The notes beneath the pieces are model-generated. The model made no database searches. It saw only the letters and a program-made list of their open reading frames with translations, and had not been told where the DNA came from. Shown piece by piece: positions 1-64,000 of a DNA stretch of 64,000 nt. Numbering within the stretch: the stretch's first letter is position 1; each line of letters starts with the position of its first letter. The translations under genes were made by a program, and so were the position numbers. The stretch lies in assembly GCF_013167455.1 (NCBI RefSeq), contig NZ_CP038328.1. One strand, 5' to 3'. Source of the stretch: Escherichia coli O157:H7 (GTDB taxonomy: Bacteria > Pseudomonadota > Gammaproteobacteria > Enterobacterales > Enterobacteriaceae).

Positions 1-298
1 ATGCGGCGATAGCTTCAGCGACTTTTCCAGTCGGTTCGCCACCGGCGTTCGGTGCCAGGCAGTTCCAGTAGAAAGTATGGTTCCAGACCTGAGCTGCGTT
101 GTTGAATACGCCACCTTCAGAGCTGCGAATAATCTCTTCCAGTGATTTACCTTCAAACGCGGTACCTTTAATCAGGTTGTTCAGGTTAGTGACATAAGTC
201 TGATGATGCTTGCCGTAGTGATACTCGATAGTTTCCGCAGAAATGTGCGGTGCCAGAGCATCTTTAGCATATGGTAGTGCAGGTAATTCGAATGACAT
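1..298 (-). CDS. sodB: Fe superoxide dismutase SodB, N-terminal part (gene runs off window start)
   Basis: Reverse-complement of 286-298 reads ATG TCA TTC GAA TTA CCT GCA CTA CCA TAT GCT AAA GAT GCT = [20 protein letters not shown]-type SD just upstream (299-312 complement). Recalled as SodB N-terminus. Confidence 0.9.
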
Positions 299-379
299 TG
301 CTACTCTCCTTTATTATTAATTTGCATACGTACAATAGCCTTATTGTGCGTATGGATAGGGTAGCAAATTAAAAGGTGA

Positions 380-420
380 GACAAAAGATGAACTTACCCT
401 GTTGCCGTAACAACAGGGTA
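380..420 (-). terminator. Rho-independent terminator downstream of mepH/ydhO
   Basis: Inverted repeat TACCCTGTTG / CAACAGGGTA (395-420, 6-nt loop) followed on the minus strand by TCTTTTGT. Confidence 0.6.
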
Positions 421-425
421 AAGTT

Positions 426-1241
426 TTAGCGAAGTGTTTTTGGGGTCATTACCCGGCGAGCGCCAACATAGTGGCGCTGCCAGTAGTCTTCACTGAGAGA
501 AGTGATTTGAATTTCCTGACCTGTGCGCGGTGACTGAATAAATTTGCCGTTGCCGACATACACGCCGACATGATCGGCTGTACCGCGTCCCTGAGTACGG
601 AAAAAGACCAGGTCGCCGTTTTTCAGTTCACTACGTTCGATTGGCGCTGCATCGCGCAGGTGATACATTTCATTCGCCGTACGCGGAATACGAATTTTCA
701 CCAAATCTTTATAAGCGTAATAAACCAGGCCGCTGCAATCAAAACCGGTACGCGGTGAGCTGCCACCCCAACGATATGGCTTACCAATTTGCTGCATCAG
801 TTTATTCATTGCCACTTTTGTGGCTTTTTGCACCTTCGCTTTGTGTGCGTCGGCAAGGGTTCCTGACGCTGCATTTTTGACTTTCACACAATGCGATTTA
901 TAGCCCTTACGTTTGGTACACTTTTCGGTAAAGCTGGCTGAGGCCGTTTTATTGACGGTATGTTTGCTGCGAGTTTTGGCGTTTTTAGAAGCGGTAATGG
1001 AAGATTTTTTAACGGAAGAAGCGGTTTTGCTTTTGGTCGTACTTTTACTGGCGGCTTTTTTCGCTGTTTTCTGGGTCTTTTTGGTGGTTGCCGTGCTTTT
1101 CTTTTTATCTGCTTTTTTGGTGATATGAGTGGTAGCAGAACTCTCCCTGGCTTGCTTTGAAGCATGGGCCATAGGCGTTAAAGGCAGGGTGGTAAAAAGT
1201 AAAGCACAGAGCGTGATCGAAATACGGTTTATCCGCGCCAC
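426..1241 (-). CDS. mepH: NlpC/P60-family peptidoglycan endopeptidase MepH (YdhO), 271 aa
   Basis: ORF track 271 aa; signal peptide, Lys/Thr/Ser-rich linker, C-terminal NlpC/P60 motifs (FDCSGL ... DHVGVY). Confidence 0.85.
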   Translation of the reverse strand: MARINRISITLCALLFTTLPLTPMAHASKQARESSATTHITKKADKKKSTATTKKTQKTAKKAASKSTTKSKTASSVKKSSITASKNAKTRSKHTVNKTASASFTEKCTKRKGYKSHCVKVKNAASGTLADAHKAKVQKATKVAMNKLMQQIGKPYRWGGSSPRTGFDCSGLVYYAYKDLVKIRIPRTANEMYHLRDAAPIERSELKNGDLVFFRTQGRGTADHVGVYVGNGKFIQSPRTGQEIQITSLSEDYWQRHYVGARRVMTPKTLR

Positions 1242-1575
1242 TGAGCGTCCCTCTGTTAAGGCAGGTCTATCATGCCTGCGTCTGATTTACAAAACTTGAT
1301 GATTCTAATGCATAGAAGAAGAGAAAGTTAATAGCTTTTATTGTTAAAAAATACGTTTCGTTGGCGAGCGCAAAAAAATGCAGCAGTGAAAGCTAAAAAT
1401 GGTCATAAATACGCCAGTTTGCCGTGCATCAGGGAAGAAACGAATATTTGAAATGCAACAAATAGAGCAAAGGGATAAAATAGCAAAAGCGTGATGAAAA
1501 TGTTATTTTCCGATGCCGCACTGACCCGCTACAATGTCAGATTACTGCCGTAAAGAAGTTTGAGGAAGCAAGACA

Positions 1576-1923
1576 ATGAGCACCACTATCGAAAAAATCC
1601 AACGCCAGATTGCTGAAAACCCGATCCTGCTGTACATGAAAGGTTCACCGAAACTGCCGAGCTGCGGTTTCTCTGCCCAGGCAGTCCAGGCGCTTGCCGC
1701 ATGTGGCGAACGTTTTGCCTATGTTGATATTCTGCAGAATCCGGACATTCGTGCGGAGCTGCCGAAATATGCTAACTGGCCGACCTTCCCGCAACTGTGG
1801 GTTGACGGCGAGCTGGTAGGCGGTTGTGATATCGTGATCGAAATGTATCAGCGTGGCGAACTGCAGCAGCTGATCAAAGAAACTGCCGCTAAATACAAGT
1901 CTGAAGAGCCGGACGCGGAATAA
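1576..1923 (+). CDS. grxD: Monothiol glutaredoxin GrxD (YdhD), 115 aa
   Basis: ORF track 115 aa with CGFS active-site motif (SPKLPSCGFSAQ); SD GAGGAAG upstream. Confidence 0.9.
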   Translation: MSTTIEKIQRQIAENPILLYMKGSPKLPSCGFSAQAVQALAACGERFAYVDILQNPDIRAELPKYANWPTFPQLWVDGELVGGCDIVIEMYQRGELQQLIKETAAKYKSEEPDAE

Positions 1924-1937
1924 TCCGTCCTGCAATA

Positions 1938-1975
1938 CTGACGGATGCGAACGGGCATCCGTCAGTCCTTTCTCT
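1938..1975 (+). terminator. Terminator hairpin between convergent grxD and lhr
   Basis: Perfect 11-bp stem CTGACGGATGC / GCATCCGTCAG with 6-nt loop, followed by TCCTTTCTCT. Confidence 0.65.
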
Positions 1976-4900
1976 ATCCCCAATCCAGCCCTTGTGGCGA
2001 ACTTGAAAATCCCGCTTCACGCAGCAGCGTAAACATCGGCGTTTGCCAGACCGGTAGATCATTCACTTCTGTTAGCGTAAAGCGCAGCCGTGGTTCGCGA
2101 CGCAGTGCGGTAGTCAGCGCGTGGAAAACCTCTGGGGCGAGTAATTCCTCTTTTTCCTGCCAGACCAGCATTTTTTTGCCACCTTGCGCCAGATAGAGTA
2201 ACAATTTGCCGCCAGAAACGACCACCAGCGCACCCGCCCGACGCGTTGGTACCAGCGTTGCCGGATGTGCAGGCCAGGGCAGAAGATTTCCCCACACATT
2301 AGCCGGATCGTTGGCGGAGAGCGCCACTGGTGTATAGTGGCGCGTTTGCGCGGCTTGTGTCGCCAGGTCGCGCAAGCGGTCAATAGTCAGACGTTCAGCG
2401 AATTGCGCGCCACCCAGACCTTCTACAAAACGACCTCGCATAATTCGCCCGGAATCTTCCATACTTCGACAAAGCGTTTGCATCGATGGAAACCCGCCAG
2501 GGATATTTTCGGCTATCACCGCCTGACGACTGATGATGCCGTAGCGGTCGAGCATATTTTCCGCCAGCGCCAGCATCCTTTCGGTATCGTTTAGTGGCTC
2601 CACCTGCAATAACGACCAGCGTCCAGCCAGATTTGGTGTGTTGTAAGATACCCGCGGCGAGACGGGTTGTGCATAGACAGGACGCCCACGACGAGCCCGG
2701 TGACTGCGGCGAGTTGAGGTGCGTGCGTTGGAACTGCTGCGGGTGAGGGCGCGTAACGGTGCCCAAATATCGCTGGTGATGACGCCTTGCCAGACCAGCG
2801 CCCATAACGCCTCTTGCAGTGCCGAGGGATCAACCGATTCGCCGATTTTGTCGCGTATCCGTTGGCTGATTTGTTGTGCAAACCAGGCTCCTCCGTCAGC
2901 CAGAACAGCGACTATCGCTTGTTGCAGCGCCGAACGATTCGCCTGATCCGCTTCGGCGGGAGTGAACGATTCTGCAGCATATTCCTGTAGATGCAGTGCC
3001 ACCAGGCCGTCATCTTCACCCAGTTTTTTTTGCCCCGACCAGATAACCGCACCGGTTGCCAGTAATTCATCGAGCACTTCTGGCGAATAGTCGTGTACGC
3101 GGGCAGGCAAGATCTGGCTTTCCCAGAGTGAGGCGGGTAAGCCGACTCCGGCAAGCTGTTCGATCACCCGCATCACGCCATCCACCCCCTCATAAACGCC
3201 TGGCGATGTTGAGGCAAAGAGCGCCGGGCTACCATCGGTGGCGGGTAATACGCCCTGACGTTCCAGCAGCAATCGCGCATAGGTCGTGGCTGCAACGGGA
3301 CGCGTCGCTTCTCTGGCGGCTTGCAGCGAGCGCAAACGCAGACGACGAAATACTTCATCGCTCACCCAGATGTCTTGTTGCAGATTCATCACCAGACCCT
3401 GTTCGCGCAGTTGCTGAAGCTGCTCTTCGACAATGGCAATACCGAGACTAAACTCATGAGCCAGTTGTTCAGCCGTGACCAGAGCATGAGCCCGGAGATA
3501 GCGTAGAAAGAGGTCGCGAAGCGGGTAACTGACTCTATGCAAATAAATCTCTGGCAGTGACTCTGGTAATCGTACGCCGAGGGCATCGCGCAGCCTGGCG
3601 GCATCATCCATACAGGCAAGACGCTCCTGTCCACTAATCATCGTCGGGAAGATGCGTTTTACTGTAAGAAGATTTTCCAGATACGAGGCAATCTCTTCAC
3701 TGCTGCCTGTATGCCGTTGCGCCAGGTCTTCAACGGTCATTGGCCCCAGTTCGCGCAGCAGGTCGAACAATCCTTCTTCACCTTTCGCTCTTCTGCCAGG
3801 AGCCAGTCGTTGCAACTCTTCTTCCACCTGGCGAATGACCTGCGGGTCGAGTAATTCCCCCGGATCGACCTGTCCGAGTAGATTGCGCAGTAACTCGCTG
3901 TCCAGCGACAGTACGGATGCCCGGCGTTCTGCCAGCGGGGCGTCGCTCTGGTACATAAATTCCGCGACATAGCCGAACAATAAACTTGTGGCGAAAGGCG
4001 AGGGCGTAGTAGTCGTTACATCGGATATTTGAATTTCGCCTCCGTTCAGGCGACGCATCAAACGTTCCAGTGCGGGAAGATCATAAACATCTTGCAGACA
4101 TTCGCGTAGGGTTTCGAGAATGGCCGGAAAATCCGGATATCCCTGAGCGATTTCCAGCAACTGACTGGCGCGCAGCCGTTGTTGCCAAAGCGGGGTGCGA
4201 TGGCCCGGCGTGCGGCCCGGCATTAATAATGCCCGCGCGGCGCATTCGCGAAAACGGGCGGCGAAAAGTGCCGAACTGCCTACCGCCTCGCGGACAATTT
4301 GCAGCAACTTTTCTGGTTCAAACAAAAAAATCGCGGCGTCGGGCAATTTACCATCAGTGTCAGGAATGCGCGCAACAATGCCGTCATCACTGGCGACCAC
4401 AGACGCGTCAGCGCCCCAAAGCGCATGTATTCGCCCGGCAATCGCCAGCGCCCAGGGTTCATGCACCCGTCTTCCATAGGGAGAGTGCAAAATAATACGC
4501 CAATCGCCAATTTCATCACGGCACCGTTCGAGGACCAGATGACGACTCCCCGGAACAATACCCGTCGCGTTGCGCTGCTCGTCAATCAACCCCTGAATAT
4601 TGGCGATCGTATTTTCTTCAGCCAGCCACGGGGGAATAGTCCCGGAAAAGAACGCTCCATCCGCCAGCAAATGAAGAAAATCGCCGATCATCTCGCCTAA
4701 TTCAGCCGGACGTCCGTTACCTTCACCACGCCAGAAGGGGAGCCGGGCAGAACGACCCGGAGCAGGAGTCACAATCACCTGATCGCGGGTGATTTGCTGG
4801 ATCCGCCATGAGGTTGCGCCGAGAGTGATAATATCGTTCACCCGCGACTCATATACCATCTCCTCATCCAGTTCACCCACCCGTCGCGAACCGGCCTGTT

Positions 4901-6590
4901 CTTCCCCTTCGGGTAATAACACGCTATACATGCCACGATCCGGAATGGTGCCGCCGCTGGTAACCGCCAACAGCTGAGCGCCAGGTCGGGCGGTCAATAT
5001 CCCGGTCTCCCTGTTCCAGACCAGTTTGGGGCGAAAAGCAGAAAAATCGCCAGAGGGATAGCGTCCGGAAAGCATATCCAGCGTGGCGTCAAAAACACGT
5101 CTTGGCAGATCTTTCCACGGTGCGGCACGGCGTACGCGGGAGTACCATTCGTCTACCTGTAATGCATCCATCGCCGCGGCGGCAACGGTGTGCTGCGCAA
5201 GGACGTCGAGTGGATTATGCGGAGGTGTCAGGTTTTCCAGCCTGCCTGCGAACATACACTCTACAATGACTGCGGAATCGACTAAGTCACGCCTGGTTCG
5301 GGGGAAAAAAAGCCCTTTGGAGATACCTCCTATCTGGTGTCCGGCACGTCCAATGCGTTGTAACCCACTGGCAACAGAAAGCGGCGTTGCCACCTGAATC
5401 ACCAGCTCCACAGCGCCCATATCAATCCCCAGTTCGAGACTGGAAGTTGCGACCACGCAGCGTAACTCACCCGATTTCAGCGCCTGCTCGGTGATTGCTC
5501 GTTGTTCTTTAGAGACGGAGCCGTGGTGTGAGCGGGCAATAAAAACGTCGCTACTTTGTACACGGTTAGAGGTTGCGCCAGAGGTCGACTCGAAATGGGC
5601 CGCATCAGCGGCGATAGACGGGGAACGCTGTAAGCGTGCGGCGTAAAGCTCATTTAATCGTGCCGTCAGTTTTTCCGCCAGCCCCCGCGAATTAGTAAAG
5701 ACAATGGTCGAGCGATGGCGCAACACTTCATCAAGGATACCCGTTTCAATATATGGCCAGATGGAGCCTTCCCGGCCGGCATGGCTGTCTTCGCCAGTGC
5801 CGCTGGCGACCGATGAGACATCATCCATATTGGCGACTGGTACGACAATCCGTATCTGCGGATGACGCATTGCGGGCGGGTTGACTACCGTAACCGGGCG
5901 ATCGCCACCAAGAAATGCTGCCACATCGCTGGCTGAGCGCACAGTGGCAGAAAGGCCAATTCGCTGTGCTGAGGTGTGGAGCAGCGCATCGAGCCGCTCC
6001 AGACTTAACGCCAGATGCGCACCACGTTTACTTCCCGCTACCGCGTGGACTTCATCAATAATTACCGTTTCGACGCCGCGTAGCGTTTCGCGCGCGCGGG
6101 AGGTCAGCATCAGATAGAGTGATTCGGGTGTGGTGATCAGAATATCCGGCGGATTACGGGTGAGTTTGCTGCGTTCCTGTGCAGGCGTATCGCCAGTACG
6201 GATCCCCACGCGAAGATTGACTTCCGTTTCGCCGCGCCGCCGCCGTTCATCGGCAATACCCTTCAACGGGATCTGCAAGTTGCGCTGAACGTCGGTGCCC
6301 AGGGCTTTTATCGGTGAAATATAGAGGATGCGTGAGGTTTTACGTTTATGCGCCTCGCGGGTATCTTCGCCGCCTTCGCGGAAGAGTCGATCGAGGGCGT
6401 AGAGAAATGCTGCCAGCGTTTTCCCGGAGCCAGTCGGTGCAATCACCAGCGCATGTTCGCCTCGCGCCGCCACATGCCAGGTTTGCGACTGGACAGCGGT
6501 CGGCTGTTTAAAGGCGCGAAGAAACCAGTCGCGGGTCGCCGGTGAAAACACGTCCGGCAGGGGCGATGAAGGGTTTGGATTATCTGCCAT
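1974..6590 (-). CDS. lhr: ATP-dependent helicase Lhr (large helicase-related protein), 1538 aa
   Basis: ORF track 1538 aa; Walker A (APTGSGKT) and DEVH motifs near N-terminus; length matches recalled E. coli Lhr. Confidence 0.9.
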   Translation of the reverse strand: MADNPNPSSPLPDVFSPATRDWFLRAFKQPTAVQSQTWHVAARGEHALVIAPTGSGKTLAAFLYALDRLFREGGEDTREAHKRKTSRILYISPIKALGTDVQRNLQIPLKGIADERRRRGETEVNLRVGIRTGDTPAQERSKLTRNPPDILITTPESLYLMLTSRARETLRGVETVIIDEVHAVAGSKRGAHLALSLERLDALLHTSAQRIGLSATVRSASDVAAFLGGDRPVTVVNPPAMRHPQIRIVVPVANMDDVSSVASGTGEDSHAGREGSIWPYIETGILDEVLRHRSTIVFTNSRGLAEKLTARLNELYAARLQRSPSIAADAAHFESTSGATSNRVQSSDVFIARSHHGSVSKEQRAITEQALKSGELRCVVATSSLELGIDMGAVELVIQVATPLSVASGLQRIGRAGHQIGGISKGLFFPRTRRDLVDSAVIVECMFAGRLENLTPPHNPLDVLAQHTVAAAAMDALQVDEWYSRVRRAAPWKDLPRRVFDATLDMLSGRYPSGDFSAFRPKLVWNRETGILTARPGAQLLAVTSGGTIPDRGMYSVLLPEGEEQAGSRRVGELDEEMVYESRVNDIITLGATSWRIQQITRDQVIVTPAPGRSARLPFWRGEGNGRPAELGEMIGDFLHLLADGAFFSGTIPPWLAEENTIANIQGLIDEQRNATGIVPGSRHLVLERCRDEIGDWRIILHSPYGRRVHEPWALAIAGRIHALWGADASVVASDDGIVARIPDTDGKLPDAAIFLFEPEKLLQIVREAVGSSALFAARFRECAARALLMPGRTPGHRTPLWQQRLRASQLLEIAQGYPDFPAILETLRECLQDVYDLPALERLMRRLNGGEIQISDVTTTTPSPFATSLLFGYVAEFMYQSDAPLAERRASVLSLDSELLRNLLGQVDPGELLDPQVIRQVEEELQRLAPGRRAKGEEGLFDLLRELGPMTVEDLAQRHTGSSEEIASYLENLLTVKRIFPTMISGQERLACMDDAARLRDALGVRLPESLPEIYLHRVSYPLRDLFLRYLRAHALVTAEQLAHEFSLGIAIVEEQLQQLREQGLVMNLQQDIWVSDEVFRRLRLRSLQAAREATRPVAATTYARLLLERQGVLPATDGSPALFASTSPGVYEGVDGVMRVIEQLAGVGLPASLWESQILPARVHDYSPEVLDELLATGAVIWSGQKKLGEDDGLVALHLQEYAAESFTPAEADQANRSALQQAIVAVLADGGAWFAQQISQRIRDKIGESVDPSALQEALWALVWQGVITSDIWAPLRALTRSSSNARTSTRRSHRARRGRPVYAQPVSPRVSYNTPNLAGRWSLLQVEPLNDTERMLALAENMLDRYGIISRQAVIAENIPGGFPSMQTLCRSMEDSGRIMRGRFVEGLGGAQFAERLTIDRLRDLATQAAQTRHYTPVALSANDPANVWGNLLPWPAHPATLVPTRRAGALVVVSGGKLLLYLAQGGKKMLVWQEKEELLAPEVFHALTTALRREPRLRFTLTEVNDLPVWQTPMFTLLREAGFSSSPQGLDWG

Positions 6591-6682
6591 TAACGCTATT
6601 CCCCGTGAATATCATGCATGATGCGTGGAATAGCCTCACTATAGATGCCTGAATCATTGCATGTCATCAGGCATCGACTCGA

Positions 6683-7330
6683 TTACACCTCTTCGGCGGC
6701 AGGTAGCGGCCAGCCTCCCAGACGTTTCCAGCGGTTGACGATTTCACAAAACAGCACCGCAGTGCGTTCGGTGTCGTACAGCGCGGAGTGCGCCTGGGTG
6801 CTGTCGAAGTCCATGCCAGCGGTCTGGCAAGCCTTTGACAATACGGTTTGTCCGAGTGCCAGCCCGGCCAGTGCAGCAGTGTCAAAAGTGGCGAAAGGGT
6901 GGAACGGGTTACGTTTCAGTGAGGCGCGTTCTGCGGCGGCCATCATAAAGCTGTGATCGAAATTGGCGTTGTGCGCCACCATAATGGCGCGGTTACAGCC
7001 GCTCGCTTTAATACCTTTACGTACAACTTTAAAAATTTCGTGCAGCGCCTCGTATTCGCTGACCGCGCCGCGATCGGGATCGTTCGGGTCAATGCCGTTG
7101 AAAGCAAGGGCTTCTGGTTGCAAATTTGCGCCGACAAATGGTTCGACGTGGAAATGTAATGTGGTGTCCGGCATCAGCCAGCCTTGTTCATCCATTTTCA
7201 GGGTGATGGCGGCAATCTCAAGCAGCGCATCGGTTTTGGCGTTAAATCCAGCTGTTTCAACATCGATCACAACAGGATAAAAGCCACGAAAACGGTCGCA
7301 CAGACCGGTAAGTTGAGCGTTATCGGACAT
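6683..7330 (-). CDS. rnt: Ribonuclease T (DEDDh 3'-5' exoribonuclease), 215 aa
   Basis: ORF track 215 aa; DEDD exonuclease motifs (VVIDVETAG). Confidence 0.9.
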
Positions 7331-7432
7331 CTGATTCTCTTAATACGGATAAATTGCAGCGCGCATTATGACAAATATTACTTGTCGATGCAGTAAAGAT
7401 GCGGGCGCGATGAGTTCGCGCCCGGCAGGAGA

Positions 7433-7840
7433 TTAGTTGCCCAGACCGCGACCGGCGTCTTTCTCTTCGATTAACTCAATTTTGTAACCGTCCGGATCTT
7501 CCACAAACGCGATAACCGTAGTACCGCCTTTTACCGGACCCGCTTCACGGGTCACGTTACCCCCGTTTTGACGGATTTTTTCGCACGCTTCAGCGGCATT
7601 ATCTACGCTAAGCGCGATGTGACCATAAGCAGTGCCGAGTTCGTATTTATCCACGCCCCAGTTGTAGGTCAGTTCAATCACCGCTTCTTCGGTTTCCGGG
7701 CCGTAGCCAACAAACGCCAGTGAGTATTTGTATTCCGGGTTTTCGCTGGTACGCAGCAGTTTCATGCCCAGCACTTTGGTATAAAAATCGATGGAGCGTT
7801 GCAGATCGCCAACGCGCAGCATGGTATGAAGAAGACGCAT
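7433..7840 (-). CDS. gloA: Glyoxalase I (lactoylglutathione lyase), 135 aa
   Basis: ORF track 135 aa ([21 protein letters not shown]...), VOC fold. Confidence 0.9.
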
Positions 7841-7920
7841 CTTTTTATCCTCAAAATGGCTAACAGATTCAAAATGTTGTTTTAGTATAGCGGCGGCTTT
7901 ACGCCGCTCGCAATGTTGGA

Positions 7921-9018
7921 TTACAACGTCGGGTAATCAGTGTAGCCTTCCGCACCGCCACCATAGAAACTTTCAGCACGCTGTGGGTTAAGCTCAGCTT
8001 TGCGCTGCAAGCGGGCGACCAGATCCGGGTTCGCAATCCAGTCACGACCAAATGCCACCGCATCAATTAACCCTTTGCCGATCAGCGTTTCAGCTTTTTC
8101 TACTGTGTATGCACCTGCGCCGATAATCGGACCGTGGAAACGGGCGCGTACTTTTTCGCGGAACGCATCAGTATACGGTTCACCCCCCGCCCAATCTGGT
8201 TCTGACATATGCAGATAAGCAATGCCGCGTTTACCCAGTTGTTCAATCAGATACAGTGCATCGGCTTCTTCATTCGGGCCGTTATCCGTGTTCTGGAAAG
8301 TACCGATTGGCGAAACGCGAATGCCAATGCGATCGGCACCCCATTCTTCAATCCCGGCATCGACCACTTCCAGTACCAAACGTGCGCGATTTTCCACGCT
8401 GCCGCCGTACTGATCGGTACGATGGTTTGAAGAAGGAGAAAGGAACTGATGCAGCAAATAACCATGAGCAGAGTGGAGCTCTACCAGATCAAAACCGGCT
8501 TCACGCGCGTTAGCAATAGCCTGACGGAAATCATTGACGATACTTGGAATCTCTTCCAGTTCAAGCGCACGCGGCATGGATGTTTCAACACGGATCGCCT
8601 GACCATTTTCATCGCGCAGAGAAGTACGTGTTCCCGCGCTAAGTGCTGAAGGCGCTACTGGTGCCTGGCCGCCAGGTTGCAGGCTGGCGTGAGAAATGCG
8701 TCCGGTGTGCCACAGCTGTACGGCCATATGCCCATTTTCAGCATGAACGCCAGCGGTAATTTTTTTCCATGCGGCAATTTGTTCCGGACTATGGATGCCA
8801 GGTGCACCAGCATACCCTTTTGCCTGGGCAGAAATTTGCGTGGCTTCGCTAATAATCAAACCGGCACTGGCACGTTGGCGATAGTATTCCGCCATCAACG
8901 GGGTAGGGATGTCACCCGGTTCAATACTGCGCAGACGCGTCAGCGGTGCCATAAAAATACGGTTTGCCGCAGTTATTGCGCCCACTTTCAGTGGGGAATA
9001 CAGTTTTTCAGATGACAT
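7921..9018 (-). CDS. nemA: N-ethylmaleimide reductase NemA (Old Yellow Enzyme family), 365 aa
   Basis: ORF track 365 aa; OYE/TIM-barrel flavin reductase sequence. Confidence 0.9.
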
Positions 9019-9054
9019 AAAGGCTCCCGGTCGTCTGGTGATAAAAAATGCCTG

Positions 9055-9654
9055 CTAAACGGCAGGCGTCGCAATAATGGTTTTTACATGTGCCAGCGCG
9101 TTTTCCAGTGGCTCGGAATTGCGCGAAATTTTGGCCTGCAGATTCGCACCCAGCCATAGTGCGTAAAGCACTTGTGCCTGTTGCAGCGGTTCGCCACAAA
9201 AGGTTAAACAATGGCTATCACGGCCATTTTCCAGAGCCTGCGAGAGCAGGGCGATCACGCCGCGAGCGCCTTTATCCATCGCGCTACGCATATCTTCTGA
9301 CAGATCGCACACTTCGGCAGAGAGTTTTACTGTCAGGCAACCACTGATGGTTCCATGTTGGCAAAACTGGTTCAGTGTTTGCTGGTAATAAGCCAGTATG
9401 CGGTCGCGGTAGTTACCTTCGCCGGATTGCAGCAACTCAGTCAGTCGTTGGTGATATGTGGCGTAATGGCGCTCAAGCATGGCAACGCCAAACGCTTCTT
9501 TAGAGCGAAAGTAGTGATAGAAGGACCCTTTCGGCACTTCAGCGGTTTTTAGTAATTCGCTTAGCCCCATCCCGGTGAATCCACGTTGCAGGCAAAGTTG
9601 CTCGCCCGTCGCCAGGAGATGTTCGCGAGTATCATGTTCGGTGTGTTTGTTCAT
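9055..9654 (-). CDS. nemR: TetR-family repressor NemR, 199 aa
   Basis: ORF track 199 aa; N-terminal TetR HTH; immediately upstream of nemA and gloA on the same strand. Confidence 0.9.
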   Translation of the reverse strand: MNKHTEHDTREHLLATGEQLCLQRGFTGMGLSELLKTAEVPKGSFYHYFRSKEAFGVAMLERHYATYHQRLTELLQSGEGNYRDRILAYYQQTLNQFCQHGTISGCLTVKLSAEVCDLSEDMRSAMDKGARGVIALLSQALENGRDSHCLTFCGEPLQQAQVLYALWLGANLQAKISRNSEPLENALAHVKTIIATPAV

Positions 9655-9668
9655 GCGTTGGAGTGTAG

Positions 9669-9684
9669 TAGACCAGTCGGTCTA
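9669..9684. promoter_or_regulatory. NemR operator (NemR box) in nemR promoter
   Basis: Palindrome TAGACC-AGTC-GGTCTA 15 bp upstream of nemR start; matches recalled NemR box. A second 6-N4-6 palindrome CAAAGT-TGCT-ACTTTG lies at 9692-9707. Confidence 0.6.
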
Positions 9685-9756
9685 GTGCAAGCAAAGTTGC
9701 TACTTTGGGCATTAACAGCTTCAATAATGGTAATAATCTTATTTGAGGAGGGCGAA

Positions 9757-9996
9757 GTGGCGGAGCAATTAGAGTTCTTTCCCGTCCAGAGCCCGTGCCG
9801 GGGAATTTGCCAGTCTGACGAACGCGGGTTTTGTCGCGGCTGTTTTCGAAGCCGGGATGAGCGTTTTAACTGGAATAAAATGAGCGATGGCGAAAAACAA
9901 GAGGTGCTGCGCCTTTGTCGGCAGCGATTAATGCGCAAATTACGTGCAAATAAGCCAGCGTCATCAGACGAACCGGAGCAACCATCACTCTTTTGA
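9757..9996 (+). CDS. ydhL: DUF1289 small Cys-rich protein YdhL, 79 aa (GTG start)
   Basis: GTG at 9757 preceded by GAGGAG (9745-9750); translation VAEQLEFFPVQSPCRGICQSDERGFCRGCFRSRDERFNW... The ORF-track call from 9586 is an upstream in-frame extension lacking an SD. Confidence 0.75.
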   Translation: MAEQLEFFPVQSPCRGICQSDERGFCRGCFRSRDERFNWNKMSDGEKQEVLRLCRQRLMRKLRANKPASSDEPEQPSLF

Positions 9997-10044
9997 GCCT
10001 AATCTTGCGTATACTCCTCTCATATCTGATAAGAGGAAGCGATT

Positions 10045-21299: not shown

Positions 21300-21404
21300 C
21301 GGTAACTCCTTTTGTCTGTGGTTTAAAGTATGGTAGTGCGTTGCTGAACAAAAAAAAAGCCGCTAACGAAAAGTTAGCGGCTTGTAAAAGAGTTTCCCTG
21401 AATT

Positions 21405-22907
21405 TTACGCTACGGCTGCTTTCGCCGCTTTGTCTGCAGCGTCATCCTGCGTCATGCGGTGCAGTTTCGGCGCGGTCAGCAGCATCAGTACTGCAATAAC
21501 GGCAGTAGCGACACCAATCTGCAAGAATACGCGACCATAGACTTCCAGTGACATCAGCGGATCGGTAACGTTATCCGGCACAGCCATCATACCCGCAACA
21601 TAACCACCAATCAGGTTTGCACCGGCAGTGGTCAGGAACCAGCTACCCATAATGAAGCCCATCAGACGCTGCGGAACGAGTTGTGCAACCATTGCCAGAC
21701 CCAGACCAGAGATCATCAGTTCCCCGATACTCTGCAGGCCATAGCTCGCGACCAGCCAGCTTACAGACACGATACCTGCGTCAGACGCGAATTTCGCACC
21801 CAGCGGCAGAATCAGGAACGCACCAGAACACATCACCATACCGATTGCAAACTTGGTTGGCATCGGCAGGGTATCGCCCATCTTGTTATAGATAGCGGCC
21901 AGAATCGGGCTACCAATGATGATCCAGAACGGGTTCAGTGCCTGATACTGCTCAGGTTCTACGGCCAGGCCCAGAATGGTATGTTCAACGTTACGAATCG
22001 CAAAGAAGTTCAGTGACGTTGGCATCTGGCTGTACAGCACGAAGAAGATAATGGCTTCGAGCATCAGGATGAAGGCAACGATCATTTTACGACGCGCAGC
22101 ACCTTTCATCGCGAAGGCTTCTTTACCGAAGATAACCACGATACCGAAGGCAACAACGCCCAGCGCCATACGCGCAACTTCCTGATTGTGCAGCAGCCAG
22201 GTGGCGATAGCGATCAGTGCCACAACACCAATAATGGTCAGCAGCAGGTTACGGTAGTTGATAGGCTCGAAGTCTGGTTTTGAACCGTACTGTTTAACCC
22301 AGCGTTGGCAGAAGGCGAAGTTAACGATAGTGATCAGCAGGCCTACAACGCTCAACGCAAACGCAACACTCCAGCCGTATTTCGCGGCCAGCCACGGGGT
22401 GGCGATCATAGAGAAGAAAGAGCCGATGTTGACGGACATGTAGTACATGGTGAATGCACCGTCCAGACGCGGGTCGTTTTTCTCATAGCATGTAGAAAGC
22501 AGAGAAGACGGGTTAGCTTTAAACAGGCCGTTACCGACCGCAATAGCCGCCATACCCATATAAACGATACCGGCGTCGTGACCAGACCAGGCAACCAGAG
22601 CATAACCAATCGCCAGCACAATAGCGCCGAGCATAATTACGCGTTTAGTACCCAGTACCTTGTCACCTAACCAGCCGCCGATAGCGACCAGACCATAAAC
22701 CAGGGCACTAAAGGAAGAGAAAAGGGTGATTGAATCCGCTTCAGACATACCCAGTTGTTTAACCAGGTAAACAGCCATAATTCCTTGTAGGCCGTAATAA
22801 CCAAAACGTTCCCATAACTCAATCGAGAAGATGAGATAGAACGCCTTCGGTTGTTTGAAAGCGTTCAAACTGACGCTTTCAGTTGGTTTTTGGTTTGCAG
22901 TGGACAC
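21405..22907 (-). CDS. dtpA: Proton-dependent di/tripeptide permease DtpA (TppB/YdgR), 500 aa
   Basis: ORF track 500 aa; POT/PTR2-family MFS transporter. Confidence 0.9.
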
Positions 22908-23491
22908 TTTTACCTCTTTTTTTACATCCCATATTAACGGGGGTGCTTTCTCGCGTTATGTCTAAAAAACATACGCGCAATTGTTATAGTGGGAGGGGAA
23001 ACGGCAGGTAATGTTCACTATCTTGCACTTTCAGACAAGTCCTTTGTAATAATCTGTTACATATAACTGAGGCGGGGAATTCAACCATTCCGGGAAATGT
23101 TATCCAGCGTTAAATTTTTCAAAAAACGTAACGGCAGATTTTTTCACTGCATTGAGAGGGGGATGATGGCTTGACGGCGATATGTTCTGCTATTTAGCGT
23201 TTTTCCTAGTGAGATAGTCCAGTTTCTTAAAAATAGCCAGTGTAATGTTTTGCAGGTCAATATTTGTTGCGTGTGTAAATTTAAATGATTTTAACCTGAT
23301 TCTTGCAATGTTTTTACATTGCCACAGCATCGTGATCTTGATCACTAATGAATAGAAAATTTCGCTATTAAAAAAACAATTAACCTGCATTTTTGGTTAT
23401 CCGCAAACGGATTACCTGATGATAACGCTAAGCAATGGCATCATTGACGTTAAAAAGATGTTTTAAAAGAGGATAAAGAAAGGTTATCAAT

Positions 23492-23520
23492 GGGGTAATC
23501 GGTGTTACCCCTTTTCTTCA
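23492..23520 (+). terminator. Terminator-like hairpin at nth 3' end; canonical only in plus-strand orientation
   Basis: GGGGTAA-TCGGTG-TTACCCC followed by TTTTCTTCA on the plus strand; overlaps nth stop (23518-23520). In the minus orientation the U-tract is not adjacent. Confidence 0.45.
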
Positions 23521-24153
23521 GATGTCAACTTTCTCTTTGTATTCACAAAGATCTTCAATAATACAAGAGCCACAGCGGGGCTTGCGGGCAATGCAGGTAT
23601 AACGCCCGTGCAGGATCAACCAATGGTGGCAGTCGACTTTAAACTCTGCCGGAACCACTTTCAGTAGCTTTTCTTCTACCTGTTCGACGTTTTTCCCCGG
23701 CGCAAATTGAGTACGATTACAAACGCGGAAAATGTGCGTGTCGACAGCAATAGTCGGCCAGCCGAATGCAGTGTTTAATACGACGTTGGCTGTTTTACGA
23801 CCTACGCCGGGCAGGGCTTCAAGCGCAGCACGATCTTCCGGAACCTCGCTATTATGCTGCTCCAGTAAGATACGGCAGGTTTTGATGATATTTTCTGCTT
23901 TGCTGTTATAAAGCCCAATCGTTTTGATATAGGTTTTCACCCCTTCAACGCCCAGTTCAAGCATCGCTGCAGGCGTATTCGCCACCGGGTAGAGTTTCGC
24001 CGTCGCCTTATTAACACTGACATCGGTTGCCTGAGCGGAAAGCAGTACGGCAATCAGCAATTCAAAAGGCGAACTGAAATTAAGCTCAGTGGTGGGATGA
24101 GGATTGTTCTCACGCAGGCGAGTGAGGATCTCCAGGCGTTTTGCTTTGTTCAT
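23518..24153 (-). CDS. nth: Endonuclease III (DNA glycosylase/AP lyase) Nth, 211 aa
   Basis: ORF track 211 aa; HhH motif and C-terminal 4Fe-4S Cys cluster (CIARKPRCGSCIIEDLC); start overlaps rsxE stop (TGATG). Confidence 0.9.
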   Translation of the reverse strand: MNKAKRLEILTRLRENNPHPTTELNFSSPFELLIAVLLSAQATDVSVNKATAKLYPVANTPAAMLELGVEGVKTYIKTIGLYNSKAENIIKTCRILLEQHNSEVPEDRAALEALPGVGRKTANVVLNTAFGWPTIAVDTHIFRVCNRTQFAPGKNVEQVEEKLLKVVPAEFKVDCHHWLILHGRYTCIARKPRCGSCIIEDLCEYKEKVDI

Positions 24154-24848
24154 CAGACATTCCCTGTTTCACCGTTTGGCAATGCACGTTCGGCAGCTGC
24201 TTCAGTACGGCGCTTTTTCATTCTTTCATCAATCAGGTATTTTCCTGCCAGCATCAGTCCCAGGCCAATAAATGCACCTGGTGGCAGCATCGCCAGCAGG
24301 AAAGGGGAGTCGGTGTGGAAAATCTCCACGCGTAATACTTTTGCCCAGCTACCTAACAGCGCATCTGCACCGTCAAACAATGTGCCATTGCCGATAATTT
24401 CGCGTAGTGAACCCAGCACGAACATGGCGCAGGTTGCGCCCATACCAATTGAAAAGCCGTCCAGTGCCGAAAGCGCCGGACCTTTTTTGGCAGCGAAGGC
24501 TTCAGCGCGGCCCACAACGATACAGTTAGTGACAATCAGCGGAATAAAAATCCCTAATGATTGATACAGGCCAAAGGCGTAGGCGTTGATCAGCATCTGT
24601 ACAGCGCTGACCACCGAGGCGATGATCATCACGTAAATGGGAATGCGGATCTCGGCTGGCGTCCAGTGACGCAGCGTCGAAATGGTCAGGTTGGTCAGCG
24701 TCAGTACCAGCGTAGTCGCAAGTCCTAAACCCAGAGCGTTAGTGGCAGTAGACGTGACAGCCAACAGAGGACAAAGGCCGAGCAACTGGACCAGCGCAGA
24801 GTTGTTTTTCCACAACCCCTGAACAATAACGTCTTTAATTTCGCTCAC
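24153..24848 (-). CDS. rsxE: Rsx/Rnf electron transport complex subunit RsxE, 231 aa
   Basis: ORF track 231 aa; polytopic membrane protein. Confidence 0.9.
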
Positions 24849-24851
24849 GCT

Positions 24852-25472
24852 TTATTCTCCACAGGCAGGAAGTTGAGAAAGTTGTTCCGGTAACGTCTGA
24901 GCGTACAATCCGGCGCGTTTTACCGCATTAACCACCGCGCGGGGAGTAATCGTCGCGCCGGTGAACTGGTCGAAATTACCACCATCTTTCTTCACCGCCC
25001 AGTGCGCATCATCCGCACCACTGATTTTTTTACCCGCAAAATGGGTGATCCAGTCAGAAAGGCGCAGTTCGATTTTATCGCCAAGCCCTGGCGTTTCGTG
25101 GTGCTCTGTCACGCGCGTGCCAAGTACCGTGCCGTTAAAATCGGCTCCCACCAGCAGCTGAATCGCACCGGAATAGCCATCTGGCGCGGTTGCTTCCAGA
25201 ACGGCGGCTACCGGTTTGTCATCCTGTTTGGCGATGTAAACCCGATGCTCACCTTTACCTAACTCTGGCGCAGTTACCAGATAGCAACTCTGTGCCAGCG
25301 CATTGTTATAGCGTTCGGCTGGCAGCACCTGATCAAATAAAGCCTTTTGTTGCAGACTGGCCTGTTCAGCAATCGTCGTTTTGGTCATCTGGTTGATGGC
25401 CGCAGTTAACCCTGTTGAACCCGCTGCAAATAGCGCCAACGTAATGCCGTGTTTTCGGATAGTTTTCAGCAT
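24852..25472 (-). CDS. rsxG: Rsx/Rnf complex subunit RsxG, 206 aa
   Basis: ORF track 206 aa; FMN-binding-domain protein. Confidence 0.9.
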
Positions 25473-25475
25473 GGT

Positions 25476-26534
25476 TTACCCTTTGCGATGGCCGTAGACG
25501 CGCGGACGCGTGTAGTAATCGATCAGAGGAACCGTGATGTTCGCCAGCAGGACGGCAAAAGCCACGCCGTCAGGATAGCCGCCGAAACTGCGGATCAACC
25601 AGACTAATAAGCCCGCAAGCGCGCCGAAAATAAGACGACCACGATTGGTCGTAGAAGCGGTAACCGGGTCAGTCAAAATAAAGAATGCGCCGAGCATGGT
25701 CGCTCCAGACAGCAGATGAATTTGCGGTGCTGCCAGTGTTTCTGGTGAGAACAACCAGCCCAACGTTGCGCATAACGCCAGCGTTACTAAGAAGCTGAGG
25801 GGAATATGCCAGCGAATCGCTTTCTGCCATAGCAACCATACGCCGCCAGCCAGCCAGGCGAGATTTACCCATTGCCAACCAGCGCCCGCCAGAATACCGC
25901 TGTAGATCGGATATTGCATAATCTGTTCAACCGAATGACCGGCACGGACAGAGGTTTTAAATGTATCCAGCGGTGTCGCCTGACTAATGCCATCAATACC
26001 TAAGCGTAGTGTGTTCATATCACCACCACTGGCGGTATGCCCGCTGAAAATAACCTGTATGGCGTCGATAAAACCAGGGATGTTGACCGCAATTTCATGT
26101 GGCGGTAACCAGCTGGTCATCTGCACCGGGAAGGAGATCAGTAAGACCACATAACCAATCATTGCCGGATTAAACGGGTTTTGCCCCAGACCGCCATACA
26201 ACTGTTTAGCGATGATAACCGCAAACACCGTACCCAGCACGACCATCCACCATGGCGCGAGGGGGGGAATACTTACCGCCAGCAATAAGCCTGTCAGCAA
26301 TGCTGAGTTATCTTTCAACGTGGCGGCTACCGACTGCTTGCGTAGTTTGAGTACGAGAGCTTCGGCTAACAGAGCACTAACCGATGCCAACAGGATCTGA
26401 ACGAGAGTACCCCAACCAAAAAACCACAGTTGCGCTGCGATTCCTGGCACGGCTGCGAGCAACACCAACAGCATAATGCGCGATGTCTGGCGCTGGTTAT
26501 GGGTATAAGGGGAGCTAGCTATTCTGAATACCAT
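25476..26534 (-). CDS. rsxD: Rsx/Rnf complex subunit RsxD, 352 aa
   Basis: ORF track 352 aa; polytopic membrane protein. Confidence 0.9.
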
Positions 26535-29423
<2,889 letters not shown>

Positions 29424-29424
<1 letters not shown>

Positions 29425-30005
29425 TACAACTTCACCAAACCACTAAAGCCCATAAAGGCCAGAGACATAAGACCTGCGGTAATTAACGCAATGGCATTAC
29501 CGCGAAAAGGTGCCGGGACATCAGCCACAGCAAGGCGTTCGCGGATGGCTGCGAAGAGAACCATCACCAGCGAAAAACCGACAGCGGCGGAAAAACCGTA
29601 CAGCGCCGACTGCAAGAAATTGTGCCCGAGATTGATATTCAGCAACGCCACGCCGAGCACGGCACAGTTGGTGGTGATAAGCGGCAAAAAAATCCCCAGC
29701 AAACGGTAAAGCACCGGGCTGGTTTTGCGCACCACCATCTCGGTGAACTGCACGACCACAGCAATCACCAGAATAAATGCCAGGGTGCGCAGGTAAATCA
29801 GATTAAGTGGGATCAAAATCCACGTATCGATAAGCCAGGCGCAAATAGACGCCAGCGTCATCACAAACGTTGTTGCCAGCCCCATGCCCATCGCGGTTTC
29901 CAGCTTTTTGGAAACCCCCATAAACGGACAGAGACCGAGAAACTTGACCAGTACAAAGTTATTGACCAGTACAGTTCCGACAAACAGTAACAGGTAGTCA
30001 GTCAT
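29424..30005 (-). CDS. rsxA: Rsx/Rnf complex subunit RsxA, 193 aa
   Basis: ORF track 193 aa; polytopic membrane protein; first gene of rsxABCDGE-nth. Confidence 0.9.
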
Positions 30006-30081
30006 TTTTCGGCCTGAAATAAAAAAGCCGCCTATTATCCGTTAATCCAGAGCAGGCGACAACAGGTTAACTGTAAGGTTA

Positions 30082-30522
30082 TTACGGATTCACAAACGTC
30101 GCTTTCACCCGCGACGAGCGTTTGAAATAGGGGACGATCAATGCGGTTGCCAACAAAGTAAACAGCAACTGGCGAACGGCTATGCCATCTTCCACGGGTG
30201 AAAAAGCGAACGCTTTTACCGCCAGCAATACGGAAATAAGCAGCCAGATAATATAGTGTTTAGGAACACAACGCCGACGTTTAAAGAAAGCGATGGTCAA
30301 CCACAGTGTGTAATACCACATGGCGATAGCGGTAATAAAAGAAACGCCCCATAAGATTTGTGTCGTCAGTGCTTGTGCGCCGAGCGTTTGAAATGTTTGC
30401 GGAGAAGATAACGCAGCGGTATACAGCAACAACGCCAGCGTCGTACTTAACAGAGCGACTAAAAGCCAGGCCAACGGGCCAAGCAACCAGCCTCCAATAC
30501 GTTGTGGCGTTGTGGTGGTCAT
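30082..30522 (-). CDS. ydgK: Inner-membrane protein YdgK, 146 aa
   Basis: ORF track 154 aa; recalled start MTTTTPQRIGGWLLGPLAW at internal Met (30522). Confidence 0.75.
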   Translation of the reverse strand: MTTTTPQRIGGWLLGPLAWLLVALLSTTLALLLYTAALSSPQTFQTLGAQALTTQILWGVSFITAIAMWYYTLWLTIAFFKRRRCVPKHYIIWLLISVLLAVKAFAFSPVEDGIAVRQLLFTLLATALIVPYFKRSSRVKATFVNP

Positions 30523-30607
30523 AGGTTCTCCAGAATAGCGACGCAAACAGGCAAATCTAATTTTAGGGGCGTTATTATAAGGCTTTTATAACCGATCGCT
30601 ACTTTCT

Positions 30608-30823
30608 TTATTGAACATAGTGCCAGACGGACTTCGGTACCTGGCCGAGGTCAAACAAACGCCCGCCAGAAACCAGCTCTGCGCGACGGTGATCGGCAGC
30701 ACGATACATATTGATCAGTTCCTGATCGTCCGTCAGGGTGTAATTAAGATGGTCGTAGAGTTTTTCCAGACTTTCGAGTGAACTGATTTTGCGAAATTTT
30801 AATAAGTAGTCCTGAACAGTCAT
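30608..30823 (-). CDS. cnu: Hha/YmoA-family H-NS-binding modulator Cnu (YdgT), 71 aa
   Basis: ORF track 71 aa ([71 protein letters not shown]). Confidence 0.9.
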
Positions 30824-31095
30824 AAAAGGTCCATAAAATAATTAATACCAAAGGGGTAGGTATTATTAGTGATGATAAAATTTCACCAAAAGTGAACGCT
30901 TGTGTTATTACAATAATAAGAATGCGCTGATGGCAAATATTCAGGGATGAAAAACTGCTATGAAAAGAGTAACGCGCTTTACTATCCCTGACAATCACCA
31001 ACAACACCGAACAAGATAATAAATTCCTGGTTTAATATCCGACAAGTGAAAACATGCACCCTGACGGGCAGCATGTCGCTCTACAAGCGCAGGGC

Positions 31096-31221
31096 TTACT
31101 TGTGTTGTACCGTAGTACTCTGTTCAGGTGGCTGATAGTTGTCAATGTGACTCGCCACGCCAAGAAGAATGACTGAAACGACAAGAACGATCCAACCTGT
31201 TAATTCAATAAGACGATTCAT
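31096..31221 (-). CDS. blr: Small membrane protein Blr (beta-lactam resistance / divisome-associated), 41 aa
   Basis: Manual translation of reverse strand: MNRLIELTGWIVLVVSVILLGVASHIDNYQPPEQSTTVQHK*; single TM helix; position between cnu and ydgJ matches recalled K-12 blr. Below the ORF-track length cutoff. Confidence 0.75.
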   Translation of the reverse strand: MNRLIELTGWIVLVVSVILLGVASHIDNYQPPEQSTTVQHK

Positions 31222-31463
31222 TACAACTCACATCTCTGTTGATTGATCCATTAACTTCAGGGGGTAAATGTTACTTAGCAATAATAGCTCCAGCAAGATT
31301 TTTACTGAGGTTTTTGCGATATTTAGCTTTTGTCGTTGGAAAAATCGCTATTTTTTTGACTTAAGTTAAACAACATCCCTTATTGCTGGCAGGTTATTAA
31401 ACTGTTGAGCGAGGGTAAAGGATAGTGTCAAATAGCCATCATACTTCAATGAGAGGCAATGAC

Positions 31464-32504
31464 ATGAGCGACAACATCCGTGTTGGGTTGATTGGGTATG
31501 GTTATGCGAGCAAAACCTTCCATGCGCCCCTGATTGCGGGCACACCCGGGCTGGAACTGGCGGTAATCTCCAGCAGTGATGAAACAAAAGTAAAAGCCGA
31601 CTGGCCAACGGTTACGGTTGTCTCTGAGCCGAAGCATCTGTTTAACGATCCCAACATAGACCTGATTGTCATTCCTACACCCAACGATACCCATTTCCCG
31701 TTAGCCAAAGCAGCGCTTGAGGCGGGTAAACATGTGGTCGTTGATAAACCCTTTACCGTGACACTGTCACAAGCGCGAGAGCTGGATGCGCTGGCAAAAA
31801 GCCTGGGGCGTGTTCTGTCTGTATTCCATAACCGTCGTTGGGATAGCGATTTCTTGACGCTAAAAGGTTTGCTCGCGGAAGGCGTGCTGGGTGAAGTTGC
31901 TTACTTTGAGTCTCATTTTGACCGCTTCCGTCCGCAGGTGCGCGATCGTTGGCGTGAACAGGGCGGCCCAGGCAGCGGTATCTGGTACGATTTAGCACCA
32001 CATCTTCTTGATCAGGCCATTACGCTATTTGGTTTACCGGTCAGCATGACGGTAGATTTGGCACAGTTACGGCCCGGAGCGCAGTCGACCGATTATTTCC
32101 ACGCCATCTTGTCCTATCCACAGCGGCGAGTCATTTTACACGGTACCATGCTGGCAGCCGCTGAGTCAGCACGGTATATCGTGCATGGATCCCGAGGCAG
32201 TTATGTGAAATATGGCCTCGATCCACAGGAAGAACGTCTGAAAAATGGCGAGCGTCTGCCGCAGGAAGACTGGGGCTACGATATGCGTGATGGCGTACTT
32301 ACCCGCGTGGAAGGTGAGGAACGTGTCGAAGAAACGCTGTTGACGGTGCCTGGGAATTATCCGGCTTACTATGCGGCGATTCGTGATGCGTTAAATGGCG
32401 ATGGTGAAAATCCGGTTCCGGCAAGCCAGGCAATCCAGGTAATGGAGTTGATTGAGCTGGGCATCGAATCCGCCAAACATCGCGCGACTTTGTGCCTTGC
32501 ATGA
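31464..32504 (+). CDS. ydgJ: Gfo/Idh/MocA-family oxidoreductase YdgJ, 346 aa
   Basis: ORF track 359 aa; recalled start MSDNIRVGLIGYGYASK (31464) with Rossmann GxGxxS motif. Confidence 0.85.
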   Translation: MSDNIRVGLIGYGYASKTFHAPLIAGTPGLELAVISSSDETKVKADWPTVTVVSEPKHLFNDPNIDLIVIPTPNDTHFPLAKAALEAGKHVVVDKPFTVTLSQARELDALAKSLGRVLSVFHNRRWDSDFLTLKGLLAEGVLGEVAYFESHFDRFRPQVRDRWREQGGPGSGIWYDLAPHLLDQAITLFGLPVSMTVDLAQLRPGAQSTDYFHAILSYPQRRVILHGTMLAAAESARYIVHGSRGSYVKYGLDPQEERLKNGERLPQEDWGYDMRDGVLTRVEGEERVEETLLTVPGNYPAYYAAIRDALNGDGENPVPASQAIQVMELIELGIESAKHRATLCLA

Positions 32505-32539
32505 AAAATGGATGGTGCAATTTGCACCATCCATTTTTG
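32503..32539. terminator. Bidirectional intrinsic terminator between convergent ydgJ and add
   Basis: Long palindrome AAAAATGGATGGTGCAA / TTGCACCATCCATTTTT, with an A-tract on one side and a T-tract on the other. Confidence 0.7.
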
Positions 32540-33541
32540 TTACTTCGCTGCGACTTTTTCTCGCAGTGCGCGTTTTTCCTCTGCGTTGAGGAAAGCCATT
32601 TCCAGACCATTAATCTGTGCCTGGCGGATTTGCTCGCGGGATAACCCAGCAGCTGGCGCGGCAACGGTATATTCGTGAATGATATCCACTCCCTGTACGC
32701 CGGGATCGTCAGTGTTAATGCTGGCACGAATGCCATGCTCAAGGAACGTTTTCAGCGGATGTGCAGCCAGCTCTGCCACGGTGCTGGTCTGAATATTGGA
32801 GGTCAGACAGGATTCAATACCAATTTGTTGCTCGGCGAGAAAATCCATCAGCGCCCGATCTTCAATGGCTTTTACGCCATGTCCAATGCGCTCTGCCCCC
32901 AGTTCACGAATCGCCTGCCAGATGCTTTCCGGCCCGGCAGCTTCGCCTGCATGGACGGTAATATGCCAGCCCGCATCACGCGCGCGGTTGAAGTGAGAAA
33001 GAAACAGACTTCCCGGGAAACCAAGTTCATCACCGGCTAAATCAAGTGCGGTAATCTGGTCACGGTGGGCTAAAAAGGCCTCCAGCTCTTGCTGACAGGC
33101 GGCTTCGCCGAAGGTTCGGCTCATAATGCCGATAAGCTTCGCCTGCACACCAAAGGTGCGGCAACCTTCACGTACGCCATCGATCACCGCTTCAACAACA
33201 CCTGCAACAGGCAGCTGATGTGCCATTGCCATGTAGCCTGGTGAAAAACGCAGCTCGACATAGTGCAGGCCGTTACGGGCTGCATCTTCAATGTTTTCAA
33301 ATGCCACGCGGCGACAAGCATCAAGAGAGGCGAGAACTTTAACGCCCCAGTCAAGTTTGGTCAGAAAGCTCACCAGATCGGGTTCGTTGGCAATGACCTG
33401 AACGTGGGGAATCAGTGTTTCCAGGGATTGTGCAGGAAGCGAGATATTATACTGGCGGCCAAGTTCAAGAATGGTCTGGGGACGAATGTTGCCATCAAGG
33501 TGGCGATGGATATCAGTTAATGGCAGGGTGGTATCAATCAT
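32540..33541 (-). CDS. add: Adenosine deaminase Add, 333 aa
   Basis: ORF track 333 aa ([28 protein letters not shown]...), metal-dependent hydrolase motifs. Confidence 0.9.
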
Positions 33542-33644
33542 GGTCGCACTCTTTTTCTGGATATAAAAGTGCGCACCATTATAAAAACAAAGCAGGGTAA
33601 AAATCCACGATTGCGCAACGATTTTTTACGTTGCGCAATTGGGG

Positions 33645-34817
33645 TTAGCGAACAGCGCGGATGGCGTTAATTAATCCAGCCACACCTTTTTCCAGTTTCG
33701 AACGTGGGCAGCCGGCATTGAGTCGGACAAAACCACGACCTTCTTCACCGTAGGTATACCCCGGCATGATCGCGACTTTTTCTTGTTCGATAAGTGCTTT
33801 TTGCAACGCGTTGTCGTCAATATTCAACGGACGTAAATCAAGCCAGGCCAGATAAGTGGATTGCGGGATCTGCCAGTTGAGTTCAGGAAACGCGGCGTTC
33901 ATTTTATCTGCGATATACGTCAGGTTATCTTTCAGATAGACGCGTAAGGCATCCAGCCACGGTGCACCTTGCTGATAGGCGGCGATATGGGCAGTTAACG
34001 CCAGTACCGAAGGGGAAGAAAGCCCATCACGTCCTTTCAGTGCCGATAAATAGGCATCACGGCTGCTGCTATTTTCTATAATCCCGTAAGCACCGGTCAG
34101 CGCGGGAATATTGAAACTTTTCGATCCCGACGTCAGCAACGCCCAGTCTCCCCGCGCCACATTACTCCAGGGAATATGCGGCTGCTCGCCCCAAACCATA
34201 TCCATATGGATTTCATCGGAAATAACCCGCACACCATGACGCTCGCACAGGTCAGCCATGATCTCCAGCTCATCGCACGTCCACACTTTTCCGGTAGGAT
34301 TCTGTGGGCTACACAGGAGCATAATTTTACATTCTGGTTTCGCCAACACGGCTTCCAGCTTGCCCATATCGCAAAACCAGCCGTCAGCCTGCTTCTCTAA
34401 AGCAACGGGCATTACTGTGCGCTGATTACCTTCAATGGCCTTGTAAAATGCGTCATAGGCGGGTGTGTGGATCACCACGCCTTCACCTGTTTCAGACCAC
34501 TGACGAATCAGTTCTGAGACCATATAGATAACAGAAGGGCCATACACCACCGACTGAGGATCGATGGCGGTGTAATGCTGGGTGGAAAACCAGTGGGCAA
34601 TAGCCGCGAGAAACTCATCGTTCTTCCAGCGGCTGTAGCCAAACACGCCGTGCATCAGGCGCTGATTCAGCGCCTCGATAATGCAGGGGGCAGTGGCAAA
34701 ATCCATGTCTGAAATCGTGAAAGGTAACAGGTCAGCAGTGCCGAAACGGTCAGCGACATAATCCCACTGCGTACACCATGTGCCATGACGATCCACGACC
34801 TTTGAAAAATCGAACAT
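33645..34817 (-). CDS. malY: MalY: PLP-dependent cystathionine beta-lyase / maltose-regulon modulator, 390 aa
   Basis: ORF track 390 aa; aminotransferase class I/II fold. Confidence 0.9.
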   Translation of the reverse strand: MFDFSKVVDRHGTWCTQWDYVADRFGTADLLPFTISDMDFATAPCIIEALNQRLMHGVFGYSRWKNDEFLAAIAHWFSTQHYTAIDPQSVVYGPSVIYMVSELIRQWSETGEGVVIHTPAYDAFYKAIEGNQRTVMPVALEKQADGWFCDMGKLEAVLAKPECKIMLLCSPQNPTGKVWTCDELEIMADLCERHGVRVISDEIHMDMVWGEQPHIPWSNVARGDWALLTSGSKSFNIPALTGAYGIIENSSSRDAYLSALKGRDGLSSPSVLALTAHIAAYQQGAPWLDALRVYLKDNLTYIADKMNAAFPELNWQIPQSTYLAWLDLRPLNIDDNALQKALIEQEKVAIMPGYTYGEEGRGFVRLNAGCPRSKLEKGVAGLINAIRAVR

Positions 34818-34826
34818 ATCTTATCC

Positions 34827-36570
<1,744 letters not shown>

Positions 36571-36575
36571 AAATC

Positions 36576-37622
<1,047 letters not shown>

Positions 37623-37733
37623 TCCTCTCTTTATCTGCTATACCTGGTAGTGTCCTTTCCTCAAGTTTAATGATAAAAAATGTGGCACACAGGCGGTGCC
37701 TTTTATTTTTACTGAAGTTCACAGGAGGTTTAT

Positions 37734-38501
37734 GTGTTTAATTCTGACAACCTGAGACTCGACGGAAAATGCGCCATCATCACAGGTGCGGGTGCAGGTA
37801 TTGGTAAAGAAATCGCCATTACATTCGCGACAGCTGGCGCATCTGTGGTGGTCAGTGATATTAACGCCGACGCAGCTAACCATGTTGTAGACGAAATTCA
37901 ACAACTGGGTGGTCAGGCATTTGCCTGCCGTTGTGATATTACTTCCGAACAGGAACTCTCTGCACTGGCAGACTTTGCTATCAGTAAGCTGGGTAAAGTT
38001 GATATTCTGGTTAACAACGCCGGTGGCGGTGGACCTAAACCGTTTGATATGCCAATGGCGGATTTTCGCCGTGCTTATGAACTGAATGTGTTTTCTTTTT
38101 TCCATCTGTCACAACTTGTTGCGCCAGAAATGGAAAAAAATGGCGGTGGCGTTATTCTGACCATCACTTCTATGGCGGCAGAAAATAAAAATATAAACAT
38201 GACTTCCTATGCATCATCTAAAGCTGCGGCCAGTCATCTGGTCAGAAATATGGCATTTGACCTGGGTGAAAAAAATATTCGGGTGAATGGCATTGCGCCG
38301 GGGGCAATATTAACCGATGCCCTGAAATCCGTTATTACACCAGAAATTGAACAAAAAATGTTACAGCACACGCCGATCAGACGTCTGGGCCAACCGCAAG
38401 ATATTGCTAACGCAGCGCTGTTCCTTTGCTCGCCTGCAGCCAGCTGGGTAAGCGGACAAATTCTCACCGTCTCCGGTGGTGGGGTACAGGAGCTCAATTA
38501 A
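37734..38501 (+). CDS. hdhA: 7-alpha-hydroxysteroid dehydrogenase HdhA (SDR family), 255 aa, GTG start
   Basis: ORF track 255 aa; AGGAGG SD at 37723-37728; TGAGAGIG NAD-binding motif; YxxxK catalytic motif. Confidence 0.9.
   Translation: MFNSDNLRLDGKCAIITGAGAGIGKEIAITFATAGASVVVSDINADAANHVVDEIQQLGGQAFACRCDITSEQELSALADFAISKLGKVDILVNNAGGGGPKPFDMPMADFRRAYELNVFSFFHLSQLVAPEMEKNGGGVILTITSMAAENKNINMTSYASSKAAASHLVRNMAFDLGEKNIRVNGIAPGAILTDALKSVITPEIEQKMLQHTPIRRLGQPQDIANAALFLCSPAASWVSGQILTVSGGGVQELN

Positions 38502-64000: not shown

Follow-up and report, generated by a model that had tools for sequence, protein, structure and literature searches.

The 102-bp spacer between the divergent genes nemR and ydhL of Escherichia coli O157:H7 (positions 9655-9756 of the window, the whole 64,000-nucleotide stretch of DNA analysed here) carries two adjacent palindromes that share the same 6-N4-6 geometry. 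The first, Pal1 (TAGACC-AGTC-GGTCTA, 9669-9684), is the known nemR operator, which is conserved across Enterobacterales. The second, Pal2 (CAAAGT-TGCT-ACTTTG, 9692-9707), is probably a fortuitous dyad specific to the Escherichia lineage, which lies over the likely -35 element of ydhL, where two promoters stand back to back, and which does not itself act as an operator. Since Pal1 was already known and Pal2 is not NemR-like, the finding is largely ordinary. Our analysis confirms the nemRA-gloA operator and places Pal1 precisely in an apparently leaderless promoter conserved across Enterobacterales, and it indicates that shared geometry is not a sufficient reason to list Pal2 as a NemR site in regulatory databases.

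The arrangement that best accounts for these observations would consist of two back-to-back divergent promoters of the sigma-70 type. A NemR dimer bound to Pal1, within the spacer of the nemR promoter, would block RNA polymerase, a mode of action suggested by the position of the site. Pal2 would take no part in the NemR switch, and the TTGCTA at its centre would serve as the -35 element of ydhL.

The spacer and its two palindromes

On one side, the spacer is bounded by nemR (9055-9654, minus strand), which encodes a TetR-family repressor of 199 aa, as judged from its open reading frame and the RefSeq product name 'DNA-binding transcriptional regulator NemR'. Precomputed Pfam domains (PF00440 and PF16925) were found on NemR homologues, and nemA is the next gene after nemR on the minus strand. 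On the other side lies ydhL (9757-9996, plus strand), which encodes a DUF1289 protein of 79 aa from a GTG start at 9757 and is preceded by a Shine-Dalgarno sequence, GAGGAGGG, at 9745-9752 on the plus strand. Both gene names agree in the RefSeq annotation of identical O157:H7 genomes and of MG1655. The initial annotation had taken this DNA for the divergent control region of nemR and ydhL, and the gene positions and annotation agree with that description.

The nemRA-gloA operon is a well-studied defence system against electrophiles, methylglyoxal and bleach. Electrophiles and bleach inactivate NemR, thereby relieving repression. YdhL is a small Cys-rich protein whose overexpression confers resistance to H2O2 and HOCl. 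In the RutR ChIP-chip table used below, nemR appears under its older name, ydhM (PMC2475637).

Both palindromes were found where the initial annotation had located them, and each is a perfect 6-N4-6 dyad. Pal2 starts 8 nt after the end of Pal1, leaving a gap of 7 bases (GTGCAAG), and the two centres are 23 bp apart. The window contains 26 perfect 6-N4-6 palindromes, compared to 16-19 expected, and Pal1 and Pal2 form the sole adjacent pair of this kind. Given one real site, the probability that a second 6-N4-6 palindrome starts within 40 nt on either side is about 0.03, a value that rises to about 0.35 when any spacer from 0 to 10 is allowed. First-order Markov simulations produced such a pair in 16% of windows, overlapping pairs counted. 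The adjacency of Pal1 and Pal2 is mildly unusual, and the statistics alone are not compelling.

Pal1 and the nemR promoter

The proposal that Pal1 is the NemR box is borne out by its conservation upstream of nemR orthologues, by the presence of the same 16-mer in the RutR table, and by a mutation selected in honey that maps inside the palindrome. We take Pal1 to be the NemR box, or nemR operator, of E. coli, reportedly described by Umezawa et al. in 2008 (J Bacteriol 190:5890).

Conservation was assessed in 80 loci encoding NemR relatives, together with the loci of Salmonella enterica, S. bongori and Citrobacter koseri and one metagenome contig. Just upstream of nemR, the motif TAGACCnnnnGGTCTA is present with 0-2 mismatches in 42 loci, whose range extends from Escherichia to Yersinia and Serratia, and in about 30 Enterobacterales loci the Pal1-type box stops 13-15 nt short of the ATG. 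We built a symmetrised scoring matrix from the 42 orthologous NemR boxes and used it to score all 16-mers of the window. Pal1, which has 0 mismatches to TAGACC-N4-GGTCTA, ranked first with +26 bits.

Four methylglyoxal-honey-resistant isolates that evolved independently carry a G>A substitution located 19 nt from nemR and 84 nt from ydhL (PMC8127710 Table S2). This substitution is the sole spacer change in the table and is shared by all four isolates that have a spacer change (PMC8127710). It corresponds to position 9673 of the window, inside Pal1, where it converts GGTCTA to GATCTA. Derepression of nemRA-gloA by a Pal1 mutation has been measured for a glyoxal mutant; for the honey isolates, we infer the same effect from the selection. 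Loss of nemR also raises resistance under methylglyoxal-rich honey. Pal1 agrees with the NemR box of E. coli in sequence and in its location within the nemR promoter, and it is the target of derepressing mutations, whereas Pal2 is dissimilar in sequence, sits upstream of the core promoter and is not found together with nemR beyond Escherichia.

Pal1 is also a predicted binding site for RutR. For ydhM, the RutR ChIP-chip table gives the predicted site TAGACCGACTGGTCTA, whose centre is 22.5 bp upstream of the start of the gene (PMC2475637); this sequence is the Pal1 16-mer as read on the nemR strand. Pal1 agrees with the RutR consensus, TTGACCAnnTGGTCAA, at 11 of 14 positions and lies under the RutR ChIP-chip peak at ydhM (PMC2475637), which indicates that the spacer is bound by two proteins of the TetR family. 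The initial annotation had offered, as one way to explain two palindromes, a second regulator acting on the nemRA-gloA or ydhL promoters. This idea holds insofar as RutR was found at the spacer in vivo, but the predicted RutR site is Pal1 and not Pal2: NemR and RutR use one and the same palindrome, and Pal2 is not RutR-like.

SMRT-Cappable-seq places the start of the operons b1649-b1650 and b1649-b1650-b1651-b1652 at position 1726022 of MG1655, forward strand (PMC6131387, supplementary file 4), and the transcripts from this position are nemR-nemA and nemR-nemA-gloA-rnt (PMC6131387). In MG1655, nemR begins at 1726023. The published start is thus 1 nt before the ATG, at 9655 on the minus strand of the window, which sets Pal1 at -29 to -14. 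Counted from this start, the -10 element is TACACT (9662-9667, minus strand; -12 to -7), whose TAnnnT is conserved in the alignments, and the -35 element is TTGCAC (9685-9690, minus strand; -35 to -30), 17 nt from the -10. Promoter assignments in this work are based on conservation and on the published nemR start. In an alignment of 20 Enterobacteriaceae loci with ydhL next door, the TTGCA of the nemR -35 is invariant, and Pal1 is flanked by this TTGCA on one side and by TAnnnT on the other. The 17-nt promoter spacer is made up of the Pal1 box and one additional base. Hence, Pal1 overlaps the core nemR promoter, and Pal2, at -52 to -37, is outside it.

Because the nemR -10 ends 7 nt before the ATG, transcription was predicted to start at or beside the ATG, in line with the mapped position. 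Furthermore, no Shine-Dalgarno sequence is visible before the ATG of nemR, and the nemRA-gloA message appears to be leaderless or to have a leader of 1 nt. A generic promoter scan of 9500-9900 reported no promoter, as both divergent promoters have weak hexamers.

The nemR -35 element varies among natural isolates. The substitution 9686 T>C turns TTGCAC into TTGCGC on the nemR strand; it occurs in 92 of the 5425 complete E. coli genomes searched and might alter basal expression of nemRA-gloA. A second substitution, 9690 A>G, was found in 2 genomes among 118 placed variants.

The putative ydhL promoter and the variation of Pal2

The TTGC at the centre of Pal2 does not vary among the 20 aligned Enterobacteriaceae or the three loci from Salmonella and C. 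koseri, and 17 nt always separate its hexamer from TTCAAT. Between TTGC and the CTTCAAT block (9719-9725, plus strand), the bases vary freely on the ydhL strand. The block itself, which includes TTCAAT at 9720-9725 and reads ATTGAAG on the nemR strand, is invariant. TTGCTA-N17-TTCAAT would most simply be explained as the -35 and -10 elements of ydhL, with the putative -35, TTGCTA, at 9697-9702 on the plus strand as indicated by its conservation. Transcription of ydhL would then start near 9732 and give rise to a 25-nt leader in which GAGGAGGG would act as the ribosome-binding site. TTCAAT is a weak match to a -10 element because the usual A is missing at the second position, and the generic scan missed this putative promoter because TTCAAT fails its -10 rule. 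ydhL (b1648) is not among the rows read of the SMRT-Cappable-seq operon tables, and the Cappable-seq supplement contains no coordinates from the spacer region.

In E. albertii, an insertion of about 120 nt separates CTTCAAT from the start of ydhL (locus L002, about 1790-1915). We take this insertion to be ERIC/IRU-like from its resemblance to the ERIC consensus, and its location downstream of CTTCAAT is consistent with a transcribed ydhL leader. We also observed that CTTCAAT is invariant in more than 20 Enterobacteriaceae despite being a poor -10; it could be part of a conserved protein-binding site instead, or in addition.

With these assignments, Pal2 covers about -40 to -25 of the predicted ydhL promoter. 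Its left arm would lie within the 6 bp separating the two -35 hexamers, with one base reaching into the ydhL -35, and its right arm would fall in the spacer of the ydhL promoter, except for its first base, which would be the last base of the ydhL -35. Divergent sigma-70 promoters placed back to back, with their -35 elements on opposite strands and 6 bp apart (9685-9690 and 9697-9702), generate local dyad symmetry, and the hexamers facing away from each other already supply part of the symmetry seen at Pal2. In Enterobacter sp. BIGb0383, the back-to-back -35 elements form a 6-N4-6 palindrome by themselves (TGCAAG-CCAA-CTTGCA). In E. coli, however, the dyad extends past the hexamers into positions that are not conserved, and the arrangement alone does not require it to do so.

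Among the aligned loci, only E. coli and E. albertii have the perfect Pal2 dyad. The E. coli sequences of O157, MG1655, five further complete genomes and the divergent locus L001 share one 16-mer with E. albertii (CAAAGT-AGCA-ACTTTG on the nemR strand, with 6 of 6 arm pairs). On the same strand, the corresponding sequence is CACAAT-AGCA-ACTCTG in S. bongori (4 of 6 arm pairs), CATTAT-GGCA-ACTCTG in Salmonella enterica (3 of 6), ATTTCT-CGCA-AGCGCT in C. werkmanii (3 of 6) and CTTTCT-GGCA-ACCTGA in Citrobacter koseri (1 of 6). The remaining genera diverge further at this position, and the distance to the nemR -35 changes as well. The arms of Pal2 would thus have become complementary in the Escherichia lineage only. 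From a Salmonella-like sequence, about 3 substitutions lead to the perfect Pal2, all of them towards symmetry. This is suggestive evidence against a fortuitous Pal2, but the observation was picked after the fact.

We then considered variation among 5425 complete E. coli genomes. The exact 32-mer at 9676-9707 was found in 5221 of them, and 203 genomes matched it with one mismatch. The mismatch was placed in 118 of these (92 at 9686, 24 at 9693 and 2 at 9690). The substitution 9693 A>G, in the left arm of Pal2, occurs in 24 genomes, and 9692 C>T, at the first base of Pal2, in at least 1; both break the dyad, and these counts are lower bounds since about 85 genomes with a single mismatch remain unplaced. 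In two variant genomes, strains QML220601 and GF4-3, the opposite arm is unchanged, without compensation. Overall, at least about 96% of the 5425 E. coli genomes, and E. albertii as well, carry Pal2 without any change, and positions 9708-9710, just outside Pal2, are polymorphic among the few sequences that were fully read. Under neutrality, the chance of no change in 16 nt was estimated at roughly 0.1-0.2. Pal2 is somewhat quieter than its flank, which could reflect constraint, but divergence within the genus is too low for this to carry weight.

Taken together, a likely ydhL -35 at the centre, arms that are complementary in Escherichia only, and the symmetry inherent to back-to-back promoters suggest that the perfect Pal2 is most likely fortuitous.

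Other readings of Pal2 and minor observations

An unlikely alternative is that Pal2 is the operator of a different dimeric regulator, which arose or was recruited in the Escherichia lineage. When bound, such a protein would cover the ydhL -35 and repress ydhL, and with the centre of Pal2 at -44.5 of nemR, an effect on nemRA-gloA is also conceivable. A position over a promoter -35 is classical for a repressor, and perfect 16-bp dyads of this geometry are typical of sites bound by helix-turn-helix dimers. Beyond Escherichia, however, the gene arrangement and the promoter blocks are conserved but the dyad is not. The stability of Pal2 in most E. coli and in E. albertii, while adjacent bases vary, speaks for a bound protein, but the natural variants described above break the dyad and leave the other arm as it was in the two genomes concerned. 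Motifs related to Pal2 are not enriched in the window (21 found compared to 31.5 expected), and our literature search found no regulator or binding data for Pal2. We know of no E. coli regulator consensus that Pal2 matches.

Stress control of ydhL would make sense given the oxidant resistance conferred by its overexpression. We also consider it quite unlikely that Pal2 is an operator of recent, Escherichia-specific origin that, by virtue of its location at the ydhL -35 and at -44.5 of nemR, links YdhL expression to the response against electrophiles and bleach. Protein binding at Pal2, if it occurs, would provide the first lead on the regulation of ydhL, a gene of unknown function, and would represent a modest, lineage-restricted addition.

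Two further groups of candidates near Pal2 were discarded. A Fur-like AT-rich stretch at 9723-9741 has 6 mismatches out of 19, and 20 equally good sites exist in the window, as expected from chance. Sigma-E, sigma-54 and marbox readings near Pal2 were judged by eye against the respective consensus sequences, and none fits or is conserved in Citrobacter and Salmonella.

The initial annotation had named cooperative binding of NemR to tandem operators as the other way to explain the shared architecture. In this scheme, Pal2 would be a second, low-affinity NemR operator cooperating with Pal1 in the manner of tetO1 and tetO2, which we regard as very improbable. The two palindromes do have the same 6-N4-6 geometry, and the 23 bp between their centres puts them on roughly the same face of the helix. 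Their likeness ends with geometry: Pal2 differs from the NemR box at 8 of the 12 specified positions, when 16-mers of the window average 9.0, and scores -29 bits compared to +26 for Pal1, a score equalled or exceeded by 11% of window 16-mers. The half-sites have 2 of 6 bases in common, and the near-invariant GACC core is missing from Pal2. Furthermore, Pal2 is absent from Salmonella, Citrobacter, Enterobacter and every other genus with a NemR box, including those with the same nemR-ydhL arrangement, and no second NemR-like box was found in the 70 nt upstream in any of the 42 orthologous loci, where the best candidate had 4 of 12 mismatches. One genomic SELEX summary table gives 2 NemR sites, without their locations, but a later paper from the same group describes NemR as a single-target regulator by genomic SELEX (PMC5934670). 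Finally, the recurrent change under methylglyoxal-rich honey is a single base of Pal1, which also argues against a second operator.

Two known divergent regions illustrate what a duplicated operator looks like. The divergent tetR-tetA region of Tn10 contains the tandem operators tetO1 and tetO2. As in the nemR-ydhL spacer, these are two palindromes of the same architecture located between divergent genes that include one for a TetR-family repressor; however, tetO1 and tetO2 are nearly identical and both bind TetR, whereas Pal1 and Pal2 have only their geometry in common. The second example, the malI-malX divergent region, lies within the same window and also holds two palindromes. Here, GATAAAACGTTTTATC (36470-36485) and GGTAAAACGTTTTATC (36548-36563) are two copies of one palindrome, 78 bp apart, and are presumably the known MalI operators. 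Both copies have the same sequence, as expected of a duplicated operator, while Pal1 and Pal2 differ in sequence.

It is scarcely credible that the palindromes act as RNA hairpins in a transcript crossing the spacer, for example from the sigma-54 site inside nemR: although there is a correctly oriented sigma-54 ChIP site (motif CTGGTTCAGTGTTTGCT) upstream and the minimum-energy fold allows each palindrome a 6-bp stem, the fold of the spacer is not significantly more stable than those of shuffled sequences (z = -1.45), the Pal2 stem is missing from the centroid and is neither conserved nor supported by covariation, and an Rfam search gave no match at E <= 1. Given the mapped nemR start and the predicted ydhL start, neither palindrome would be transcribed from the genes' own promoters.

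The sigma-54 site just mentioned is site IA14 of Bonocora et al. 2015 (PMC4591121), located at 9367-9383 on the plus strand, inside nemR and antisense to it. It points to ydhL, about 360 bp away, and if active, it would direct transcription through both palindromes.

We also noted a 16-nt direct repeat that links the spacer to nemR. One copy, TGCAGGCAAAGTTGCT (9587-9602), covers codons 18-23 of nemR, including Cys21, and its partner, TGCAAGCAAAGTTGCT (9686-9701), overlaps the nemR -35 as well as the left part of Pal2. The copies are 99 bp apart and identical at 15 of 16 positions, and the pair is one of only two isolated repeats of such quality in the 64-kb window. In strain Z1323PEC0008, the 9690 A>G substitution makes the two copies identical at 16 of 16 positions. 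In E. coli FDAARGOS_1258, a deletion of 99 bp falls exactly between the repeat copies; it takes out the 5' end of nemR together with the nemR promoter and the NemR box, and the annotation of this strain lists nemR as a pseudogene. This strain is the only genome with the deletion among 5426. Elsewhere in the window, a run of direct repeats with a 96-bp period extends from about 26580 to 27115. This run looks like a tandem repeat, probably inside a gene, and yields duplicated NemR-like near-matches at 27004 and 27100.

Follow-up and report, generated by a model that had tools for sequence, protein, structure and literature searches.

A hairpin just past the nth stop codon in the nth-dtpA spacer of Escherichia coli, a probable 3'-end structure of the rsx-nth mRNA

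The nth-dtpA spacer

In the 64-kb stretch of Escherichia coli O157:H7 DNA that was analysed as a whole (hereafter, the window), the minus-strand genes nth and dtpA are separated by a spacer of 610 bp (22908-23517) with a GC content of 36.9%, against 50.9% for the whole window. A previous sequence-only reading of this DNA had described an AT-rich region of about this length between the two genes, and that description is accurate. Across this region the window is 100% identical to E. coli CDC#03-98, and its orientation is inverted with respect to K-12. The spacer corresponds to K-12 NC_000913.3 1712159-1712768 with nine substitutions and no indels; thus K-12 coordinates are obtained as 1735676 minus the window position. 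No features are annotated in the spacer in either CDC#03-98 or K-12. The series of CDC#03-98 locus tags, which runs in steps of 5, skips RM34_RS23315 between dtpA (RS23310) and nth (RS23320), and a feature in the spacer may once have been called under this tag and later withdrawn. The genes and the elements discussed below are as follows.

21405-22907, minus strand: dtpA (gene call)
22908-23003, minus strand: dtpA 5' UTR of 96 nt, defined by the start site and including most of a highly conserved RBS-adjacent stretch (22905-22947)
23003-23038, minus strand: dtpA core promoter, with predicted -35 TTGTCT (23033-23038) and -10 AACATT (23010-23015) elements
23020-23079, minus strand: OmpR ChIP-exo peak (PMC5438342 supplement; also conservation and the -201 to +15 fusion)
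23092-23122, 23134-23149 and 23173-23198, no strand assigned: three blocks with 80-100% conservation across genera and fixed spacing
23305-23322, no strand assigned: small palindrome TGCAATG/CATTGCA with 7-bp arms, which holds TTTACATT (sequence and folding)
23331-23346, no strand assigned: CRP-type palindrome aGTGAtcaagaTCACg, centred near -337 relative to the single mapped dtpA start
23420-23491, minus strand: C-rich, G-poor, pyrimidine-rich tract, a candidate rut site, 3' of the hairpin on the nth sense strand (composition)
23492-23511, minus strand: stem-loop GGGGUAAC ACCG AUUACCCC, 6 nt past the nth stop (folding and conservation)
23512-23517, minus strand: linker AGAAAA that separates the stop codon from the stem, source of the plus-strand UUUUCU tail; polymorphic
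23518-23520, minus strand: nth stop codon (TGA), whose complement TCA closes the plus-strand T-rich run
23518-24153, minus strand: nth (gene call)

For comparison we collected 80 nth loci from Enterobacterales, 79 of which entered the hairpin analyses. The nth-dtpA synteny is kept in about 45 of the 80 loci, where the spacers are mostly 570-625 bp long (range 528-724) and always AT-rich (GC 33-45%). Judged from these sequences, such conservation of spacer length across some 45 species is unusual for non-coding DNA. A literature search for work linking nth and dtpA returned a single match, which is irrelevant, the DTPA in question being the chelator.

Conserved control elements upstream of dtpA

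The dtpA start site lies at K-12 position 1712673, which is window position 23003, according to the supplement of a SMRT-Cappable-seq study. The OmpR ChIP-exo peak is centred at -46.5 from the dtpA start (PMC5438342), in exact agreement with a start at 23003. The assignment of the weak -10 element AACATT is consistent with an A-to-T change beside the dtpA -10 that arose in long-term stationary-phase evolution and raised the mRNA level about 23-fold (PMC7858067). A dtpA fusion carrying positions -201 to +15 alone was found to be strongly OmpR-dependent (PMC5175337). The sequence-only reading is right that dtpA is OmpR-regulated, and the gene is a direct OmpR target. The peak contains the sequence TTTGTAATAATCTGTTACATAT (23043-23064 in the plus-strand reading). 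This sequence resembles the F1 site of ompF.

The sequence-only reading also proposed an OmpR half-site inside the small palindrome, at 23311-23320. The motif in question, TTTACATT, is present, but at 23313-23320, approximately -310 from the dtpA start, and its role as an OmpR half-site is unsupported. It resembles the OmpR sites of ompF and ompC in that it matches a C1-type half-site of ompC and stands upstream of a direct OmpR target, but differs from them in lying off the mapped peak, in occurring at chance frequency (two copies in the window, with 2.4 expected) and in falling beyond the OmpR-responsive -201 to +15 fragment. The ChIP data, which had been suggested as a check, place OmpR occupancy at 23020-23079, about 250 bp from the motif. 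The arms of the palindrome are limited to 7 bp because the eighth position is unpaired (ACATTGCC where ACATTGCA would be needed), and across genera ATGT(A/T)AAA alone is conserved at 23305-23322, whereas the palindrome is not.

An alignment of 46 spacers shows several segments that Escherichia shares with Enterobacter, Cedecea and Buttiauxella. They are the RBS region (22905-22947), the core promoter with the start site (22980-23029), the OmpR and -35 region (23030-23072), the three blocks listed above, which lie between -90 and -195 relative to the dtpA start, and a far-upstream block at 23331-23389 that includes the CRP-type palindrome. This palindrome reads TGTGA-N6-TCAC in most genera, with the first half changed to aGTGA in this strain and to cGTGA in K-12. 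A CRP match of at least 8 out of 10 positions was found in 33 of the 46 loci, most of them with a spacing of 438-441 nt to the GTG of dtpA. The same K-12 sequence has been reported as a novel CRP site with a Kd of about 2.1 nM and assigned to dtpA in a January 2026 Footprint-seq preprint (PMC12871828, Table 1). A CRP site this far upstream may act by a distal promoter, by looping or by a divergent transcript. The conserved blocks and the fixed-distance CRP site suggest that the control of dtpA, for which regulation by OmpR is known, is far more elaborate than annotated, and this upstream architecture is a more promising lead than the hairpin described below.

Several other candidate elements were considered in the spacer. 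A 66-aa ORF on the minus strand (23190-23390) is not retained in other genera. A plus-strand ORF beginning MLSSVKF... (ATG at 23097) recurs across loci; as it arises from the conserved DNA blocks we consider it spurious, and the third positions of its codons show no relaxation relative to the first and second; the variable site falls on a second position. A relaxed scan returned two extended -10-like motifs on the plus strand, TGtTATAGT (22982-22990), within a conserved stretch of the dtpA 5' UTR, and TGtAATAAT (23045-23053), within the OmpR site, either of which is a candidate divergent promoter facing nth. Finally, a sequence common to Escherichia and Citrobacter, CGaCAATGATGCC, lies about 75 nt past the nth stop in a stretch that otherwise evolves fast (window 23430-23455, minus strand AACGTCAATGATGCC).

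The hairpin on both strands and across genomes

The hairpin sequence GGGGTAATCGGTGTTACCCC (23492-23511) is directly followed by TTTTCTTCA (23512-23520), a T-rich run whose closing TCA is the nth stop codon read on the other strand. On the plus strand it folds into eight pairs, one of them U-G, with a 4-nt loop (-10.1 kcal/mol), and on the minus strand into seven pairs with a 6-nt loop (-9.0 kcal/mol). The plus strand has a U-rich tract, UUUUCUUCA, that abuts the GC-rich stem, with six U among the first eight tail bases. On the minus strand, which is the sense strand of nth, the tail is AUUGAUAACCUUUCUUU; its U-rich run is shifted by about 10 nt from the stem, and the first 9 nt past the stem (AUUGAUAAC) contain no U-rich tract within 8-9 nt. 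The folds and tails therefore bear out two points of the sequence-only reading, namely that the geometry of a canonical terminator exists on the plus strand only and that the U-tract is displaced in the minus orientation.

Both strands were evaluated with a terminator score that combines the hairpin energy per nucleotide with a weighted T-tail score. We used a form of the d'Aubenton-Carafa/Lesnik formula with modern energy parameters, so that the zero point of the score is approximate. The hairpin scores +1.4 on the plus strand and -51 on the minus strand. Fifteen sites in the window score zero or above, in comparison with 2.2 +/- 1.4 in block-wise dinucleotide shuffles, and such a site is present in about 5% of shuffled spacers; the motif is thus unlikely to be pure noise. 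Only one of the 15 scores lower, however, and the dtpA terminator (21359-21381), at 52, stands far above it. Elsewhere in the window, a hairpin between tyrS and pdxY (GGGGGAGTGA/TCACTCCCCC, 19744-19767) has T-rich runs on both sides and scores 7.7 as a minus-strand terminator, though both genes are on the plus strand; the SMRT-Cappable-seq table contains both tyrS-only and tyrS-pdxY transcripts.

A REP-like repeat was rejected as an explanation of the hairpin, its 20-mer being unique in the window at up to three mismatches, and no Rfam family matched 22000-24500 at E<=1. Wobble pairs point both ways as to the strand, favouring the plus strand here (one U-G) and the sense strand in locus L010 (one G-U).

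The position of the hairpin is conserved among Enterobacterales. In the 79 loci, 36-nt frames that start 0-6 nt past the nth stop have a median folding energy of about -10 kcal/mol, in comparison with about -3 kcal/mol in the rest of the spacer. In 57 of the 79 loci a hairpin with an energy of -6 kcal/mol or lower starts between -3 and +18 from the stop, and most loci have a stable hairpin 0-10 nt past the stop. The stems themselves show no sequence relationship, E. coli having GGGGTAAC, E. albertii TGGGTAA, Citrobacter GGGGCA, GGAGGA and GGGGCCA, Cedecea GCCCGG and Serratia GGGCGC. In an alignment of 12 close relatives, four of the five consensus pairs changed on both sides yet remained paired. 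Positional conservation and compensatory changes despite unrelated sequences argue that the hairpin structure is under selection, although the structure by itself is silent on which strand matters.

The flanks of the hairpin behave differently. The antisense tail scores above zero in two of the 57 hairpin loci, both E. coli-type, and the sense tail in one. The plus-strand T tract is missing from the other 55 loci and from E. albertii. In Citrobacter, which is the closest genus, the bases that replace AGAAAA are TGCTGCC, CAACAT or TACTGAT. The hairpin and the U tract are therefore not retained together in orthologous loci. Over all 57 loci the sense tails are richer in T than the antisense tails (1.13 vs 0.70, Wilcoxon p=0.03), with clear sense U tracts in a few of them (L022, L036, L041, L047 and L067).

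The linker is also polymorphic within E. coli, as determined from exact 80-mer matches among 5426 complete genomes. The form found in the window, TGA AGAAAA GGGG, is present in 3993 genomes (74%), the form TAA AGATCA GGGG in 946 (17%) and the form TAA TGATAA GGGG in 75 (1%), so that the nth stop codon varies together with the linker. In the variant loci that were read (L083-L085), the hairpin is unchanged and the sense sequence downstream of it is essentially unchanged, while the antisense tails become UGAUCUUUA or UUAUCAUUA, with scores of -38 and -24. The plus-strand T tract is thus lost in approximately 18% or more of E. coli genomes. The loss of the U tract in about a fifth of the species with the stem intact makes a functional plus-strand terminator unlikely. 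As far as the aligned sequences can tell, the tract is most likely an accident of an A-rich, non-conserved 6-nt linker.

The sense strand downstream of the hairpin has a distinctive composition. In 60-nt sense frames that start +10 to +30 past the nth stop, the mean C content is about 0.30-0.32 and the mean G content about 0.14-0.17, with C exceeding G in 98-100% of the 46 syntenic loci, which is the strongest skew in the spacer. The same frames in the window have 0.22-0.27 C and 0.05-0.08 G, and the frames that start in or just past the hairpin rank at the 91st-99th percentile of the 60-nt frames of the window on both strands. The opposite strand is correspondingly G-rich downstream of the hairpin. 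An excess of C over G suggests a rut site but is not specific to one.

Interpretation and related systems

The flanks of the hairpin, the E. coli polymorphism and the downstream composition together lead us to assign the hairpin to the nth sense strand. We consider it more likely than not that the hairpin defines and protects the 3' end of rsx-nth transcripts, an end produced by Rho termination followed by trimming. RNA polymerase would transcribe past the nth stop, and the untranslated C-rich, G-poor RNA downstream would let Rho load, with termination within the spacer. The RNA would then be trimmed back by 3'-to-5' exonucleases to the stem-loop, which would block them and leave a stable 3' end about 30 nt past the stop codon. 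Such an arrangement would also shield the dtpA promoter region from read-through. What we observe directly is the fold and how well it is conserved, the base composition next to it and the variation in the linker; the participation of Rho, the trimming and the actual 3' end we infer. Against this reading, the plus-strand fold is slightly better (eight pairs and -10.1 kcal/mol vs seven pairs and -9.0 kcal/mol), and an A-rich 5' flank of the stem is not typical of Rho-dependent ends (PMC6061677). The sequence-only reading had offered two alternatives, a terminator of the nth/rsx operon acting non-canonically or the end of an unannotated plus-strand transcript antisense to the dtpA leader. The comparative data fit the former, which is therefore to be preferred. 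The Adams 2021 Term-seq tables gave no match by gene name or coordinates in a search that had no power, as it also missed the strong dtpA terminator, and the TERMITe tables gave no match for the locus.

The alternative with a plus-strand transcript takes the hairpin and UUUUCUUCA as its true intrinsic terminator, at the nth stop. Such a transcript could begin close to the CRP site and measure about 90-140 nt, or begin at divergent promoter-like motifs by the dtpA promoter and measure about 460-520 nt; since the dtpA leader is only 96 nt long, an RNA antisense to it must start about 500 nt from the hairpin. The geometry that is canonical on the plus strand only, with an 8-bp stem, six U in eight and a score of +1.4, speaks for this alternative, as do the place of the site among seven plus-strand sites scoring zero or above in 64 kb (about two being expected for both strands together), the conserved high-affinity CRP site 150 bp away and the extended -10-like motifs at 22982-22990 and 23045-23053. 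The SMRT-Cappable-seq table has no start sites between K-12 positions 1705743 and 1712673; the table perhaps covers gene-containing transcripts only, and, as the data of one study, it might miss cAMP-dependent promoters. Likewise, a promoter scan at threshold found no plus-strand promoter in the spacer, a result that counts little because the scan also misses the real, weak dtpA promoter. Against these points, 55 of 57 loci lack the T tract, roughly 18% or more of the E. coli genomes have lost it although the hairpin is intact in the variants read, conservation is poor over the 110 nt that separate the CRP block from the hairpin, no Rfam family matches, and the score is among the two lowest of the 15. 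We regard a true plus-strand terminator as improbable. The proposal of a transcript antisense to the dtpA leader finds no support, its T tract being restricted to the two E. coli-type loci and lost in part of the E. coli genomes. A plus-strand small RNA gene is likewise unsupported, given the lack of Rfam matches at E<=1 and the poor conservation of 23391-23490, and nothing indicates a conserved plus-strand RNA.

Three further possibilities give the hairpin a partly different role. It might be a weak intrinsic terminator on the nth sense strand, assisted by NusA or NusG and independent of Rho. This agrees with the modest T-richness of the sense tails across genera, the clear U tracts in a few loci and a larger E. 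coli fold, with GAAGAAAA paired to UUUCUUU and AUCCUCUUUU coming after it; we nevertheless find it rather unlikely, as the E. coli tail is AUUGAUAAC with a score of -51, most loci are far below zero, and the conserved C>G tract would be given no role. Comparably doubtful is a dual use, whereby the conserved role is that of the nth-sense 3' end and the hairpin, in strains with the AGAAAA linker, also halts pervasive reverse-strand transcription out of the AT-rich spacer before this proceeds antisense through nth and rsx. The same structural evidence is compatible with it, AGAAAA is the majority allele (3993 of 5426 by exact match), and the spacer, at 37% GC, belongs to the AT-rich DNA that is prone to spurious promoters. 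However, nothing points to plus-strand transcription, the unconserved linker suggests little or no selection, and in any case Rho should terminate such untranslated RNA. Finally, there is a slim chance that in the AGAAAA allele the hairpin is bidirectional and ends a real plus-strand RNA, CRP-driven or originating from a divergent extended -10 promoter. If so, the dtpA control region would contain an RNA that is seen only at high cAMP and overlooked by standard annotations. On the reading that we prefer, a 3'-end structure of the rsx-nth mRNA, the AGAAAA linker would create no more than a weak terminator of the reverse strand, incidental and limited to some lineages of E. coli.

The locus illustrates how the look of a terminator on the wrong strand can arise from a few unconstrained linker bases, and how polymorphism within a species combined with comparison across genera can give a symmetric hairpin its strand without RNA data. 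With canonical intrinsic terminators it shares a GC-rich stem of 7-8 bp, a short loop and, on the plus strand, an abutting U-rich tail. In contrast to them, its gene-bearing strand lacks a U tract next to the stem, and no transcript is known from the strand with the tract; the tract is neither shared across species nor fixed in E. coli. In bidirectional terminators between convergent genes, a single hairpin has an A tract on one side that reads as a U tract on the opposite strand. The nth hairpin is likewise single, with an A tract at one side, but its flanking genes are co-directional and a T/U tract is present on one side only; true two-sided examples at this position occur in Enterobacter and relatives (L027, L034, L035 and L049).

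The closest known class is that described by Dar and Sorek in 2018 (PMC6061677), who found that the Rho-dependent transcripts of E. coli have precise steady-state 3' ends just past stable stem-loops without U-rich tails, with C-over-G enrichment downstream and the stem-loop guarding against PNPase and RNase II. The nth hairpin resembles this class in its stable stem-loop, its sense strand without a U-rich tail, the excess of C over G directly downstream and its position at the end of an operon. It differs in the A-rich 5' flank (AGAAAA) of this strain. That flank is absent from the AGATCA and TGATAA variants of E. coli and from most other genera, and as it is the polymorphic part we read it as incidental. 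The hairpin would thus add one unannotated operon-end structure to those known from genome-wide work in E. coli, and changes little in that picture.

Follow-up and report, generated by a model that had tools for sequence, protein, structure and literature searches.

Are two very short reading frames on the reverse strand of an Escherichia coli O157:H7 chromosome genuine genes, and if so, what might their products do? The stretch of DNA analyzed here (the window) is 64,000 nucleotides long, and an earlier note, made from its raw sequence, had read the two frames as blr (41 aa) and ydgU (27 aa), that is, as single-transmembrane (TM) microproteins located at the positions of small-protein genes known from K-12. 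Reverse-strand translation returns both frames with exactly the coordinates and sequences quoted in that note. Each begins with ATG; blr is translated as MNRLIELTGWIVLVVSVILLGVASHIDNYQPPEQSTTVQHK and ydgU as MVGRYRFEFILIILILCALIAARFYLS.

31096..31221, reverse strand: blr coding sequence, O157-type allele T37/T38 (RefSeq CDS at the same coordinates; HMMs; omega; hydropathy)
63742..63825, reverse strand: ydgU (samT) coding sequence (RefSeq CDS at the same coordinates; HMMs; synteny; omega; PMC13425233)

The proposed identities are borne out by the annotation of related genomes. In the RefSeq annotation of NZ_CP022689.1, blr is WP_001296096.1, 'division septum protein Blr', and ydgU is a 27-aa 'hypothetical protein', WP_000233090.1; the two entries map exactly to 31096-31221 and 63742-63825, respectively. 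The window differs from this genome by one indel in lhr, which shifts the coordinates below 3023, plus three SNPs. Because this sole indel affects positions below 3023 only, transferred coordinates above 3023 are exact. In K-12 MG1655, blr is b4409, between ydgJ and cnu, and ydgU is b4601, between asr and ydgD, each with the same neighborhood as in the window. The stretches around both genes are 100% identical to O157:H7-type strains, and the neighborhoods of both loci were matched in more than 5,400 of 5,426 complete E. coli genomes. The claim that the ORF track had missed the two genes needs qualifying. Both are shorter than 60 aa and are dropped from the default listing, but this reflects the length cut-off only, and the public records annotate both; an ORF listing with a 20-aa minimum does show the blr ORF. 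In O157-type RefSeq genomes the product of ydgU is still labeled 'hypothetical protein'.

A side observation from the comparison with NZ_CP022689.1 concerns lhr itself. This gene is intact in the window (1974-6590, reverse strand, 1538 aa) and is annotated as frameshifted in that otherwise near-identical genome. The one-base indel near 3023 accounts for 2216 apparent mismatches between the two sequences, and may reflect either a true divergence of the strains or an error in the sequence of NZ_CP022689.1.

Both products are recognized by family profiles that match from end to end. With Blr, the NCBIfam equivalog NF033231 (small_Blr; cut-off 40) gives 91.3 bits over model positions 1-40 of 40, and Pfam PF24673 (Blr_divisome; cut-off 27) gives 87.9 bits over positions 1-41 of 41. 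For YdgU, the scores are 70.3 bits with NF052476 (small_YdgU; cut-off 24) and 74.5 bits with NF011341 (cut-off 66), and both matches extend over positions 1-27 of 27. Hydropathy analysis bears out the description as single-TM proteins, with one hydrophobic segment in each. The segment in Blr comprises residues 7-23 (KD 2.58), and its flanking charges are near neutral. That in YdgU comprises residues 10-26 (KD 2.73) and is preceded by the N-terminal MVGRYR with two arginines; YdgU is thus little more than one TM helix. A PDB sequence search yielded 0 solved structures containing Blr or YdgU. From its status as an RseP substrate, together with the hydropathy, the topology of Blr is probably N-in/C-out, with the short N-terminus in the cytoplasm; its HIDNYQPP motif would then be periplasmic and juxtamembrane.

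The conservation of blr was assessed at the levels of family, locus and codon. A protein search identified 97 relatives of Blr, which carry this name in Escherichia, Shigella, Salmonella, Citrobacter, Enterobacter, Lelliottia, Leclercia and Intestinirhabdus, and a profile search that covered 1.84 billion representatives exhaustively returned 33 clusters only. With so few clusters, and with the remotest members of the profile search found in Klebsiella, Kluyvera and Superficieibacter, the family is small and confined to the Enterobacteriaceae. The alignment of 22 homologues contains sixteen invariant positions, among them H25, I26, D27, N28, Y29, Q30, P31 and P32 just past the TM segment. In the window protein, the single TM segment is thus followed by the family motif, HIDNYQ(P/S)P. 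HHIDNYQ is retained in Klebsiella and Kluyvera, and the variant in Superficieibacter is HIDRYEPP. The protein encoded in the window has the same locus and length as K-12 Blr and is identical to it at 39 of 41 residues, including the TM segment and HIDNYQPP; the differences, A37T and S38T, fall in the variable C-terminal tail (…QSTTVQHK versus …QSASVQHK in K-12).

In the window, blr is situated between the divergent ydgJ and cnu/ydgT, and the gene order add, ydgJ, blr, cnu, ydgK, rsxA is unchanged in Enterobacter, S. enterica arizonae, Lelliottia, C. freundii, C. koseri and E. fergusonii. In the alignment of the ydgJ-cnu intergenic region, 52% of the columns are invariant within the blr ORF, versus 14% upstream and 8% downstream. 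Relative to the window sequence, pS ranges from 0.66 to 0.86 and pN from 0.09 to 0.17, and omega is about 0.08-0.09 in the two comparisons with unsaturated dS. Variable columns are distributed over codon positions 1, 2 and 3 as 15, 7 and 36, and all five alternative frames are stopped in 8 of 8 sequences. This substitution pattern has the signature of a protein-coding sequence, and not that of a conserved RNA or DNA element.

For ydgU, we anchored the sampling on the neighboring gene ydgD in 100,044 species genomes, which avoids a bias toward carriers of ydgU, and obtained 21 loci. An ORF of the same family, with 26-27 codons, is present in 20 of them, about 100-230 nt upstream of ydgD and on the same strand. 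These loci include five Escherichia species, Citrobacter, Enterobacter, Phytobacter, Pseudescherichia, Erwinia, Izhakiella and Dickeya, and their common protein pattern is M-x-x-R/H-Y-x-F-E-(x10)-C-(x6)-F-x. Wherever ydgU is present (20 loci), asr is found upstream of it. The locus from Tenebrionibacter intestinalis (L022, 2200-2500) has neither asr nor ydgU, and retains ydgD with its proximal upstream sequence; this natural case shows that asr and ydgU come and go together, without regard to ydgD.

63918..64000, reverse strand: 3' end of asr, clipped by the window edge; upstream gene of the asr-ydgU operon (PMC13425233, PMC11429745)
63826..63840, reverse strand: Shine-Dalgarno (SD) sequence of ydgU, GGAGGG, with the GGAGG core 5 nt ahead of the ATG

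In the window, the ydgU ATG follows the asr stop codon by 92 nt, on the same strand and with its own SD. The K-12 gene for YdgU/SamT has the same length and position, following asr by 92-93 nt and preceding ydgD by 99 nt, and no difference between the two proteins is detectable. Where dS is measurable, omega for ydgU is 0.16-0.26, and the comparison with E. albertii shows five synonymous and no nonsynonymous changes. Each alternative frame at the locus is broken in at least half of 12 sequences. Of the 20 other loci, 17 have GGAG(G) at the equivalent position; two from Dickeya have the GG-rich variant GGGG, and in the enterobacterial locus LSJC7 the GGAG is about 5 nt further upstream. The duplex of the ydgU SD with the anti-SD is, at -10.0 kcal/mol, the strongest of 223 candidates in the window. 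The earlier note had named a lack of conservation in related genomes as what would refute its reading; both blr and ydgU are clearly kept in related genera under purifying selection.

Could such frames nevertheless be chance openings in intergenic DNA, whose resemblance to K-12 is one of position only? Short ORFs are plentiful: the six frames of the window contain 729 ORFs of 20-59 codons, and its 37 intergenic gaps contain 223 start-stop combinations of 10-59 codons. That is, the existence of an ORF of this size is no more than is expected by chance, and the SD of blr, for its part, is weak (duplex energy -2.9 kcal/mol, rank 52 of 223). What does exceed chance is the conservation, the codon-periodic substitution and the HMM scores, the last being put at two to three times the cut-off for the curated models. 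The frames are kept across many genera under strong purifying selection, with variation at third positions and with the alternative frames broken, and the literature adds ribosome profiling, tagging and genetics. The codon-level conservation of ydgU and blr refutes the notion of chance frames, to which we assign a probability close to nil. It might also be argued that the conservation is non-coding and the peptides incidental, the DNA being constrained as an sRNA, as the 5' leader of cnu in the case of blr, or as a leader or attenuator ORF for ydgD in the case of ydgU. The arrangement of the genes is compatible with this view, in that ydgU always precedes ydgD at the short distance given above, with no terminator found between the two, and blr precedes cnu by 272 nt in the same orientation and has a clear terminator in E. 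coli only. However, codon-periodic substitutions and a low dN/dS indicate a constraint on amino acids rather than on RNA structure. A scan of the whole window against Rfam returned 0 families, and an explanation by a known RNA was rejected on this ground. In addition, samT, as ydgU is now called, restores feedback when provided alone from an ectopic locus, and the tagged peptide binds RstB (PMC13425233). Lastly, the single locus that lacks asr-ydgU has kept both ydgD and the promoter-proximal sequence of this gene; hence ydgD does not need ydgU in cis. We consider a non-coding origin of the conservation very unlikely, and hold that selection acts on the two proteins.

A narrower doubt concerns the length of Blr, namely whether the true protein is a form of 45 or 51 aa that starts at an upstream in-frame ATG, in which case the 41-aa ORF would be a truncated call. 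This was examined in the leader of the gene.

31222..31296, reverse strand: blr leader, promoter-like region (intergenic alignment; upstream translations)

In K-12, the frame is indeed open upstream (MDQSREMWAV-MNRL…), TGG being found there in place of the TGA of the window, and extends to 51 or 66 aa. For many homologues, the annotated length is 45-53 aa, with longer starts in Salmonella, Citrobacter, Klebsiella and Enterobacter. Moreover, the position of the E. coli Met1 is ATT or ATC in Enterobacter and Lelliottia and encodes Phe or Leu in Klebsiella, Kluyvera and Superficieibacter, and all five genera have an ATG four codons upstream of it. In the window, by contrast, the leader contains a 7-codon upstream frame, MDQSTEM* (31222-31254, reverse strand), followed by VV and then by MNRL. 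This frame ends as an in-frame ATG-TGA 'start-stop', with the ATG four and the TGA three codons upstream of the blr ATG (a gap of 6 nt). Owing to this in-frame TGA just upstream, a longer Blr is excluded for the window, and the 41-aa protein is the sole possible product. The same holds for E. fergusonii, which has the E. coli-type start only, with several stops upstream. In addition, the NCBIfam equivalog model covers no more than the 41-aa core, and the E. coli Blr reported by Wong (2000), as cited in a later paper, has 41 residues. Thus, a true Blr of more than 41 aa is in our view extremely unlikely, and we retain the 41-aa protein. Of the 5,426 E. coli genomes, 396 contain an exact copy of the O157-type leader and 3,085 one of the K-12 leader. 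Because the Met1 codon is replaced in other genera and an ATG is present four codons upstream, the site of initiation seems to have moved by four codons between lineages, around a constant 41-aa core. This difference is a nuance of annotation, and does not challenge the reality of the gene.

Further upstream of blr, a TTGCTG-N17-TAACAT pair, with TTGCyG variants, is conserved in 8 sequences from 6 genera, and on account of this cross-genus conservation we propose it as a candidate promoter-like element. A scan for consensus promoters found nothing convincing for blr or ydgU, and left this conserved pair unflagged. Past the blr stop codon the window contains one further element.

31052..31078, reverse strand: terminator-like hairpin past the blr stop, GACAUGCUGCCCGUCAGGGUGCAUGUU, then a U-rich tail

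The dG of this hairpin is -15.1 in the window (z -4.3) and -18.1 in K-12, and the consensus scan matches it in part. Only the two sequences from E. coli show it clearly. In Lelliottia, the hairpin 3' of blr is another one (dG -19.2), with a U-poor tail (2 U), and no hairpin 3' of blr was found in the other genera examined.

The region between asr and ydgU contains a hairpin that is conserved in every sequence analyzed.

63844..63872, reverse strand: 12-bp hairpin, CGGUGCUAAGCG-GGUAA-CGUUUAGCACCG, then CCUUUAGCG; an asr intrinsic-terminator-like element

This hairpin is GC-rich (dG -20.0, z -6.1) and directly abuts the ribosome-binding site of ydgU. An equivalent hairpin is present in 12 of 12 other sequences (13 of 13 with the window), and its stems differ between genera and yet stay complementary. 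Shuffle z-scores range from -3.8 to -6.2 in all sequences but one, that from Phytobacter, in which the automated pick ran into the U-tract (z -1.8); the core stem and a U8 tract are plain in that sequence. In the 10 sequences in which the pick isolated the core (the window and nine others), the core hairpin ends 14-21 nt before the ydgU ATG. The quality of the U-tract is variable: it is degenerate in Escherichia (3-4 U, CCUUUAGCG) and consists of U5-U8 in Citrobacter amalonaticus, Enterobacter and Phytobacter.

We infer that this conserved, terminator-like hairpin, which adjoins the SD of samT, is the intrinsic terminator of asr, and that samT would be expressed by read-through. Reporter fusions have shown that the region just upstream of ydgU has negligible promoter activity, and that the asr promoter drives ydgU (PMC11429745). 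Read-through would fit these reporter data, although the U-tract of Escherichia, being degenerate, counts against it and what the papers show is co-regulation only; the terminator is not discussed in the main text of the SamT paper (PMC13425233). A bolder and more tentative idea, which we regard as possible but somewhat doubtful, is that the asr terminator, kept by compensatory change in every genus examined, acts as a valve that sets the Asr:SamT ratio through regulated read-through. If so, this valve would balance positive against negative feedback on RstB-RstA, and the decayed U-tract of Escherichia would be a lineage-specific retuning of it.

Taken together, these results lead us to conclude, with a probability of about 0.93, that blr and samT are true genes of the E. 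coli core genome, each transcribed independently and encoding a small membrane protein, with published functions and with the mechanisms outlined below. They are real, conserved genes that had been annotated and characterized before, and this conclusion does not go beyond published knowledge. Mildly new are only the conserved juxtaposition of terminator and SD ahead of samT and the lineage-specific start of blr. All of the functional work was carried out in K-12, and the window is of O157 background.

The small ORF now called samT was found 93 bp downstream of asr and was validated by tagging (PMC13425233, PMC11429745). It is co-regulated with asr, and GFP-YdgU is located at the membrane (PMC11429745). 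At pH 4.4, ribosome footprints on ydgU increase 2^9.2-fold, the third-largest increase after asr and cadA (PMC10746267). The name samT was given to ydgU in a 2026 NAR paper, which shows that samT alone in trans, at an ectopic locus, restores negative feedback on Pasr at pH 5, and that this feedback is abolished in rstA D52A and D52E mutants and in kinase-dead or null mutants of rstB (PMC13425233). In two-hybrid assays, T18-SamT interacts strongly with T25-RstB, to an extent comparable to MgrB and PhoQ (PMC13425233). Both members of this two-component system are intact within the window.

51419..52720, reverse strand: rstB, sensor kinase (ORF and annotation; context only), 11 kb from ydgU
52724..53443, reverse strand: rstA, response regulator that activates asr-ydgU transcription (PMC13425233); context only

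In the mechanism that we favor for SamT, ydgU is transcribed from the RstA-dependent asr promoter, presumably by read-through of the asr terminator hairpin, and the message is translated massively at acid pH. SamT would then bind the acid-sensing RstB and limit phosphotransfer from RstB to RstA, i.e., it would exert a negative feedback in the style of MgrB and PhoQ.

The PhoQ feedback inhibitor MgrB has 47 aa and includes a functional periplasmic domain, whereas hardly any of the shorter SamT extends beyond the membrane. SamT also shares an operon with the positive modulator Asr. The two also differ in their targets, PhoQ versus RstB, and no sequence relationship between them has been reported or was found. 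What they have in common is that each is a single-TM peptide, induced by a two-component system, that binds and damps its own sensor kinase (PMC13425233).

The mechanism proposed for Blr is the weaker of the two, and rests on secondary citations. Wong (2000) reportedly described Blr as an 'intergenic' membrane protein of 41 residues that affects the susceptibility to peptidoglycan-synthesis inhibitors, and Karimova (2012) is said to have identified it as a component of the division machinery that associates with the divisome. Later papers describe Blr as a septal divisome component and likewise mention its effect on this susceptibility (PMC10470546, PMC7648144, PMC12350097). It may help to stabilize the divisome under stress, and belongs to the class I substrates of the intramembrane protease RseP (PMC10470546). 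Of 12 proteins tested, 7 were two-hybrid partners of Blr, and false positives may be among them (PMC7648144); one further paper mentions Blr solely as the source of a plasmid (PMC13334617). According to this mechanism, Blr would be a 41-aa single-pass inner-membrane peptide, with the TM segment at residues 7-23 followed by the invariant HIDNYQPP; located at the septum with divisome proteins, it would steady division under envelope stress, and its loss would result in a higher susceptibility to peptidoglycan-synthesis inhibitors. YmgF and DrpB resemble Blr in being small, dispensable inner-membrane proteins whose link to the septal ring consists mainly of localization and two-hybrid data (PMC7648144). 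Unlike Blr, which is single-pass and found in Enterobacteriaceae only, they are larger (YmgF has 72 aa), and they are unrelated to it in sequence. For O157:H7, the relevance of the two genes is that they touch on acid-stress signaling and on envelope and beta-lactam tolerance.

Does the window contain other genes of this size? In the equivalent region of the K-12 annotation there are exactly three CDSs of less than 60 aa, namely ydgU, mdtU and blr. Two of these three known genes were named in the earlier note, from which mdtU was absent.

61893..61994, forward strand: mdtU, 33 aa, upstream ORF of mdtJI (PMC10746267)

In O157, RefSeq calls mdtU as a 56-aa 'protein YdgV' from the GTG at 61824 (61824-61994), and the ATG at 61893 gives the K-12 product; that is, the start call is inconsistent between records. 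The recovery of two true sub-60-aa genes from raw sequence, without tools, provides a calibration point, and indicates that the note's small-protein calls can be trusted here. The suggestion to screen short ORFs by their SD sequences did not prove useful, for such a screen performs poorly: among the 223 candidates, ydgU ranks 1st, but mdtU only 38th and blr, as noted, 52nd. Several other short intergenic ORFs have a high predicted affinity for the anti-SD (-7.2 to -9.0 kcal/mol), and none of these four is annotated in K-12 or O157.

1272-1331, forward strand: candidate high-SD short intergenic ORF
23011-23049, forward strand: candidate high-SD short intergenic ORF
56133-56201, reverse strand: candidate high-SD short intergenic ORF
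48903-48944, forward strand: candidate high-SD short intergenic ORF

The best unannotated SD candidate, 31268-31369 on the forward strand (-8.8 kcal/mol), was rejected, for stops or frameshifts interrupt it in each of the six species other than E. coli. Cross-genus conservation at the codon level, on the other hand, separated real from spurious short ORFs cleanly. A hydropathy filter (17 residues, KD ≥ 2.5) was selective as well, and kept 3 of the 729 short ORFs: ydgU, blr and an ORF upstream of uidA.

39551..39634, forward strand: unannotated 27-codon GTG ORF, VGIAVFGFLIAVSVLFISISLPWVSHR; the most hydrophobic of the 729; 76 nt upstream of uidA

No SD was found for this ORF. Four divergent E. 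coli alleles, that of K-12 among them, do not differ in its sequence (100% identity), while the uidR-proximal half of the intergenic region varies. Because the ORF lies in the regulatory region of uidA, this invariance is uninformative, and the frame is probably fortuitous, in T-rich DNA. As a separate observation on this region, uidA is split in the window into two ORFs of 237 aa and 370 aa (39711-41524, forward strand), and uidC is truncated (42933-43961, forward strand); both features match frameshifts annotated in the O157 reference. O157:H7 is typically beta-glucuronidase-negative, with which the split uidA agrees.
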